From Candidatus Poribacteria bacterium (lineage in GTDB: Bacteria > Poribacteria > WGA-4E > WGA-3G), in assembly GCA_964291315.2 (NCBI GenBank), contig OZ219753.1, positions 640,001 to 704,000 on the forward strand: DNA of 64,000 bases. The letters run 5' to 3'. Below the pieces are notes generated by a model. It was not told the origin of the DNA and made no database searches. It worked only from the letters and a program-made list of their open reading frames with translations. Below are positions 1 through 64,000 of this stretch, one piece after another. Position 1 is the stretch's first letter. Every line of letters begins with the position of its first letter. A program made the position numbers and the translations under genes.

Positions 1-185
1 CCTTTCCCCAAGTCACAGGCGAGATGTGATGCCGTAGAGGCGCTGCCACCGTTACCAATCACGAAAATCTGTTTTTCAGCGTAATATGCTTCCATAATAA
101 CATCTATGGAACGTTGGACATCTGCTAATGTGAGTCGTGCCAAAACTTCTTGAACATGTGAAATATAAGTTTGTATTCTTTCCAT
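1..185 (-). CDS. SIS-domain sugar-phosphate isomerase (GmhA-like), 5' part; runs off the window start
   Basis: Hand translation from ATG at 185: MERIQTYISHVQEVLARLTLADVQRSIDVIMEAYYAEKQIFVIGNGGSASTASHLACDLGK; GNGGSA..ASH is the GmhA/SIS motif. Not in the ORF track. Confidence 0.85.
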   Translation of the reverse strand, partial: MERIQTYISHVQEVLARLTLADVQRSIDVIMEAYYAEKQIFVIGNGGSASTASHLACDLGK

Positions 186-349
186 TTTGAATTTTTGTTT
201 TCCTTTATTTGGTCTGATGCTACAAAACTTGAACATTTGAAAAATTGCCGTGTAAATGATTAACACATAGTGTTTGCTATCAGGACTAAAATTTATGCTA
301 CAAATAAGACCTCGTAAATGCTAAATTGGTTGCTGACATGCAGTAGAAT

Positions 350-1309
350 TTAGATAACCAGTGCGATAGCAGCGAGATCGCCCAATGCTTCACCTAACTG
401 TGCGCTGGTAATTTCAACCGCTTCGGCGGGGCGCGTCATGGCAAATTCTGAAACCGTCTTCCGGATCGGGTCGAGTAAAAGATCACCGGCAGCAATCGCA
501 ATTGTTCCCAGTAAAACGATATCGGGGTTCAAAATGTTGACCAAATTGGCGATCCCCCAGCCCATGTAATATGCAGTCTCTTCGACGATCCGCAATGCTA
601 AGCCATCGCCTCGACGTGCGGCTTCAAGTACGTGTTCCGATCTAACATCTTCGATACATCCATCGGTAAGGTCTAAAAGTGCAGTTATTGATGGGTCTTC
701 ATTTCGGATTGCCGCTTGGGCTCGGCCTGCAATAGCTGGACCTGAGCAGAGGGCTTCAAGGCATCCACGCTTGCCGCATCCGCAGGGCGGTCCGTCTGGC
801 AGAAGTATCTGATGTCCGACTTCTCCCGCACTGTCGTTAGCTCCATGATAGACTTGTCCATTAAGGACTATACCGCCGCCGATGCCTGTGCTCATCGTCA
901 TATAGAGAACAGCATTGTGACCGCGGCCGCCGCCGAATCTGTATTCTGCAAGTGCACTTGCATTGGCATCGTTCTCAATGGTCACAGGAATCTGGGACTT
1001 AGATTCTATGAGCGCTTTCAGAGGTAGGGCATTCCACCCGGGCAAATTGGGCGGTGAATAAACTACTCCAGTTTTTGTATCTAATGGCCCGCCGCAACTC
1101 ACGCCTATCGCCGAAATTGCCTTCCGTTTTAGTCTTGCCCATTCGAGGGTCTCGTGAATCATATCAAACAGCAATTGGAGTGTGTATTCCGGCCCTCTTT
1201 CGGCAAAGGTTAGTCTACGTACTTTGTTGAGAATATGTCCGGTACTATCAGCAACAACAGTAGCAAGTTTTGTTCCTCCGATGTCAATGCCGACAACGTG
1301 TCTCTTCAT
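350..1309 (-). CDS. ROK family sugar kinase (glucokinase-like)
   Basis: GIDIGGTK, ENDANA, STGIGGG, GEVGH and the CGCGKRGCLE Zn motif. Confidence 0.93.
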   Translation of the reverse strand: MKRHVVGIDIGGTKLATVVADSTGHILNKVRRLTFAERGPEYTLQLLFDMIHETLEWARLKRKAISAIGVSCGGPLDTKTGVVYSPPNLPGWNALPLKALIESKSQIPVTIENDANASALAEYRFGGGRGHNAVLYMTMSTGIGGGIVLNGQVYHGANDSAGEVGHQILLPDGPPCGCGKRGCLEALCSGPAIAGRAQAAIRNEDPSITALLDLTDGCIEDVRSEHVLEAARRGDGLALRIVEETAYYMGWGIANLVNILNPDIVLLGTIAIAAGDLLLDPIRKTVSEFAMTRPAEAVEITSAQLGEALGDLAAIALVI

Positions 1310-1442
1310 TTGTGTGGATCCGTCCAGAGCGATGTGCCGGGTTTCGTCTTTCCGGCGGGCTTAAATCTCCTGAAAAACTGTGGGCCTCCGGCGTAAATAC
1401 ACCTAGAATTATGGCCTGTTTAACCCAAACTACGTACTGGTA

Positions 1443-2948
1443 TTATACCTTGCAATTGAGGGCATGTAGCGCCGGATAAATCTGTTCATAGGTTTTTAAT
1501 TTTTCGTTGTAACGCTGTGCGACTGCCTCACGCGGATAGTATAGATCACGCGGCGTAACTAACTGCTGAACAGCCGTTTCAATAGAATCATACTTTCCGA
1601 TTGCTGTCCCAGCTAGGATAGCAGTACCGAGACATACCCCCTCGGATATATCAAGCGCTGTTACTTTTTTCCCAAACATGTCGGCTTTAAGCTGGAGCCA
1701 CTTCTCGGACTTCGCGCCGCCACCGATGGCACGCACCTCGTTGATTACGACACCTGCGTCCTGCAACATAGCAAGATTCTGTTTAATTTCATAACTAATG
1801 CCTTCCAAAATTGCTTTGATGAGCTCGCCCTTTGTTGTTGAAAGTGTTAGTCCAACAATTGCCCCTTTCGATTCTAGATCGAGATGTGGGGTTCCTGAAC
1901 CCGTGAAGTGAGGAAGCACCATTGCTGTTCCCGGATCATCGGGTAACTTTTCCATCAATATATCGTAAACATCACGTCCTTCTGACTCCGCTTGGACGAT
2001 CTCTGCTTGTGCAAGCGTGTCTCTGAACCATCGCAGTACAACACCACCGCTGGATACAAAACCTAGTGTCACGTACAACCCATCCACGACATGTGGATAG
2101 CAAGCAAAATTACCGTCTATCATTTGTTGGTTGATAATAGGTTCCGTAAAAGTTGGTGCAATACATTCAACGGTACCGGTTGCATCCATAACCTGACCAC
2201 TCCGGATGCTCCCCGATCCTAGAGCACCACACGGTTGGTCGTGTCCGCCTGTAACGCATACAACACCTTGCGGTAGACCGAGGCTTGTAGCCACCTTGGG
2301 GTCTACTCCACCGATGACTGTTCCTGAGGGGGCGGTATCCGGAAAAAGGGATACATCTATACCCGCGAGGCCGAGCATTTTTTCCGACCATGATTTGTTG
2401 ATAATATCAAACGCCATTGTGCGAGCAGCGAGGGAGTAGTCCACAACTGGCGCAGCACCGAGTTTGAAATAAACGAAATCCTCGAAACCGAGGAATTTCC
2501 ATACCTGTCGATAGATGTCCGGTTGATTCCTCCGCATCCAGACGAGTTTCGCTAAGGTATGAATATCGCTTATCGGCATCCCGGTGATTTGCATCACTTC
2601 AAGCGGTGTTATGCATTCTCTAAGTTCAGCGCAGATGCCGGACGTGCGTGCATCGAAAGTGGTAATAGCGTTTGCTAAAACCTGTCTATCAGCGGATACC
2701 GGGGTTACAGCTTCGCCCTGTGAAGCAACACAGATTGCCTCAATCGGATCAGATTTTGCTTGTGTTGCAACCTGCTGGATGCCGGTTGCTATGTTCTCCC
2801 AGACGACATTCGCGTCAAGTTCGGACCAGCCGGGTTGCGGGTGGATCAACGGATACTCACCATACGCTTGTTCGAGAACAGTGCCATCTTCGCGAAAGGC
2901 GATAACTTTACATCCTGTTGTTCCTACGTCAATACCCAAAAGACTCAT
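1443..2948 (-). CDS. FGGY family carbohydrate kinase (xylulokinase-like)
   Basis: LGIDVGTT, GGHDQ, ATGT, ILEGI, IGGGAKS motifs; start moved to MSLLGID at 2948. Confidence 0.92.
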   Translation of the reverse strand: MSLLGIDVGTTGCKVIAFREDGTVLEQAYGEYPLIHPQPGWSELDANVVWENIATGIQQVATQAKSDPIEAICVASQGEAVTPVSADRQVLANAITTFDARTSGICAELRECITPLEVMQITGMPISDIHTLAKLVWMRRNQPDIYRQVWKFLGFEDFVYFKLGAAPVVDYSLAARTMAFDIINKSWSEKMLGLAGIDVSLFPDTAPSGTVIGGVDPKVATSLGLPQGVVCVTGGHDQPCGALGSGSIRSGQVMDATGTVECIAPTFTEPIINQQMIDGNFACYPHVVDGLYVTLGFVSSGGVVLRWFRDTLAQAEIVQAESEGRDVYDILMEKLPDDPGTAMVLPHFTGSGTPHLDLESKGAIVGLTLSTTKGELIKAILEGISYEIKQNLAMLQDAGVVINEVRAIGGGAKSEKWLQLKADMFGKKVTALDISEGVCLGTAILAGTAIGKYDSIETAVQQLVTPRDLYYPREAVAQRYNEKLKTYEQIYPALHALNCKV

Positions 2949-3346
2949 TGATTTTTTTCCTTTTCTGCTTGATAGGGAATACAAACATGATATAACAGAT
3001 TGTAAATTAATGCAAGTATTTGTTTTTATCTTAGTTGTCGGTGGGCAAAAAGGAGAACTAATTGAAGCATGTTCCTAAAAGGAGGAGTTGAGATATGGGT
3101 ACAAGCCGGAGCTCGCTTTTACAAAGAGGAAGTGAATCGAAATACAACGTCCGGATGAGGCATCCTCGGCTATTTTATAGATCGGCAATCCCGTAAATCC
3201 TGATTTTGACAACCTCTTGGCAAAATATACCTGCATCCGCAAACACAAAGTAGGTTGACAAATGAAGGATTTTGAAGTTAGAATGGAGAGCAAGTAAAAT
3301 TTTCGGTAAGCAGTGAACACGTTCAATAGCAACAAGGAGGCTGAAC

Positions 3347-4129
3347 ATGCTAATGCAAGAACAAGTCGAATTTTACCATGAGAACGGTTATCTTAAGGTA
3401 GATCAACTTTTTACACCTGGAGAGACAAAAGAGCTGGCATCTGAAATGGTAAAAATTATCAACAATTGGGGGCAGGAGACGATCGGCTGGCCAGGCCCTT
3501 GGCGTACACGCTACCTCAAGGAAGAAGACCAGCAAACGACGAAGGCTGTCTTTATGCACAATCCACATTTCTACTCGGCAACATGGGGTCGAGTGATTTT
3601 CCATGAACGCTTGACAGGTGCGGTGCAATCCCTCATCGGTGATACTATTCAGTGGCATCATACAGTGCTACACGCAAAACCACCAGAAAGAGGTACGCCC
3701 TTTCCGATGCATCAAGACTATCCATTCTACCCACACGATGGTCTTGATTTCGTCGATTGTCTTGTCCATCTTGACGACGCTCCGTTTGAGAGTGGGGCTC
3801 TGCGGGTCGTCCCTGGTAGTCATAAGGAGGGACCGCGGGAACACATCACCGGTGAAGGTACAGCTCCACACCTACCTACCGACAAATTCCATCCGGATTT
3901 TGTCGACTCGATCCCGATCCCGGCGAAAGCAGGGGATGTCATCTTCTTTAGTTATTGCCTTATCCATTGGTCGGAAGTCAATCGGACAGATCAGTGGCGG
4001 AAAGCGGTTCGCTTCGGGTACCACACGCCTGAAATGCGCCCGGTTGGGCGCCCGGCAGAAGAACCTTATAATAATATTATGGCGGGCGGGTTCAAAATGA
4101 ATCCAGCTTCTGATGGAATAATGGCTTAG
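3347..4129 (+). CDS. Phytanoyl-CoA dioxygenase (PhyH) family Fe(II)/2-oxoglutarate dioxygenase
   Basis: FYHENGY, HQD iron motif, VVPGSH, AGDVIFF..IH.S..N...R; AAGGAGG ribosome-binding site. Confidence 0.92.
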   Translation: MLMQEQVEFYHENGYLKVDQLFTPGETKELASEMVKIINNWGQETIGWPGPWRTRYLKEEDQQTTKAVFMHNPHFYSATWGRVIFHERLTGAVQSLIGDTIQWHHTVLHAKPPERGTPFPMHQDYPFYPHDGLDFVDCLVHLDDAPFESGALRVVPGSHKEGPREHITGEGTAPHLPTDKFHPDFVDSIPIPAKAGDVIFFSYCLIHWSEVNRTDQWRKAVRFGYHTPEMRPVGRPAEEPYNNIMAGGFKMNPASDGIMA

Positions 4130-4284
4130 TGGACGCGGATGGTGTCTTTCGCTGTCAGTATTGGCGATTAGGGAGAGGAGACCTGTGACATCGGGTTTAA
4201 GCAGCCTGTGTGGTGATGCCTCGGATTTAACACAGATTGCGTCTCCTTTGTAAATAGGCGTGGAATATTTTAACGAAACTATAA

Positions 4285-4311
4285 GGGGCGGGCATGTTCT
4301 TTGTCCGCCCC
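4285..4311. terminator. GC-rich hairpin between convergent genes, probable intrinsic terminator
   Basis: GGGGCGGGCA / TGTCCGCCCC stem, 15 nt downstream of the LamG gene stop. Confidence 0.6.
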
Positions 4312-4325
4312 CGTTAAAAAAATTA

Positions 4326-5153
4326 TTATCGACGTTTTATATTCCCCCAAGTGGTCGTTAGTTTCCCATCTGGCTGAACAGCCAACCCTCCAATTGTATT
4401 CATAGCAAGGTTCATCTCATCGATGTCAATTACTCTTTCCCACATATAGACCTCGGCGATCACAGCGTTTAACCATTGTCCATCCTCGCGGTGTGCGATG
4501 AATACAGGACGGTTGCCGGTTTCACAAGGCCCCTGGCCGTTATCGGGTGCTTCGGCGACTGGGTCCTTCTCTCCGTCCACATAAACCCGGACCCCTTCTT
4601 CCAATTGAAAGGTACCGCATTGATGGATCCATTTCCCTTGTGGTGCTGTGCCCGGCCCGTTGGGTTCAGAAACACCAGTGCCCGGACACGTCCAGACCGA
4701 CATTCCTGCCCCGAAATCGTCGTAAACATAGAGCGAGAATTCCCACTGTCCGCCAGAACCTTTCATGACGATCGGCTGCCGGGTTTGTGCATGGGGATCG
4801 GTTCCAACTTTTAGCACCTTCACCCATGCACAGATAGTGATGCCTTTGCTTTTATCAAAGTGAGAATCGAGGTCTTTGTTTTGACCAGCCATATCAATTT
4901 TGATGTAGGTTGATTTGCCGTCAAACTCCATCGCTTGCCCAAGGTCGTCTTGTTTGGCATCGACCCATTTGGGGGCAGTTTTACTGAGTTCCGTGTCAAA
5001 ATTGTGGGGCCCGTGGTCGACGACCTTGTTTCCTGCTCCTTCGTTCATAGGTAGATACATCCAAAGCCCCTCTTCTATATCAGCAGCAGAGGCAAGGAGT
5101 GTCGCTGCGGAAAGTGCAGCTATCAGCAGCGTGAAAAATATAACGTGACGCAT
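4326..5153 (-). CDS. Secreted LamG/concanavalin-like domain protein with C-terminal KLTTTWGNIK motif
   Basis: Signal peptide; YLPMNEGAG, AMEFDG, TICAWVK, RVYVDG; AGGAGG 6 nt before ATG 5153. Confidence 0.85.
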   Translation of the reverse strand: MRHVIFFTLLIAALSAATLLASAADIEEGLWMYLPMNEGAGNKVVDHGPHNFDTELSKTAPKWVDAKQDDLGQAMEFDGKSTYIKIDMAGQNKDLDSHFDKSKGITICAWVKVLKVGTDPHAQTRQPIVMKGSGGQWEFSLYVYDDFGAGMSVWTCPGTGVSEPNGPGTAPQGKWIHQCGTFQLEEGVRVYVDGEKDPVAEAPDNGQGPCETGNRPVFIAHREDGQWLNAVIAEVYMWERVIDIDEMNLAMNTIGGLAVQPDGKLTTTWGNIKRR

Positions 5154-5330
5154 TTTCATCCTCCTAAGTGATCGAGATTTCCACAAGCTCCATGAAGCTG
5201 TCTTGTTCAAAGCAAAACTTTTGGGAATTGTGGTTTATAAGTTTTAACATAACAATACAAAATTGGACCAGCTAATTAGCAGACTTAATTATTAATTTGG
5301 ACAAATTGTTGAGAAATTGGTTTGGATTCT

Positions 5331-5655
5331 CTAACGGGTGAATCGGCCGTTCCCTATGTTTCGGTAGGGCTGTGCGGTATTGCCTGCTGCCTCTGCGGAT
5401 TTTCAAGTTATTTCGTTTCCGATCAGAATGTCCGAATTCCTGTTAGAATCGTAATCCAAAAAGCACATCCGCATTGTTCCAAATATGTACGTACCCTTCA
5501 CCCGTTGCACCAATGAAGTGCCGAAATTCGATACTGGACGGATGAGAAGCGTTTGTAAATGTAACATCTGCTTTGACAAAGACATAAAGACAAACCAAGA
5601 CGTAGGCGATAGTAAAGGTCGACATGAAGTATCTTTTGTATGAGTTTTCCACCAC
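5331..5655 (-). pseudogene. Eroded remnant of a CRTAC1/ASPIC-UnbV (FG-GAP repeat) family gene
   Basis: Collinear pieces in different frames: signal-like start then VTFTNAS..SSIEFRHFIGATGE; YIFGTM..CFLDYDSNRNSDILIGN; PYRNIGNGRFTR-stop. Confidence 0.6.
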
Positions 5656-5667
5656 TATAAGACAACA

Positions 5668-6660
5668 TCAGGCTTTGTAAAACTCGACCGTTGTTCCAGC
5701 CATATCCTCAACCTTTTCTATGAGTGCTTGGCGTTCAGTATCTTCCATGCCCGTGAAATTTTTGGCGATGTCTATTTTCTCTTGCATCTGCGCTGCATTG
5801 TCTGGTCCGGTAACAAGTGTACTTACTGGTAAGGACCAGACGAACCGAACTGCTTCTGGAATGCTGACTCTATCAGGGACAACCTTTGGATGTGATCCAT
5901 GTTTACCGTGCTGCGTGCCACCGAAAAAACCCCCATTTGCAAGAGCCTTCATTCCAATCACCCCTATATTACGTTCGACGAGGGTCGGGACGACTTTTTC
6001 AATGAAACTCTCGTAAGCTACATCAACAAGGTTCGTTGATAATTGACACGCATCGAAAATATCGGTCCGTTCAAGCATCCGTTCATGAGCTGCAGGACTC
6101 GAATGCCCTGTGAATCCGATATAGCGCGTTTTTCCTGTTTCCTTTGCTTCTATCATTATATCAAGGATGCTATTATCAATCCGTTCATCTACATCCGCGG
6201 GGTTCCTGATCGCATGCACTTGCCAGAGATCAAGCCAATCGGTATTCAAACGGGCAAGCGAGCCCTCGAGGTGTCTCCAAGCTTCCTCAGCAGTGACAGC
6301 TGTCGTTTTCGTCATAAGAAATACATCGTCACGGTATTTGGGGACCAGTAATTTTCCTAAGCGGCTCTCGCTCCCTCCGGCTTGATAAGATTCTGCACTA
6401 TCAAAGAATCTGACCCCGCCTTCCAACGCCGTCTCAATTGTTTTTTGAGCTTCGGCTTCTGGCATTTCTCCTATATGCCATCCGCCAACTGCAAGCATAG
6501 TTACCGCTTCTCCTGTGCGCCCAAGTTTCCGTGTCGGTAGGAGCGTGCCTAAACGATCAGTAGCTGTATTTGCTTCGTCACCTTCTGCACAAGCCGAGGA
6601 TAAAAGGATACCCGTCGTTAGACTTGCCATCGATTTTAAAAATCCGCGTCGATCAATCAT
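5668..6660 (-). CDS. Aldo/keto reductase with twin-arginine signal peptide
   Basis: MIDRRGFLK Tat motif; RFFDSAESY, FLMTK, SLARLNTDWLDLWQVH, RYIGFTGH. Confidence 0.9.
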   Translation of the reverse strand: MIDRRGFLKSMASLTTGILLSSACAEGDEANTATDRLGTLLPTRKLGRTGEAVTMLAVGGWHIGEMPEAEAQKTIETALEGGVRFFDSAESYQAGGSESRLGKLLVPKYRDDVFLMTKTTAVTAEEAWRHLEGSLARLNTDWLDLWQVHAIRNPADVDERIDNSILDIMIEAKETGKTRYIGFTGHSSPAAHERMLERTDIFDACQLSTNLVDVAYESFIEKVVPTLVERNIGVIGMKALANGGFFGGTQHGKHGSHPKVVPDRVSIPEAVRFVWSLPVSTLVTGPDNAAQMQEKIDIAKNFTGMEDTERQALIEKVEDMAGTTVEFYKA

Positions 6661-6981
6661 GGTTTTTACCTCCGTTTTTAATACCTTAAAATATTTCAGA
6701 ATTTTTGTCAACACTTTTCTTTTGTAGCTGTCAATAGTCAAACCTCATTTTAAGGTGACACAAATGTTGTTACAAAACATGCTTATTTATTGGCAGTTAG
6801 CTAACTCTACAACTTTTTCTTGATTTAAACTGGGGTTGGCTATTATAATAATCTAACAAACGGGATATAATACGTTACGTTTTCCGCAGGTGAGTTCACT
6901 GCTATGCGGAAAATGTTGATACGCAAGTAAGACTTTGGACAGGCTAGCCTGAGACTTTTTAAAACGTCACAGGCTTAACAG

Positions 6982-7190
6982 GAAGAAATTCTTGACAAAC
7001 CCGTTGTGCTTACCTTTGGCGACGAGGAACGGAAATGTAGCAATTCTGACGTTCCCCGGTGTACCGGACCTTGAACATCCATGGGTTCATACGCGATATT
7101 GGAATTTGAGACATATATAGCGTACCTCTCCACGAGTCCACGTGGAAAACGATTACCGTGTCATCGCGCTCCGGGACCTTAGGTGATTAT
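6982..7190 (+). pseudogene. Remnant of a polysaccharide deacetylase gene with a large internal deletion
   Basis: EEILDKPVVLTFGDE (VVLTFDD-like) directly followed by AILTFPGVPDLEHPWVHT, EFETYIAYL and ENDYRVIALRDL in shifting frames. Confidence 0.6.
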
Positions 7191-7284
7191 GTGAAACTTT
7201 AGTGAAATACATTCGGACAGCATGCACGGAGCTGAAAGATACAATAGGTTTGCACCGTTAGAGTACCTACTAACTTTGTACGTT

Positions 7285-7818
7285 ATGCTTAGAGAATTTA
7301 CAAATAGTCTAACCCGATGGGATACTTTGCTGTTTCATCGTATCTTTGGTTGGGGCGATAAAAGAGTCCTGAACCGCTCATTTCGTAGCATTTCTTGGAG
7401 CGCAAATGGGTGTTTATACCCGTTTATCGGACTTTATGTACACCTGACGTTCGGAGGGGCTACCAGCAAGCCATTTCTGCTATCAGCAGCACTTGCATTT
7501 CCGCTTGAGAGACTCCTCTACCACCTTATCAAACAATCAATGAAACGTGACCGACCCTACGAGCGGATTGTAGATGTTCACTTTCGCGTGCGTCCGCCCG
7601 ATCGATTTAGTTTTCCATCAGGACACACTGCCTCTGCTTTTCTGATGATGACATTGTTGGCGAATACCTTTCCGACCTTACAGCTCCCGACGTTTAGCTG
7701 GGCAATTTCGGTCGGCGTTGCACGCGTATATCTCGGTGTCCACTATCCGACCGATGTGCTCGCGGGTGCACTACTAGGTATACTTGCAGGACAAATAGGG
7801 ATGTGGTTTATGATGTAG
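7285..7818 (+). CDS. PAP2 family membrane phosphatase
   Basis: K....RDRP, SFPSGH and ARVYLGVHYPTDV motifs; hydrophobic segments. Confidence 0.92.
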   Translation: MLREFTNSLTRWDTLLFHRIFGWGDKRVLNRSFRSISWSANGCLYPFIGLYVHLTFGGATSKPFLLSAALAFPLERLLYHLIKQSMKRDRPYERIVDVHFRVRPPDRFSFPSGHTASAFLMMTLLANTFPTLQLPTFSWAISVGVARVYLGVHYPTDVLAGALLGILAGQIGMWFMM

Positions 7819-7831
7819 GAGGAGCTATTCA

Positions 7832-7995
7832 ATGAAAAAATATCTTGTTTATTTGTGGTTCGATGAATATCACAACCCAAATGCGGCAAATCGCAACCAA
7901 CATCCAGAATAGGACAAATGTTTCACACTGTTTTATGCGGAGGGCTTCATCAAACTCCTAAACAAGCTCAACCTCTCGAGTTCACACCGCTCTTT
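7832..7995 (+). pseudogene. Frameshifted N-terminal remnant of a conserved, possibly glycosyltransferase-like protein
   Basis: GGAGG site, then MKK / ILFICGSMNITTQMRQIA / HPE*DKCFTLFYAEGFIKLLNKLNL / EFTPL across frameshifts and a stop. Confidence 0.4.
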
Positions 7996-8008
7996 AAAGA
8001 GATGCGTT

Positions 8009-9247
8009 TTACTTCTTCACTGCGCCAAATGTGACACCCCGGAGTAAATGGTTACGCATCAAGAAGGTAAAAACAGCAACCGGCAGCAGAAAGACAAAGG
8101 TGCCAGCAGCGATTTTGCCCCAATCCATCCCTGTAACCCCGGTCGCGCTAGTAATTGAGGGCGGCGCGGTTACGGCTTTGCCGCCGACCTCGGTGAGTAC
8201 CAATGCAAAGACAAACTCGTTCCACGCCGTAATGAGACAAAATACAGCTGTTGCAGCAATGCCTGTAACAGATTGCGGTAAAATCACCTTCAGGAAAGTT
8301 TGGAACCGAGAGTAACCATCAACGAGTGCGGCATCCTCATATTCCTTTGGAATCTCATCAATGAACCCTTTCATGAGCCACACAGCGAACGAAATATTAA
8401 AGGTAGTATAGAGTAAAATCAACCCAAAGTGTGTGTCTCGTAGTCCGAGCGCGCTATACATTAGATAGATTGGAATGACAACGACCACAGGCGGGAGCAT
8501 TCGTGTACTGAGGATAAAAAAGAGCAGATCGTCTTTTCCAGCGACATTGAATCGGGAGAACGCATAAGCCGCAAGCGTTCCAAGTCCTACGGCAAGAATT
8601 GTACTGCCGCCACCGATGATAATACTATTAAGCAGTTGGTAAAAATATTTGGATCCACCACTCGCTAACGCAACGCAAACCGCTATGGTACCAAAAACGC
8701 TCGGCAGGACAAATGTAAGCCTATGTTTTTTTGAAACTTGGGTGGTAACACCTTTTGTTTTCTTGAACGGTGCCACCAAGAAATAGGCTATAACTGTACC
8801 AACAATCAAGAAAAGAAAATTGAAACGGGGGTCCGTTTGGAGACGGCTCTGCAATGGCGGTAGGCTCAGAAAACTATAAAGACAGGTGAAAATGAAAGTC
8901 CCGTTCCAAACCAAGCCGAGACTTCGGAGGGACAGGCCACCAAATGAGGTTGCCTTAACAAGAGAAAAGAGGCCGAAGAGAAGTAAACTGAAAAGCACTT
9001 CTGCTAAGAAGAGATATGTTACGCCCGGTACTCCCTCTGAAGGCATTAACTTCTGATAGTTCTCCAGGGATATACGGAAGATAAACCTCGGAAGTTTTGT
9101 GGTGATATCTGCTAACCCCTTCAGTGACGTTGCCAAGATCCAATAAATCGGAGCGATATAGATAATAACAACTACAGCAACAAATGCTAATATGAGGTAA
9201 TGGCCAAGTTTTTTTCTGTTCCGCATCGTGTTTCCAATTGAAGTCAT
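8009..9247 (-). CDS. Carbohydrate ABC transporter permease (MalG-like) with an extra hydrophobic insertion
   Basis: EYEDAALVDG EAA loop, LLNSIII, AWNEF; 412 aa against about 280 typical. Confidence 0.9.
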   Translation of the reverse strand: MTSIGNTMRNRKKLGHYLILAFVAVVVIIYIAPIYWILATSLKGLADITTKLPRFIFRISLENYQKLMPSEGVPGVTYLFLAEVLFSLLLFGLFSLVKATSFGGLSLRSLGLVWNGTFIFTCLYSFLSLPPLQSRLQTDPRFNFLFLIVGTVIAYFLVAPFKKTKGVTTQVSKKHRLTFVLPSVFGTIAVCVALASGGSKYFYQLLNSIIIGGGSTILAVGLGTLAAYAFSRFNVAGKDDLLFFILSTRMLPPVVVVIPIYLMYSALGLRDTHFGLILLYTTFNISFAVWLMKGFIDEIPKEYEDAALVDGYSRFQTFLKVILPQSVTGIAATAVFCLITAWNEFVFALVLTEVGGKAVTAPPSITSATGVTGMDWGKIAAGTFVFLLPVAVFTFLMRNHLLRGVTFGAVKK

Positions 9248-9326
9248 TTTGCTTTAGTTTTTTGAGGATAGGTCAGAATTTGCGGATCCCGCCCACAGAA
9301 GAACTCGCTAAAAGACCTTGTATCTC

Positions 9327-10238
9327 CTATGTCTCTCCTTTAACACGGTTAAGGTACTTTACGTAGATATTACTCAATGCAACGATAATAATGAGTAAGA
9401 TATATGCCATCGCGCAGGCTTTACCTGTGTTATAGTTGCGAAAGGCGAGTTTGTAGAGGTTCATTGACACAGTTTCCGTGGAGGTGCCAGGGCCGCCTTC
9501 TCGCGTAAGGACATAGACGATGTCGAACATTTTGAAGGCGTCCATCGTTCGGAAAAGGAGGGCGATGAGAAGAAGCGGCGCTACCAACGGTAGTGTTATC
9601 CACCGAAACTTGAACCATGCAGAGGCTCTATCGACATCAGCAGCTTCATAGAGGTATTTAGGAACTGCACTCAGCCCCGCCAAAGCGATTAGCATCATGA
9701 ACGGAGCCCACATCCACGTATCTACAATTACAACTGCTAACATTGCCACTTTCGGATTAGTCGTCCAACCGATAGGTGCCTGCAGGAACGGGGTGAGAAA
9801 AAAGTTTAGTAATCCGGAATTATCCGAGTAAAGGATAAACCGCCAGAAGAGCCCAACCACAACGGGCGATAGCATCATTGGAAGTAAGAGTAGTGTTGTG
9901 ACAAACCCTTTGTATCGAAAATCTCGGTTGAGGAGCAATGCCAATCCGAATCCAATAAAGAATTGTGCAGCGACTGCAAGTAGCACGAAGTAGGCGGTCG
10001 TTTGAAAGTACCCCCAGATATCTGGATCCTGGAGGAGACGTGTATAATTACGCACGCCGATAAATTTCGGAGCTGCAGGCATTGAGGCTTTGTAGCGGTG
10101 AAAACTCAGGTATAGGGACCAAAGCAGTGGGAAGATGTTCATCAAGACGAGCAAGATCATGGTAGGCATGATAAATGCCATCTTCAATTGGTAATCGCTC
10201 ATTCCACGCGAGGTTGTGTAGTGCGGGTTAGTTTGCAT
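9327..10238 (-). CDS. Carbohydrate ABC transporter permease (MalF-like)
   Basis: FIGVRNY, LYEAADVDRA EAA loop, GGPGTSTET. Confidence 0.93.
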   Translation of the reverse strand: MQTNPHYTTSRGMSDYQLKMAFIMPTMILLVLMNIFPLLWSLYLSFHRYKASMPAAPKFIGVRNYTRLLQDPDIWGYFQTTAYFVLLAVAAQFFIGFGLALLLNRDFRYKGFVTTLLLLPMMLSPVVVGLFWRFILYSDNSGLLNFFLTPFLQAPIGWTTNPKVAMLAVVIVDTWMWAPFMMLIALAGLSAVPKYLYEAADVDRASAWFKFRWITLPLVAPLLLIALLFRTMDAFKMFDIVYVLTREGGPGTSTETVSMNLYKLAFRNYNTGKACAMAYILLIIIVALSNIYVKYLNRVKGET

Positions 10239-10336
10239 ATTCTTTACGAAGTCGGGGTAATCATCTAAAAGCGCTCTGCTGGAATGGAAGGGGAAGGGTA
10301 GAAAGAATGGGATTCAATTTTCCACCCTTGTGAGCT

Positions 10337-11656
10337 TTATTGGTCGTAGTAACCAGCCTCCTCAAAGATATATTCATGCTTTCTTGCGATAGCGTTGAGG
10401 GCCTCCTTTGCAGATTTGATTTTGGAGATGGCTTCACTCCAATTCGTCTGGCAGACCTCAAGGAGTTCCGCGTATTCCGGGACCGCCCAAAAATCGCGAA
10501 GGTACGGGAAACTCGCAGCGAAGGCTCCGTTAAATGGGGTTGCTGTCGTAAAGACCGCGGACTGCAAAACCTCTTTGTGTGGTGTGAACCCCCCGAGTGC
10601 AGCCCATTTCTCTTGGACAGGTTTCTGCATAAACCATTTCATATACTGCTTGGCAATATCCTTATTTTTAGAATAGGAAGAAACGGACATCCCTTGTCCA
10701 CCAATACTGACATAGTGCCCCTTCGGGCCAGCAGGGGCGACAAAGAAACCACTCTTGTCGTGCGAAATAGGATTTGTTTCAGCATTCACGACCCCCGGGA
10801 AAAAGGCGAAATAATTCATTGCCATAGCAACTTTGCCTGCAGTGTAAGCGTTCAAGGTCTCCGCCCAATAGTAATTCGGGGCATCAGGCGGGGCGAATTG
10901 GAGCAGGTCGGTGTAGAATTCAAGGGCTTTGACGACATCTTCTGTGTTGATATATCCCTCGACTTCGTAGGTATCTACGTTCCCATATGCACCCCCAAAA
11001 CTCCACATTACTTGTTGGAAACCCATGGTGATACCGTCGTATTCCTTGCTATACCATGTTGCGATGCCGTAGAGGTCTTGGGCTGGGCGCGTAAAGAATT
11101 CCGCAATATCACGGAGTTGGTCATAAGTTTTTGGGGGGGCGAGCGCGTAGCCATATCTTTCTTCGAACGCCCCCATCTCTTTTGGATCCTCAAACAGGTC
11201 TTTCCGGTAGACATACCCGGCAGCATCAACTTGCGCGGGCAGCGCCCAATATGTGCTGCTACCTTTTGGATATTCTGCAAATGCTGTCATCGCGGGTCCG
11301 TAGATAGAACTCACATCAATATTCTCATTAATCCAATTGGTTAGATCGATGTAATTGCCGCCTTGGGAGTTCCTACCAAGCCATTGGCTATCGCCGATGA
11401 CAATGTCGTAAAGGTCGCTTTTCCCAACAAAAGCTGTGAATACCTTATCTTGGAAATTGGGCCACGGGATTTGAATGACATCGACAGCGATCCCTGTTTC
11501 ATCTGTGAAGTCTTTTGAAAGCTCCTGCAAAAAGTTAGCAGGATCCCATTCTGCCCAGACGATGGTTAGGGAGCGGTGGTTATCCGCTCTCGGAGCACTA
11601 ACAAATGCAAGTGCAAATATTAGCGCTAACATAAGACTGATACGAACGCTTTTCAT
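10337..11656 (-). CDS. Carbohydrate ABC transporter substrate-binding protein
   Basis: Signal peptide MKSVRISL..; YRKDLF, PPKTYDQL; upstream of two permeases; GGAGGAG site. Confidence 0.9.
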   Translation of the reverse strand: MKSVRISLMLALIFALAFVSAPRADNHRSLTIVWAEWDPANFLQELSKDFTDETGIAVDVIQIPWPNFQDKVFTAFVGKSDLYDIVIGDSQWLGRNSQGGNYIDLTNWINENIDVSSIYGPAMTAFAEYPKGSSTYWALPAQVDAAGYVYRKDLFEDPKEMGAFEERYGYALAPPKTYDQLRDIAEFFTRPAQDLYGIATWYSKEYDGITMGFQQVMWSFGGAYGNVDTYEVEGYINTEDVVKALEFYTDLLQFAPPDAPNYYWAETLNAYTAGKVAMAMNYFAFFPGVVNAETNPISHDKSGFFVAPAGPKGHYVSIGGQGMSVSSYSKNKDIAKQYMKWFMQKPVQEKWAALGGFTPHKEVLQSAVFTTATPFNGAFAASFPYLRDFWAVPEYAELLEVCQTNWSEAISKIKSAKEALNAIARKHEYIFEEAGYYDQ

Positions 11657-11723
11657 GTTTCTTCTCCTCCGTATAGAAATCATGGAAGTTGTTATAGGCA
11701 TCGAATTAATACCTGATATGCGA

Positions 11724-11765
11724 TTCGGTATTTCATCGCAATATTTCGGTATTTCATCGCAATAT
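11724..11765. repeat. Perfect 21-bp tandem duplication in the sugar ABC promoter region
   Basis: TTCGGTATTTCATCGCAATAT at 11724-11744 and 11745-11765. Confidence 0.95.
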
Positions 11766-11975
11766 TATAAATGGATCCTATAATTTTTGCAAGAAAAATT
11801 ATACTTGTGTTTGTCAACAGTAGCACTCGCCCCTATAAGAAAAACAAAACGGAATGGATGTCCCGTAAAGTTAAATATATAGGATAAAGCGGGAACTTGC
11901 ACAACCTAATAGGTTAGGCTACAACAGCGTTGCACAGACTGACAGTTTATACTACAACGACGGTTATTTCGGAGG

Positions 11976-14900
11976 TTACGTGTGAGGTCCGGGTATCCGC
12001 GAGTCTAAAGACAATTGCGGCAACCTCTTAACAATCTCCACCGTTTTTAGAGTGACACTGATAACGCGCGCCACCAAATCCACAATATACCGCGGTGCCT
12101 CTGAACTATTCGGATCGTTGACCAGTCCGCTCCGATTGTGTGTCTTCACACAATACTGATCTATCACCCACTCCAACGCTGAACGAGTGCCTAACCGATA
12201 TTCAAACGCCTCGGCAGGAATGCCTTCCAACGTCAAGAAGTCGTTATATTTCAACTGTGTTTTGTCTTTGGACAGCTTCATCTTCTCCACGCACCAGTTG
12301 AGCGGCGTGTCGGGCGTTTCTCTGTATTTCAGCTCGAACTTCCGTGCGGCTTCGTAGTTGATGTGAAGGTCTGCGAGTTGTGCGCCTGCGGTAGCGAATG
12401 CCCAGAAGTCTGTCGCGAACGGGATATGTGGCAGATCGCGCTTCAGGTTTGCCTCGTATCTCTCTCGATAGTCCGGATGATGTAGGAGAGCATAGGTGTA
12501 GTGGAAGACATCCCACTTGCCAATGGTGTTGTCTGCATAGCGGGTTCGGAATTCTGCCAATGCCCAGTCGGTGATATTTTCGCGGCGGTTTGTGCCGTCT
12601 TCGTCATAGGTGTAGAAGGGTAAGCATTGGGTTGGTGATCCAAACCCGCCTGTTACTACAAGGTCAGGAATACAAGCAGTCATCAAACAAGTAAAGGGTT
12701 TTTCTAGCGTCACGTTGACACAGATCACCCGATTTTCTGCCTCTGTCTCTAGTGTCGGGAAAATAGATGGAAATAGGGATACCCTATCGCTCATAGTTCG
12801 GTCGAAGTAAAGATGTGATTTTGTAAAGGGGCGATAAAGAGAGGTCCTCAGCTTGTGATCCTCATATTTGGCAACTGTTCCTCGTTTCAATTTCGCTTTT
12901 AAATCCCGACTCCACTTGATTTTTGTATCATCATAGACCACAAAATTATCAACGGTCGCCTCTCTATTTGTTCGTTGTGTCCAACGCGCCACCTCTGCGT
13001 TGTAATTTTCTATCATCCGACTTATATTTTCAGTGAGCGCGTCTCGGTTGAAATTGTAGACCCACGCATCACGATTGGTCTTCGCACCGTTACTATAGGT
13101 TTTAAAAATCGTGGCCAATCCCGTTCCTCGTGCCGCCTTCGCTGCCTTAGTTCCCATCGGAATAAAGGTCTCAAACTCAGGTGCCAGCCCTTCGGTGAGC
13201 CACGCATGCCGCGCATCGGGTTCAATGGGCTGCCACGCAACACCGCCCACATGCTGACATTTATTTAGAAACTCAAACTTCTGATCTCTATTCCACAACT
13301 CATCCGTGCGATAGTAAAATATCCGCGGCTGCTCTGATGACCTGTCTCTGTTTTTCACGAGCAGATTGATACTCACCCCTATCCGAATGTTGAATACATT
13401 CGCATGAGAGACCTTTAATCCGCGCTGCACATTTCCGCCTAAGTCGAGAACGTAGATTGCATCGAAGTCTGTCGCAAGGTGTTTTCGCACCCCATCAAAC
13501 GCGATGCCGTCCAGAAAACTATTGTTCGTCACAAGTGCCACGATGCCCTCTGCTCCAATCCTATCAGATGCCCAGCGGATCGCTTTCACATACGGATCCG
13601 AGAGAGCGTTTTTGTTCGAGGCTTCTGAATCTTGTGAATAGGTGTCCCGAACTCGTGCGTCCATGAGCGGATACTTCCGGTTCTTGTTATTGTCGTTCTC
13701 GTCGTCCTGCCCGGCATTGTAGGGGGGATTGCCGATCACTACGAACATATCCGCAGTCTTCTGCTCCTGCACCCGCTCCGTGTTCTCACGCGTGAAGAGC
13801 TGTCCCTGCTCCTGCTCAAGCAGCTCGAACGTATCCGCCAGCACGATCCCCTCAAACGGCAGATACGTACCCGTCCGACGGAAATACTCCTGCTCAATGT
13901 TCAGGCTTGCAATGTAATACGGCAAAAGCATCACCTCGTTGCAGTGCAGCTCCTTCCGGTATTTCGCCTCTAACGCTGTTCCTTGAATATCGCGCATCAA
14001 CCGCACGATAAAGTTGCCCGTGCCGACAAACGGGTCTATGATATGCACACCGCTATCCGACAGCGAACGATCAAACTCTGTCTCTAATAGATGTTGCACA
14101 CTATTGACCATGAAATCCACGATCGGCTGCGGCGTATAGACGATGCCGTGTGTATCGGCTGTATCTTCGGAAAACCCTTGAAAGAACTTCTCATAGAACG
14201 TATTGAGAAAACTCTGCTTCTGTGAGAAATCTTTGCAGAGCAGTGCCGCCTGCTCAATGGCGGTGTAGAAACGATCTAGGGGTGCAAGAAAATCTTCCCT
14301 GCTGAAGGCTTGCCGGATCAGTTTATCCACCACGTTTTCAATCTCGCGGGCGATGATGTTCCGACGAGTGAAGGCGGAGTTATTAAACACCGTGCGGAAG
14401 ATCCGTTCGGTGAGGAGATGTTGGATCAGCATCTCCTCCACGGCATCTTGTGAGAGTTCGGGGTTAATCGTCGCGCGGCAGGTCTCATAGAAGTTGGCGA
14501 ATGCTGCTTGGAATGCCGTATCCACCGCGTGTCGCTGGTTAATGAGCTCTTTCAACTTGCCTGCGAGAGCCGGCACATGTTCTTTGAAGTCGTTGACAGC
14601 CGATTGCCAATTTTCCAATGCCGGCGGCAGATAAGCGAACAGACCTTCAAGAGCAGCGATCAGAGAGACCGGCGCAGTAATGTCTACATCGAGCACCTCT
14701 GCTCCGTTCTGATACAAAATCGCGCGCTGTGGGTTCTGGAACAGGATGTTGTCGAGCGGATACCCCGCCGCGCGTTTCTCCTCAACGGCCTTAGGGAGAT
14801 CGTCATCAATATCTTTTGCCTCCCAATAGGCGAGTGGCAGGCTGTATTCGTCCAAGATTGCGCCGTCAATCACGATGCGGTTTCCGTTGGGTGTGTGCAT

Positions 14901-15080
14901 CTGATATTGCGGGATGAGCGTCGCTTCCACCTGCTTCGCGCAGGTGTGCAGGAGTGTCTCGAATGGAGAACTCACCGCGCCTTCATGTCTGATGTCGTGC
15001 TGGTTGTATGCCTGCAGCGTGGCATAATAGTCGCGGATCGGTTTGTGGGTGGGTTTGAGTTTGAGTTGTGACATACGCAT
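11976..15080 (-). CDS. Single-chain restriction-modification enzyme, Type ISP-like without helicase (nuclease + N6-adenine methyltransferase + target recognition domain)
   Basis: N-terminal IDG...WEAKD (PD-(D/E)xK-like); GIVYTP, DPFVGTGNF motif I, GNPPY motif IV; ISP-type C-terminus YRPF, YRLGTRSALEWVIDQY; no helicase motifs seen. Confidence 0.85.
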   Translation of the reverse strand: MRMSQLKLKPTHKPIRDYYATLQAYNQHDIRHEGAVSSPFETLLHTCAKQVEATLIPQYQMHTPNGNRIVIDGAILDEYSLPLAYWEAKDIDDDLPKAVEEKRAAGYPLDNILFQNPQRAILYQNGAEVLDVDITAPVSLIAALEGLFAYLPPALENWQSAVNDFKEHVPALAGKLKELINQRHAVDTAFQAAFANFYETCRATINPELSQDAVEEMLIQHLLTERIFRTVFNNSAFTRRNIIAREIENVVDKLIRQAFSREDFLAPLDRFYTAIEQAALLCKDFSQKQSFLNTFYEKFFQGFSEDTADTHGIVYTPQPIVDFMVNSVQHLLETEFDRSLSDSGVHIIDPFVGTGNFIVRLMRDIQGTALEAKYRKELHCNEVMLLPYYIASLNIEQEYFRRTGTYLPFEGIVLADTFELLEQEQGQLFTRENTERVQEQKTADMFVVIGNPPYNAGQDDENDNNKNRKYPLMDARVRDTYSQDSEASNKNALSDPYVKAIRWASDRIGAEGIVALVTNNSFLDGIAFDGVRKHLATDFDAIYVLDLGGNVQRGLKVSHANVFNIRIGVSINLLVKNRDRSSEQPRIFYYRTDELWNRDQKFEFLNKCQHVGGVAWQPIEPDARHAWLTEGLAPEFETFIPMGTKAAKAARGTGLATIFKTYSNGAKTNRDAWVYNFNRDALTENISRMIENYNAEVARWTQRTNREATVDNFVVYDDTKIKWSRDLKAKLKRGTVAKYEDHKLRTSLYRPFTKSHLYFDRTMSDRVSLFPSIFPTLETEAENRVICVNVTLEKPFTCLMTACIPDLVVTGGFGSPTQCLPFYTYDEDGTNRRENITDWALAEFRTRYADNTIGKWDVFHYTYALLHHPDYRERYEANLKRDLPHIPFATDFWAFATAGAQLADLHINYEAARKFELKYRETPDTPLNWCVEKMKLSKDKTQLKYNDFLTLEGIPAEAFEYRLGTRSALEWVIDQYCVKTHNRSGLVNDPNSSEAPRYIVDLVARVISVTLKTVEIVKRLPQLSLDSRIPGPHT

Positions 15081-15138
15081 ATAATAGCAGAACTCCGAAT
15101 AGAAGACAAGAGAAAAATCTCTGCTGTTAGGATCATTT

Positions 15139-15225
15139 TAGATCTGATAGGCATTTTTTTTCAACTCAGCTCTCCGTTCTCATAATACTTCATCCGCAAT
15201 GTCAGGCGCGCCCTTTATCAATTTT
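15139..15225 (-). pseudogene. Short remnant of a Uma2 family endonuclease gene
   Basis: LIKGAPDIADEVL*ERRAELKKNAY resembles the Uma2 GAPDxxVEVLS...KxxxY motif; internal stop, no start. Confidence 0.45.
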
Positions 15226-15550
15226 GATTATTCCCACCATGCCCGGTGAACAGATGTCTTTTTTAAGTTGACAAATTGATCTTTTTATTTACAATTAACT
15301 ATAGTTAACGCGAGTTTGATAAATATATGGTGGTTCATTTTTGAATAAAGAGAGACCTGTTGGGATAAGGAATCTCAACCTTTTCATTTCTTTCACCTAA
15401 CGGAGTTACCGATGCTTTTTGGAACCCTTAAATCTTTTTCAAACTCACGTTATAGTATAGTTAGAGTATTTGCTCTATCTATTTGATTTTAATAGTAGCT
15501 AGCGAATGATTTGTTGGCTTTCGCGGAGATAATGAAGGAGACAATAAAAG

Positions 15551-16348
15551 ATGAAAACAACGGTAATTTCAAGGTTAAAACGAGTATGTGTCAGTTCAAT
15601 AGTTATGAGTCTCATACTGGGAGGTATCAGCTCTGCTGAAATTGACTTTGGGAATTGTGTCGCGATGTGGCTCTTCGACGAAGGGCGCGGTGACACCGCA
15701 GAGGATTCCTCCGGGATGGGCAATAACGCTACAATTGAGGGGGGAGCAAATTGGGTTGATGGTAAATTTGGTAAGGCAGTGAGTCTTGATGGTTCGGATG
15801 ATTATGTGGAAGTTGCTCACGATGATTCTTTAAACGTTGGTGCTGAACACACCATTGCCCTTTGGTTTAAATTAGATGCCCCGCCCGCGGAGGGCATGGC
15901 AGTTGTAGCTAAGGACGACTGGGCTCCTGGATTCTGGTGGGATAGTGGAAATATCCGACACCACACCCACGATCCAGCCGGAACGCTTCACTTTATAGAT
16001 GCCCCGTGGGACCCTGATACCGATTGGCATCATATCGCCGTTACTTGGGATGGGGAAGAGTTTGGCGTATATCTAGACGCTGACGAACTCGCTTCTGGGG
16101 TAACCACACCTAACTTAGGAAGAAATCCGTTAAGCGACAAGCCGCTGGTAATCGGAATTTATTTACCCACCGGACAGCATGGGCAATGGGGCCAGTTTTT
16201 CTCCGGAATAATTGACGATTTCGTCATTTTCAGCGAGGCCTTGGACGAGGCTGATATCAACACCCTTATGACCCAAGGATTAAAAGGAGCAGCTGACATT
16301 GAACCTTTGAATAAGCTCGCAACGACTTGGGCTTCTATTAAAGGTTGA
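15551..16348 (+). CDS. Secreted LamG domain protein with C-terminal KLATTWASIK motif
   Basis: Signal peptide; WLFDEGRG, WVDGKFGKAVSLDG, WHHIAVTWDG, FSGIIDD. Confidence 0.9.
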   Translation: MKTTVISRLKRVCVSSIVMSLILGGISSAEIDFGNCVAMWLFDEGRGDTAEDSSGMGNNATIEGGANWVDGKFGKAVSLDGSDDYVEVAHDDSLNVGAEHTIALWFKLDAPPAEGMAVVAKDDWAPGFWWDSGNIRHHTHDPAGTLHFIDAPWDPDTDWHHIAVTWDGEEFGVYLDADELASGVTTPNLGRNPLSDKPLVIGIYLPTGQHGQWGQFFSGIIDDFVIFSEALDEADINTLMTQGLKGAADIEPLNKLATTWASIKG

Positions 16349-16561
16349 TTAACCTACTCCGTAACCCGCGAATTAAGTTGATCAATGATTTTCCGATGTT
16401 TGCGGGCGAGATTGTGTCTTGCCTGCACTCGGATAAGCACCCCGGCACAACCGAGTCAAGGTCGGTTTTGCATCGAAGGTTGAACCTAGATTGAAAACAT
16501 AAGCACTGATAAGCGATCACCTCCTGCAAAAAATATATCACCGAAAAATAGGGGGCCAACC

Positions 16562-17704
16562 ATAGCTAGAAAGCCTTTTATACCGTTTAGTCGTCCTTGG
16601 ATTGACGACACCGAAATCGAAGCTGTTAGCCAAGTGCTCACCTCCAAATGGATTAGCATGGGTACTAGAGTGCGTGAGTTTGAACGTGCTTTCGCGGGAT
16701 ACCTCGGGGTGAAGCATGCGATTGCTGTGAGTTCCTGTACAGCGGCACTACATCTGAGTCTGGTTGTAGCCGGTGTCAGTAGTGGCGACGAGGTCATCAC
16801 AACACCTTACACCTTCACTGCGACAGCTGAAGCAATTGGATATGTCGGGGCGAAGCCTGTTTTTGTTGACATCCGGCCCGATACATTAAATATTGATGTG
16901 ACCCAGATTGAAGAGGCGATAACTCCGCGCACGAAGGCGATACTACCCGTACATTTTGCTGGTTTTTCTTGCGATATGGAGACCTTACAGAACATCTGTC
17001 AAGCTCATGACCTCACGCTCATCGACGACGCAGCTCACGCCATTCCGGCCGAATATAAAGGTCAATACATTGGTAGTATCGGTGATTTATCCGCTTTTAG
17101 TTTCTACGCCAATAAAAATCTCACGACAGGAGAAGGAGGTATGATTACGACTCACAATGACGTATTCGCTAAACGTCTCCGAACGATGCGGCTTCACGGC
17201 ATCGACAAAGATGCGTGGGTGCGCCAATCACAGCGGAGCATTTGGCGGTACGACATCGCGACTGAAGGGTATAAGTACAACATGACAGATATTCAAGCGG
17301 CGATGGGATTGTGCCAACTCAGGAAACTCAACAAACAGCATAAACGCCGCCGAGATTTTGCCCATATCTATCAAAAGGAACTATCGAATTTCCCACAAAT
17401 CAGTACTCCTGCGATACCTAATAATCCGAACACACATTCTTGGCACCTCTACATTATCCAACTCCACACTGGTAACAGGGATGCCTTTGTCGAAGCCCTA
17501 CACGCCGCAAACATTGAATGCAGTGTCCACTATATCCCTTTACACCTCTTCGAGTTTTATCAGAAAAAATACGGGTATCGTACAGGCGACTTTCCGTGTG
17601 CCGAGGCGGCGTTTGAACGCGTTGTCAGTCTTCCGCTTCACCCCGGGTTAACCGAGGCGGAGATTTATATCGTAATTGATGAGATAAGGAAAATTGTTGC
17701 TTAA
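16562..17704 (+). CDS. DegT/DnrJ/EryC1/StrS PLP-dependent aminotransferase, probable ATA start
   Basis: SSCTAALH, DAAHA, SFYANKNLTTGEGG; the conserved IPFSRPWIDDTEIEAV N-terminus lies upstream of the track start at 16634. Confidence 0.92.
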   Translation: MARKPFIPFSRPWIDDTEIEAVSQVLTSKWISMGTRVREFERAFAGYLGVKHAIAVSSCTAALHLSLVVAGVSSGDEVITTPYTFTATAEAIGYVGAKPVFVDIRPDTLNIDVTQIEEAITPRTKAILPVHFAGFSCDMETLQNICQAHDLTLIDDAAHAIPAEYKGQYIGSIGDLSAFSFYANKNLTTGEGGMITTHNDVFAKRLRTMRLHGIDKDAWVRQSQRSIWRYDIATEGYKYNMTDIQAAMGLCQLRKLNKQHKRRRDFAHIYQKELSNFPQISTPAIPNNPNTHSWHLYIIQLHTGNRDAFVEALHAANIECSVHYIPLHLFEFYQKKYGYRTGDFPCAEAAFERVVSLPLHPGLTEAEIYIVIDEIRKIVA

Positions 17705-17772
17705 TGCGCTAATAGTAAATATTTTTGCTTGTATCCTTATAAAATAGCTCCGCAAATTTGCCACAACAAAAA

Positions 17773-18348
17773 ATGAAGATGCAAACACTTAACTCGCCAA
17801 AAGCTGCGTTCTATCAAATCATCCCCACCGAGGTCTGCTTTTCGTGTGATGTATGCTGTCGATTTTTAGAGGCAGACAGTCCGCTTGCTCCTATCTTCAC
17901 GGAAGTAGAAAGAGAGAAGGTAGTAACACACGGGGCGGATCCCTCCGTGTTCCGTTCACAAACCGACGGAAAGAGCGCGCAGATTCAACTAAAACCGCAC
18001 GAGAATTTCTACATCTGCCCCTTTTTCGACTCAGAAACCGGATGCTGTACCATCTATCCGATGCGCCCGCTTGATTGTCAACTTTATCCGTTTGCCTTGA
18101 TGTTCAGTGAAGACGGAAGCGAAGTTGTGCTCGGTGTAGACACCCTCTGCCCATTCGCAGAGGAACGCTTCGAGACAGAAATTTTTCAGCGGCACATCCG
18201 CGATGTCGTCAATTATGTTGAATCCGAAGAGATTAACGAGCAGATCATCTCGAACTGGAGTCTCATCGGCGAATACCAAGATGCTGTGAGGATTGTCCAC
18301 ACGCTTAGACGTAGTGATCTTCTGATTGCTATGCTTCGGACGAGTTGA
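17773..18348 (+). CDS. YkgJ family cysteine-cluster (CxxCxxCC) protein
   Basis: CFSCDVCC, CPFF, CTIYPMRPLDCQLYPF. Confidence 0.85.
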   Translation: MKMQTLNSPKAAFYQIIPTEVCFSCDVCCRFLEADSPLAPIFTEVEREKVVTHGADPSVFRSQTDGKSAQIQLKPHENFYICPFFDSETGCCTIYPMRPLDCQLYPFALMFSEDGSEVVLGVDTLCPFAEERFETEIFQRHIRDVVNYVESEEINEQIISNWSLIGEYQDAVRIVHTLRRSDLLIAMLRTS

Positions 18349-18351
18349 ACG

Positions 18352-19272
18352 ATGAGACTGCAACCGTTAACACGCAATGACAAACCAATTTTTGATGGAT
18401 ACATGTGTCAAGCGTCCCCGTGTTTGTCAAGTTATGCGTTCGCTCCGATCTATATATGGCGAGATCATTTCATGTTTTATTGGGGAGAGATAGCAAAATA
18501 TCTGTGTGTTTACGCAAAACAGGGCGAGGACTATTTCATGCCAATTTTGCCTATTCCCTATGAGCTCGGCAGCTGTAATTATCTGAATGCGGTGTGTGAG
18601 GCGTATCGGTTTATGTTGAAATCCAGTCGAAATCTGCACATTGCACGCATCGAAAATGTGCCACAGGAAATGTTCTGTCTCTTTGAGAAAAACGGGTTTT
18701 GTGGTACTCTGAAGGAGCCGGAATATCTTTATGAAACGGAGGCCCTTAGCAGTTTAAGGGGCAATCGCTACAAGAGTAAGCGGAGCTCGTATAACGCTTT
18801 TGTCAGACGTTACCCGTCGTTAAAGCTCATCCGGTATTATCCGACTGACCGCGAGGCATGTTTCGCGCTTTATGAGGCATGGTACACTGAACGTGCTTCA
18901 CAAATCAACAGTGAAGTCTATCGCGCGATGCTTGACGATTCTCGGGCCGCGCACCGAACCGCTATTACACATGCAGATGTACTTGGATTGGTCGGTAGGG
19001 TCGTCCGTATTAACGGTGAGATCAGAGGTTATACTTTCGGCTATCCGCTAAACGCTGATACATTCTGTGTATTGCTTGAAGTCACGGACCTTGATATAAG
19101 GGGGCTGGCACAATTTATTTTTCGGGAATTCTGTCGTGAGTTCGTGGGGACTTACAAATGGATTAATGCTATGGACGATTCAGGATTAGAGAACCTAAGG
19201 CGTGTCAAACTTTCCTATTACCCGACTCACCTGATTCCCTCTTATAATGTGATGATTCGGCAAGCCTTATAG
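18352..19272 (+). CDS. DUF2156 / phosphatidylglycerol lysyltransferase-like domain protein
   Basis: EYLY....L..L.GNRYKSKR...N.F, GLAQFI, WINAMDDSGLENLRRVKLSYYP. Confidence 0.85.
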   Translation: MRLQPLTRNDKPIFDGYMCQASPCLSSYAFAPIYIWRDHFMFYWGEIAKYLCVYAKQGEDYFMPILPIPYELGSCNYLNAVCEAYRFMLKSSRNLHIARIENVPQEMFCLFEKNGFCGTLKEPEYLYETEALSSLRGNRYKSKRSSYNAFVRRYPSLKLIRYYPTDREACFALYEAWYTERASQINSEVYRAMLDDSRAAHRTAITHADVLGLVGRVVRINGEIRGYTFGYPLNADTFCVLLEVTDLDIRGLAQFIFREFCREFVGTYKWINAMDDSGLENLRRVKLSYYPTHLIPSYNVMIRQAL

Positions 19273-19289
19273 GGCAGAGAGCTAGGAAC

Positions 19290-20003
19290 ATGAGAGCAGC
19301 ACTGATTTTTCTCAACGGTTATTACGACCTACGCTATTGTGCCTTCTATTTTCACGAGATTAAAAACGCAGTAGAAAATCGGTTTCCGCTTATCTGTGCG
19401 GATGGTGGTATTCGTATCTTTGATGAGTTAAACCGGCGCGCAGCACTACCCATTGTTCCTGACGTACACATTGGGGATATGGACTCGGTTTCGGGCAACG
19501 CCACAAAAGCGAAACAGACGGTTCAGGAGTGGATTGGGCAGACGGACAAAGATTGGACAGATGGGCAGCTCGCTGTGGATTATGCCTTAGAGCAGTACGG
19601 GTGCCGACAGATCATCATTTACGGAGGTTTGCCGCGCCCAAACAGATATGAGACGGATCAATTTCTTGGGAATTTAAAACTGATGTGTTTTGGACGTTAC
19701 CGGCTTTCTACAAGTGAAAACTACAGAGCCGAGATGCGGGATCCGAGACAAACCATCCACTATGTTTTATCGACAATCCGACTGTTCCGAAAAAGCAGTG
19801 GGTTGCAACGCGTTTCACTGATTGCCGATGTTCCAAACGCGGTCGTCGAAAAGAGCGAAAATTTGCGTTGGGAGTTAGCATCGTTTCACATTCATCCAGA
19901 TTTAACAAATGCCCTTCGCAACGAATTTAGAGAAGGTGCGGACTCGGTGAGCCTTCGGTTGATTGAAACGTCCGCCCCTGTTTACGTAATTCACAATTGG
20001 TAG
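19290..20003 (+). CDS. Thiamine pyrophosphokinase-like protein
   Basis: ICADGG, PD..IGDMDS, DKDWTD..LA, D..LGNL motifs. Confidence 0.75.
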   Translation: MRAALIFLNGYYDLRYCAFYFHEIKNAVENRFPLICADGGIRIFDELNRRAALPIVPDVHIGDMDSVSGNATKAKQTVQEWIGQTDKDWTDGQLAVDYALEQYGCRQIIIYGGLPRPNRYETDQFLGNLKLMCFGRYRLSTSENYRAEMRDPRQTIHYVLSTIRLFRKSSGLQRVSLIADVPNAVVEKSENLRWELASFHIHPDLTNALRNEFREGADSVSLRLIETSAPVYVIHNW

Positions 20004-20956
20004 GTGAGTACGGATTTAAGCGTTTCTGTGTCCAAGTTCCCGCCGCTCATCACCATCACTACGCGTTTGCCTGCGAGTCTATCCGTGAGTTTATATGCTG
20101 CTGCGATGGGTGCCGCGCCCGCGCCTTCTGCCAGATTGTGCGTCCAGCGCACTGCTGAGCGAATACCGTCCTGCAGCTCGGCTTCACTGACGAGAACGAT
20201 ATCGTGAATGCCCTCTTGGATAATGGAGAGTGGCAACGGAAATGCGGAACGTGTTGCAAGGCCATCGGCAATTGTATCACATGAATCGGTTTCCACAGGT
20301 TCTCCGGCTTTCCAAGATCGGTAGATAGCTGGTGCGTTTTCTGCTTGCACGCCAATGACTTTAGTGCTCGGTTTAATCGCTTTCGAGACAGTAATAGCAC
20401 CGCAACACCCGCTCCCGCCTCCAATAGGTACGATAATTGCATCTACATCCGGAACACTTTCGAAGATCTCAATCGAATAGGTGCCGACCCCGTGAAACAG
20501 CGCTGGTTCCATACATGGATGAACGTAGTAAAGATCTCGCGCTGCTTGGAGTTTTTCGCACAATTCAAGGGCCTCGTCAAAATCCGATCCGTGTTCAATC
20601 AGCTCAGCCCCTAAGGCTTTCATCGCACAGTTCTTCTCGGGGTTGTTTCCATGGGGTACAACAACCGTTGCCTTGACATCGAACGCTGCTGCAGCGTAAG
20701 CAATAGATTGACCGTGGTTTCCACGGGTTGCTGTAATCACGCCTTTTTTGCGGTGGGCTTTCGGTAGATGACGCATGAAGTTCAGTCCACCTCGCACCTT
20801 AAAGCTCCCAGTCGGCAGATGATTTTCGTGTTTGATGTATGCTTGGAATCCAAGCCGTTTGGATAACTCAGGATAATGGATTACAGGTGTCTCTTTTAAA
20901 AAGCGCTCCATAACCTGTCTTGCGCTAACAATATTTTCAAATGTAACAGCTTTCAC
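19991..20956 (-). CDS. Threonine/serine dehydratase (PLP-dependent, no regulatory domain)
   Basis: KHEN..PTGSFKVRG, TRGNHG, PIGGG, SGGN. Confidence 0.92.
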   Translation of the reverse strand: MKAVTFENIVSARQVMERFLKETPVIHYPELSKRLGFQAYIKHENHLPTGSFKVRGGLNFMRHLPKAHRKKGVITATRGNHGQSIAYAAAAFDVKATVVVPHGNNPEKNCAMKALGAELIEHGSDFDEALELCEKLQAARDLYYVHPCMEPALFHGVGTYSIEIFESVPDVDAIIVPIGGGSGCCGAITVSKAIKPSTKVIGVQAENAPAIYRSWKAGEPVETDSCDTIADGLATRSAFPLPLSIIQEGIHDIVLVSEAELQDGIRSAVRWTHNLAEGAGAAPIAAAYKLTDRLAGKRVVMVMSGGNLDTETLKSVLTYQL

Positions 20957-21452
20957 ATGTTACTCCTTCGCCTTCCCCTGTAGGCGGTATTTCCAAAGTT
21001 TATAGGTGTCGGAAATCGGGGGGCACCTGCAGAAGAAATGCACACCGTAGAAAGTACAACACCAAAGAATAAACGTTTTTGAAATGATAGCTTGTCGACC
21101 TAGAAAGTCTTAATATAGTAGCATGCTTAAACGAGCATCTCAAAGTTAATCGCGGAGGAGCGAAGATCTATGACACAAGAGTGGCAGTCTATGCAATTAG
21201 AATCTGTGTTGGGAGATGCTCAGGAATATACCTGCAGCGTCGCCGAAATAAAAGAGAAAAGCTCTTTAAGGGAGCCACCTTTTGCTTTTGGTTCTGGTGA
21301 ACGAACGCTGACCTTCACTCCTTCATCGCCGCCGCGAGAATGTACTTGCAAGTTGGCAAGAAATGTGGTATCCTTTATTAACACGAGGTAATATAGAAAA
21401 GTAAGAAACTAAAATCCGTTTTCTGACGTTATAATTTAAAGGAATATACGCG

Positions 21453-21881
21453 ATGGACGCAAGAACGCTGTCTTTACCAATTAGTACGCTCGATTACAAA
21501 CAACCTGTTACCGTGCAAATCGGTTCTCCGGTTTCCGTTGCCATTGATATGATGCAGGAAGAAAGGAAAGGGTGTGTTCTCGTTGTTGATGCGGATGAAC
21601 AATTAGTTGGAATCATCACCGAACGTGACTTAATCCGTCACGTTAGCGGGCAGCGTGCTGCGCCCTCAGCATTTAAGGTTGAGCAGGTGATGACAGCGGA
21701 ACCGGAAACGCTCCGCGCTAGTGATCCGATTGCTTTTGCCCTAAACTTGATGCACCTAGGACATTTTCGACACTTACCTCTCTGCGTCTGGGACGACCAA
21801 GGTGAAGCGTATCCGATCGGTATAGTTTCAACCCGCGATATTCTCGAACATATCGCTATATTCATAGAAAATCAAGCGTGA
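21453..21881 (+). CDS. CBS domain pair protein
   Basis: LVGIITERDL, FRHLP, GIVSTRDI. Confidence 0.9.
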   Translation: MDARTLSLPISTLDYKQPVTVQIGSPVSVAIDMMQEERKGCVLVVDADEQLVGIITERDLIRHVSGQRAAPSAFKVEQVMTAEPETLRASDPIAFALNLMHLGHFRHLPLCVWDDQGEAYPIGIVSTRDILEHIAIFIENQA

Positions 21882-21890
21882 GGGGCAACT

Positions 21891-22424
21891 ATGCTTTATG
21901 ATTTAGCTATTAATGAAGAATTGGAGCAGATGGACCAAGAGGCTGCACTAAGGGCATGGGACGCGCGAGAAATTCAGGTGTCGCTCAAAAATCTGATGCG
22001 CCCTATTGTCACTGTCGACATCAATAGCAGTGTGAACGAGGCGATTGACTTACTCTTAGCAAAGAATGTCGGCGCAGCGCCTGTCGTAGAAGACGGTTAT
22101 CTATGTGGAATTTTCAGTGAGAGAGATGTCCTAAATAAAATTCTTAACAAACAGGTTGGAGATCTGGACCACGTGGGTGTTAGACACTTCATGATAGCGA
22201 ACCCCCAGACAGCGAAACCGGAAGATTCCTTGAACGCTGCGATTCTCTATATGGCGCGCGGCCACTACCGACATGTTCCTATTGTTGATGCAGCGAACCG
22301 GCCGATAGGCATGGTTTCGATTCGTGATGTTATCTCATATCTCGTCGAGGAATTTCCGCAAGAAGTTTTAGCACTTCCTCCGAGGCCCGTTCGAGATGCT
22401 ATGAAAGCCCGAGAAGGGGCCTAA
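21891..22424 (+). CDS. CBS domain pair protein
   Basis: GIFSERDV, YRHVPIVD, GMVSIRDV. Confidence 0.9.
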   Translation: MLYDLAINEELEQMDQEAALRAWDAREIQVSLKNLMRPIVTVDINSSVNEAIDLLLAKNVGAAPVVEDGYLCGIFSERDVLNKILNKQVGDLDHVGVRHFMIANPQTAKPEDSLNAAILYMARGHYRHVPIVDAANRPIGMVSIRDVISYLVEEFPQEVLALPPRPVRDAMKAREGA

Positions 22425-22495
22425 ATGTTTTAGTATCATATTGTGTAGAGGCGCTCACTTTTTAGAGATGTCTCTATCAGAAAAAGGAAGCTATT

Positions 22496-24355
22496 GTGAT
22501 GCGCAAGCCAGTAGAACAAATTGAGGAGGCGATTATCCTATTTGCTGGCGACTCGGGGGATGGGTCGCAGACCATTGGCACACAAATGACAGAAACGACT
22601 GCCCTCATAGGTAATGATGTCGCTACGCTACCGGATTATCCTGCTGAGATTCGCGCTCCCGCCGGGTCGCTAGCTGGGATCTCCGGGTTCCAACTCCGTT
22701 TCTCAAGTGAACAGATTCATACACCAGGAGATCTCTGTGATGTGCTTGTAGCGATGAACCCTGCAGCGTTAAAAGTCCATCTTCATAAACTTAAACCAAA
22801 CGGTATTCTTATTCTTAATCTTGATAACTTTGCAAGGCGCTCGCTGCGTCTCGCCGGATACGAGAACAATCCGCTTGAAGATGGCACACTCGCCAAGTAC
22901 CAGGTTTTCCGGGTCGAGCTCACACGTCTCACTCGCAAAGCTCTGGAAACAACAGACCTTTCCACACGAGAGATTGACCGGTGTAAAAACTTTTTCGCGC
23001 TCGGTATGATCTTATGGCTCTACAACCGTTCCCTGGAATATACAATGAAGTGGGTGAAGGCGAAGTTCGCCAATAGGCCTCAGTATATAGAAGGTAACGT
23101 TCTAGCTCTCCGCGCCGGCAATGCCTACTGTGAGGCCACTGAACAGTTTGCTGTTTCCTATGAGGTGAAACCCGCGCCCTTTGAACCTGGAACTTACCGG
23201 AACATCGAAGGGAACATGGCAACTGTGCTTGGCCTCATCGCAGCTTCACATCAATCGGGGCTTCCTCTCGTCTACGGAAGCTATCCTATAACCCCGGCGA
23301 GTGATATTCTACATGGACTCGCCCAATATCGGAATTTCGGGGTTGTAACGATGCAAATGGAAGATGAGATCGCTGCCGTTGGGGTCGCAATTGGTGCTGC
23401 GTTTAGTGGTTCACTCGGTGTAACCGGGAGTAGCGGTCCCGGGCTTGCCCTTAAGTCTGAAGCCATCAATCTTGCTATGATTGCAGAGTTGCCGCTTGTG
23501 GTGTGCAACATCCAGCGTGCAGGCCCCTCAACCGGAATGCCCACGAAGACAGAACAGTCCGATCTGTTGCAAATGTTTTACGGTAGGAATGGAGAATCGC
23601 CTATTCCGATCGTTGCGCCCTCTCGCCCGTCCGACTGTTTTGAGACTGTTTACGAAGCTTGCCGTATCGCGGTGAAGTATAGGACCCCGGTGATCTTCCT
23701 TTCAGATCTCTATATCGGTATGGGGGCTGAACCGTGGAAAATTCCGGATCTCTCTGAATTACCTGAAATTAAAGCGGATTTTGCACGACGCGAGCATGCC
23801 CATGGGAATGGATTTGAACCCTATCAGCGCGATCCGGAGACCTTAGCGCGGCCGTGGGCGAAACCTGGTACTCCCGGCTTAGAACACCGTATCGGCGGCT
23901 TAGAAAAGTCCGATATAACAGGTCATGTCAGTTATGATTCTGAGAACCACCAAAGGATGGTAGAAATCCGGGCAGAAAAAGTTGCGCGCATCGCTAGGGA
24001 TATGCCGTCGACAGAGATATTTGGTGCGCAGGAGGGCGACCTTCTACTTCTCGGATGGGGCGGTACTTACGGTACAATCCGAACCGCAGTAGAAGATTGC
24101 ATTGAAGACGGTCTCCCGGTTGCACACGTTCATCTTCGACACCTTAATCCTTTTCCCAAAGATTTAGCTGACATCCTAAATAGATTTACAAAAGTTCTAA
24201 TTCCCGAACTCAACAGTGGTCAGCTCCTCCAACTTATCCGTGCCACCTATCTTATCGATGCAATTGGGTTTAACAAGGTGCAGGGGCAACCTTTCCATGT
24301 TTTTGAGTTGCAGTCCAAAATTGCCGCGATATTTAAAGAATTAGGGCGCTTTTAG
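22496..24355 (+). CDS. korA: 2-oxoacid:ferredoxin oxidoreductase alpha subunit (fused gamma-alpha)
   Basis: AGDSGDG, YPAEIRAP, SYPITPAS, QMEDEIA, QRAGPSTGMPTKTEQ. Confidence 0.93.
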   Translation: MMRKPVEQIEEAIILFAGDSGDGSQTIGTQMTETTALIGNDVATLPDYPAEIRAPAGSLAGISGFQLRFSSEQIHTPGDLCDVLVAMNPAALKVHLHKLKPNGILILNLDNFARRSLRLAGYENNPLEDGTLAKYQVFRVELTRLTRKALETTDLSTREIDRCKNFFALGMILWLYNRSLEYTMKWVKAKFANRPQYIEGNVLALRAGNAYCEATEQFAVSYEVKPAPFEPGTYRNIEGNMATVLGLIAASHQSGLPLVYGSYPITPASDILHGLAQYRNFGVVTMQMEDEIAAVGVAIGAAFSGSLGVTGSSGPGLALKSEAINLAMIAELPLVVCNIQRAGPSTGMPTKTEQSDLLQMFYGRNGESPIPIVAPSRPSDCFETVYEACRIAVKYRTPVIFLSDLYIGMGAEPWKIPDLSELPEIKADFARREHAHGNGFEPYQRDPETLARPWAKPGTPGLEHRIGGLEKSDITGHVSYDSENHQRMVEIRAEKVARIARDMPSTEIFGAQEGDLLLLGWGGTYGTIRTAVEDCIEDGLPVAHVHLRHLNPFPKDLADILNRFTKVLIPELNSGQLLQLIRATYLIDAIGFNKVQGQPFHVFELQSKIAAIFKELGRF

Positions 24356-24486
24356 CCTTGTGTATCTAAAATGTTTCTTGCTGGCGCAGCATGCATGTGT
24401 TTGGAATTTCGAAACGATTTCCAATGTCGTCAGCTACGATAATATACCTTCTATTATCGGCTTTACTGTAAAAGGTGGTAAACATC

Positions 24487-25557
24487 ATGAAAAAAGAAAG
24501 AACCCTGCGCGCTAAAAGGAAAGGAACATCACACATTCCGGCTGGCATCCGCACCCTCTCAAAAAAGGATTTTGAATCCGACCAAGACACCCGCTGGTGC
24601 CCTGGTTGTGGTGACTATTCTATTCTTGCCCAGACACAACGGATTATGCCTGAACTCGGCGTTCCGCGTGAGAACATTGTATTTATCTCCGGTATTGGGT
24701 GTTCAAGTCGGTTCCCGTACTACATGAACACCTACGGTTTCCATACGATCCACGGTAGAGCGCCAACGATTGCCTCGGGTGTCAAGATGGCAAACCCGGC
24801 CCTATCTGTCTGGGTGATCACAGGGGATGGCGATGCCCTCTCAATAGGAGGTAACCACTTTATCCATTTGATGCGCCGTAATTTCGACATCAACATGTTG
24901 CTTTTCAACAACCGCATCTACGGACTTACCAAGGGCCAATATTCTCCGACTTCAGAGCAAGGAAAGCAGACGTACTCAACTCCGCTCGGCTCTCTGGAGG
25001 CCCCCTTCAATCCGATCAGTCTCGCCCTAGCTTCGGGTGCGACTTTTGTTGCCCGTTCGCTTGACCGAGATCCGGATCACTTGCGGACGGTTATTAAGTC
25101 AGCCTTTGAACATAAGGGCACTTCCTTCATTGAAATTTACCAGAATTGTAACATCTTTAACGATGGTACTTTCTTTCAATACACAGAAAAAGAGACGAAG
25201 GCTGACAATACGGTGTTCTTGGAGCACGGTGAACCGCTCGTTTTCGGGGCAGAGCGAAACAAAGGTATCCGATTGAACGGGTTCCAACCTGAAGTTGTGG
25301 AAACCACAAGAGGGCAGTATACCACGGATGACCTTATCGTTCACGACCGATATGCTGAAGACACCACCTTAGCAAACTTTCTTGCGGGTATGAGTGACAC
25401 ACCTAATATGCCGCATCCGATCGGCATTTTCCGCAGTGTCCGCCATCCCTGTTATGAAGATGAGATGGTCAACCAGGTTCACAGCACAAAGGAACGGATG
25501 GGTGAGGGAGATCTTGAGGCACTACTCAACGCTGGTGAAACTTGGACAGTGTCATAG
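24487..25557 (+). CDS. korB: 2-oxoacid:ferredoxin oxidoreductase beta subunit
   Basis: WCPGCGD, SGIGCSSR, HGRA, GDGD TPP motif, YGLTKGQYSPT. Confidence 0.93.
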   Translation: MKKERTLRAKRKGTSHIPAGIRTLSKKDFESDQDTRWCPGCGDYSILAQTQRIMPELGVPRENIVFISGIGCSSRFPYYMNTYGFHTIHGRAPTIASGVKMANPALSVWVITGDGDALSIGGNHFIHLMRRNFDINMLLFNNRIYGLTKGQYSPTSEQGKQTYSTPLGSLEAPFNPISLALASGATFVARSLDRDPDHLRTVIKSAFEHKGTSFIEIYQNCNIFNDGTFFQYTEKETKADNTVFLEHGEPLVFGAERNKGIRLNGFQPEVVETTRGQYTTDDLIVHDRYAEDTTLANFLAGMSDTPNMPHPIGIFRSVRHPCYEDEMVNQVHSTKERMGEGDLEALLNAGETWTVS

Positions 25558-25936
25558 CAAAAGTTGCGATTCAGCAGCCCCTCTGTAAGAGTCCTTGCTG
25601 ATTTTCGACTACAAATGATTGTGTCCATTTGTTTTGCTATCTGCCCCTTCGAAGCGCTTCTAAGACCTTTGAAACAAATAGAGGGATTCCGCTTTCTGCC
25701 GCGATGGGGTCCTGAACTAGCACATCCATTGGGATCCCGGCCGTACATTCAACTTTTAGTAGGACTAATTGAATCGGGAGCTGTAATACCTCAATAACAA
25801 TAGTCAGTTGTTGGTCCACCAAGGACAGGGAGGTTCATCGTTGTCTACAGAGCGGTGTAGGATGGCGGGTGTCACTTGGTGATTCAGAATCTGCGGCTGA
25901 GAAAGCGAGCTTACTTTATATCAAAGGTTACATTAT

Positions 25937-27265
25937 ATGAACAAACCCAATATAGTCTACATTCATTCACACGACACAGGGCGCTATGTTCAACCTTATG
26001 GACATGCGATTCCAACGTCGAACATACAAAAGCTGGCAGAAGAGGGGGTTGTCTTCCGAAGCGCCTTTTGTGCAAACCCTACTTGTTCGCCATCTCGCGC
26101 TGCTCTTCTCACCGGGCAATATGCGCATAGCTGCGGTATGGGGGGCTTAGCAAACCGCGGATGGAGCCTGCCTATTCCTGAGCATCTCATAACCTACACT
26201 TTGAATCGAGCAGGATACACCACAGCTTTGGCAGGATTCCAGCATGTCGTTCGGGATCTGAAAGAAACCGGGTATCAACGGCTTTTATCTGAAGGAACTG
26301 TTCGGGTAGGTGCGGAAGAACGCGCACGGAACTTCATCGCTGAGCAACACGATGCTCCCTTTTTTTTGGATGTGGGATTTAGTGAAACACATCGCCGCAG
26401 AAAAGGCTTCGATCCGCCTCCGGATGATGAACCGAAAACCGATCCTCGCTATGTGAAGCCGCCCGCTCCGTTCCCGGACACACTCGTCACACGGCAAGAT
26501 ATGGCGGAATACATAGACGCAGCCCGGACGCTGGATAGAAAAATGGCGGTGGTTTTTGATGCCCTTGAAGAAAACGGCCTCACCGAGAATACCGTAGTGA
26601 TATGTACAACGGATCATGGTCTCGCCTTCCCGCGTATGAAGTGTCACCTCAGCGATCACGGGATCGGTGTGATGTTGATTGTTCGCGGCCCCGGAGGTTT
26701 TAACGGTGGGCAAGTAGTGGATGGATTAGTCAGTCATGTTGACCTCTTCCCGACGATATGCGAATTGGCAGGGATTGAAGCACCCTCGAGACTCCAAGGC
26801 AACTCTCTGCTTCCACTAGTACGTGGAGAGGCGGACGACATTCGAGATGCTGTCTTTGCTGAAGTTAACTACCACTGCTGTTATGAACCGCAACGGGCTG
26901 TCCGCACCAAACGGTGGAAATATATCAAGCGGTATGATACCGCTGAAAAATGGGCACTACCGAATTGTGACGACAGTATCAGTAAAACATTTATGATGGA
27001 ACACGGTTGGGGTGATAAACCTGTTGAATTAGAAAGGTTGTACGATGTCGTGTTCGACCCATCAGAAGCACACAATCTTGCTGAGCACCCGGATTATGCA
27101 AACGTTTTAACGGAGATGCGTGAGCGTTTGGAACAGTGGCGTACTGAAACCGACGATCCGGTGAGTGAAGATCAGATTATGGTACCTCCGGAAACGGCTG
27201 TCCTAAACGATCCGACAGATATATCACCGAACGATAAGCACTATCCTGCACGCGAAATGGTATAG
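25937..27265 (+). CDS. Sulfatase (formylglycine-dependent, sulfamidase-like)
   Basis: PNIVYIHSHDTG, CSPSRAALLTG, TDHG. Confidence 0.93.
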   Translation: MNKPNIVYIHSHDTGRYVQPYGHAIPTSNIQKLAEEGVVFRSAFCANPTCSPSRAALLTGQYAHSCGMGGLANRGWSLPIPEHLITYTLNRAGYTTALAGFQHVVRDLKETGYQRLLSEGTVRVGAEERARNFIAEQHDAPFFLDVGFSETHRRRKGFDPPPDDEPKTDPRYVKPPAPFPDTLVTRQDMAEYIDAARTLDRKMAVVFDALEENGLTENTVVICTTDHGLAFPRMKCHLSDHGIGVMLIVRGPGGFNGGQVVDGLVSHVDLFPTICELAGIEAPSRLQGNSLLPLVRGEADDIRDAVFAEVNYHCCYEPQRAVRTKRWKYIKRYDTAEKWALPNCDDSISKTFMMEHGWGDKPVELERLYDVVFDPSEAHNLAEHPDYANVLTEMRERLEQWRTETDDPVSEDQIMVPPETAVLNDPTDISPNDKHYPAREMV

Positions 27266-27288
27266 CACTATGAGTCCCTATGTATGGT

Positions 27289-27316
27289 TTTGGCGAGGTT
27301 AGGAAACCTCGCCAAA
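27289..27316. terminator. Perfect 12-bp hairpin between convergent genes (terminator or REP-like element)
   Basis: TTTGGCGAGGTT-AGGA-AACCTCGCCAAA. Confidence 0.6.
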
Positions 27317-27414
27317 GCTAATGCGCATAAGTAATTCTTGGGCTTCCTATAATAAAATAGTTATAGGTTGGATTGAACTGTAGATGAATTCAATCAATTT
27401 GGGTATGACATGCA

Positions 27415-28050
27415 TCAAAGTTTATTTCCAGTCCACAGCACGCCTCGACGGATAACCGTCTGGAAATTCGGATTCTCAAGCACAGCCATGTCGTGACCTA
27501 ATGCGAAATAGAAAACCTTACCCTTGCCACACATATGGTGGAACGCCATAACATGCTTCTCATCCTTCGTCTCATCGTAGGCGTGCATCAAATAGTGAGA
27601 TGCAGTGGGGTCGTGCTTTAGATAGTACAGTTCGTCTCTGACCTTAAAATCAGTTAGTCCCTCCGTAATTGGATGGTTTGCATCACTCACAGTAACCGTG
27701 AAATCCATGTACGGGCTATGCCCGTTGAAGAACCCGTTGAGCATCCCGTGGTAGCCGTTGGATTCCCTAAACGAAGCAGCTGCAGTGTGCAACCCGAAGA
27801 ATCCGCCTCCTGTTTGGATATAGTCAAGTAGTCCTTTCTCTTGTGCTGCCGTGAGTTCCCCGATATCTGTGTAAAAAAGCACTGTGTTATATCCGATAAG
27901 TCGATTAACTAGCACGCTATAATCTTGTGAGAAATCGGCTTCAATATTGTCAGTATCGTTGAGCATTGATGTCAGGAACTGTCCGTTTCCGGTGTGATCA
28001 TGGTAAACACCTTCTGTCCCTACAAATATGAGCACTTTAAGTTTTTCCAT
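27415..28050 (-). CDS. ThuA-like domain protein
   Basis: GGGFFGLH, HPITEGL..F.V.DELY, GKGKVFYFALGH. Confidence 0.88.
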   Translation of the reverse strand: MEKLKVLIFVGTEGVYHDHTGNGQFLTSMLNDTDNIEADFSQDYSVLVNRLIGYNTVLFYTDIGELTAAQEKGLLDYIQTGGGFFGLHTAAASFRESNGYHGMLNGFFNGHSPYMDFTVTVSDANHPITEGLTDFKVRDELYYLKHDPTASHYLMHAYDETKDEKHVMAFHHMCGKGKVFYFALGHDMAVLENPNFQTVIRRGVLWTGNKL

Positions 28051-28060
28051 TCTACCTCCA

Positions 28061-29092
28061 CTAATAGTTAGGCATCACGAGAACTTTAACAGATCCGTAT
28101 TGATCACGTCCGGCAGCGACAGCAAAAGCTTCATTAATATCATCTAAGTTGAATCTGTGTGTAATTAGCAAATTCGGATCGAGTTTACCAGCTGCAAGCA
28201 GATCAATGGCAACTTGGAACTCCGTTTTCCCACCACGCCTCCCGTAACAGAAAGACCAGATCACCGTGAGTTCTCGACTTCGAGCAAATTGTTCTGTGAA
28301 GGTGAGGGGGGTACGGTGTCCGCCTACCATACAGATCTTACCACGTTTCGCGGAGATCTCCGTCGCTTGTTCTAGTGTATTTGCCGTGCCACCGACTGCC
28401 TCAAAGACAATATCTGCTCCTCTACCATCGCTCCAGCTCTGGATAGCTTCTGTAGCGTCTATTTTATCCACATTAATAGGCACAGCTCCGACGGCTTCAT
28501 GAGCAATTTGTAGCGGTCCATCTGGCTTTCCGATCATAGCGATAGAGGTTGCCCCTGCGACATCCGCCACTTGTGCGATTGTTAACCCGACCGGGCCACT
28601 ACCGATAATAGCGACGCGATCGCCCGGCGACACCCTTGCTCTGTTAACTGCGTGGACTGCCACAGCGTAGACTTCTACCAACGCGCCTCCAGCAACGGAA
28701 ATGCTCTCTGGCAAGAGATAGATATTTGGGGCTTGTGCTACCATAAACTCTGCGAAACCGCCACCGCCATGCCGCAAATTTCCACAGATGTTATAGTTGC
28801 CGTTGTAGCATTCTGGACAGTCGTTACATGGACTAATCGGTTCAACTGCTACATGCATCCCTTTTCTATAGCCAGTAACTCCCTTACCGCTATCAATAAT
28901 TTCTCCCATTAACTCATGCCCGCCAATGTGGGGCGATACGGATTGCTTGGGTTGGTGATGGTAGCCGTGGAGATCGCTGCCGCAGATCCCTGCGGCTTCT
29001 ACTTGGATGAGTACCTGTCCTTCTTCAGGGGTCGGATCTGGTACCGTTTCTACCCTTATATCTTTTCCACCATAAAATTGTGCAGCTTTCAC
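28061..29092 (-). CDS. Zinc-dependent alcohol/sugar dehydrogenase
   Basis: GICGSDLH, GHE, C..C.EC..G.YN.C, GSGPVG. Confidence 0.93.
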   Translation of the reverse strand: MKAAQFYGGKDIRVETVPDPTPEEGQVLIQVEAAGICGSDLHGYHHQPKQSVSPHIGGHELMGEIIDSGKGVTGYRKGMHVAVEPISPCNDCPECYNGNYNICGNLRHGGGGFAEFMVAQAPNIYLLPESISVAGGALVEVYAVAVHAVNRARVSPGDRVAIIGSGPVGLTIAQVADVAGATSIAMIGKPDGPLQIAHEAVGAVPINVDKIDATEAIQSWSDGRGADIVFEAVGGTANTLEQATEISAKRGKICMVGGHRTPLTFTEQFARSRELTVIWSFCYGRRGGKTEFQVAIDLLAAGKLDPNLLITHRFNLDDINEAFAVAAGRDQYGSVKVLVMPNY

Positions 29093-29125
29093 AATGCCCT
29101 CCTCAAAAGCCAGTCATCTGGTTGA

Positions 29126-29278
29126 AATATAACATAGTGCGTGAGTTGTGTCAATCGGTTTCTTTTTTAGGAGTCAATCACTCAATCTAAACCTCCGTCT
29201 TGCTTCCTTCATTTAATAGACGAGCGAAAATAACTACAATAGTTTTCGCTTGACTTTCAAAGGACAATGGGATAAAAT
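29126..29278. promoter_or_regulatory. Divergent sigma-70 promoters with an inverted repeat next to one -35 box
   Basis: Minus strand TTGACA-17-TATATT (29154 to 29126); plus strand TTGACT-17-TAAAAT (29250-29278); AGCGAAAA/TTTTCGCT repeat at 29223-29250. Confidence 0.65.
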
Positions 29279-29312
29279 TAAGAGGGAATATGGATATAAT
29301 AAGGAGCTAAAA

Positions 29313-30371
29313 ATGAGAACAGTTAAATTAGGCTTGATTGGAGCAGGTGGTATTGCCCAGGCACACTGCGGTGCCATCGCTGAAATTGATGGTGGAGAAA
29401 TAATTGCCGCCGCGGACCTTGTGCCAGCTAACCTTGAGCGTGCAAGTGAACGTTGGGGCATCAAACATACATTTTCTGACTACAACACAATGCTCAAAAT
29501 GGACGAGATTGAGGCGGTCTACGTCTGTACCCCAACGGGTGTACATGCACCCCCTACGGTTGCTGCACTCAATGCAGGTAAACATGTTTTCTGTGAGAAA
29601 CCGATGGAGGCAACCTTGGACGCTGCTGCTTCAATGTGGCGTGCAGCAATAGAAAACGATAAAATCCTGATGATCGGGCTTAAACTCCGATACTCACCAG
29701 AGGTCACTAAAGCAAAAAACATTGTTGATGCAGGCACCTTAGGTGACATATACTACGTTGAAACCGTTGCTGACCGCCGCCGCGGAAACCCCGGTGGGAG
29801 TTTTATCCGGAAATCAACAGCCGGTTTGGGGGCATCTGCCGACATAGGTGTTTATGCCTTAGATACTGCCCTCTATCTAATGGGACACCCGAAACCTGTC
29901 GCAGTATCCGGAATCACCTCTAATTATCTCAGCCTACATAACACATGGAACCCTGCCTTAAAAGAAACCGAAGTTGAAGATTTTGGTGTCGGTTGGGTTG
30001 TGTTTGAAAACGGAGCCCGCATGGTATTCAAAACATGCTGGTGCATGAACATGGATTCGCTTGGTGGAACGATTTTCCTCGGTAAAAAAGCAGGACTCCG
30101 TCTCGGCATCGGTGAAGTCCGAGGCCCAGAAGAAGGGGTCCGTGTCTACGGCGACAAGGACGGGGAGATATTCGACGAGGCGTTCACCGAGTTTGAATCA
30201 GTTGACGTATTCCGGGCGGAAGATACTGCGTTTGTAGATGCTGTTCGTGAAGGCAAATCTTCACCGATTGACCCGTACGGTGTGATGCTCACGAACGTTA
30301 TCATTCAAGGTGTCATCGATTCCTCAAATGCCGGCGGGCGCGAAGTCTCTGTCACTGTACCAAGTTTGTAA
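29313..30371 (+). CDS. Gfo/Idh/MocA family oxidoreductase
   Basis: GLIGAGGIA, GKHVFCEKP; AAGGAG before ATG 29313. Confidence 0.93.
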   Translation: MRTVKLGLIGAGGIAQAHCGAIAEIDGGEIIAAADLVPANLERASERWGIKHTFSDYNTMLKMDEIEAVYVCTPTGVHAPPTVAALNAGKHVFCEKPMEATLDAAASMWRAAIENDKILMIGLKLRYSPEVTKAKNIVDAGTLGDIYYVETVADRRRGNPGGSFIRKSTAGLGASADIGVYALDTALYLMGHPKPVAVSGITSNYLSLHNTWNPALKETEVEDFGVGWVVFENGARMVFKTCWCMNMDSLGGTIFLGKKAGLRLGIGEVRGPEEGVRVYGDKDGEIFDEAFTEFESVDVFRAEDTAFVDAVREGKSSPIDPYGVMLTNVIIQGVIDSSNAGGREVSVTVPSL

Positions 30372-30501
30372 TATTGATGGGTAGGGTTCTGGTGCTTTGT
30401 ACCTTACTTCCGAAAATGCCGGCGGGCGCGAAGTCTCTGTCACTGTACCAAGTTTGTAATATTGATGGGTAGGGTTCTGGTGCTTTGTACCTTACTTCCG
30501 A
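30326..30501. repeat. Perfect 88-bp tandem duplication spanning the 3' end of the Gfo/Idh/MocA gene
   Basis: 30326-30413 is identical to 30414-30501 (AAATGCCGGCGGG...TACTTCCGA). Confidence 0.95.
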
Positions 30502-30914
30502 TCTCGATTTTACTATCCTTTTTCACTCCTGCAGAATCTATATATAGCAGGATTGTATTAAATTGGTTTACGGAGATCGTGTTTCAGCAGATTTTGACGT
30601 TTCTATTTTATCCTGCCAAAACTGCCGATCAGACGATGACAGGTGTAGGCACTCTGGCATGTTTTTCTTGTTTTTCATCTGAAATGTGTTAATATATACG
30701 GGTAAGAAACTATCCTCGCGATGTTGCCGGATCGATAACTATCTATAGAATGTCCCTAGGAGGGATGCTCTCAGTAGTCGGACCCATGGCAGTCTCCAGA
30801 AGTTACCGACTATAGTTGCCTCGTCTGTTTTTGCACAAGCAAAGCAATGTTAGCACGACTCATAGAGGAATCTGCACAGCTTTTGCTAGCGGAAGATGTC
30901 AAAGGAGTTGCAAA

Positions 30915-31976
30915 GTGAAATCTATTAAGATTGGAAAGAAAAAATTTAAGTTAGCATCTCGAATGAAACGTTTATACGCATTCTTTATAGACCTCATGCT
31001 TTTAGGTACCACAGTATCAGGTTCTTTGCTGTTTCTGATCATGTTAGATACTTTTCGTGTTGTGCAGATAGGGTATCCTGTGGACATGTTATGGCTTCTT
31101 TGCAGCATTGCCTTGTGCGGATTCGGTCTGTTTTTTATCGACGGCTTCAGAAGCGGTCAGGGGATCGGAAAGAAACTGTTGTCTTTACAAGTTATCCGAC
31201 TCAAAGACGGTAAACCTTGTACTTTCAAAGATGCTTTTCTTCGGCGATTTGCAGGGGTTTTTCAGCCCTTGGACTTCTTCTGGTTATTTGGAAGTAAACG
31301 CCAACGCCTTGGAGATGCGTTTGCTGAGACAGTTGTTGTGGAATTTGAACCGGTTCCCGAATTGACAGAAACCGAAGAGGCGGAAGGGGTTTTGGAAACT
31401 GTCATCGATGAGCTGAAAAGTAAACTTTCGGAAGCTCGCAGGAAAGTTGATGCCTCTATCGGCGTTGAAAAGCAGTTTCAGGACGCTTATGAGAGTGCCG
31501 TCATGCAGGTGGAAAGATGGCAAGAACGGGCTGTTGTCAATCTCAAGGTGGGACGTGAAGACCTAGCTCGCGAGGCTCTCGAAAAACGGAACGAATGTAA
31601 ACGATTAGCGGAAAAATATAGGACACAATCGGAAGAACAGAAACGGATCGTTCGTACACTTAGGGACCTCTTTGAACATCTTCAGCGACAGTTGATGGAG
31701 ATGGAGACAAAGAAAACCGTTGTCGTGGCACAACACAGAAATGTTGATGCTGAAGCACACCTCCGTGAGATACTAAAAGAGGTACAGGACAATAAGGCGT
31801 TCGAAACTCTTACGAAGATGGAGCAAGAGGCAACTGAGGCGACTACATTAGCAAAAGCTGCCGCTGAGATAGATGTCGCATATCAAGATACAGAATTAGA
31901 GCGCGAATTTGTAAGTTATGCGGAAGAATCTTCAATTGACAAGGACATCGCCGAATTAAAGGCGAAGCTATTGTAA
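30915..31976 (+). CDS. RDD domain fused to a PspA/IM30 coiled-coil domain
   Basis: N-terminal RLYAFFID...GQGIGKKLL.L.V...RQRLGD..A.T.VV (RDD); C-terminal WQERA...GREDLAREALEKR, FETLTKME (PspA); AAGGAG before GTG 30915. Confidence 0.85.
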   Translation: MKSIKIGKKKFKLASRMKRLYAFFIDLMLLGTTVSGSLLFLIMLDTFRVVQIGYPVDMLWLLCSIALCGFGLFFIDGFRSGQGIGKKLLSLQVIRLKDGKPCTFKDAFLRRFAGVFQPLDFFWLFGSKRQRLGDAFAETVVVEFEPVPELTETEEAEGVLETVIDELKSKLSEARRKVDASIGVEKQFQDAYESAVMQVERWQERAVVNLKVGREDLAREALEKRNECKRLAEKYRTQSEEQKRIVRTLRDLFEHLQRQLMEMETKKTVVVAQHRNVDAEAHLREILKEVQDNKAFETLTKMEQEATEATTLAKAAAEIDVAYQDTELEREFVSYAEESSIDKDIAELKAKLL

Positions 31977-32014
31977 CTCGGGACACGATGCCTTAACTTT
32001 CATCGGGAGATCTC

Positions 32015-33487
32015 ATGAGTACACATAAATTGCCGAATATTGTTTTCATCATGGCAGACGACATGGGATACGGTGATGTCGGCTGTTACAACCCGTTGTC
32101 AAAGATTCCTACGCCTAATATGGATAGACTTGCTCGAGAAGGAATTCGTTTCACTGATGCCCATTCTCCTTCTGCTGTTTGTACGCCGACACGATATGGC
32201 GTTTTAACTGGACGCTACTGCTGGCGGAGTCGACTTAAACACGGCGTGCTATATGGGTACGAACCACCGCTTATCGAACGCGAGCGTCTGACGGTTGCCG
32301 GACTCCTAAAGGATGCTGGTTATAACACCGCTTGTATTGGCAAATGGCATTTAGGGCTTGAATTTTCAACGCACTCCAGCTACGACTTCGATTTCAGTGC
32401 CCCGCTCCCTTGGCAGAACGCAGAACGTGAATTGGAAGAACATATCGACTTCACTGCCCCGCTCACTGGTGGTCCCATCGATCTCGGTTTCGACTATTTT
32501 TATGGAAACGCTGGGTGCCCAACATGCCAGCCCCCTTACGGGTTCATTGAGAACGATACTTTTATCGACATTCCAAGTGTCTATCATAACGTTCCAGAGT
32601 TCACGAGTCGCCCTGGAATGATGGTTCCAGGGTGGCATCATAAGGATGCCGATCCGATTATTGCACAGAGAGCCGTTGAGTATATTGAAGGACAAGCCGA
32701 CGCGGATGCCCCGTTTTTTTTGTACCTGACTCCTTCAGCACCGCATGAACCTTGCACAGAGGCGGTTGTTCCAGACTTTGCACGCGGTCAAAGCAGGGCT
32801 GGGCCCCGCGGTGATCTTGTGTGGCTTGTGGATTGGATGGTAGGAGAGGTAATGGACGTCTTAGAGCGGACCGGTAAAACTGAGGAGACGCTACTCTTCG
32901 TCACAAGTGATAACGGTGCTCTGCCCGGTGATCGAATTCAAGGCGATAATAGTCCCATGCCGTATCATCTCTACAATCACAAGTCATGCGGTGCTTGGCG
33001 TGGTTACAAAGCGCATATCTGGGAAGGCGGGCACCGCGAACCTTTGATTGCACGTTGGCCCGGTGTTATTGCACCGAATACCGAGACCGATGCTCTGATG
33101 TGTCTCACAGATCTTATGGCAACATGTGCAGCTATCGTCGGATCAGAAATCCCTGAAACCGCTGGGCAGGACAGTTGTAACATTTTATCTACACTATTAG
33201 GTGAGGAGACAGAACATCTGTTGCGATCGGCTATTGTGCATCACTCAAGCACCGGCGCTTTCTCTATTCGGCACGACGCTTGGAAACTGATTCTGGGAAC
33301 GCAAGGTTCAGGTGGATGGCCCCCACCTCGTGATGGTGGCCCTGATCCGAGCGGTCCCGGTCAATTGTATCATATCTACGATGACCCAGGTGAAACGAAC
33401 AATGTTTGGGAAACATATCCGGCAATTGTGGAAGGGCTGGCCGCGTTGCTGGTGACATTTGAGCGGGAGGGGCACAGCCGGATGTGA
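32015..33487 (+). CDS. Arylsulfatase family sulfatase
   Basis: PNIVFIMADDMGYGD, CTPTRYGVLTGRY, GKWHLG, SDNG, WEGGHR. Confidence 0.95.
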   Translation: MSTHKLPNIVFIMADDMGYGDVGCYNPLSKIPTPNMDRLAREGIRFTDAHSPSAVCTPTRYGVLTGRYCWRSRLKHGVLYGYEPPLIERERLTVAGLLKDAGYNTACIGKWHLGLEFSTHSSYDFDFSAPLPWQNAERELEEHIDFTAPLTGGPIDLGFDYFYGNAGCPTCQPPYGFIENDTFIDIPSVYHNVPEFTSRPGMMVPGWHHKDADPIIAQRAVEYIEGQADADAPFFLYLTPSAPHEPCTEAVVPDFARGQSRAGPRGDLVWLVDWMVGEVMDVLERTGKTEETLLFVTSDNGALPGDRIQGDNSPMPYHLYNHKSCGAWRGYKAHIWEGGHREPLIARWPGVIAPNTETDALMCLTDLMATCAAIVGSEIPETAGQDSCNILSTLLGEETEHLLRSAIVHHSSTGAFSIRHDAWKLILGTQGSGGWPPPRDGGPDPSGPGQLYHIYDDPGETNNVWETYPAIVEGLAALLVTFEREGHSRM

Positions 33488-33664
33488 GCAGCTGAAAACG
33501 GAGAGCATATAGCTGTACAACTATTCCTCGAAAACCACCTTCCTTGATACATATTTTCGTCTGGTTTTTAGATTCCGGATGTGTTATAATGATGTTTGTA
33601 TGCCGAAGTTTTCTATGATAAACGGTGCAACTTGAGTGCTGAGATAAAAAAGGAATGTTTTGTA

Positions 33665-34615
33665 ATGAAGCAGATAGAAATTCCCGGAATCAATAAAGAT
33701 ATTTCACAACTGATCCTGGGGACCATGATGTTTTCCCCGTTGAAATTTGACTACAGCACCGAGATGCTAGATGCTTTTTTTGCAGCCGGTGGAAATGCGC
33801 TCGACACAGCTCACGGTTATGGTGGCGGCGATAGCGAGATGCTCATTGGACTTTGGATGCGGCAACGCAACAACCGTGACGATGTTTTTCTTATTGATAA
33901 AGGTGGGCATCCACAAGTTAAGGTTCCACGTCCGCGTCTCTCTCCTGAAGAACTAAAAGCCGATCTTGATGAAAGTATTGCACGGCTCCGGACTGATTAT
34001 ATAGACCTCTACATGCTCCATCGGGATGATCCTGTGATTCCGGTCAGCACAATCATCGACTATTTGAATGAAGAAATAGGTGCTGGACACCTTCGTGCTA
34101 TTGCTGCCTCTAACTGGCAGCCGCAGCGTATCATTGAGGCTAACACCTACGCGGCGGAAAACGGACTTGCTGGGTTTGTCGCTTGCAGCAACAACATTAG
34201 TCTAGCTGTGCCGAGGGAGCCGATGTGGGCAGGTTGTGTTTGCGTTGATGATGCTGCACGCAAATGGCATAACGAAAGTCAGTTTCCATTGATGCCGTGG
34301 TCTTCACAAGCACGAGGTTTTTTCAGCGGGGCATTTACACAAGAGAATCCCAAAGACCGCGATATGGTACGCGTTTACTATAACGATAACAACTTTGAAA
34401 GGCTTGAACGCGCAAAAGAATTGGGAGTGAAGTCTGGCTACTCTGCTATTCAAGTATCTCTAGCGTATTGCCTAAATCTTTCTTTTCCTGTTTTGCCGGT
34501 TGTTGGCCCTTTGAATCTAACAGAAATGGAATCTTCCGTCGGCGCGGCTGCACTTAAACTTGATAATGCTGAGATGCAATGGCTTAACTTAGAAACGGAG
34601 AAAAACCCACTATGA
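33665..34615 (+). CDS. Aldo/keto reductase
   Basis: LILGTM, DTAHGYG, RLRTDYIDLYMLHRDD, ASNW. Confidence 0.92.
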   Translation: MKQIEIPGINKDISQLILGTMMFSPLKFDYSTEMLDAFFAAGGNALDTAHGYGGGDSEMLIGLWMRQRNNRDDVFLIDKGGHPQVKVPRPRLSPEELKADLDESIARLRTDYIDLYMLHRDDPVIPVSTIIDYLNEEIGAGHLRAIAASNWQPQRIIEANTYAAENGLAGFVACSNNISLAVPREPMWAGCVCVDDAARKWHNESQFPLMPWSSQARGFFSGAFTQENPKDRDMVRVYYNDNNFERLERAKELGVKSGYSAIQVSLAYCLNLSFPVLPVVGPLNLTEMESSVGAAALKLDNAEMQWLNLETEKNPL

Positions 34616-35697
34616 TGGTTCGGGTCCTTTTGCTACTGATTTGTCTCCAATTCATCAGTCTCTCGGTCGCCTTTGCTCAAGAAAGCTGAGGGGCCTGAAG
34701 CAACCCTGCAATCCCGCGTGGCGGGATCGGGTTAAGTGAAGTCAGTTTGACTTCAGAAAAGATGAAACGGTTCGAGGGGACATTCAGTATGATGGGGTGG
34801 TTTGATGCACAAGGCGGACACTTGGAAAAAAAAGGGATTTCCGCCGCCGGGCAAGTCATAGATGTGCCGTTGCATCGACACCATGTTACCCTAAACATTT
34901 TTCGCGTTGATGTTGGACTAAAATACCACTTTAATTTGCAGTGGATGCTTGAAGCAAATATCCCGTACGAAGTCAAAGCCCAAGAGGCGACTATTGAGGA
35001 AATTGAGCCTGTTTCCGACGCTCAACTCGAAGCGATTATACGTAATCGAGACAACCATCATCGAAATGAGACCTACACGGGGCCCACGGACACAGATGTT
35101 TTTTTGGGATATCGGACGTCAAGCGTTTTGATGGCAGATGATTTCTTAGTGGGGCGTATCGGAACAACAGTCCCATTCGGCAAAACCGAAGAAGACCCCT
35201 GGAAATTAGGAGATGCTGGTCTTGAGCATCTCCATATTCAGTTTGGCACTGGGACCTTTAATCCGGTCGCGGATTTACATTACGGTGTCCCGATCTACAA
35301 CGGACTCAGAGCAAATGGCAGTATCCGCGGGAAGTTTCCATTCTATGAAAATAACAAAACTTATCGTGGTTCCAGAGTGTTTACCTACACAGCAGGGCTG
35401 AGTTATCGTCTCAATGCTTGGCTTTCGTTTCAAACAGGTTATCTCGGATTTTATCAATCTTACGCGTATTGGGCAGGCGAACAGGACATCAATACAGGGA
35501 TCCGCTTCAGCATGGCATCCGTGGGGGCATTGGTTGCAACACCTTACGATATTCCAGTATCTCTGACACTGATGTTGCCTTTGAGCCAAGAAACGCTCTA
35601 TGATGACACGGCTGCCCTGTTAGAAGGGGTATATGACGAGAGCGATGCTTTCGAATTTGGTCCCTTAGTATCTCTCACCGTCTTTTATGCATTTTAG
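34612..35697 (+). CDS. Putative selenoprotein: secreted His-rich outer-membrane beta-barrel-like protein with N-terminal UxxU motif (U26, U29; 361 aa)
   Basis: ATG 34612 overlaps the upstream stop (ATGA); signal peptide MMVRVLLLLICLQFISLSVAFA; in-frame TGA at 34687 and 34696 in frame with track ORF 34747-35697; hairpin right after; QFGTGT motif; terminal Phe. Confidence 0.75.
34702..34733 (+). promoter_or_regulatory. Candidate bacterial SECIS element
   Basis: AACCC-tgca-ATCCCGC-GTG-GCGGGAT-c-GGGTT; G-led apical loop 19 nt after the second UGA and 28 nt after the first. Confidence 0.7.
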
Positions 35698-35736
35698 CAT
35701 CAGAGGAACGTTATACTTATAGGGCATTAAGAAAAA

Positions 35737-37875
35737 TTGATGAGAATCAAATTGCCGAATTTTTCAATGCGATACTTCGTAATTCTAACGTTGGCTATTG
35801 TCTGTATTGGTTGCGGGGTTCCAAACAATCCATATCCGAAGTCTGAACAGAACGAGGCTATCTATTATGATACGTTTCGTGCGGAGCCAAAGCATTTTGA
35901 TCCTGCAGTGTCCTACAGTTCGGACGAATATAGATTCCTCCAGCAAATTTATGAGCCGCCGCTACAGTATCATTACCTAAAGCGTCCGTACGAGTTAGTG
36001 TCGTTGACGGCTGAAACTATACCGCAACCTCAATATTTCGATGCTGCTGGGGCCCCGTTGTCATCCGATGCACCAGCGTCGTCCGTTGCGCGCGCTGTGT
36101 ATGAGATCCGTATTCGTCCGGGCATCATGTATCAGCCCCATCCGTGTTTCGCAAAAACCGAAAGTGGGGAGTGGCGTTATCGCGATCTGACAGCAGTAGA
36201 TGTGAAGGGTTTTACCCAAGTTAAAGATTTCCTGATGACAGGGACGCGTGAACTTATCGCCGCGGATTATGTTTATCAGATTAAACGCATGGCAGACCCA
36301 AAGGTCTCCTGTCCTATTCTCAGCACGTTGCAAGATTATATAGTTGGTATGGAAGCGTATGCTAATGCCGTTTCTGATGGTGAGGCTGATCATCCTTTCC
36401 CGGGCGTAGAAGTCGTGGATCGGTATACTTATAAAATTGTTCTCAAGGCGAAATATCCTCAGTTCGTGTACTGGTTAGCAATGCCCTTCTTCGCCCCAAT
36501 GCCTCATGAGGCAATTGATTTTTACGCTCAACCTGTTGTGAAAGAACGGAACATTACAATTGATAGATTTCCCGTAGGAACCGGTGCCTATCGGATAGAA
36601 ACACTTATCTCACATAAGGAGATAGTACTCGTCAAAAACGAAAACTTTCGGGTCGAACACTACCCGTCAAGCGGGGAAGCTGTGGATAGAGAAAACGGAC
36701 TTTTGGACGATGCCCGGGAAATCATTCCGTTTATACCGAAAGCTGTCTACAAATTAGAAAAAGAATATATTCCGCGTTGGAATAAATTCTTACAAGGTTA
36801 TTACGACATCTCCGGCATCTCCTCAGATACGTTTGATAGTGCGGTCGTTTTCAGCGATACCGGAAGTCCGTCAGCGAGCGAAGCATTGGGAACGAAAGGG
36901 ATAATTTTACGGACTAACATAGAACCGACGACCCTCTATTTAGCCTTTAATATGCTTGATGATACTGTTGGCGGGTATACTGATAAGAAACAGAAACTCC
37001 GTCAGGCGATTTCGATTGCTATTAATTATGAAGAGTACATTGAAATTTTTCTGAATGGACGCGGTATAATCTCACACAGTCCGATTCCGCCGGGTATCTT
37101 TGGTTACGAAGCCGATGAGATCGGTATTAATCCTTATATGTACGATTGGGATGAGGAGAGGAAGCATCCAGCTCGCAAATCTATTGAAGTAGCACGTAAA
37201 CTTCTCGCGGAAGCGGGGTATCCGGGGGGACAGGATAGTAAGGGTAACCCTCTTGTCATATCTTTCGACAATACATGGAACACGGCTGGTGCCACGGCTG
37301 CTTTAACGTGGATGCGGAACAAGTTAGAACAGCTCGGAATTACCATGGAAAGTCGTACTACTGACTATAATCGTTTTCGAGATAAGGTAAAGAACGGGAA
37401 TTTTCAGATGATCTTTTGGGGATGGCATGCTGACTACCCCGACGCGGAGAATTTTATGTTCCTTCTCTATGGTCCGAACAGCAAGGCCCGACACGATGGG
37501 GAGAACGCTGCTAATTATGACAACCCAGAATTCGATCGTCTCTTTGAAGAGATGAAAAATATGACAAATTCGCCAGAACGCTTGGCGATCATCCGAAAGA
37601 TGAAGCGCCTGCTGCAACAAGATGCCCCTTGGGTTTTTACCTATCATCCTGTTGATTTTGATTTGTCACACGAATGGCTAAAAAACAATAAACCGAGTTC
37701 CATGGGGACGAGAGCGCTAAAATATCTTCGTGTTGATGCAACGCAACGGGCGGAAAACCGTCAAGAGTGGAATCGGCCTATTCTCTGGCCTCTATGGTTA
37801 TGTGCTGCATTCCTTATTTTAGGGACGGTTCCTGCTATCATGACGATTTGGAAACAGGAACGAGGCAAGTCGTAA
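35737..37875 (+). CDS. ABC transporter substrate-binding protein, family 5 (peptide/nickel), lipoprotein with C-terminal transmembrane helix
   Basis: Lipobox CIGC; FDPA, IYEP, PVGTG, LRQAI..AIN, WHADYPD; hydrophobic C-terminal segment. Confidence 0.88.
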   Translation: MMRIKLPNFSMRYFVILTLAIVCIGCGVPNNPYPKSEQNEAIYYDTFRAEPKHFDPAVSYSSDEYRFLQQIYEPPLQYHYLKRPYELVSLTAETIPQPQYFDAAGAPLSSDAPASSVARAVYEIRIRPGIMYQPHPCFAKTESGEWRYRDLTAVDVKGFTQVKDFLMTGTRELIAADYVYQIKRMADPKVSCPILSTLQDYIVGMEAYANAVSDGEADHPFPGVEVVDRYTYKIVLKAKYPQFVYWLAMPFFAPMPHEAIDFYAQPVVKERNITIDRFPVGTGAYRIETLISHKEIVLVKNENFRVEHYPSSGEAVDRENGLLDDAREIIPFIPKAVYKLEKEYIPRWNKFLQGYYDISGISSDTFDSAVVFSDTGSPSASEALGTKGIILRTNIEPTTLYLAFNMLDDTVGGYTDKKQKLRQAISIAINYEEYIEIFLNGRGIISHSPIPPGIFGYEADEIGINPYMYDWDEERKHPARKSIEVARKLLAEAGYPGGQDSKGNPLVISFDNTWNTAGATAALTWMRNKLEQLGITMESRTTDYNRFRDKVKNGNFQMIFWGWHADYPDAENFMFLLYGPNSKARHDGENAANYDNPEFDRLFEEMKNMTNSPERLAIIRKMKRLLQQDAPWVFTYHPVDFDLSHEWLKNNKPSSMGTRALKYLRVDATQRAENRQEWNRPILWPLWLCAAFLILGTVPAIMTIWKQERGKS

Positions 37876-37926
37876 GCTGCCTATAGTCTTTATCAAACAT
37901 GAGTGGCGCAGGGCAAATGATAAAAA

Positions 37927-38907
37927 ATGCTTAGCTATATTATCCGTCGAACCCTTTACGCGATTCCAATTTTAATCGGCGTAAACCTCATTGTCTTTTT
38001 GCTTTTTTTCGTGGTGAACTCGCCTGACCAAATGGCGCGTACAATTCTCGGAGAGAAAAATATTACGCAAGAAGATGTTAATAATTGGAAAAAACAAAAC
38101 GGGTATCATCTGCCACTTTGGTTCAATGCAGAGGTATCTGGAAGCCAGCGATTTACGGAAACTATCTTCTTTCAAAAATCGTTTAAACTCTTTCTCTTTG
38201 ATTTTGGAACCTCGGATAGGAACAATATTAATATTACGTCACAAATTTCACAGCGGATGTGGGCAAGTTTCGCTATTGCACTGCCAACATTTCTACTTGG
38301 GCTCTCTGTGAATATTACCGTTTCAATGATTGTGGCTTACTATCGTGCAACTTACGTCGATTTCTGGGGCACAATCGTTGCTGTTATCCTTATGTCTGTG
38401 TCAGCGCTCTTCTATATCATTGGTGGGCAATGGATATTCGGGAAAATATTGCGCCTCTTCCCGATTTCTGGATATAATGCTGGTACCAACATGTTCAAAT
38501 TCGTAGCACTGCCTGTGATGATTGGTGTTATTAGTGGGATCGGTGTCGGAATTCGTTTCTATCGGACAATATTTCTTGAGGAGGTCAATCGGGACTATAT
38601 ACGAACGGCACGGGCAAAAGGGTTAAGTGAAGTAATAATTCTTTTTAAACATGCACTTAAGAACGCTATGATTCCGATTTTGACAAACGTTGTATCAACG
38701 ATCCCGTACCTCTTCCTCGGAAGTTTGTTGATAGAGGCATTTTTTGCAATTCCGGGATTAGGAAGTTTTCTGATCGAAGCTATTCAAGCACAAGATTTCG
38801 CAATTGTGCGGAGCATGGTGTATCTTGGGTCGGTGCTGTACATTATCAGCCTGGTTCTAACTGACATTAGTTATACTTTAGTGGATCCGCGTGTCCGATT
38901 TGAGTGA
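37927..38907 (+). CDS. ABC transporter permease (OppB/DppB-like)
   Basis: YIIRR, DFGTS, DYIRTARAKGL, HALKNA, LVDPRVR. Confidence 0.93.
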   Translation: MLSYIIRRTLYAIPILIGVNLIVFLLFFVVNSPDQMARTILGEKNITQEDVNNWKKQNGYHLPLWFNAEVSGSQRFTETIFFQKSFKLFLFDFGTSDRNNINITSQISQRMWASFAIALPTFLLGLSVNITVSMIVAYYRATYVDFWGTIVAVILMSVSALFYIIGGQWIFGKILRLFPISGYNAGTNMFKFVALPVMIGVISGIGVGIRFYRTIFLEEVNRDYIRTARAKGLSEVIILFKHALKNAMIPILTNVVSTIPYLFLGSLLIEAFFAIPGLGSFLIEAIQAQDFAIVRSMVYLGSVLYIISLVLTDISYTLVDPRVRFE

Positions 38908-38919
38908 GAAAAAGGAAAA

Positions 38920-39357
38920 ATGATTGTACAAAATAGGAGCTATCAAATTCTGCAAGGCGCGATGAGTCTGCTATTGGGAAGCATCAGTATTTGTTTATTG
39001 TTAACGCTCCGGCATTCAGGGTATCCGAGCATGATACTTTCCACTTTTCTGATAGTAGGGCTCACCTTGATTTTTTCGGGCGACTATCTTCTTAATCCTT
39101 TTAAATTGCCAGTCACACCGCGGAAACAGGCTTTAGCAAGTGATATTGGACTCATCGCTTACGGGGTCCTCTATTTTAGTATCGCTATGTCGAAACTCTT
39201 GCAACCACATTGGATAGTTGTTAATCTACCGGTCTTTTTACAACCGATTTGGATACGCCGCGGATTAGCTGGTGTCGGAATCGTCTTGATTGCTACGGGC
39301 GTTTACGGCATCTATCATTTATGGATAGATCCATTGCCAGAAGATCCTGCGGAATAG
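38920..39357 (+). CDS. Hypothetical membrane protein, about 4 transmembrane segments
   Basis: AAGGA site, 12 nt after the permease stop; four hydrophobic stretches. Confidence 0.65.
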   Translation: MIVQNRSYQILQGAMSLLLGSISICLLLTLRHSGYPSMILSTFLIVGLTLIFSGDYLLNPFKLPVTPRKQALASDIGLIAYGVLYFSIAMSKLLQPHWIVVNLPVFLQPIWIRRGLAGVGIVLIATGVYGIYHLWIDPLPEDPAE

Positions 39358-39405
39358 CAGCGGCTTTTGTCAAGTCCGGTTAAATGTGACTGCTTTCAGT
39401 ATCTA

Positions 39406-39714
39406 CTATCTTTTGGCGATAATCACGGCATAACGGAGTGGTGTCTCACCGACGTTACGTATTCCATGTAGGACTTGACAATCGACGTGAACAGCTTCGT
39501 TATTCCTGATCCGGTGTGTCTCTTCACCAAGTAGTACTTCACCTTCTCCTGAAAACACGTAGAATATTTCTTGTCCATCGTGTGTATGGGGCGGATGTGC
39601 GCGTTGTTTGGGGCCGACTTCTGATATATGGAGGTGGAGTTGTTCTCGATCCGCACCAGATGCAAAAATAAACCTATCAATTCCTTTAATGTCGCTTCTA
39701 ATTTCTTTTTTCAT
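39406..39714 (-). CDS. Cupin domain protein
   Basis: HPPHTH..QEIFYV.SGEG and LHGIRN motifs; start moved to MKKEIRS. Confidence 0.85.
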   Translation of the reverse strand: MKKEIRSDIKGIDRFIFASGADREQLHLHISEVGPKQRAHPPHTHDGQEIFYVFSGEGEVLLGEETHRIRNNEAVHVDCQVLHGIRNVGETPLRYAVIIAKR

Positions 39715-40276
39715 AAGAATTCTCCGTTCGCCTTTGCTTGCTAAATAGAACCTTCTAAAGCGTTTAGAGGTATGGTCTGATACTGTTTTGTGTATGAAAA
39801 AATCCTGCAGCCCTGCCTGGTTATGATTTAGGGAACCTTTTTCTCCGCCACTTAATTTTGTTAGGTGCCTTGCCTTGAAGGTTTCCATAGTTTTTTAGAT
39901 TTTCCTACTAGATCCCCAGAGTCCACCGATAGGCAAAGTCTCAGCTGCGTTTTCACTAGAGCCTTTTGCGTAGAGTAGACTACTAGTCTCTAGCGATGTG
40001 TTGTCAAACCTCGTTAGATATTTTTCAACTTTAAGAATTTTACAAGAAAAATAGTGTGTGGTCAAGAAAAATCTCAGGTGTACAACATTGGTTTATTAGA
40101 GATTGTGCTTGCCCACGGCTTAGTCTAGTTTATCGAAACTTCCGATACACCCCGGCGTACACTGGACATGTCCCTCGAATTTTATAAGACCTCTAGTCAT
40201 ATGAACGGAAGGTAGTACAACCTAACAGGTTATACTACAGAAGCTATCGCCTAGACCGCTTCTCATGAACAGAAAG

Positions 40277-40304
40277 AAGGCTGGCACGTTCATATGCCAG
40301 CCTT
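40277..40304 (-). terminator. Intrinsic terminator after the hsp20 pair
   Basis: AAGGCTGGCA / TGCCAGCCTT stem with pyrimidine-rich tails. Confidence 0.75.
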
Positions 40305-40331
40305 TTTGTTTGGTTTGTTTGGATAGATTGT

Positions 40332-40763
40332 TTAGGCCCCTGTGGCGACCGGGATTACGGTTGGCTTCGCCGCTTCCGGTTTCGGAATGGAGAGCATTAA
40401 CACCCCATCGCTGTATTCAGCTTTGATGTTGTCAGTCTCTACTTCCCGTGGAAGCCTGAATTTTCTTTGGAAACTGCCGTAGTGTCGTTCTATTCGACGA
40501 TAGTTCTGTGCATCATCAACCTTTTCCTGACGTTTTTCTCCGCTAAGCGTTAATATGTTATCCTTGACAGAAACATGCAGGTCGTCCTTTGTGACCCCCG
40601 GTAGCTCGGCCTGGATTTCGAAGCCCTCTTGAGTTTCAGAAATATCAACTGAAGGTGTCCATTTGTATGTTTCCTCGTCAGTACTTGTGTGATGCAGTCC
40701 AGAAGATGGCCCGTAAAACCTGAGCAGGTTTCCTACTGGTTGATGTAAAGTCAAATATGTCAT
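40332..40763 (-). CDS. Hsp20/alpha-crystallin small heat-shock protein
   Basis: P.VDISET, AELPGV, ERHYGSFQR.F.LP, A.Y.DGVL...PK. Confidence 0.95.
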   Translation of the reverse strand: MTYLTLHQPVGNLLRFYGPSSGLHHTSTDEETYKWTPSVDISETQEGFEIQAELPGVTKDDLHVSVKDNILTLSGEKRQEKVDDAQNYRRIERHYGSFQRKFRLPREVETDNIKAEYSDGVLMLSIPKPEAAKPTVIPVATGA

Positions 40764-40863
40764 TTTTAATTCTCCTTTAACATGTGGTCTTGTGTTTCGT
40801 ATATTTCTCGTATTTTGGGAGCGCCTCGCTTATTGAATACACAAACGAGGCATGTCAGCATAA

Positions 40864-41316
40864 TTAAGTATTTATCGAAATCGGAACTTCTGTTGGTTTC
40901 GCGATTTCTGCTTTCGGGATTGTTAGGGTCAGAATACCGTTTTTAAATCCCGCCTTGATGCTGGCGGTTTCGACGTGTCTCGGTAGTGTGAAACTTCTCT
41001 GGAATCTGCCGTACCATCTTTCCGCACGGTGGTAGTTTTTGCCCTCCGTTTTCTCCTCGTGACGTTTTTCGCCGTTGATGGTGAGGCGGTTGTCGGTTAC
41101 AGAAACCTTCACATCATTCTCCGACACTCCTGGGAGTTCCGCGCGAATCTCAAAGTTGGTTTCTGTTTCAGACACATCTACTACTGGCATCCAAGTGTGC
41201 TCTTCCGAATCCGTTCCACCTTCGCGAGATCCAAAAAGGTCTCCAAAGACCCGTCCCATTTCGTTGTGGAGGCTGAACAGATTTCGCATTGGTTTGCGAG
41301 TCGTTAGGTAATTCAT
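40864..41316 (-). CDS. Hsp20/alpha-crystallin small heat-shock protein
   Basis: P.VDVSET, AELPGV, ER.YG.FQRSF.LP, NGILTLTIPK. Confidence 0.95.
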   Translation of the reverse strand: MNYLTTRKPMRNLFSLHNEMGRVFGDLFGSREGGTDSEEHTWMPVVDVSETETNFEIRAELPGVSENDVKVSVTDNRLTINGEKRHEEKTEGKNYHRAERWYGRFQRSFTLPRHVETASIKAGFKNGILTLTIPKAEIAKPTEVPISINT

Positions 41317-41353
41317 TTTTTTCTCCTTTTGATTTTATTTATATAAACGTTGT

Positions 41354-41438
41354 TGCAAATTGTGTGCCAATTTTTTTCGAGGCAATCCGAAGTCTTCGCA
41401 GATTTACTTACATATAAACAGAAGCAAATTGCGTGCCA
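41354..41438 (-). promoter_or_regulatory. Two tandem sigma-54 (-24/-12) promoters for the hsp20 operon
   Basis: Minus strand TGGCACGCAATTTGCT (41438 to 41423) and TGGCACACAATTTGCA (41369 to 41354), both matching TGGCAC-N5-TTGCW. Confidence 0.85.
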
Positions 41439-41570
41439 AACTAGTTTCTACCGTTAGCTAAGCACGCCAATCCACTGTTTGTGGGTATGCTGGGTGCCTG
41501 TCTACTTAGAACGGAAACCTAAAGAGAGGTTTGAGGGAGGTCTGCGGAGGAGTTACGGACAATTTGGGTT

Positions 41571-41624
41571 TGCCACATTGACACCACCGCTGCCAATGTG
41601 GCAGTGCACGGTGTCAAAATGACT
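41571..41624. promoter_or_regulatory. Three phased palindromic TGYCA-N3-TGRC(A/T) boxes, candidate enhancer
   Basis: TGCCACATTGACA 41571, TGCCAATGTGGCA 41591, TGTCAAAATGACT 41612; spacing 20 and 21 bp. Confidence 0.7.
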
Positions 41625-41811
41625 CTGATAAATCCGATATAGGTTGGCCCATTATACCGGGTAGATTTATCTTATCTTGGACTTACACTAACAGCTGCGG
41701 AAGGCGCTAAAATTGGGCAGAACATTGGTTTGGAGGATATGAGTGAAATTGAAATAAGTTGTAAATGCTATTGGAAGCATATTATAAAAGAGAAGATCAT
41801 CTGAGACTGCG

Positions 41812-42465
41812 TTATGATGAAGCAGCGGTTTCTCGAATCCGCCTCTGGATGCCTGCGACAAGTGTTTGCAATGCAACGTTGTTTTCATGTTGGAATGGGA
41901 TAATCAAATCAGCGTACTGTTTGCCAGGTTCCGTATAGACAGGAAAATTGGGCAAGACATCGCGTCGGTACCAATTAATACACCATTCCAAATCGCCGCC
42001 ACGTTGTGCAACATCGCGGAGCATCCGGCGCAAGACCCGCTCGTGGGCATCTACATCAAGGAACAATTTGATGTCCATTAACTTTCTCAAATCTGCACTC
42101 CAAAAAATAAGATGTCCTTCTACGATAAGGACATCGCTAGGTTGAATACTCGTTTTTTCGTCGCCACGTTGTGCTGCCCGGGTGCCAGGTGTTGGTATTT
42201 CAATAGTGCCACGCTTGCGAAGTTTTTTGATATCTTTGATGAGGGCATCCCATAAGACAGCATTTGGATGATTAGCCGTAATTACGTGTTCCCGTTCGGC
42301 TTCTGAGTATTCGGACCAGTTACGGAAATACGAGTCTTGGTTCAGCACGACAGGCATGAATTCCTCAAGCGCTGCTGCCAAAGCACGGGCGAACGTTGTT
42401 TTTCCGGAAGCGGATCCGCCCATAATTCCGATAGTGATTGGAGTAAATTTTTCTTCTCTTTTCAT
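41812..42465 (-). CDS. udk: Uridine kinase family protein
   Basis: GGSASGKTT P-loop, QDSYF, VLIVEG, RVLRR..RD...RG, YADLII. Confidence 0.8.
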   Translation of the reverse strand: MKREEKFTPITIGIMGGSASGKTTFARALAAALEEFMPVVLNQDSYFRNWSEYSEAEREHVITANHPNAVLWDALIKDIKKLRKRGTIEIPTPGTRAAQRGDEKTSIQPSDVLIVEGHLIFWSADLRKLMDIKLFLDVDAHERVLRRMLRDVAQRGGDLEWCINWYRRDVLPNFPVYTEPGKQYADLIIPFQHENNVALQTLVAGIQRRIRETAASS

Positions 42466-42551
42466 AACGTTCCTTACATTTTTGCTTTTTTCGTATTTTA
42501 GCACACCTTGCTCCATGGGTCAATGCTATTTTGTGCAAAAAGAAATTTGAC

Positions 42552-42580
42552 TTGCATTAAAAAGTGTGTTATTATATAAT
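42552..42580 (+). promoter_or_regulatory. Sigma-70 promoter upstream of the aroF leader region
   Basis: TTGCAT-17-TATAAT. Confidence 0.6.
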
Positions 42581-42918
42581 AGATATAGTTATTTTAATGG
42601 CAATCAGAGTGTGCATCTTTTAAAAGTGCAATGCCTTACGAAAAATATAAACGCTTTTTCGTATGTAGCGTCCTAACCTATAGGAACATCTGCGTTAATG
42701 GCACAATTCACTTTTGAAGTTTGGGGTAGATCATGATACTAAATAGGCACTTGAAAATGCAAACGCTTCAAGACAATACGGTTACTGCACCAATATCTTG
42801 TCTACGGATTGATCCTGATCCTTCAGTCAATGTCCCTCTGTATATATGGGCTGCTTTTACACCTTTTGTGCAACTTAAAGGCGAAAATTTGTTGTTAAAC
42901 GCCGCACTTGAGTTCTAT

Positions 42919-42960
42919 GTGTATCTGTACCTTTATTTTTACAGCTACGCTAGGTGGTGA
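42919..42960 (+). CDS. Putative attenuator leader peptide MYLYLYFYSYARW (alternative TTG start at 42889)
   Basis: GTG TAT CTG TAC CTT TAT TTT TAC AGC TAC GCT AGG TGG TGA: 5 Tyr, 2 Leu, 1 Phe, 1 Trp in 13 codons, upstream of DAHP synthase. Confidence 0.7.
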   Translation: MYLYLYFYSYARW

Positions 42961-43046
42961 AGCTTCGTAAGTAATGCTATTTTTAACCGGTTCTATTATC
43001 ACCACCCAGCGTTGAAGAAAAATTCGATGTTGGGTAATTTTTTTTT
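42948..43046 (+). promoter_or_regulatory. Transcription attenuator with mutually exclusive antiterminator and terminator
   Basis: Terminator ACCCAGCGTTGAA/TTCGATGTTGGGT (43004-43035) plus T9 at 43038-43046; 42948-42960 pairs at 12 of 13 positions with 42999-43011. Confidence 0.8.
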
Positions 43047-43157
43047 AACCAAATTTAATTTCCGACAGATAAAATTATTCTTCGGTGCGGCTTACGACAC
43101 CGGGGCCCCATCTGTTGCTGGAAAGGGTCTCAATTTTTTATGAAAAGGCGGAGGTAG

Positions 43158-44183
43158 TTGAAGAGCATGGTAATCGTGACGAAGACCGATGCAACACGGG
43201 CAGATATCGATGCGGTTGTTAAACGGATTGAGGGAGTTGGATTGAAAGCACAAGTTTCAACGGGCGAACGACACACAGTGATCGGGGTGATAGGAGACAA
43301 AACTTTGCTTGGTGACATCCCTATAGAGTCAATGTCGGGTGTCGAGCGAACGATGGCGATCACTGCGCCATTCAAGTTAGCGAGTCGCGAGTTTCGAGAT
43401 GAACCGACAGTTATCGCTGTCAACGGCACGAAGATTGGTGGGCGGCATGTCCCTGTCATCGCGGGTCCATGTGCTGTAGAAAGTACTGATCAGATCGTGA
43501 CGATCGCCAGACAGGTTCAAAAAGCAGGAGCGAGCTTCATCAGGGGCGGTGCTTTTAAGCCCAGAACGGGTCCCTACAGTTTCCAAGGCTATGGCGAGGA
43601 AGCACTCAAAATGCTAAACGCTGCGAAAGATGAAACAGGACTCAGTATTGTCACAGAAGTTATGACTCCACACGAAGTCGAACTCGTCGGGGAATATACA
43701 GACATGTTCCAACTCGGCACGCGGAACATGACAAATTTCTACCTATTACGGGAAGTTGGACAGGTAGAGAAACCTGTTATTCTCAAGCGCGGGATGTCCG
43801 CAACAATTGAAGAATGGTTACTTGCTGCTGAATATATCCTTTCTGAAGGCAACCCGAATGTCATTCTCTGTGAGCGTGGGATTCGGACTTTTGAAACACA
43901 TACCCGTAACACCCTTGATTTGAACGCAGTGCCTATTATCCATGAATTGAGTCATCTACCTATTATTGTCGATCCAAGTCATGGAACCGGCATCCGGAGT
44001 TTGGTGTGTGATATGACAAAAGCATCTGTAGCTGCTGGTGCGGACGGTCTCTTACTTGAGGTGCATAACGATCCAGACCATTCGATGACGGGAGACGGGG
44101 CACAGTCCCTATTTCCGTATCAGTTTGAAACACTGATGCAGGAACTGAAACCGATTGCTATCGCTGTCGGTCGCGAAATCTAA
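43158..44183 (+). CDS. aroF: DAHP synthase, class I-beta with N-terminal regulatory domain
   Basis: IAGPCAVE, RGGAFKPRT.PYSFQG, LKRG, CERGIRTF, DPSH. Confidence 0.95.
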   Translation: MKSMVIVTKTDATRADIDAVVKRIEGVGLKAQVSTGERHTVIGVIGDKTLLGDIPIESMSGVERTMAITAPFKLASREFRDEPTVIAVNGTKIGGRHVPVIAGPCAVESTDQIVTIARQVQKAGASFIRGGAFKPRTGPYSFQGYGEEALKMLNAAKDETGLSIVTEVMTPHEVELVGEYTDMFQLGTRNMTNFYLLREVGQVEKPVILKRGMSATIEEWLLAAEYILSEGNPNVILCERGIRTFETHTRNTLDLNAVPIIHELSHLPIIVDPSHGTGIRSLVCDMTKASVAAGADGLLLEVHNDPDHSMTGDGAQSLFPYQFETLMQELKPIAIAVGREI

Positions 44184-44333
44184 TCATCTTAAAAGCTATT
44201 AGTTATTGGCAATTAACCACAGAATATTGTAGTAGGAAAAGCGTTGAAAAAGGTTTCCACAGTGAACTACTGACTGTTGATAGCCGGTAATCGTTTAGAA
44301 AATATACACAACAAAATTTGGAGGAACACAGTC

Positions 44334-45887
44334 GTGGACGATTTTGAGCCCACTCAACAAAAAGTCTACATTTTTGATACAACTCTCCGCGATGCAGAAC
44401 AGACACCGGGGGCTGCTCTGGGTATTGAGGAAAAACTGGAGATTGCTAAGCATCTCGCTAGATTAAATGTTGATGTTATTGAAGCTGGATTTCCGATTTC
44501 GTCCCCGGGGGATTTCGATGCCGTCGAGCGAATCGCCAACGAAGTGGAAGGTCCTGAAATTTGCGCGCTTTCTCGTGTTGTGGAGAAAGACATCACAGCA
44601 GCGTGGAAGGCGATTGCGGATGCACCACGGGCCCGTATTCATACGTTTGTGGGAACATCACCGATCCACATGGAGCGTATTACGCGCACAACGCCTGCTG
44701 ATACACTCAGAATGGCAACCGATGCAGTTGGCTACGCGAAAAGTTTATGTCAAGACCACCCCGATGCTAGCGTCGAGTTTTCACCTATGGACGCGGGGCG
44801 GACAGAACTTCCTTTCCTTTACGAAGTGGTTGAAGGGACCATCGCTGCAGGCGCTACTGTCATCAACATCCCAGAAACTGTTGGGTGGACAGTACCGACG
44901 GAATTTGGAGAATTGATTAAAGGCATTGTGGAGAATGTACCTAATGTTAACGATGCTATCATTAGTGTACACTGCCACAACGACCTAGGATTAGCTGTTG
45001 CTAACAGTCTCATGGCAATTGAGCAAGGTGCAAGGCAGGTGGAATGCACAATCAACGGTCTTGGAGAGCGTGCGGGAAACACCTCGCTAGAAGAAGTTGT
45101 GATGGCAATCCGAACACGGCGTGATTACTTCAAAGAATATTATACAGAGATTAACGCTAAGGAAATCGTCCCGATTAGCCGGCGTGTCAGTCGAACGATG
45201 GGCATTATTGTTCAGCCGAATAAGGCAATCGTTGGTGCTAACGCCTTCGCTCATAGTTCCGGTATCCATCAAGATGGCATCATCAAATCGCGCGTAACTT
45301 TTGAGATCATTGATCCAAAAGAAATTGGATGGAAGGAGAGCCAACTTATCCTCAGTCCTCGTTCTGGACGCAATGCCCTCAGGCACCGTCTCCACGAGCT
45401 CGGTTACGAGGTGAGTCTAGAAGAGTTAGACAAAGTTTATGAACGATTCCTCAGCGTTGCAGACAAGAAAAAATCGGTACAGGATGCTGACCTTGAAGCG
45501 ATTATGAGTGATGAAATTCGCCCGATTCCCTCTGTCTTTGAACTTGACTATATTCAGGTCGTCAGCGGAACGAAAATCTCACCAACAACAACGGTGGGAA
45601 TTCAGACAGAAGATGGCATCGTTGAAATGGCATCAACAGGAGACGGACCTGTTGATGCTGCGTTCAAAGCAATCACCAAAATTGTTGACATTCAATTGCA
45701 CCTCATAGACTATCAAATCCGTTCTGTAACCGGCGGGGAAGACGCTATCGGTGAAGTCTCTTTAAAGGTGCAGGACAACGGAAACATTATCACTGGACAC
45801 GGTGCTAGCACCGACATCATAGAAGCGAGCGCACGCGCTTATATCCACGCTGTTAATAAGCTCATCCAGCTTCGGTCTGAAGGATGA
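44334..45887 (+). CDS. leuA: 2-isopropylmalate synthase
   Basis: FDTTLRD, EAGFP, HCHNDLG, NGLGERAGN, HSSGIHQDG, GDGPVDA regulatory domain; GGAGG before GTG 44334. Confidence 0.93.
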   Translation: MDDFEPTQQKVYIFDTTLRDAEQTPGAALGIEEKLEIAKHLARLNVDVIEAGFPISSPGDFDAVERIANEVEGPEICALSRVVEKDITAAWKAIADAPRARIHTFVGTSPIHMERITRTTPADTLRMATDAVGYAKSLCQDHPDASVEFSPMDAGRTELPFLYEVVEGTIAAGATVINIPETVGWTVPTEFGELIKGIVENVPNVNDAIISVHCHNDLGLAVANSLMAIEQGARQVECTINGLGERAGNTSLEEVVMAIRTRRDYFKEYYTEINAKEIVPISRRVSRTMGIIVQPNKAIVGANAFAHSSGIHQDGIIKSRVTFEIIDPKEIGWKESQLILSPRSGRNALRHRLHELGYEVSLEELDKVYERFLSVADKKKSVQDADLEAIMSDEIRPIPSVFELDYIQVVSGTKISPTTTVGIQTEDGIVEMASTGDGPVDAAFKAITKIVDIQLHLIDYQIRSVTGGEDAIGEVSLKVQDNGNIITGHGASTDIIEASARAYIHAVNKLIQLRSEG

Positions 45888-46337
45888 CGAAACTAATATT
45901 AGCACATGGCCCCTGTCATTCCGGTTACCGGGGGCCAATGCAGCTCCTAAGCCTTTCGCTTTCTCACTGATAATCAAGTGCGGTTTAAACCCGTGGATCC
46001 TGTCCAGGAGAGGTTTTCGATCAGCCTCGATTTGCTGAAATTTTCTTGTTCTCGCAGCCCCGCAAATTTGAAAATTGTTATTGTTGCTCGTAAGTTTCTT
46101 CCGTTGACAGACCCAAATCAGCGTCTAACAACAACTCACTGCTAACACAATCGAACCTAAATTTAATCCGAGTTTTATAGTTAAACTCTCTTTCATTAGA
46201 AAGGTAAAGCGGGCAAGGACGTATTCCGGGGCATTCCGCTTTTGAGTCGGCAGCGTTCAAGTGTCAGCAGCATCAGTGAGGATGTGTGATATTTTGTGCC
46301 TACGGAAAGGAAAAGAGGCAAGGTAGCGGCTGCGGTT

Positions 46338-46379
46338 AAAAACGTTGGGGGGTGGAACAGGCGTTCCACCCCCCAACGT
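46338..46379 (-). terminator. Strong intrinsic terminator after the lamin-tail gene pair
   Basis: Perfect 17-bp stem ACGTTGGGGGGTGGAAC/GTTCCACCCCCCAACGT with 4-nt loop, followed by a T-run on the minus strand. Confidence 0.9.
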
Positions 46380-46431
46380 CTTATTAGTTGATTTGTAAGG
46401 TTAGCTTGTCTATTTCTAACCGCTGTGTCTG

Positions 46432-49164
46432 CTATTTGTCAGACGATTTGAGCTCTCCCCAACGGGTTGTGAGTTTGCCACTTGCAGAGACATCCCCACG
46501 CAGATGCGTCGTCCGTAACGTTGTGCGCACCCCGTCCATAGAGACGTCTTCTATCTGGTAGTAATAGACGGCGTTGGGTTTCGCAGTGGTATCTGTGTAG
46601 GTATAGACGTGCTTCTCGGAGGTCGTGCCGTGCCCCGCAATCAGACCCTCGGCGTTGATAGCCTTGAACTCGCCCGTCTTGCTCTCGCTGCGCAGGATAT
46701 TGAACCCGGCGTTGTTGAGCTCGGACTGCGTTACCCAGCTAATTTCAACGTGGCTTGTCGAGACGTTGCGCACCGGGCGGAAACTTGAGAGTGAGACGGG
46801 TAGCGGTCCGCCGAGACGGTAGCCGGGGGTGCCGATATCGCTCCGCTGCCCGTAGAAGGTGAGCGAGGCACCTGCCAGATCCGAGTGTCGCCAAGAGGCT
46901 TCCATCGTGCCGTCATCTGCATTGTGCGGTCCAGAACCCTCTGTCATGTCGTTGAACACACCCCCATAGACCCGCACAATAGAGGTACGCAGCTCACCGC
47001 TTCCGGGCAGATCCCACATCTTCGTGCGTGAAGTACCGTCTACCTCAAGGTTGCCGGCTGCGTCCATAAGCATCGGATCGCCACCGCTGACCTTCGCCCG
47101 CAGCTCCAAATAGAAACCTTCCGCATTCAGCAGCTGCCGACCAGATGTTGTCAACCTGAGATCGCTGCGGTGCTTCTCCAACAGGTTGTAGACATAGTTA
47201 TCCGCAACATCGTTCGCAGCACTGCTTGAGACGAGCAGCAGCGTCTGATTCGGCGGGATATACGCCCCTGCCTTAAAGGTGAGGTCCGCGTCGACATACA
47301 AGCCGCCTGCCTGGTTGCGGATATCTAACTCCCACCCCTCAAGGTTCACCGTATCCATCATAGAGCTGTTGTAGAGCTCTATCCACTGCACCAAGTTCGA
47401 GCGGGGACCCGCATCATACATAATCTCGCTGATGCTCACTTTGCCATCAAACGTGTAGTCGCCCTCGGAGACGTTGTTCACCGCCATGTTCGGATACCCC
47501 GGCGTGCCGGGGGAGGTCGCTGTGTCAAGAGATTTGTCTTTGCCGCGGTCGTAGCCAGTGCCGATGAACCCGAACGACTGCCAGTCGTCTTTGTGGACGC
47601 GGTTCGCACGAGACTTCGCGCCGTACATGCCCTGCGAATTGATCTGCACACCCCGACCGAACGACATACTTGTAGAGGCGAAGGTATTCATGCTACCGAA
47701 GTCCTCAACGTCTCCCGGGGACATCCATCCCACGAACGGCCAAACATCTGTATTGAACTTCCTATCTTCCATCCGTGTGAAGAAACCATTGCCCGCATAG
47801 TCTATGACATTATCCGCCGTTTTCAGCTTCTCTTTTGCGTTGCGTAGCAGGATCAGGAACTTGCCTTCAGCGGGAAGTTTTAGGGATTCCGCAACCACAT
47901 ACTTGTGCGAGGCACCCGTGTTGACATCCGATTCGTCCAAGAGGCTCTGAAGGTTCGTACCCCCAGCGAACTTAATACTTCGCCCCGGGTCTCGGTTGTA
48001 GACGACGACATACTCGCCCGGCTTCATACTATATTTTGGCAGCACCGCGAGGCTGGTGTCCGTGAAGTTGGCATCGCCCGACTCGTGATACCCGCTACCG
48101 TCTGTCATCATCTTGCCCATCACCAGGCTCAGCTGATAGTTTTCTATATTCACGGGGGCATCCGAGGCACTATCGCTATTATAGAGCAGCTCTATCCAGT
48201 CCAAGTTCTCATCTGAAGAGTCGTTTCGCACCTCGTTGATGATAATCCCGGTAGGTGAGATAGCCGCAGGTTTCATATCAAACTTGACGACAGAGGGACC
48301 GCCCACAGGCACGTGAACGCTGCCGGGGGAGCCGATATACTGACCGCTGATGTTAATCGAGCCGACTGAAGCCTCCCAGGAACCGGGTTCACTGCCGTCC
48401 CCGAGTCCCTTCAGTTTTCCGTTTTCATACGCATACGCCTTGCCTGTGGCATCCAGCTCTATCTTCCGATACATAGAGACCATGGGCATCGGAGCTATGC
48501 CCTTCTCTGTGTTGCCGTCGGTATCACCGTTGCTACCTTTCAGCTCCCAAAGTCTGCCAAAACGATCAATCGTTCTTACGCGATCCAGAATAACAAACTT
48601 GCGACCGTTCCGCTCATACATCTCACCCGCAGACTTAGTTGCAAGATCCGGCGGGGTTGTAGGTCCGATGATCCATATGGCACGATCTTTCTCTTTGAGA
48701 GGACTTTGGCTGTAGAATTCAATCCATTGCGGATTCTTTGCGGTCCCTGCTCTTGAAGGGGAATCTGTCCCCCACATTATTTCGGTCATAATGATAAGGT
48801 GTTTGAACTTCATCGCCTCGGCCGCTGTTATATCAGGTTTTAACGTATGCTCTTCGGGGTTAGTAAATTCAGCCTGTGTTGGCACTCTCATTGCGAAAAA
48901 AAACGAACCACCTGCTTGGATCCTATCCCGTAGGTTACTCCAAAATTGAGCGGGGTTTAGGATCCGCCCTTTTGCTGCGGGCAAGATGCCGTTATCCGCT
49001 TTCTCTCCAGATTTAGCATAGACAATAAACTTTTTGCCGGCTTTGAGTTCAGCATAGACTTCATCTGCGCCGGCAACCCTGGTCAGCTGCGCTGAAGCTT
49101 GCGGCATCGTGAAGAGACACACAAGCCCTAACACTACCAAAACTCTCATTTTATTCCATAACAT
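46432..49164 (-). CDS. Large secreted lamin-tail-domain repeat protein with PLPVSLSSF module and KLTTRWGELK terminus
   Basis: Signal peptide; three (T/N/S)E(I/V)...WIE(L/F) modules each closing with GSPG/GTPG; C-terminal W.TQSELNNAGFNILRS...YYYQIEDV. Confidence 0.85.
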   Translation of the reverse strand: MLWNKMRVLVVLGLVCLFTMPQASAQLTRVAGADEVYAELKAGKKFIVYAKSGEKADNGILPAAKGRILNPAQFWSNLRDRIQAGGSFFFAMRVPTQAEFTNPEEHTLKPDITAAEAMKFKHLIIMTEIMWGTDSPSRAGTAKNPQWIEFYSQSPLKEKDRAIWIIGPTTPPDLATKSAGEMYERNGRKFVILDRVRTIDRFGRLWELKGSNGDTDGNTEKGIAPMPMVSMYRKIELDATGKAYAYENGKLKGLGDGSEPGSWEASVGSINISGQYIGSPGSVHVPVGGPSVVKFDMKPAAISPTGIIINEVRNDSSDENLDWIELLYNSDSASDAPVNIENYQLSLVMGKMMTDGSGYHESGDANFTDTSLAVLPKYSMKPGEYVVVYNRDPGRSIKFAGGTNLQSLLDESDVNTGASHKYVVAESLKLPAEGKFLILLRNAKEKLKTADNVIDYAGNGFFTRMEDRKFNTDVWPFVGWMSPGDVEDFGSMNTFASTSMSFGRGVQINSQGMYGAKSRANRVHKDDWQSFGFIGTGYDRGKDKSLDTATSPGTPGYPNMAVNNVSEGDYTFDGKVSISEIMYDAGPRSNLVQWIELYNSSMMDTVNLEGWELDIRNQAGGLYVDADLTFKAGAYIPPNQTLLLVSSSAANDVADNYVYNLLEKHRSDLRLTTSGRQLLNAEGFYLELRAKVSGGDPMLMDAAGNLEVDGTSRTKMWDLPGSGELRTSIVRVYGGVFNDMTEGSGPHNADDGTMEASWRHSDLAGASLTFYGQRSDIGTPGYRLGGPLPVSLSSFRPVRNVSTSHVEISWVTQSELNNAGFNILRSESKTGEFKAINAEGLIAGHGTTSEKHVYTYTDTTAKPNAVYYYQIEDVSMDGVRTTLRTTHLRGDVSASGKLTTRWGELKSSDK

Positions 49165-49252
49165 TACGTTTGTTCTCCTCTGTTATTGGTGACGCAAGCT
49201 TGATACATATTTGCATGAATATGTATCAAGCTTGCGTTATATGTTGTGTCTG

Positions 49253-52090
49253 CTATTTGTCAGACGATTTGAGCTCTCCCCAACGCGTCGTGAGCTTACC
49301 CCTCGCAGAGACATCCCCCCGCAGATGCGTCGTCCGTAACGTTGTGCGCACCCCGTCCATAGAGACGTCTTCTATCTGGTAGTAATAGACGGCGTTGGGT
49401 TTCGCAGTGGTATCTGTGTAGGTATAGACGTGCTTCTCGGAGGTCGTGCCGTGTCCCGCAATCAGACCCTTGGTGTTGATAGCCTTGAACTCGCCCGTCT
49501 TGCTCTCACTGCGTAGGATATTGAACCCGGCGTTGTTGAGTTCGGACTGCGTCACCCACGTAATCTCAACGGGGCCCGTCGAGACGTTGCGCACAGGCCG
49601 GAAACTTGAGAGGGAAACGGGTAGCGGACCACCGACCCGATAGCCGGGGGAACTGATATCGTCGCGGTGTCCGTAATACGTCAGCGAGGCCCCTGCTAGG
49701 TTTGACTGCCGCCAAGAGGCTTGCATCAAACCATCATCCGGATTGGAACCGCCTTTATACGTGCGGGTGATAGACATCCGCATCTCACCGCGCTCGGGCA
49801 AATCCCAGGCGTGGGTGCGCACCGTCCCCGATATCTCAATGTTGCCGGCTGTGTCCACAGCCATCAACGCCGAGTCACCGTCTTTGTTGACCTTCGCACG
49901 AAGCTCCAGATGGAAGCCCGCCGCACTCAGCAGCTGCCGACCCCGCATTGTCAAACCCAGAGCACTCCCGTGCTTCTCCTGCAAGTTATAAACGTAGTTC
50001 TCCGCAACATCGTTCGCACCATTGTTCGACACTAGCAGCAACGTCTGATTCGGCGGCAGATACGTGTCCGCAGCAAATGTGAACTTCGCATTGACATACG
50101 AACCCGTCACTGTCCGCTCATTGCGAACCTCTAACTCCCAGCCCGCAAGGTCTATGGTCTCGCTCATAGAGCTGTTGTAGAGTTCTATCCACTGCGCCAA
50201 GTTGCCGCGGGGCCCCGCATCAAACATAATCTCGCTGATGCTCACTTTGCCATCGAAGACGTAGTCATCGTCAGTCGATGCGGTGTTTTTGTCATCCGCG
50301 ATCATACTCACCCCTATGTTCGGATACCCCGGCGTGCCAGGGGAAGTCGCTGTGTCAACCGTTTTATCGCGCCCGCGATCGTAGCCGGCACCCATGAACC
50401 CGAAGGTCATCCAATCGTCTTTGTGAACGCGGTTCGCACGAGACTTCGCCCAATACATGCCCTTCGCATTCAACTGAGCCTCCCGACCGAACGACATACT
50501 CGTAGAGGCGAAGGTATTCATGCTACCGAAGTCCTCAACGTCTCCCGGGGCAGACCACGCTACAAACGGCCACACACTTGTATCGAACTTCTTATCTTCC
50601 ATGCGCTTGAAGAAACCGTTGCCGACGTAGTCCTTGACGTTTGACGGCTTGCCAACGTCATCGGCATGATTCCGCGTGCGCAACAGGATCAAGAACTTGC
50701 CTTCAGCAGGCAGCTTCAGGTCTGTCTCTACCACATACTTGTGTGTGGCACCCTTTTTGATATGCGTTTTCGCAGAGAGATCCTGAAGTTTTTCACCGCC
50801 AGCGAACCCAACGCTCTTCCCAGGCTCCCGGTTATAGATCACGACATACTCGCCCGGTGTCATCTCGTATTTCGGCAGCACAGCGAGTTTGGTCTCCGTG
50901 AAGTTCGCATCGCCCGACTCGTGATAGCTCCCATCAGCCTTCATCTTCCCCATCACCAGGCTCAACTTATAGTTCTCTATATTCACGGGCTTGGCTTCGG
51001 GATCATCACTGTTATAGAGCAGCTCTATCCAATCCAAGTTCGCACTTGAGGGATCGTTGCGCACCTCGTTGATGATGATGCCTGTGTGAGAGATAGAGGC
51101 AGGGGTCATATTAAACAAGGCTGCACCCGGGCCACCCGGATTAAGCGAGTGAACTTCCCCCGGACTCCCTTTATAATTACCTGAGAAGTAACTATAGCGA
51201 TATTTAGAGGCTTCCCAGGAGCTTGCTTCGTTGCCTTCCCCGAGCCCTTTTAGTTTTCCACCTTCCACTTTATACGCCATACCCGTGTCATCTAGATCGA
51301 TCTTGCGATACATGGAGACCATCGCATTGTCAGGATCCCCGGTATCCCTATCGGTAGGTAGATCAATCTCAGTGGTAGAAGGATCAGCATCGGGCTCACC
51401 ATCGGCAGTATCGCCATCCGCACCTTTCAGCTCCCACGGGTTACCAAAACGATCGATCGTGGCGACGCGATCCAAAACAACAAACTTGCGGTCATCTGTG
51501 CCCGTATCATCATCATCGTCCCACATGAACGTCTGACCCGGTTCGGGGACAGCGGCTTTGTCTAAACGGGGATGCGTGCGCCATCTGATATAATCGTTGG
51601 CTTTCAAAGCGACGCCAGCGTTATAGAGTTCAAACCATTGGGCACCGGTTCTGCGCGGGAAATCCGTTCCCCAATTCACCTCGGTGATGACGATGCGGTG
51701 CTTCATCTTCATCAGATCCGCATCTGACGCGTCGGCTTTTAGGGTATGCTTGTCAGCTCCATCGGCGGTAATTTCGGCTGCTAGCGGCACCCGCATTGAG
51801 ATTGTGATTGCGCCGCCGCGCACCAGTAAATCCTTCAGGTCTGCCAAATCAGTGACCTCCCGCGCGTGTACAGCGTTATCTATACGCACGTTAGCAGCAA
51901 CGCTCTGGTTACCGGCACCGAGACCCCTATCCTTCATAATGAGCGTAAAGCCCTTGGATTTCTTGAGTTCAGTCCAAGTCTTATAGTCATTGCCAGTTAT
52001 AACAGGTACGGTGATACCAAAAGCGTGTGTGGTTGCAAAGACAAACATGAGCCCTAAGACTACGAAAATTCTGATTTTATTCCATAACAT
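49253..52090 (-). CDS. Tandem paralog of the large secreted lamin-tail-domain protein
   Basis: Same architecture; near-identical C-terminal ~125 aa and an identical 41-bp start region. Confidence 0.85.
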   Translation of the reverse strand: MLWNKIRIFVVLGLMFVFATTHAFGITVPVITGNDYKTWTELKKSKGFTLIMKDRGLGAGNQSVAANVRIDNAVHAREVTDLADLKDLLVRGGAITISMRVPLAAEITADGADKHTLKADASDADLMKMKHRIVITEVNWGTDFPRRTGAQWFELYNAGVALKANDYIRWRTHPRLDKAAVPEPGQTFMWDDDDDTGTDDRKFVVLDRVATIDRFGNPWELKGADGDTADGEPDADPSTTEIDLPTDRDTGDPDNAMVSMYRKIDLDDTGMAYKVEGGKLKGLGEGNEASSWEASKYRYSYFSGNYKGSPGEVHSLNPGGPGAALFNMTPASISHTGIIINEVRNDPSSANLDWIELLYNSDDPEAKPVNIENYKLSLVMGKMKADGSYHESGDANFTETKLAVLPKYEMTPGEYVVIYNREPGKSVGFAGGEKLQDLSAKTHIKKGATHKYVVETDLKLPAEGKFLILLRTRNHADDVGKPSNVKDYVGNGFFKRMEDKKFDTSVWPFVAWSAPGDVEDFGSMNTFASTSMSFGREAQLNAKGMYWAKSRANRVHKDDWMTFGFMGAGYDRGRDKTVDTATSPGTPGYPNIGVSMIADDKNTASTDDDYVFDGKVSISEIMFDAGPRGNLAQWIELYNSSMSETIDLAGWELEVRNERTVTGSYVNAKFTFAADTYLPPNQTLLLVSNNGANDVAENYVYNLQEKHGSALGLTMRGRQLLSAAGFHLELRAKVNKDGDSALMAVDTAGNIEISGTVRTHAWDLPERGEMRMSITRTYKGGSNPDDGLMQASWRQSNLAGASLTYYGHRDDISSPGYRVGGPLPVSLSSFRPVRNVSTGPVEITWVTQSELNNAGFNILRSESKTGEFKAINTKGLIAGHGTTSEKHVYTYTDTTAKPNAVYYYQIEDVSMDGVRTTLRTTHLRGDVSARGKLTTRWGELKSSDK

Positions 52091-52741
52091 TACGTTTGTT
52101 CTCCTCTGTTATTGATATTGGTTAAATATAGACACGATGAGAGATGACCGCAGAGATAGCGGCCCCATTCTCGCTTACTTACACGTCAACTTTATCCTGA
52201 GGGAACCCCCTCAGATCTATTGATGTTAAGGCGTAACGGAGATTCTGCTGGAAACCTCCTGATTTCAACCTCCTTGTTCTCGCGCGTTAAATAGCAGTGC
52301 CAAAACTTCCTAAACTGTGTGCAAACAGAACAACAGAATAAAACAAAAACATATGAAAAGAATAGAACTACTGCTTCTTTTGCTATAGAATGGGGGTGGC
52401 TCCTGCCTATCTTCCGCTGCGGGAGGCTCTTTTGCCGGTGTGAGATCTCGTGCTGTTGGGTCAGCTGGCAAGCAGGCGCAAAGCGGGTAACATGGTAGAG
52501 CGAGGATATATTTTGTGATAGAGGGGATAAAACACTTATTGTGTGTGGAGTGGGGGGGGTAATCGCTAATAACCACAACAACAGCAGAGCTTAGGCGATA
52601 TAATGGGCACTGAATATCCGAGAGGGGGCTAAGCCTCTCTGACTTCATGATTCTGGAGGGAGTGTCTAAAGCTTTCATATGTCGCATAGATTACAAATTC
52701 ATTTTTGGACTATTTCGCCCTCTCTTTTCTACGATATATTA

Positions 52742-52771
52742 AATATATCTTAAAACGCACCTCAATGTCAA
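52742..52771 (-). promoter_or_regulatory. Candidate sigma-70 promoter about 650 nt upstream of the lamin-tail genes
   Basis: TTGACA-18-TATATT with an upstream A-tract. Confidence 0.5.
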
Positions 52772-52993
52772 GTTTTTTTATAAAAAAATCGGGGACACCT
52801 TTTTGACTATCATCCACTAAAATGTCAGATAGAGAATAGACAACCTCGCTCGGATGCAGATCTCACAGACGACCGGGTTTCTTTGACACGGCGTACTTTG
52901 CAAACCGCTGCAGACCATACGTTTTGTTGACGCAAAAACGTATATTTGGCAAAAGAGTGATACAATATATATTTATGCTCGATTTTTGAGTTT

Positions 52994-53023
52994 GTGAGAG
53001 AGGCTTTGCCAAATCTCTCTCAC
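52994..53023 (-). terminator. Hairpin downstream of pepA
   Basis: GTGAGAGAG / CTCTCTCAC inverted repeat 30 nt after the stop. Confidence 0.45.
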
Positions 53024-53053
53024 TTTAGGAATTTGAGGCAATTAGTTGAAGGT

Positions 53054-54541
53054 TTACCAGTCTTCGACCAGTTGCACTAACAGTCGTACCCCGTAGCCCG
53101 AAGCACCTTCTGGAATATAACTTGATCCCTTCATGCCCCAAGCCGTCCCCGCAATATCAAGATGGACCCACGGATAACCCTCGGCAAATTTTTTCAAGAA
53201 TGCGCCGCCTGCAATTGTGCCAGCTGTTCCGTCTCCGATATTTTGGACATCCGCGATCTTGCTTTTAACGCCTGCGTCGTAATCATCCCAGAGCGGCAGT
53301 TCCCAGACGCGTTCGTGTGTCTTTATCGCAGCGGATTTCACCTTTGCCATTAGTTCTGGGTTCGTGGTCATTGCTCCAGCAGCGATATGTCCTAAGCAGG
53401 TAATCACAGCTCCGGTGAGCGTTGCTAAGTCAATAACGCCTTTAGGATTATACTGTGCTGACCAACCGAGGGCATCTGCTAACACCAAGCGTCCCTCTGC
53501 GTCTGTATTGAGAATTTCGATTGTTTTTCCGCTGTAGGAAGTAACAACGTCCCCGGGCTTAATAGCTGTTCCGCCGGGCATGTTCTCCGTGGCAGCAATT
53601 GCACCGATCACATGCACATTCGGCTTGAGTTGACCGATCACCTGCATTGCTCCTATCACTGCAGCAGCACCCGACATATCATGTTTCATCTCGTGCATAC
53701 CACCCCCGGATTTCAAGGAAATTCCCCCTGTATCAAAGGTAATTCCTTTCCCAAGCAGCATGACAGTATCTTGCCCTTCACCGTCTGGAACGTATTCAAG
53801 GATAATAAATCGAGGTTCTTCAACGCTGCCTTGTGATACAGCAAGGAGAGTTCTGAACCCTTTTTCTGCCAATGTTGCTTTGTCAAAAATTTCACAATTG
53901 ATTCCTGTTACCCCTGCCACTACTGCGGCCTTTTCGGCGAGCTGCGTGGGTGTAAGGTGGTTCCCCGGTTGATTGCTTAAATCACGGGCGAGGAGGGTTC
54001 CATTGGCTATCACCTCCGCACGTTGAACAGCGTCTTCTATCGTTGCTCGGTTCTGCTCATTTTCAACCAAAAACGTGATGGATTCGATCTTTTTCTTTTC
54101 ATCGTCAACACTGCTATCGGTTTTATGCTCATTAAATTGATAGAGCGAAAGGATGCATGCCTCTGTAGCCGCTTGGATCATCTCCGGCGTGGTTTCGGCA
54201 GGGATAGGAATTGTCACAGTTCTTAAGCCCATGTCTCGGATCTTCCGTGCAGCGTGTCCTGCTGCCTGACGGACTTGCTCGGTAGTGAGATCGTGGTATT
54301 CGCCTAAACCTACTAATAGCACGCGGGGTGTACTTATGACCCTGTTTGTATAAAGCCAACTTGTTGTTTTATGTTTGCCCGTGAAGTCCCCAAGGTTTAT
54401 GAGTTCACGAATGCGTCCGCCGATGGCCTGCTCTATATTTTGAAGAGGCGCGCTGTAGAAATCAGGGTTTTCCAGTACACCTATGGCAATAACATCGCTC
54501 TGCTCTTGAGCAACTCCGCCTGTTTTGACAGTAATGTTCAT
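53054..54541 (-). CDS. pepA: Leucyl aminopeptidase (M17)
   Basis: GKGITFDTGG, MKHDMSG, NTDAEGRL, ATLTGA, HLDIAG. Confidence 0.96.
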   Translation of the reverse strand: MNITVKTGGVAQEQSDVIAIGVLENPDFYSAPLQNIEQAIGGRIRELINLGDFTGKHKTTSWLYTNRVISTPRVLLVGLGEYHDLTTEQVRQAAGHAARKIRDMGLRTVTIPIPAETTPEMIQAATEACILSLYQFNEHKTDSSVDDEKKKIESITFLVENEQNRATIEDAVQRAEVIANGTLLARDLSNQPGNHLTPTQLAEKAAVVAGVTGINCEIFDKATLAEKGFRTLLAVSQGSVEEPRFIILEYVPDGEGQDTVMLLGKGITFDTGGISLKSGGGMHEMKHDMSGAAAVIGAMQVIGQLKPNVHVIGAIAATENMPGGTAIKPGDVVTSYSGKTIEILNTDAEGRLVLADALGWSAQYNPKGVIDLATLTGAVITCLGHIAAGAMTTNPELMAKVKSAAIKTHERVWELPLWDDYDAGVKSKIADVQNIGDGTAGTIAGGAFLKKFAEGYPWVHLDIAGTAWGMKGSSYIPEGASGYGVRLLVQLVEDW

Positions 54542-54554
54542 AAATTCCTCTTTA

Positions 54555-54851
54555 TTATTTTAAATAGAAATATAATTTCAACTTGTTCGCATTACCGGTC
54601 AAGACAACTAGTAGTGCTTTGCCCGTAACGGTAATCGACTGGTAGGTATTCGCAGACACGTTTATGCGGTCCGCTGCTTTGACAGTTTCATTTGAGTTTT
54701 CAATTTCCATATCTGCTGTGTCAGATGGGATGCAGACGACTTCATCTTGCGTGTAGATATAGTCGAGATAGGTGCCGTCCAGGTGCCCGTTCCACTCGTA
54801 AGCATCAAAACCTTCATGTTGCAACCGTTGCTTTAAAGCCTCTACATCCAC
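54555..54851 (-). CDS. Small cupin-like protein, apparently degenerate
   Basis: L..EGF..YEW...Y......DEV...DR..V.ANT..S pattern, but the expected metal-binding His residues are absent. Confidence 0.5.
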   Translation of the reverse strand: MDVEALKQRLQHEGFDAYEWNGHLDGTYLDYIYTQDEVVCIPSDTADMEIENSNETVKAADRINVSANTYQSITVTGKALLVVLTGNANKLKLYFYLK

Positions 54852-54993
54852 ATACTGTTCCGGCTAGCGCGATTTCCAATCCATAGCGCGTCTCCTTGAT
54901 TTAGTTTCGGAAAAAGATTCTGTGAATTACATTATATTTTTATGGCACAAACCCTTCTTAACCGCGAACCAAAAAAATAATAACTAACTAAAA

Positions 54994-57699
54994 CTAAAGT
55001 GGTTCTAGGCGGACCGGACACACTTTTAGCTCAGCTGTGTGAGTAACCGGGTCGTAGCCGGAACCAGTTAATAAATTAACCGGTACATCTGCGAAGCTGA
55101 AACTAGCGAAAACTGTGCCGCGCGGTGAACGGTGCGTTGCTTTCACTTTGATAGTGATGCTTCCGCGCGCACTACTCATTTTACACCATTCGCCATCTGC
55201 TATTTTCCATTTCTTGAGGTCCTCCGGATTGACTTCCAACGATTCCTCAGGTAAAAGATAATCAATCCCTTCTGCTCTACCTGTTTGCGTCCGGGTGTGA
55301 TACGACTGCAAACGCCTCCCCGTTGTCAGCCAGATTGGAAACGCTTCGCTAATTGTCTCAGCAGGGTCTCGGTAATGTACATTTGAAAAGATACCACGCC
55401 CGTTGACAAATGTCTTTTTATGGAGTATCGGTGTGCCGGTATGTCCTTTGTGGGGTACGGGCCATTGATACTCGCCTTTCTCAATGCGTTCCCAATCTAG
55501 ACCTGCATAAATAGGCGAAACTCGACAGAGCTCATTGAAAATCGGTTTCGGGGCATCGAAATCAAAACCGTTAAGACCGAGGCGTTGGGCGATTTGACAA
55601 ATAATCCACCAATCCGGTTTTGCTTCACCTGGCGGTGGCACTGCAGCGCGCATCCGCTGGACCCGTCGTTCTGTATTCGTGCAGACCCCATCCGTTTCAC
55701 CCCATGCGGTTGCTGGCAGCACAACATCAGCGAGTTCTGCGGTCTCAGTCAGGAAAATGTCAATAACGACGAGGTGCTCCAGCGAGGCGAGAGCGTGTTC
55801 ACAATGTCGCCGGTCCGGGTCAGAGATCAACGTGTTTTCGCCGTCAATGAGCATTGCGTAGATGCTGTCACCACAGAGCTCCAAAGCAGTAACCTTAGTA
55901 ATACCTTTCTCTAAATCAATTTCTCTGCCGTATTCTGCTTTAAACTTTGCCTGATGCTCAGTATCTGTAACAGACTGGAATCCGGGGTAGTTATTTGGTA
56001 ATGCACCGCTATCCCCTGCCCCTTGGATATTATTCTGTCCGCGCATCGGGTTAATACCAGTTCCCTCTCGCCCGATATTGCCGGTCATCAAGGCAAGATT
56101 GCACAAGCTCTGAACATTCTCAACACCACAGATATGCTCTGTGATTCCTAACGTGTAGTAGATAGCACTCTTATCGGCTCCGCCGTACCACATAGATGCG
56201 GTCTCAATATCTTTTGCGGGCACTCCTGTAATGGTTTCTGCCCACTCCGGGGTCCACTGACTGATGTGCTCAAAGAATTCCTCGAATCCGGTTGTGCGAT
56301 TTTTGATGAATTCTTCATCAATTAAACCTTCGCGAGCGATGACGTGTGCCATTCCCAACAGGAGAGCTGTATCCGAACCGACGCGGAGCGGCAGATAGAG
56401 GTCTGATATTTCTGATAACCCGATGCGTCGTGGATCTGCAACAATCAGTTTTGCCCCGCGGGCAATCGCTTTTTTTAGTCCGGTTGCGGCGACGGGATGG
56501 CACTCGGTCATATTTGTCCCGATACAGAAAATCACGTCCGGTTTTTGCATGTCGATGAGTGGATTAGACATCGCCCCACGTCCGATTGTCGCTGCCAGAC
56601 CGGCAACGGTCGGGGCGTGTCAGGCGCGGCTACAATTGTCGATATAGTTTGTACCAAACCCGGCACGAATAAACTTCTGCATGAGATATGCGGCCTCGGT
56701 GGGTGCGCGCCCAGAAGCAACACCGTAGATGCTATGTCTACCATGTTGTACATTGACCGTGTGGAAACCCTTGGCGGCCCTATCAAGGGCATTATCCCAT
56801 GTAGTCTTGTGCAGTTCCCCATCAGCGCCGCGGATGAGCGGGATTTTCAACCGATCTGGATGTTGAACAAAGTCGTAAGCGAATTGCCCTTTGACACAAA
56901 GTGCCCCCTGATTTGCGGGTCCGTCCATCGCCGGATGAATGCCAACAATCCTCTCATGTTTCGTCAGCACATCAACGGAACACCCGACCCCGCAATATGG
57001 ACAGATTGTCCGTGTTTTGTCAGGGACAGCGTCTTCTATATCGTTAAAGGCGCGGAGTGCTTTTTTGTCAGCAAGTGCCCCGGTCGGGCAAGTCTGGATG
57101 CACTGTCCACAAAAGGTGCAAGCCGAGTCCTTGAGGAGTCTGTCAAACTCGGTTGTAATTTGGGTATGAAAGCCGCGGTTCATGATGTTAATGGCATGGT
57201 CACCTTCTTGTTCAGCACAGACACGGACGCATCGATAACAGGAGATACAGAGGTCATAATCTCTGAGGATAAAAGGGTTGTCGTCATCAGCTTTGCTTGC
57301 GCCAGATGTTGCCCCGGTTATAGGTGGATCGTTAATTTTGTATTTGTCGCGGAGGTCTGCGAGTTCTCTGGAAGCATACCCTCGTAATGGGGATACATCT
57401 ACCTCCCGGTTCTCACTAATAACCATTTCGACAAGCGTTTTTCGGTAAGCCTCTATTGTATGAGTTGTCGTTCTGACTACCATCCCGGGTGTTGCTTTTG
57501 TTGTGCAAGATGGCACAGGATTTCGCGCACCCTCTAGCTCGACAATACAGAGACGACAGCCACCGAAAGGTTCAAGCCTTGGATCATAGCAGAGCGTTGG
57601 AATCTCTTTTTCATGGCGTTGGGCGATCTCAAGGATCGTTTCACCCTCGGAGAAGGGAACTTGAACCTCATCAATTTCGATTTTATGCGTCATGATCAT
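54994..57699 (-). CDS. fdhF: Selenocysteine-containing formate dehydrogenase alpha subunit (FdhF/FdhA type with N-terminal Fe-S domains), U360, 901 aa
   Basis: Track ORFs 56620-57699 and 54994-56571 are in one frame, joined by DNCSRA-TGA-HAPTVAGL; CPYCGVGC, RGQNNIQG, LTTGR motifs. Confidence 0.95.
56582..56619 (-). promoter_or_regulatory. SECIS element of the formate dehydrogenase gene
   Basis: UGA CAC GCC CCG ACC GTTGCC-GGTCT-GGCAGC, closely resembling the E. coli fdhF SECIS in position and GGUC loop region. Confidence 0.9.
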
Positions 57700-57955
57700 G
57701 CTCCAAATACGGAATTAGATGCATGGGTATTCCTATTCTTCAGCGAAATAGGTTTATAGGTGGCAATGCTGGCGCGTAATTTTTAAGGTGTCTATTCCAT
57801 GTAAGGGTTCAGCGATTCTTAGACAGGCATATTACAAATTAATATAACAAAAAATAAAAATCACTATGGTTAATTTAAGGTGTCATTTTTTCCACGTGTT
57901 CGTGGTGCGTTTTGTAAACACGCTAACAAGATATTGCTTGAAAAAACGCTTGATC

Positions 57956-59005
57956 TTAGTCAGTCTCTTTTTCAGTGAAATCGATCTGCGGCACCTTTAA
58001 CTCACCGGCAAGGATTCTCGCTTTTGCCTCTTCAACGGCTTTTTGTACGGGCTCCGGCACCTTGTCTTTCAACGCTGGATTATAGGTAAGTGTGATCGCT
58101 TCATCTGTTACCATGTTGAAAGTATAAATCTGAGGTTTAAATTTTCTGTTTTTAACAATCTCGGCAATTTTTACAAACGCGTTCGGTGTAATCACAGCAT
58201 TTGCGATCACAGTTGTTGGAGATATCGCACTTTTGTCGCGGTTCGCGCCGAACGTGTACACCGTTTTCCCTTCTCTTTGAGCAGTTTCTGCAGCCTCAAA
58301 GGCACCGAGTCCAGCTGCATCCGCGTTCGGAAAGATGAAGTCGACGCCTTCATTAATCTGTGCAAGTGCAAGCTCCTTGCCTTTGCCGATGTCCTCCCAA
58401 TTCCCGACGTATACCCAAGACACCTCTACATCCGGGTTCGCACTCTTTGCGCCGCCTTCAAATGCCATAAACGTGCTATTCACGGATGGAATGTTCTGTC
58501 CACCCATAACACCAAGTTTGTTCGTCTGGGTCATCATGCCTGCAATCATGCCTAAAAGATACGCGGGCTGCTCAACACGAAAGTTGGCTGCTGAGATGTT
58601 ATCGGTGACCGTGCCACCAGACGAGGTAATGAAAATCGTCTCAGGGAAATCCGGGGCTACTGCCTTTGCCGGATCTTGAAACTCATAGCCGTGTCCAAAC
58701 ACCATGTGGTAACCATCCAGTGCATAGGAACGGAATTGTTCTTCCTGATCTGTTGGTGTTCGTGCCTCAGCGTGGCTGATTTTGGCGCTGAGTTGTTTTT
58801 CAATCGCTTTTAGTCCTTCATAAGCCAAAGCGTTCCATCCGGCATCACTGATTGAACCTGGGAGGAGCATAGCGACCTTAAATTTCTCAGAGTCTTTTGC
58901 CTCCAGGTTTATCTGCACAGCAAATATAATCCCTATTGCGAAGAGGCACAGAAATGGCTTGTAGGTTGTAACATTTTTTCGTAACTTGTAAGATAAATGT
59001 TGCAT
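57956..59005 (-). CDS. BMP family ABC substrate-binding protein (nucleoside-type)
   Basis: PG.ISD.GWN..AYEGL, GHGYEF, AYLLG.IAG, F.GG....NPD. Confidence 0.92.
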   Translation of the reverse strand: MQHLSYKLRKNVTTYKPFLCLFAIGIIFAVQINLEAKDSEKFKVAMLLPGSISDAGWNALAYEGLKAIEKQLSAKISHAEARTPTDQEEQFRSYALDGYHMVFGHGYEFQDPAKAVAPDFPETIFITSSGGTVTDNISAANFRVEQPAYLLGMIAGMMTQTNKLGVMGGQNIPSVNSTFMAFEGGAKSANPDVEVSWVYVGNWEDIGKGKELALAQINEGVDFIFPNADAAGLGAFEAAETAQREGKTVYTFGANRDKSAISPTTVIANAVITPNAFVKIAEIVKNRKFKPQIYTFNMVTDEAITLTYNPALKDKVPEPVQKAVEEAKARILAGELKVPQIDFTEKETD

Positions 59006-59335
59006 GTCGAATTTTTCCTCACTTTATAGATGTGTGTCTATACAATATAGCACTTTTATAGAAAAAAGTAAAGTGAATAATGTAGGCTCAGAGTCATTTG
59101 GTTTTAACAGTCAGCAATCAAGTCGATCAGGGTTGTGTGTCAGCAAACATATCGGATATTTTTTTTCGGACGTTGATTCTATTGGCTTTCCGGACTAACA
59201 TTTGTGCTTATTCCATAAAAAGGCGTAACCTATCACAGAATTGCTGTTGACACACTGCGACAAATATCATATACTTTTCAGAAAGCCTATAATATACTAA
59301 CATTTTTTATCTGGCGGTTTCAGCAGTTAATACCA

Positions 59336-59914
59336 ATGAGAAATATGAAAAGTCCTTTTGAAGTCAAGATAAATACAAAAACTCATTTAGTAGTTCAAAG
59401 CGATACAAGACTTTGTTTAGGCGGTGTCGGAGCAAATTTTTATCGTCCGTTTGTCTTTCCGTTCTACACGCTAGCAGGCTATATTGTCGTCCAAGAATTC
59501 GCCTTCGATCATCCGTTCCACAAAGGCATTTTCGTGGGTCAAGGACCGATACAGGTCGGCAAAAGGGAATCAGGTTTCTGGGCCTCACCGCCCGGCCGCT
59601 CCTTTACAGATAGAGTATTTGAGAAAATGGGACGGATGGATCCCCAAAAAGATATCGACATCACTCTACATTCGAATGGTGTCCAGTTCGTTCAAAATGT
59701 CATCTGGCGAGATGAAAACGCAGATCCGTTGATTGATGAAATTCGCAATGTCAATTTTTATAGACTCGCTGATGCCACTGTCTGCGACATGACAAGTGAG
59801 AAGATAGCGTTTTATGGTTTTGCTACATACTCACAGACAAAATTCGGGGGCATCGGTATCCGCGTTGAACCGAGACTTTTGCGTGTTATGGGTGTGAATG
59901 TCCTCCTATTCTGA
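59336..59914 (+). pseudogene. Probably C-terminally truncated DUF6807 (PmoA-like family) protein
   Basis: RPFVFPFYT..G...DHPFHKGIF...E.R...FGGIGIR, then a stop soon after; family members usually continue for roughly 100 aa. Confidence 0.5.
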
Positions 59915-59952
59915 AAAACCCTCTGATTCTGTGACTCCTGATTTGGACAACT

Positions 59953-61545
59953 ATGGTAGCAAACATCCTCGAACTTCGGAATGTTACGAAAATTTTCGGA
60001 GACTTCGTTGCGGTTGATAGTGTCAATTTTGAATTACGACCTGGTGAAATCCACGCCATCTTAGGCGAAAATGGTGCCGGTAAGTCCACTCTGATGAACC
60101 TTATCTATGGACTTTACCAACCGTCGGCGGGACGCATCTATGTTACAGATCGGGAGAATTGGCGGTATGAACTGCGTGCGAAGTCACCACGTGATGCCAT
60201 CGTTAGCGGTATTGGCATGGTGCATCAACATTTCATGCTTGTTGAGAATCTGAGTGTCGCCGAAAACATCGCTTTGAGTATGGGACAACTGCGTCAAAAC
60301 ACGCCAATAGGCATACCGGCGAACGGGAATCGCAAGAATTGGTGGCGGAAGTTCCGTTTTAATAAAAAAGAGGCTATCCGTATCACCGAAGCACTTTCGG
60401 TGCAGTTCGGCCTAGCTGTAGATCCGAGTGCCCCGGTCCGGAGCCTATCGGTAGGTTTAAAACAGCGTGTAGAGATCCTAAAAGCGCTTGCAGCGGATGC
60501 CCGGATTCTGATTCTTGATGAACCGACAGCTGTTCTAAGCCCACAAGAGGTAGGAGGCTTCTTCGCCATTCTACGCAAACTCCAGGCCGATGCCCGCGCT
60601 ATCATCTTCATCAGCCACAAGATGAAGGAGGTTTTAGACATCAGCGATAGGATAACTGTCTTAAGACGCGGTAAGAAAGTTTATCTCGGTAAAACGGGAG
60701 AGCTAACTGCACGGGAACTTGCAAGAGAGATGATTGGAGAAGACATCAACGAAGTTGAAAGATCAACGAGTGCGGAACCCGAGAGCAAGCCGGCAGAAAG
60801 TGTCCTTCAGGTTTCGAATTTGACAGTCTTGGGAGATCGGAATGTAGATGCAGTTTCGAATGTCTCTATGGAAACCCGGCGCGGTGAAATTGTGGGCATC
60901 GCTGGAGTTGACGGTAATGGACAACGCGAACTCGCTGAAGCAATTATGGGGTTGCGACCCAGCGTATCTGGAAAAATAAGCATCTTGAATGTGAGTCCAA
61001 AAGGAATCAAGGCGGTTCGACATCTCGGGGTCGGTTATATCCCTGAAGATAGGCAGACAACCGGAGTCATCGCAGCGTTCTCAATTACCGAGAACCTGCT
61101 ACTGAATATTACACATTTAGAAAACCTTGCAGAGTGGCATGTTCTTAGCCAAAAGAAGAAACGGGAAACCGCGGCGCAGCTCATCGCGGATTATGATATC
61201 CGCCCCGCAGTTGCTGATATACCAGTATCTGCACTCTCCGGTGGCAATCAACAGAAAATTGTTATTGCACGAGAAATTTCACTTCATCCCGAGCTTCTTA
61301 TTGCGGTTAACCCCACACGCGGTTTAGATGTTAACGCAGCACGTTATGTACACGAGAATTTATTGGCACAATGTGAAAAAGAAAAATCCGTTCTATTAAT
61401 TTCAACAGAACTCGATGAGGTTTTGCTATTGAGCGATCGACTCTATGTCATGTCAAGAGGCGAACTCATCGAAGCAACCGCACAACGCAATGACATTGAG
61501 GCTCTCGGTTTGTTAATGACCGGAGAAAACTATGCGCAGGAATAG
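59953..61545 (+). CDS. ABC transporter ATP-binding protein with two nucleotide-binding domains (nucleoside/sugar type)
   Basis: GENGAGKST, LILDEPT, GVDGNGQ, LSGGNQQK, PTRGLD. Confidence 0.95.
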   Translation: MVANILELRNVTKIFGDFVAVDSVNFELRPGEIHAILGENGAGKSTLMNLIYGLYQPSAGRIYVTDRENWRYELRAKSPRDAIVSGIGMVHQHFMLVENLSVAENIALSMGQLRQNTPIGIPANGNRKNWWRKFRFNKKEAIRITEALSVQFGLAVDPSAPVRSLSVGLKQRVEILKALAADARILILDEPTAVLSPQEVGGFFAILRKLQADARAIIFISHKMKEVLDISDRITVLRRGKKVYLGKTGELTARELAREMIGEDINEVERSTSAEPESKPAESVLQVSNLTVLGDRNVDAVSNVSMETRRGEIVGIAGVDGNGQRELAEAIMGLRPSVSGKISILNVSPKGIKAVRHLGVGYIPEDRQTTGVIAAFSITENLLLNITHLENLAEWHVLSQKKKRETAAQLIADYDIRPAVADIPVSALSGGNQQKIVIAREISLHPELLIAVNPTRGLDVNAARYVHENLLAQCEKEKSVLLISTELDEVLLLSDRLYVMSRGELIEATAQRNDIEALGLLMTGENYAQE

Positions 61546-61638
61546 CGGGTTGTGTGGATCGGAGAGTTTCTTTCAAGACTCGTAATATTCTCAGTCGCGT
61601 AGGAATTCGCCCAAAACCATTGGGAACGTAGTGGAGCA

Positions 61639-62697
61639 ATGACCATATTCGATAATTTAAAAAATAGTTTGAAAATTCGATGGTTGGTAACACCTGTTGT
61701 AATTCTTGTGAGTGCGTTTATCACGAATGCCATTATAATGTTGTTATGCCACTATAACCCATTAGAAGCCTATGAGGCAGCGGTGGCCGGAGCATTTGGT
61801 AGCGGGCGAAAATTCGGGGAGACGTTAGTGAAAAGCACACCGTTTTTGATGGCGGGGCTTTCGGTTGCCATGGCGTTTCGGTGTGGAATTTGGAATATTG
61901 GTGCCGAAGGGCAGTTTCTGATAGGTGCGCTAACAGCGACATGGTTCGGGACAAAATTTGCTCCATTTTTCCCTCAAACTTCGTGGATTGCTGTGCCAGT
62001 CTGCCTCTGTTTTGCAGCATTTGCAGGCGGAGTTTGGGGGCTCATTCCTGCAATCCTCAAAGTGACACGTGGGGTCAACGAAGTCATCAGTACGATCATG
62101 TTGAACTATATTGCGCTTCATCTGGTAAGTATGATGATAGATGGTGGTCCGTTGTGGGAAACAGCTCAGCGTGGCCCGCAGAGCGACCGGATAGTCGAAT
62201 GGGTATTTCTGCCTCGTCTCATCCCGCCCCATCGGGTACATCTGGGAATAGTTATCGCTGTGGTCCTGGCGATTATTCTCACCTTTGTCTTATTTAGAAC
62301 AACGTTCGGGTTTCAACTTCGCGCGGTAGGAGAGGGAGCGGCTGCAGCAGAATCAGCAGGGATTTCGATTGTCCAGAATACCCTCCGTGTCTTTTTTATT
62401 AGTGGTGCGCTTGCAGGACTCGGCGGCGCAATTGAACTGACTGCATTGACTCGGCGGCTATTTCTCAACTTTTCACCTGGATATGGTTACACAGCAATCG
62501 CTGTCGCTTTATTAGCAAGACTGAACCCGCTGGTGACGGTTGCTGCTGCTTTGTTGTTCGGTGTACTTACAACAGGTTCCTATAGCATGCAGCGTGAGGT
62601 CGGTATTTCTGATAAAGTGACCTTAGTGATGCAGGCGACCATCCTATTATTCGTTATTGGCTACAGCTCTATTCAGCTTTTTCGTAAGAGGGTTTGA
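61639..62697 (+). CDS. ABC transporter permease (nucleoside/sugar type)
   Basis: NIGAEGQ, NEVISTIMLNY, GFQLRAVG, GYTAIAVALL. Confidence 0.93.
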   Translation: MTIFDNLKNSLKIRWLVTPVVILVSAFITNAIIMLLCHYNPLEAYEAAVAGAFGSGRKFGETLVKSTPFLMAGLSVAMAFRCGIWNIGAEGQFLIGALTATWFGTKFAPFFPQTSWIAVPVCLCFAAFAGGVWGLIPAILKVTRGVNEVISTIMLNYIALHLVSMMIDGGPLWETAQRGPQSDRIVEWVFLPRLIPPHRVHLGIVIAVVLAIILTFVLFRTTFGFQLRAVGEGAAAAESAGISIVQNTLRVFFISGALAGLGGAIELTALTRRLFLNFSPGYGYTAIAVALLARLNPLVTVAAALLFGVLTTGSYSMQREVGISDKVTLVMQATILLFVIGYSSIQLFRKRV

Positions 62698-62806
62698 CAA
62701 TTACTCTCAAAGGTTCTACAGTTGTAAACGAAGGTATAGTTATTTAATTGGGCACAGTTTCTGCATTAATGATTACCGTCCGTTCAATAGTAGACTGACA
62801 AACAAC

Positions 62807-63736
62807 ATGTTTGAAGATATTTTCTCAGCAACAATTCGTGGAACGACCCCGCTCCTATTGGCAGCATTAGGTGAGGTTATCTCCCAACGTGCCGGTGTGC
62901 TTAACATCGGTATTGAAGGTATGATGCTCATCGGGGCGTTTTTTGGGATGGTAGGCTCGTTCTACACTGCAGAATTCACTATGATCGCGCCGTGGTTCGG
63001 GCTTTTGATGGCAGGTCTCAGTGGACTTACCGCCGCTGCTCTGTTTGCCCTATGTGCTATAAGGATGCGCGGCGACCAAGTCATCATCGGCACCGCAATG
63101 ACGCTCTTGGCATTAGGTTTAACCGAAGTTGTCTATCAGCGACTCTTCGGCGAGACAGGTATGGCGAAAGGTGTGCCAGCATTTCAGCAGATAGACATCC
63201 CGCTGCTCTCACGACTCCCTTTTATTGGGCGTGTGCTATTTTCACACAATATTCTCGTTTACATTGCATTTCTGCTTGTGCCGTGCGTCTATTTTTTTCT
63301 TTACCAAACACACCTCGGACTCAGAGTCCGCGCTTGTGGTGAACACCCGAGAGCAATCGCCGCGGCTGGTGCTGATGTCCTCCGTTTGAGAACAATGTGT
63401 CTACTATTTGGGGGTGCGATGGCAGGTATCGCTGGCGGTTATCTCTCGCTTGCAGATGTTCCATATTTTACTCCTGGAATGACGGTGGGGCGCGGGTTTA
63501 TAGCCTTAGCAATAGTTATTTTTGGAAAGTGGCATCCGATCAAGGCGTGCGGTGCAGCATTGCTCTTCGGGCTCGGTTCGGCGCTGGATGCGCGGTTTCA
63601 GGCCCTGGGCTGGGATGTTCCGTATCAAATATTCTTAATGCTCCCTTACCTTCTCTGTTTGGCGGTCTTGGCAGGATTCGTCGGTCGTGCGGAAGCTCCG
63701 CTGGCGTTAGGGAAACCGTACGGGCGCTCAAATTAG
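62807..63736 (+). CDS. ABC transporter permease (nucleoside/sugar type)
   Basis: TPLLLAALGE..RAGVLNIGIEG, GLRVRACGEHP, GRGFIALA; start moved to ATG 62807. Confidence 0.93.
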   Translation: MFEDIFSATIRGTTPLLLAALGEVISQRAGVLNIGIEGMMLIGAFFGMVGSFYTAEFTMIAPWFGLLMAGLSGLTAAALFALCAIRMRGDQVIIGTAMTLLALGLTEVVYQRLFGETGMAKGVPAFQQIDIPLLSRLPFIGRVLFSHNILVYIAFLLVPCVYFFLYQTHLGLRVRACGEHPRAIAAAGADVLRLRTMCLLFGGAMAGIAGGYLSLADVPYFTPGMTVGRGFIALAIVIFGKWHPIKACGAALLFGLGSALDARFQALGWDVPYQIFLMLPYLLCLAVLAGFVGRAEAPLALGKPYGRSN

Positions 63737-63813
63737 TTGGTTGTATTTAATCTCCCAAATGTTTTTATCAGGAGGGCTTTAAGTATAAGAAGAGACGCGT
63801 GGGTTCTAAACCC

Positions 63814-64000
63814 TTAGAATGTTCCGCCTAGGCGAAAATGAATTCTATTTGTATCCGCTGTTGGAACAGACACGAATGGGATGGCATAACCAATTCCGCC
63901 TGTAAGTGCTCCTAGATCCAAGTAGATGCCGGCACCAACAGAGGACGGCAACGGCTCTACTGTATCAATATCTTCTAGTGAATCCCAGACGTTCCCTGTA
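63814..64000 (-). CDS. C-terminal end of a BamA/TamA (Omp85) family outer-membrane protein, partial
   Basis: Hand translation TGNVWDSLEDIDTVEPLPSSVGAGIYLDLGALTGGIGYAIP...IHFRLGGTF-stop; GNVW, SVGxG and terminal Phe. Confidence 0.8.
   Translation of the reverse strand, partial: TGNVWDSLEDIDTVEPLPSSVGAGIYLDLGALTGGIGYAIPFVSVPTADTNRIHFRLGGTF

What the first reader, a model, noticed from the sequence alone, without database searches (positions are those of the whole stretch)
34612..35697. Hidden double-selenocysteine (U-G-A-U) outer-membrane protein heading an ABC importer locus
Seen: the track ORF at 34747 extends upstream in frame through two TGA codons (34687, 34696) to an ATG at 34612 that overlaps the previous stop codon. 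The extension is a clean signal peptide ending in AFA, so the mature protein would begin Q-E-S-U-G-A-U, spaced exactly like CxxC. A hairpin (ATCCCGC-GTG-GCGGGAT, extended by AACCC/GGGTT) follows with a G-led loop 19 and 28 nt after the two UGAs. The body is His-rich (LHRHH, NHHR, EHLH), has alternating beta-strand patterns and ends in Phe. A family-5 binding protein and a permease follow directly. Established: bacterial SECIS elements lie immediately 3' of the UGA, and the Sec-type FDH in this window indicates Sec machinery. Inference: an exported beta-barrel with a diselenide or soft-metal-binding N-terminus feeding an ABC importer, with one SECIS possibly serving two UGAs. I do not recognise this as a described selenoprotein family.
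Basis: partly seen in the sequence, partly recalled or inferred. Interest (0 to 1): 0.93.

Follow-up and report, generated by a model that had tools for sequence, protein, structure and literature searches.

The report
Double-selenocysteine outer-membrane barrel protein
This gene encodes an exported outer-membrane barrel whose first mature residues carry two selenocysteines (U-G-A-U), an apparently undescribed selenoprotein family of sponge-associated Poribacteria whose cysteine relatives sit inside mercury and copper resistance gene clusters.

Summary

- **Reading frame:** it runs from ATG 34612 through TGA 34687 and TGA 34696 to the stop at 35697.
- **Conservation:** both TGAs are kept across four Poribacteria families. 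All 150 listed matches in a scan of 176 genomes carry in-frame TGA.
- **Cys/Sec exchange:** paralogs and one ortholog read C-x-x-U. Bacteroidota relatives read C-P-A-C-S-N-P at the same place.
- **RNA structure:** Its loop starts 19 nt after UGA2 and 28 nt after UGA1, which fits the published bacterial SECIS model. A second conserved hairpin follows at 34738-34754.
- **Sec machinery:** selA, selB, selC and selD are present, and TGA is otherwise an ordinary stop.
- **Fold:** the body folds as a barrel of about 12 strands, like FapF and the COG4313 channel. It has six invariant or near-invariant histidines and a disordered N-terminal arm.

The ABC-importer link is confined to this genus, and the transporter gene set is incomplete. 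In 19 of 22 Bacteroidota loci the Cys form follows an HMA-thioredoxin gene, among MerTP, MerA, CsoR and Cu-ATPase genes. The most likely function is therefore handling of thiophilic metals at the outer membrane. That function is inferred, not shown. The family matches no Pfam or NCBIfam model and none of the 119 families in a 2026 review table.

The parts
34612..35697 (+). Full coding sequence of the double-Sec outer-membrane barrel (361 codons plus TAG stop). The start ATG overlaps the TGA stop of the upstream gene.
   Evidence: Full-length matches with 2 in-frame TGA in relatives.
34612..34677 (+). Signal peptide, residues 1-22 (MMVRVLLLLICLQFISLSVAFA). Predicted cleavage after A-F-A, so the mature protein starts at Q23.
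   Evidence: Read from the sequence. The same n/h/c pattern ending ...F[AVS]-Q occurs in all relatives, and AF2 puts a helix at residues 2-16. No signal-peptide predictor was available, so cleavage is inferred.
34687..34689 (+). UGA1 = Sec26. This position alternates between U and C among relatives.
   Evidence: TGA in 33 of 39 distinct sequences and TGY (Cys) in 6 of 39.
34696..34698 (+). UGA2 = Sec29.
   Evidence: TGA in 39 of 39 distinct Poribacteria sequences. Cys in Bacteroidota and other distant homologs.
34702..34733 (+). H1, the SECIS-like stem-loop. Outer helix AACCC (34702-06) / GGGTT (34729-33). Inner helix ATCCCGC (34711-17) / GCGGGAT (34721-27). Apical loop GUG (34718-20).
   Evidence: MFE fold. 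Inner helix: 85.3% of cells paired, covariation score 0.229 against 0.101 in shuffles, 0 of 500 shuffles as high. The loop is G-led and lies 19/28 nt from the UGAs, within the 16-37 nt of the published bSECIS model.
34738..34754 (+). H2, a second conserved hairpin: GAAGTCA - GTT - TGACTTC. Role unknown; its loop lies 46 nt after UGA2 in this window.
   Evidence: 94% paired, covariation 0.206 against 0.156, 0 of 500 shuffles as high, with AU-to-GC double changes at two pairs.
34771..35694 (+). Beta-barrel body, residues 54-361. Invariant H70, H90, H149, H150, D160, H206 and W287, near-invariant H208, and a C-terminal Phe.
   Evidence: AF2. Foldseek to FapF and the COG4313 channel. Invariant columns of the 80-sequence alignment.
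33596..34615 (+). Upstream aldo/keto reductase gene, whose stop overlaps the barrel's start codon. Genus-specific neighbour.
   Evidence: PF00248, 9.4e-49. Present upstream in 22 of 22 other ortholog loci of the genus.
35737..37875 (+). Family-5 solute-binding protein (712 aa). Genus-specific downstream neighbour.
   Evidence: PF00496, 9.2e-48. Only weak OppA/NikA-type NCBIfam scores, all below cut-off. Present in 21 of 22 other ortholog loci.
37927..38907 (+). Single ABC permease (BPD_transp_1).
38920..39357 (+). 145-aa hydrophobic protein of no known family that ends the co-directional gene run.
   Evidence: No Pfam or NCBIfam hit. Conserved after the permease in L064 and L065. Sequence shown.

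Best explanation
The gene encodes a genuine selenoprotein. A signal peptide is removed after A-F-A. The mature protein then begins Q-E-S-Sec-G-A-Sec-S-N-P on a flexible arm of about 30 residues, followed by an outer-membrane barrel of about 12 strands of the COG4313/FapF type lined with invariant histidines.

Both UGAs are read as selenocysteine by SelB and tRNA-Sec. They are directed by the stem-loop at 34702-34733, whose G-led loop lies 19 nt and 28 nt downstream of the two codons. A second conserved hairpin (34738-34754) may assist.

Proposed function (inferred): the two selenolates form a high-affinity site for thiophilic metal ions of the Cu(I)/Hg(II)/Ag(I)/Cd(II) class at the periplasmic mouth of the channel. 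The site would capture the ion as it passes the outer membrane, or hand it to or from periplasmic metallochaperones. The direction of transport and the metal are unknown.

Shown: the frame, conservation of the TGAs, Cys/Sec exchange, the supported hairpins, the Sec machinery, the barrel fold, and the metal-resistance context of the Cys forms.

Inferred: signal-peptide cleavage, a periplasmic arm, metal binding, and which hairpin serves which UGA.
For: **Selenoprotein**
- Orthologs in 22 of 24 other genomes of the genus, and in other families of the order, carry 2 in-frame TGAs.
- In the phylum scan 140 of 176 genomes match, and all 150 listed matches carry 1-3 TGAs.
- The motif Q-[ED]-S-U-G-A-U-S-N-P is kept at 35-50% overall identity.
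- The first site is Cys in the genus paralogs (C-P-A-U), in one g5 ortholog whose sister species have U, and in a g4 paralog.
- Distant homologs read C-P-A-C-S-N-P or C-A-A-C-x-N-P.
- In the genome: selB 328.8 bits, tRNA-Sec 78.1 bits next to selB, selA 588.9 bits, and selD 357.3 bits, itself with one TGA.
- ARAGORN finds one tRNA-SeC(tca), one ordinary tRNA-Cys and no second UCA tRNA.
- TGA ends 426 of 1960 long open frames, so there is no general recoding.

**SECIS**
- The inner helix has covariation 0.229 against 0.101 in shuffles (0 of 500 as high).
- Its loop offset of 19 nt compares with 18 nt (FDH) and 17 nt (selD) in the same genome.
- It meets the published constraints: loop of 3-9 nt, G in the first two loop positions, 16-37 nt from the UGA.

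**Fold**
- AF2 gives pLDDT 87.8 and pTM 0.83, with a disordered N-terminal arm.
- Foldseek finds FapF at 1e-11 and the COG4313 channel 4rl8 at 3.7e-9.

**Metal link**
- In 22 Bacteroidota loci the Cys form lies directly after an HMA-thioredoxin fusion gene in 19 of 22. MerTP occurs in 12, ArsR in 11, CsoR in 8, a MerA-like gene in 4 and a Cu P-type ATPase in 4.
- MerA (501 bits, cut-off 454) and MerTP (288 bits, cut-off 180) are confirmed in L070.
- One homolog carries a C-terminal HMA domain.
- Poribacteria lineages place small CC...CC proteins, a CDF transporter or a TolC-like gene beside the barrel.
- The same genome encodes two exported HMA lipoproteins with G-M-T-U-G-S-C.
Against: - No experiment shows selenium in the protein or metal binding.
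- This window's own neighbours (an aldo/keto reductase, a peptide/nickel-type binding protein, a permease) are not metal-specific.
- The genome has no MerT, and no MerA reaches the cut-off (396 bits against 454). A mer-type mercury pathway is therefore not evident in Poribacteria.
- Gene context differs between Poribacteria families.
- MerA-like genes lie within 6 kb in only 4 of the 22 Bacteroidota loci.
- Invariant histidines suit borderline metals or catalysis better than Hg.
- AF2 does not place the N-terminal arm (pLDDT below 50 for residues 16-28 and below 70 up to about residue 50).
- RNAalifold on the mixed 39-sequence alignment returned no consensus hairpin.
- In most lineages the thermodynamic optimum uses a different 5' arm than the covarying helix.
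- The sequences compared are relatives, so the shuffle controls overstate support.
Confidence: 0.55

Rival explanations
1. It is the same double-Sec barrel, but the U-x-x-U pair is a redox centre (diselenide/selenol exchange) rather than a metal ligand. It might gate or lock a plug, or reduce a substrate in the oxidising periplasm, serviced in Bacteroidota by the neighbouring thioredoxin-domain protein.
For: - CxxC, CxxU and UxxC are classic redox motifs, and most selenoproteins are thought to be redox proteins (review text).
- The conserved neighbour of the Cys form carries a thioredoxin domain beside its HMA domain.
- A Thioredoxin_3 gene occurs in 5 of 22 loci.
Against: - That thioredoxin neighbour is fused to an HMA metal-binding domain, and it sits among MerTP, CsoR, Cu-ATPase and MerA genes.
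- No thioredoxin-type neighbour was seen beside the Poribacteria genes examined.
- The two roles are not mutually exclusive.
Confidence: 0.2
2. This is the first reader's reading: the barrel is the outer-membrane entry port that feeds the adjacent family-5 binding protein and permease of an ABC importer (for a metallophore, nickel or a peptide).
For: - The genes are co-directional and tightly spaced (34612-39357).
- The arrangement is kept in 21-22 of 22 other ortholog loci of the genus.
- The binding protein gives weak NikA/OppA-type scores.
Against: - The arrangement is absent from the paralog loci and from every locus of other families examined.
- There is one permease and no ATPase in the neighbourhood.
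- Bacteroidota Cys forms never showed this context in 22 loci.
Confidence: 0.1
3. One or both UGAs are read not as Sec but as Cys, through a SECIS-dependent tRNA of the tRNA-ReC (SelC*) type. Such tRNAs were reported to be enriched in genomes with UXXU hydrogenases. Alternatively the UGAs are read as another residue.
For: A 2026 paper reports tRNA-ReC-like genes in about 56% of genomes with UXXU-type hydrogenases (passages read). Sequence alone cannot tell Sec from Cys at a UGA.
Against: ARAGORN finds one tRNA-SeC and one ordinary 75-nt tRNA-Cys(gca) among 47 tRNAs. The tRNA-Sec Rfam model has a single hit above its gathering score. The genome is 95.2% complete, so absence is not proven.
Confidence: 0.04
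4. The TGAs are real stops. The true gene starts downstream (TTG 34747 or a later ATG, as most gene callers assumed), and the upstream frame is non-coding.
For: Public gene calls for this family are mostly 300-302 aa and begin after the TGAs.
Against: - Such a product would be a barrel without a signal peptide.
- The upstream frame encodes a conserved signal peptide and the motif that aligns with CxxC-SNP of full-length Cys homologs.
- Both TGAs are conserved across four families.
Confidence: 0.01

Closest known systems
COG4313 / PF13557 (Phenol_MetA_deg) outer-membrane channels (PDB 4rl8) and FapF (PDB 5o65/5o67)
   Same: Predicted barrel fold. Foldseek gives 3.7e-9 (TMt 0.68) to 4rl8 and 1e-11 (TMt 0.63) to FapF. 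The nearest language-model clusters are PF13557 'transporter family' proteins. 10 of 80 family members weakly match PF13557.
   Different: The window protein has no Pfam hit at E <= 0.01. It has an N-terminal CxxC/UxxU-SNP arm and a set of invariant histidines. I found neither listed as a feature of those families; my knowledge of their biology is recalled, not tested here.
Mer/Cop soft-metal relay proteins (MerP, MerT/MerTP, CopZ) and their known Sec forms (NF041115 UxxU metal-binding selenoprotein; NF045683 MerT/CopZ fusion-like selenoprotein)
   Same: A pair of Cys/Sec three residues apart. The Cys forms lie in the same gene clusters. Sec replaces Cys in the metal-binding pair, as in families listed in the review table.
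   Different: It has no HMA or MerT domain. It is a membrane barrel, and its motif lies at the extreme mature N-terminus rather than in a ferredoxin-like fold. The mer reviews I read in passages draw outer-membrane passage as diffusion, with no dedicated protein.
Outer-membrane selenoproteins in the 2026 review table: the FCYXU-type TonB-dependent receptor (NF049945) and the GSU2204 MtrB/PioB-family barrel (NF041027)
   Same: They are exported outer-membrane beta-barrel proteins that contain Sec.
   Different: Those have one Sec each and belong to other barrel families. The NCBIfam scan of the window protein returned no family.
UXXU-type Group 4 [NiFeSe] hydrogenases (Front Microbiol 2026, PMC13582414)
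   Same: Two UGAs three codons apart, followed by one SECIS-like stem-loop with a G-led loop. CXXU and UXXU forms coexist in one family. Poribacteria are among the phyla listed (passages).
   Different: That is a cytoplasmic Ni-Fe enzyme with an internal motif. Here the motif lies at the N-terminus of an exported barrel and two tandem conserved hairpins follow it.
Eukaryotic selenoprotein L (UxxU diselenide)
   Same: A UxxU motif spaced like CxxC. This is recalled from memory and comes from no call.
   Different: It is a thioredoxin-fold protein of aquatic eukaryotes with a 3'-UTR SECIS. The two are unrelated in fold, location and decoding.

Membership tests
Bacterial selenoprotein (SelB/SECIS-decoded UGA) | In-frame UGA conserved in orthologs, with the frame conserved on both sides | tested here: met
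   2 TGAs in orthologs of 22 of 24 other genus genomes and in other families. All 150 listed matches of the phylum scan carry TGA. The signal peptide and motif are conserved upstream.
Bacterial selenoprotein (SelB/SECIS-decoded UGA) | Homologs with Cys at the Sec position | tested here: met
   CxxU in paralogs and one ortholog. CxxC in Bacteroidota and other distant homologs.
Bacterial selenoprotein (SelB/SECIS-decoded UGA) | Stem-loop 3' of the UGA that fits the bSECIS model: 3-9 nt loop, G in the first two loop positions, 16-37 nt from the UGA, MFE <= -7.5 kcal/mol | tested here: met
   Loop GUG, 7-bp upper stem, 19 and 28 nt from the UGAs. Model constraints quoted from the review. Covariation. 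bSECISearch itself was not available.
Bacterial selenoprotein (SelB/SECIS-decoded UGA) | selA, selB, selC and selD in the genome | tested here: met
   all above the curated cut-offs. ARAGORN finds tRNA-SeC(tca).
Bacterial selenoprotein (SelB/SECIS-decoded UGA) | Selenium demonstrated in the protein | not testable with these tools
   Needs 75Se labelling or mass spectrometry.
PF13557 / COG4313 outer-membrane channel family | Match to the Pfam model above its gathering score | tested here: not met
   The window protein has 0 families at E <= 0.01. 10 of 80 aligned relatives match at E <= 0.01, the best at 1.1e-6. One homolog scores 24.8 bits against a cut-off of 22.
PF13557 / COG4313 outer-membrane channel family | 12-stranded barrel fold like PDB 4rl8 | tested here: met
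   Foldseek E 3.7e-9, TMt 0.68. DSSP shows 13 strand segments from residue 54, two of them (153-158 and 161-170) probably one kinked strand. The strand count is an estimate.
mer (mercury resistance) operon component | Encoded within an operon with MerA and a Mer transporter | tested here: inconclusive
   Met for some Cys-form homologs: MerTP in 12 of 22 loci and a MerA-like gene in 4 of 22, with MerA and MerTP confirmed above cut-off in L070. Not met for the window's genome: no MerT, and the best MerA score is 396 bits against 454.
HMA (heavy-metal-associated) domain proteins | Ferredoxin-like HMA domain carrying the CxxC | tested here: not met
   No PF00403 hit in the window protein. Only one homolog has an added C-terminal HMA domain.
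Known UxxU selenoprotein families (NF041115 metal-binding protein, TIGR02605 FmdB-type, Prx-like) | Match to the family model | tested here: not met
   The NCBIfam release 20.0 scan gave 0 families for the window protein and for the Cys homolog P0125.
   One permease and no ATPase nearby. Linkage occurs only in orthologs of one genus.

The most novel reading that the evidence does not exclude
Poribacteria run a selenium-based relay for thiophilic metals across the cell envelope. An outer-membrane channel carries a U-x-x-U arm and passes ions to or from periplasmic HMA lipoproteins with U-x-x-C. Its Cys-form relatives in Bacteroidota would then be the missing dedicated outer-membrane component of mer/cop systems.

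In addition, the two UGAs nine bases apart may be served by a composite SECIS. Two nearly in-register alternative 5' arms, eight bases apart, compete for one 3' arm. As the ribosome advances from UGA1 to UGA2, the hairpin could re-form one step downstream, with the second hairpin H2 as a helper.
Probability: 0.2. Interest if true: 0.88.

Novelty: new member of a known kind. Interest (0 to 1): 0.72.

Why it matters
- **New selenoprotein family.** It would add a family with the rare U-x-x-U arrangement. It is universal in four families of sponge-associated Poribacteria, and public gene calls truncate it throughout (mostly 300-302 aa).
- **An unnamed barrel family in metal-resistance islands.** The Cys forms lie in Hg/Cu resistance islands of Bacteroidota. 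The mer reviews I read in passages draw outer-membrane passage of Hg(II) as diffusion. A dedicated barrel with a thiol or selenol arm makes that step directly testable.
- **A natural test case for Sec decoding.** It offers two UGAs nine bases apart, followed by two supported hairpins, for asking how bacterial SelB decodes closely spaced Sec codons.

Tried and rejected
- **Rfam:** no family in the window at gathering scores. Only a chance miRNA hit at E 1.4 around the site.
- **RNAalifold** on the mixed 39-sequence alignment gave no hairpin consensus, because lineages use different registers.
- **Alternative helix A** (5' arm on the N-P-A codons): 82.4% paired, but covariation equals the shuffles (0.096 against 0.096, 244 of 500 as high). 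It is kept only as speculation, although it is the MFE choice in most lineages.
- **MFE z-scores** of the 66 nt from UGA2 average -2.23 in Poribacteria (n=39) and -1.22 in Bacteroidota Cys forms (n=22). These used mononucleotide shuffles, and the contrast is modest.
- **PDB by sequence:** no meaningful hit.
- **The search for related loci** with the 80-sequence alignment failed because no stretch was conserved enough. It was repeated with 8 sequences.
- **Plasmid collection:** no match to the Cys form.
- **Earlier findings of this scan:** nothing to show.
- **Sequencing runs:** no RNA holder listed, so nothing can be said on expression.
- **Own genome:** MerT not found. MerA is below its cut-off.
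- **Phyletic profile of Sec-HMA lipoproteins:** they also occur in genomes without the barrel (f3 29 of 29 against 10 of 29). Co-occurrence is therefore not informative.
- **Literature searches** for a mer-associated outer-membrane protein (with passages in 65, 66, 68) and for Poribacteria selenoproteins or UxxU found no description of this family.
- **Not run:** Complex prediction, and a second structure job to dock the N-terminal arm. Model coordinates are not returned, so the arm's position could not have been read.
Full report
**Observation.** The sequence is as described. ATG 34612 overlaps the TGA stop of an aldo/keto reductase gene (33596-34615). The frame runs through TGA 34687-89 and TGA 34696-98 to TAG 35695-97. 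The product (361 residues) begins MMVRVLLLLICLQFISLSVAFA|QESUGAUSNPAIPRGGIG and ends in Phe. The 81 nt after the first UGA fold into two hairpins (-27.9 kcal/mol, z -1.89). The first is AACCC...ATCCCGC-GUG-GCGGGAU...GGGUU (34702-34733). The second is GAAGUCA-GUU-UGACUUC (34738-34754). Contigs of two sequencing runs match the stretch exactly. A related strain in two more runs differs at 15-22 positions, none in a TGA (one study, possibly including the source sample).

**The TGAs are conserved and exchange with Cys.**
- A six-frame search of 41 related genomes matched 37 of them. Orthologs in the window's genome and in 22 of 24 other genomes of the genus carry two in-frame TGAs. Every genome of the genus also has a paralog of 56-60% identity with one TGA; the only full-strength match without one covers residues 70-361 alone. 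Most matches in three other families of the order also carry two.
- Across the phylum, 140 of 176 genomes match at E <= 1e-20: f1 111/111, f2 11/11, f3 10/29, f4 7/7, and seven further families 0/17. All 150 listed matches carry one to three TGAs; 95 further matches were not listed.
- Translations show an almost invariant Q-[ED]-S-U-G-A-U-S-N-P after a signal peptide that varies in sequence but not in character.
- Among 39 distinct sequences the second site is TGA in 39. The first site is TGA in 33 and TGY (Cys) in 6: four paralogs of the genus (C-P-A-U), one paralog of genus g4 (C-S-A-U), and one ortholog of genus g5 (C-G-A-U) whose sister species read U-G-A-U.
- One locus (L011) was dropped from these counts by my motif filter because it reads S-N-L. 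It does have both TGAs. Five re-fetched loci were duplicates and were removed.
- An exhaustive profile-free search of 1.84 billion representatives found 379 relatives. The full-length distant ones read C-P-A-C-S-N-P, C-A-A-C-R-N-P or C-P-A-C-Q-N-P at the same place.
- Public gene calls for the Poribacteria proteins are mostly 300-302 aa, that is, truncated after the TGAs. Two database entries show W at these positions and were evidently translated with another code.

**Decoding.**
- The genome (95.2% complete) encodes selB (328.8 bits) beside tRNA-Sec (78.1 bits), selA (588.9 bits) and a selD that itself contains a TGA (357.3 bits).
- ARAGORN finds 47 tRNAs: one tRNA-SeC(tca), one ordinary tRNA-Cys and no second UCA tRNA. 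I therefore found no sign of the Cys-inserting tRNA-ReC discussed for UXXU hydrogenases.
- TGA ends 426 of 1960 open frames of 300 codons or more, so it is a normal stop here.

**RNA structure.** I aligned 84 nt around the UGAs from 39 distinct sequences and counted named helices.

| Helix | Window position | Cells paired | Covariation (observed / shuffled) | Shuffles as high |
|---|---|---|---|---|
| H2 | 34738-54 | 94.0% | 0.206 / 0.156 | 0 of 500 |
| A (5' arm eight bases upstream, same 3' arm) | 34702-09 with the 3' arm of B | 82.4% | 0.096 / 0.096 | 244 of 500 |

- Helix B has 25 cells with changes on both sides, against 7.6 expected. One pair shows AU, GC, CG, GU and UG.
- H2 has AU-to-GC double changes at two pairs. 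In some lineages these changes alter the encoded residues while keeping the pairing.
- Helix A is nevertheless the thermodynamic optimum in most lineages. Genera g4, g7 and g8 build the first hairpin in registers of their own.
- RNAalifold on the mixed alignment found no consensus.
- The loop of helix B begins 19 nt after UGA2 and 28 nt after UGA1. The FDH and selD genes of the same genome have G-containing loops 18 and 17 nt after their UGAs.
- The published bacterial SECIS model asks for a 3-9 nt loop, G in the first two loop positions, and 16-37 nt of spacing. Helix B meets this for both UGAs.
- H2 lies 46 nt after UGA2 in this window and 40 nt in most relatives, so it falls outside the model. 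Its role is unexplained.
- All of these sequences are relatives, so the shuffle controls overstate significance.

**Protein.**
- No Pfam or NCBIfam family matches.
- AlphaFold2 with an 80-sequence alignment gives pLDDT 87.8 and pTM 0.83. Residues 54-361 form a barrel. The region between the signal-peptide helix and the barrel (residues 16-50) is low-confidence.
- Foldseek finds FapF (1e-11) and the COG4313 channel 4rl8 (3.7e-9), then FadL-type channels.
- Language-model neighbours are PF13557 'transporter family' clusters. 10 of 80 relatives weakly match PF13557.
- H70, H90, H149, H150, D160, H206 and W287 are invariant and H208 nearly so.

**Gene context.**
- Within the genus, the reductase upstream (22 of 22 other ortholog loci) and the family-5 binding protein downstream (21 of 22) are constant. 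The set has one permease, a 145-aa membrane protein and no ATPase.
- That arrangement is absent from the paralogs and from the other families. Their neighbours are instead a TonB-dependent receptor, a BlaI/BlaR1 pair, a CDF cation-efflux protein, a TolC-like protein, and small membrane proteins with two Cys-Cys pairs directly upstream.
- The Cys forms were found in 22 Bacteroidota MAG loci. In 19 of the 22 the gene lies directly after an HMA-thioredoxin fusion gene.
- Within 6 kb of these loci lie MerTP (12 of 22), ArsR-type regulators (11), CsoR (8), MerA-like reductases (4), copper P-type ATPases (4) and multicopper oxidases (2).
- MerA (501 bits, cut-off 454), MerTP (288 bits, cut-off 180) and a copper ATPase were confirmed with NCBIfam.
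- One distant homolog carries its own C-terminal HMA domain.
- The window's genome lacks MerT, and no MerA reaches the cut-off. It does encode two tandem HMA lipoproteins with G-M-T-U-G-S-C, a type widespread in the phylum.

**Mechanism.**
- Shown: the items above.
- Established knowledge: the termini of outer-membrane barrels face the periplasm, selenolates are deprotonated at neutral pH, and they bind soft metals more tightly than thiolates.
- Inferred: after export and cleavage, the Q-E-S-U-G-A-U arm sits at the periplasmic mouth, or inside the pore near the histidines. There it ligates a thiophilic metal ion that crosses the outer membrane and exchanges it with periplasmic HMA proteins.
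- I put about 0.9 on 'genuine double-Sec exported barrel' and about 0.55 on the metal-handling function.
- A purely redox role for the pair is the main rival.

**Comparison and novelty.**
- The 2026 review table of 119 prokaryotic selenoprotein families (section 7, parts 1-2 read) lists outer-membrane selenoproteins: a TonB receptor with CxxU and an MtrB/PioB barrel. It also lists three UxxU families, but nothing that corresponds to this one.
- The NCBIfam models behind that table do not match.
- Passages of two mer reviews show outer-membrane passage as diffusion.
- Searches found no description of this family.
- Supplementary tables of the underlying screens could not be opened.
- I therefore file it as a new selenoprotein family, a new member of a known kind. 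It has an unusual placement, and it gives a useful functional lead for its Cys-form relatives.

Noticed in passing
Own genome outside the window: G000:C4:1112873-1113268 and about 1113446-1113727 (+): Two tandem lipoprotein-type HMA (MerP/CopZ-like) genes with an in-frame TGA in the metal-binding motif (G-M-T-U-G-S-C). In the phylum scan 160 of 176 genomes match at E <= 1e-8, and most listed matches carry one TGA.
   Followed up: partly
window about 55585-56853 (-): A molybdopterin oxidoreductase (formate dehydrogenase type) with Sec in C-S-R-A-U-H-A-P. A classic SECIS with loop GGUCU starts 18 nt after the UGA.
   Followed up: partly
Own genome outside the window: G000:C4:247697-248737 (-), locus L062: A paralog of the barrel (56% identity) that reads C-P-A-U. 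It is preceded by a 144-aa membrane protein with two Cys-Cys pairs. Similar small CC...CC proteins precede the barrel in genera g7 and g8 (L057-L059).
   Followed up: partly
window 34738-34754: The second hairpin H2 is conserved with compensatory changes, but it lies 40-46 nt after UGA2, outside the usual SECIS spacing. Its function is unexplained.
   Followed up: partly
window 34702-34717 and the same place in relatives: Two similar 8-nt segments in tandem (on the N-P-A and I-P-R codons) can each pair with the same 3' arm. The resulting alternative hairpins have loops starting 20 nt after UGA1 and 19 nt after UGA2. Only the second shows covariation.
   Followed up: partly
G141:C5:4400-5479 (phylum scan): One ortholog is reported with three in-frame TGAs instead of two. 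I did not look at it.
   Followed up: no
Own genome outside the window: G000:C4:721940-722863 (-): selD itself contains an in-frame TGA (Sec-type selenophosphate synthetase), followed by a small hairpin with loop AGG.
   Followed up: no
Database proteins P0192 and P0169: Public translations of two family members show W at the TGA positions (D-S-W-G-A-W-S-N-P). This suggests that a TGA=Trp code was applied to those contigs.
   Followed up: no
window 38920-39357 (+): A 145-aa hydrophobic protein of no known family follows the permease. It is conserved at that position in two other genomes of the genus.
   Followed up: no
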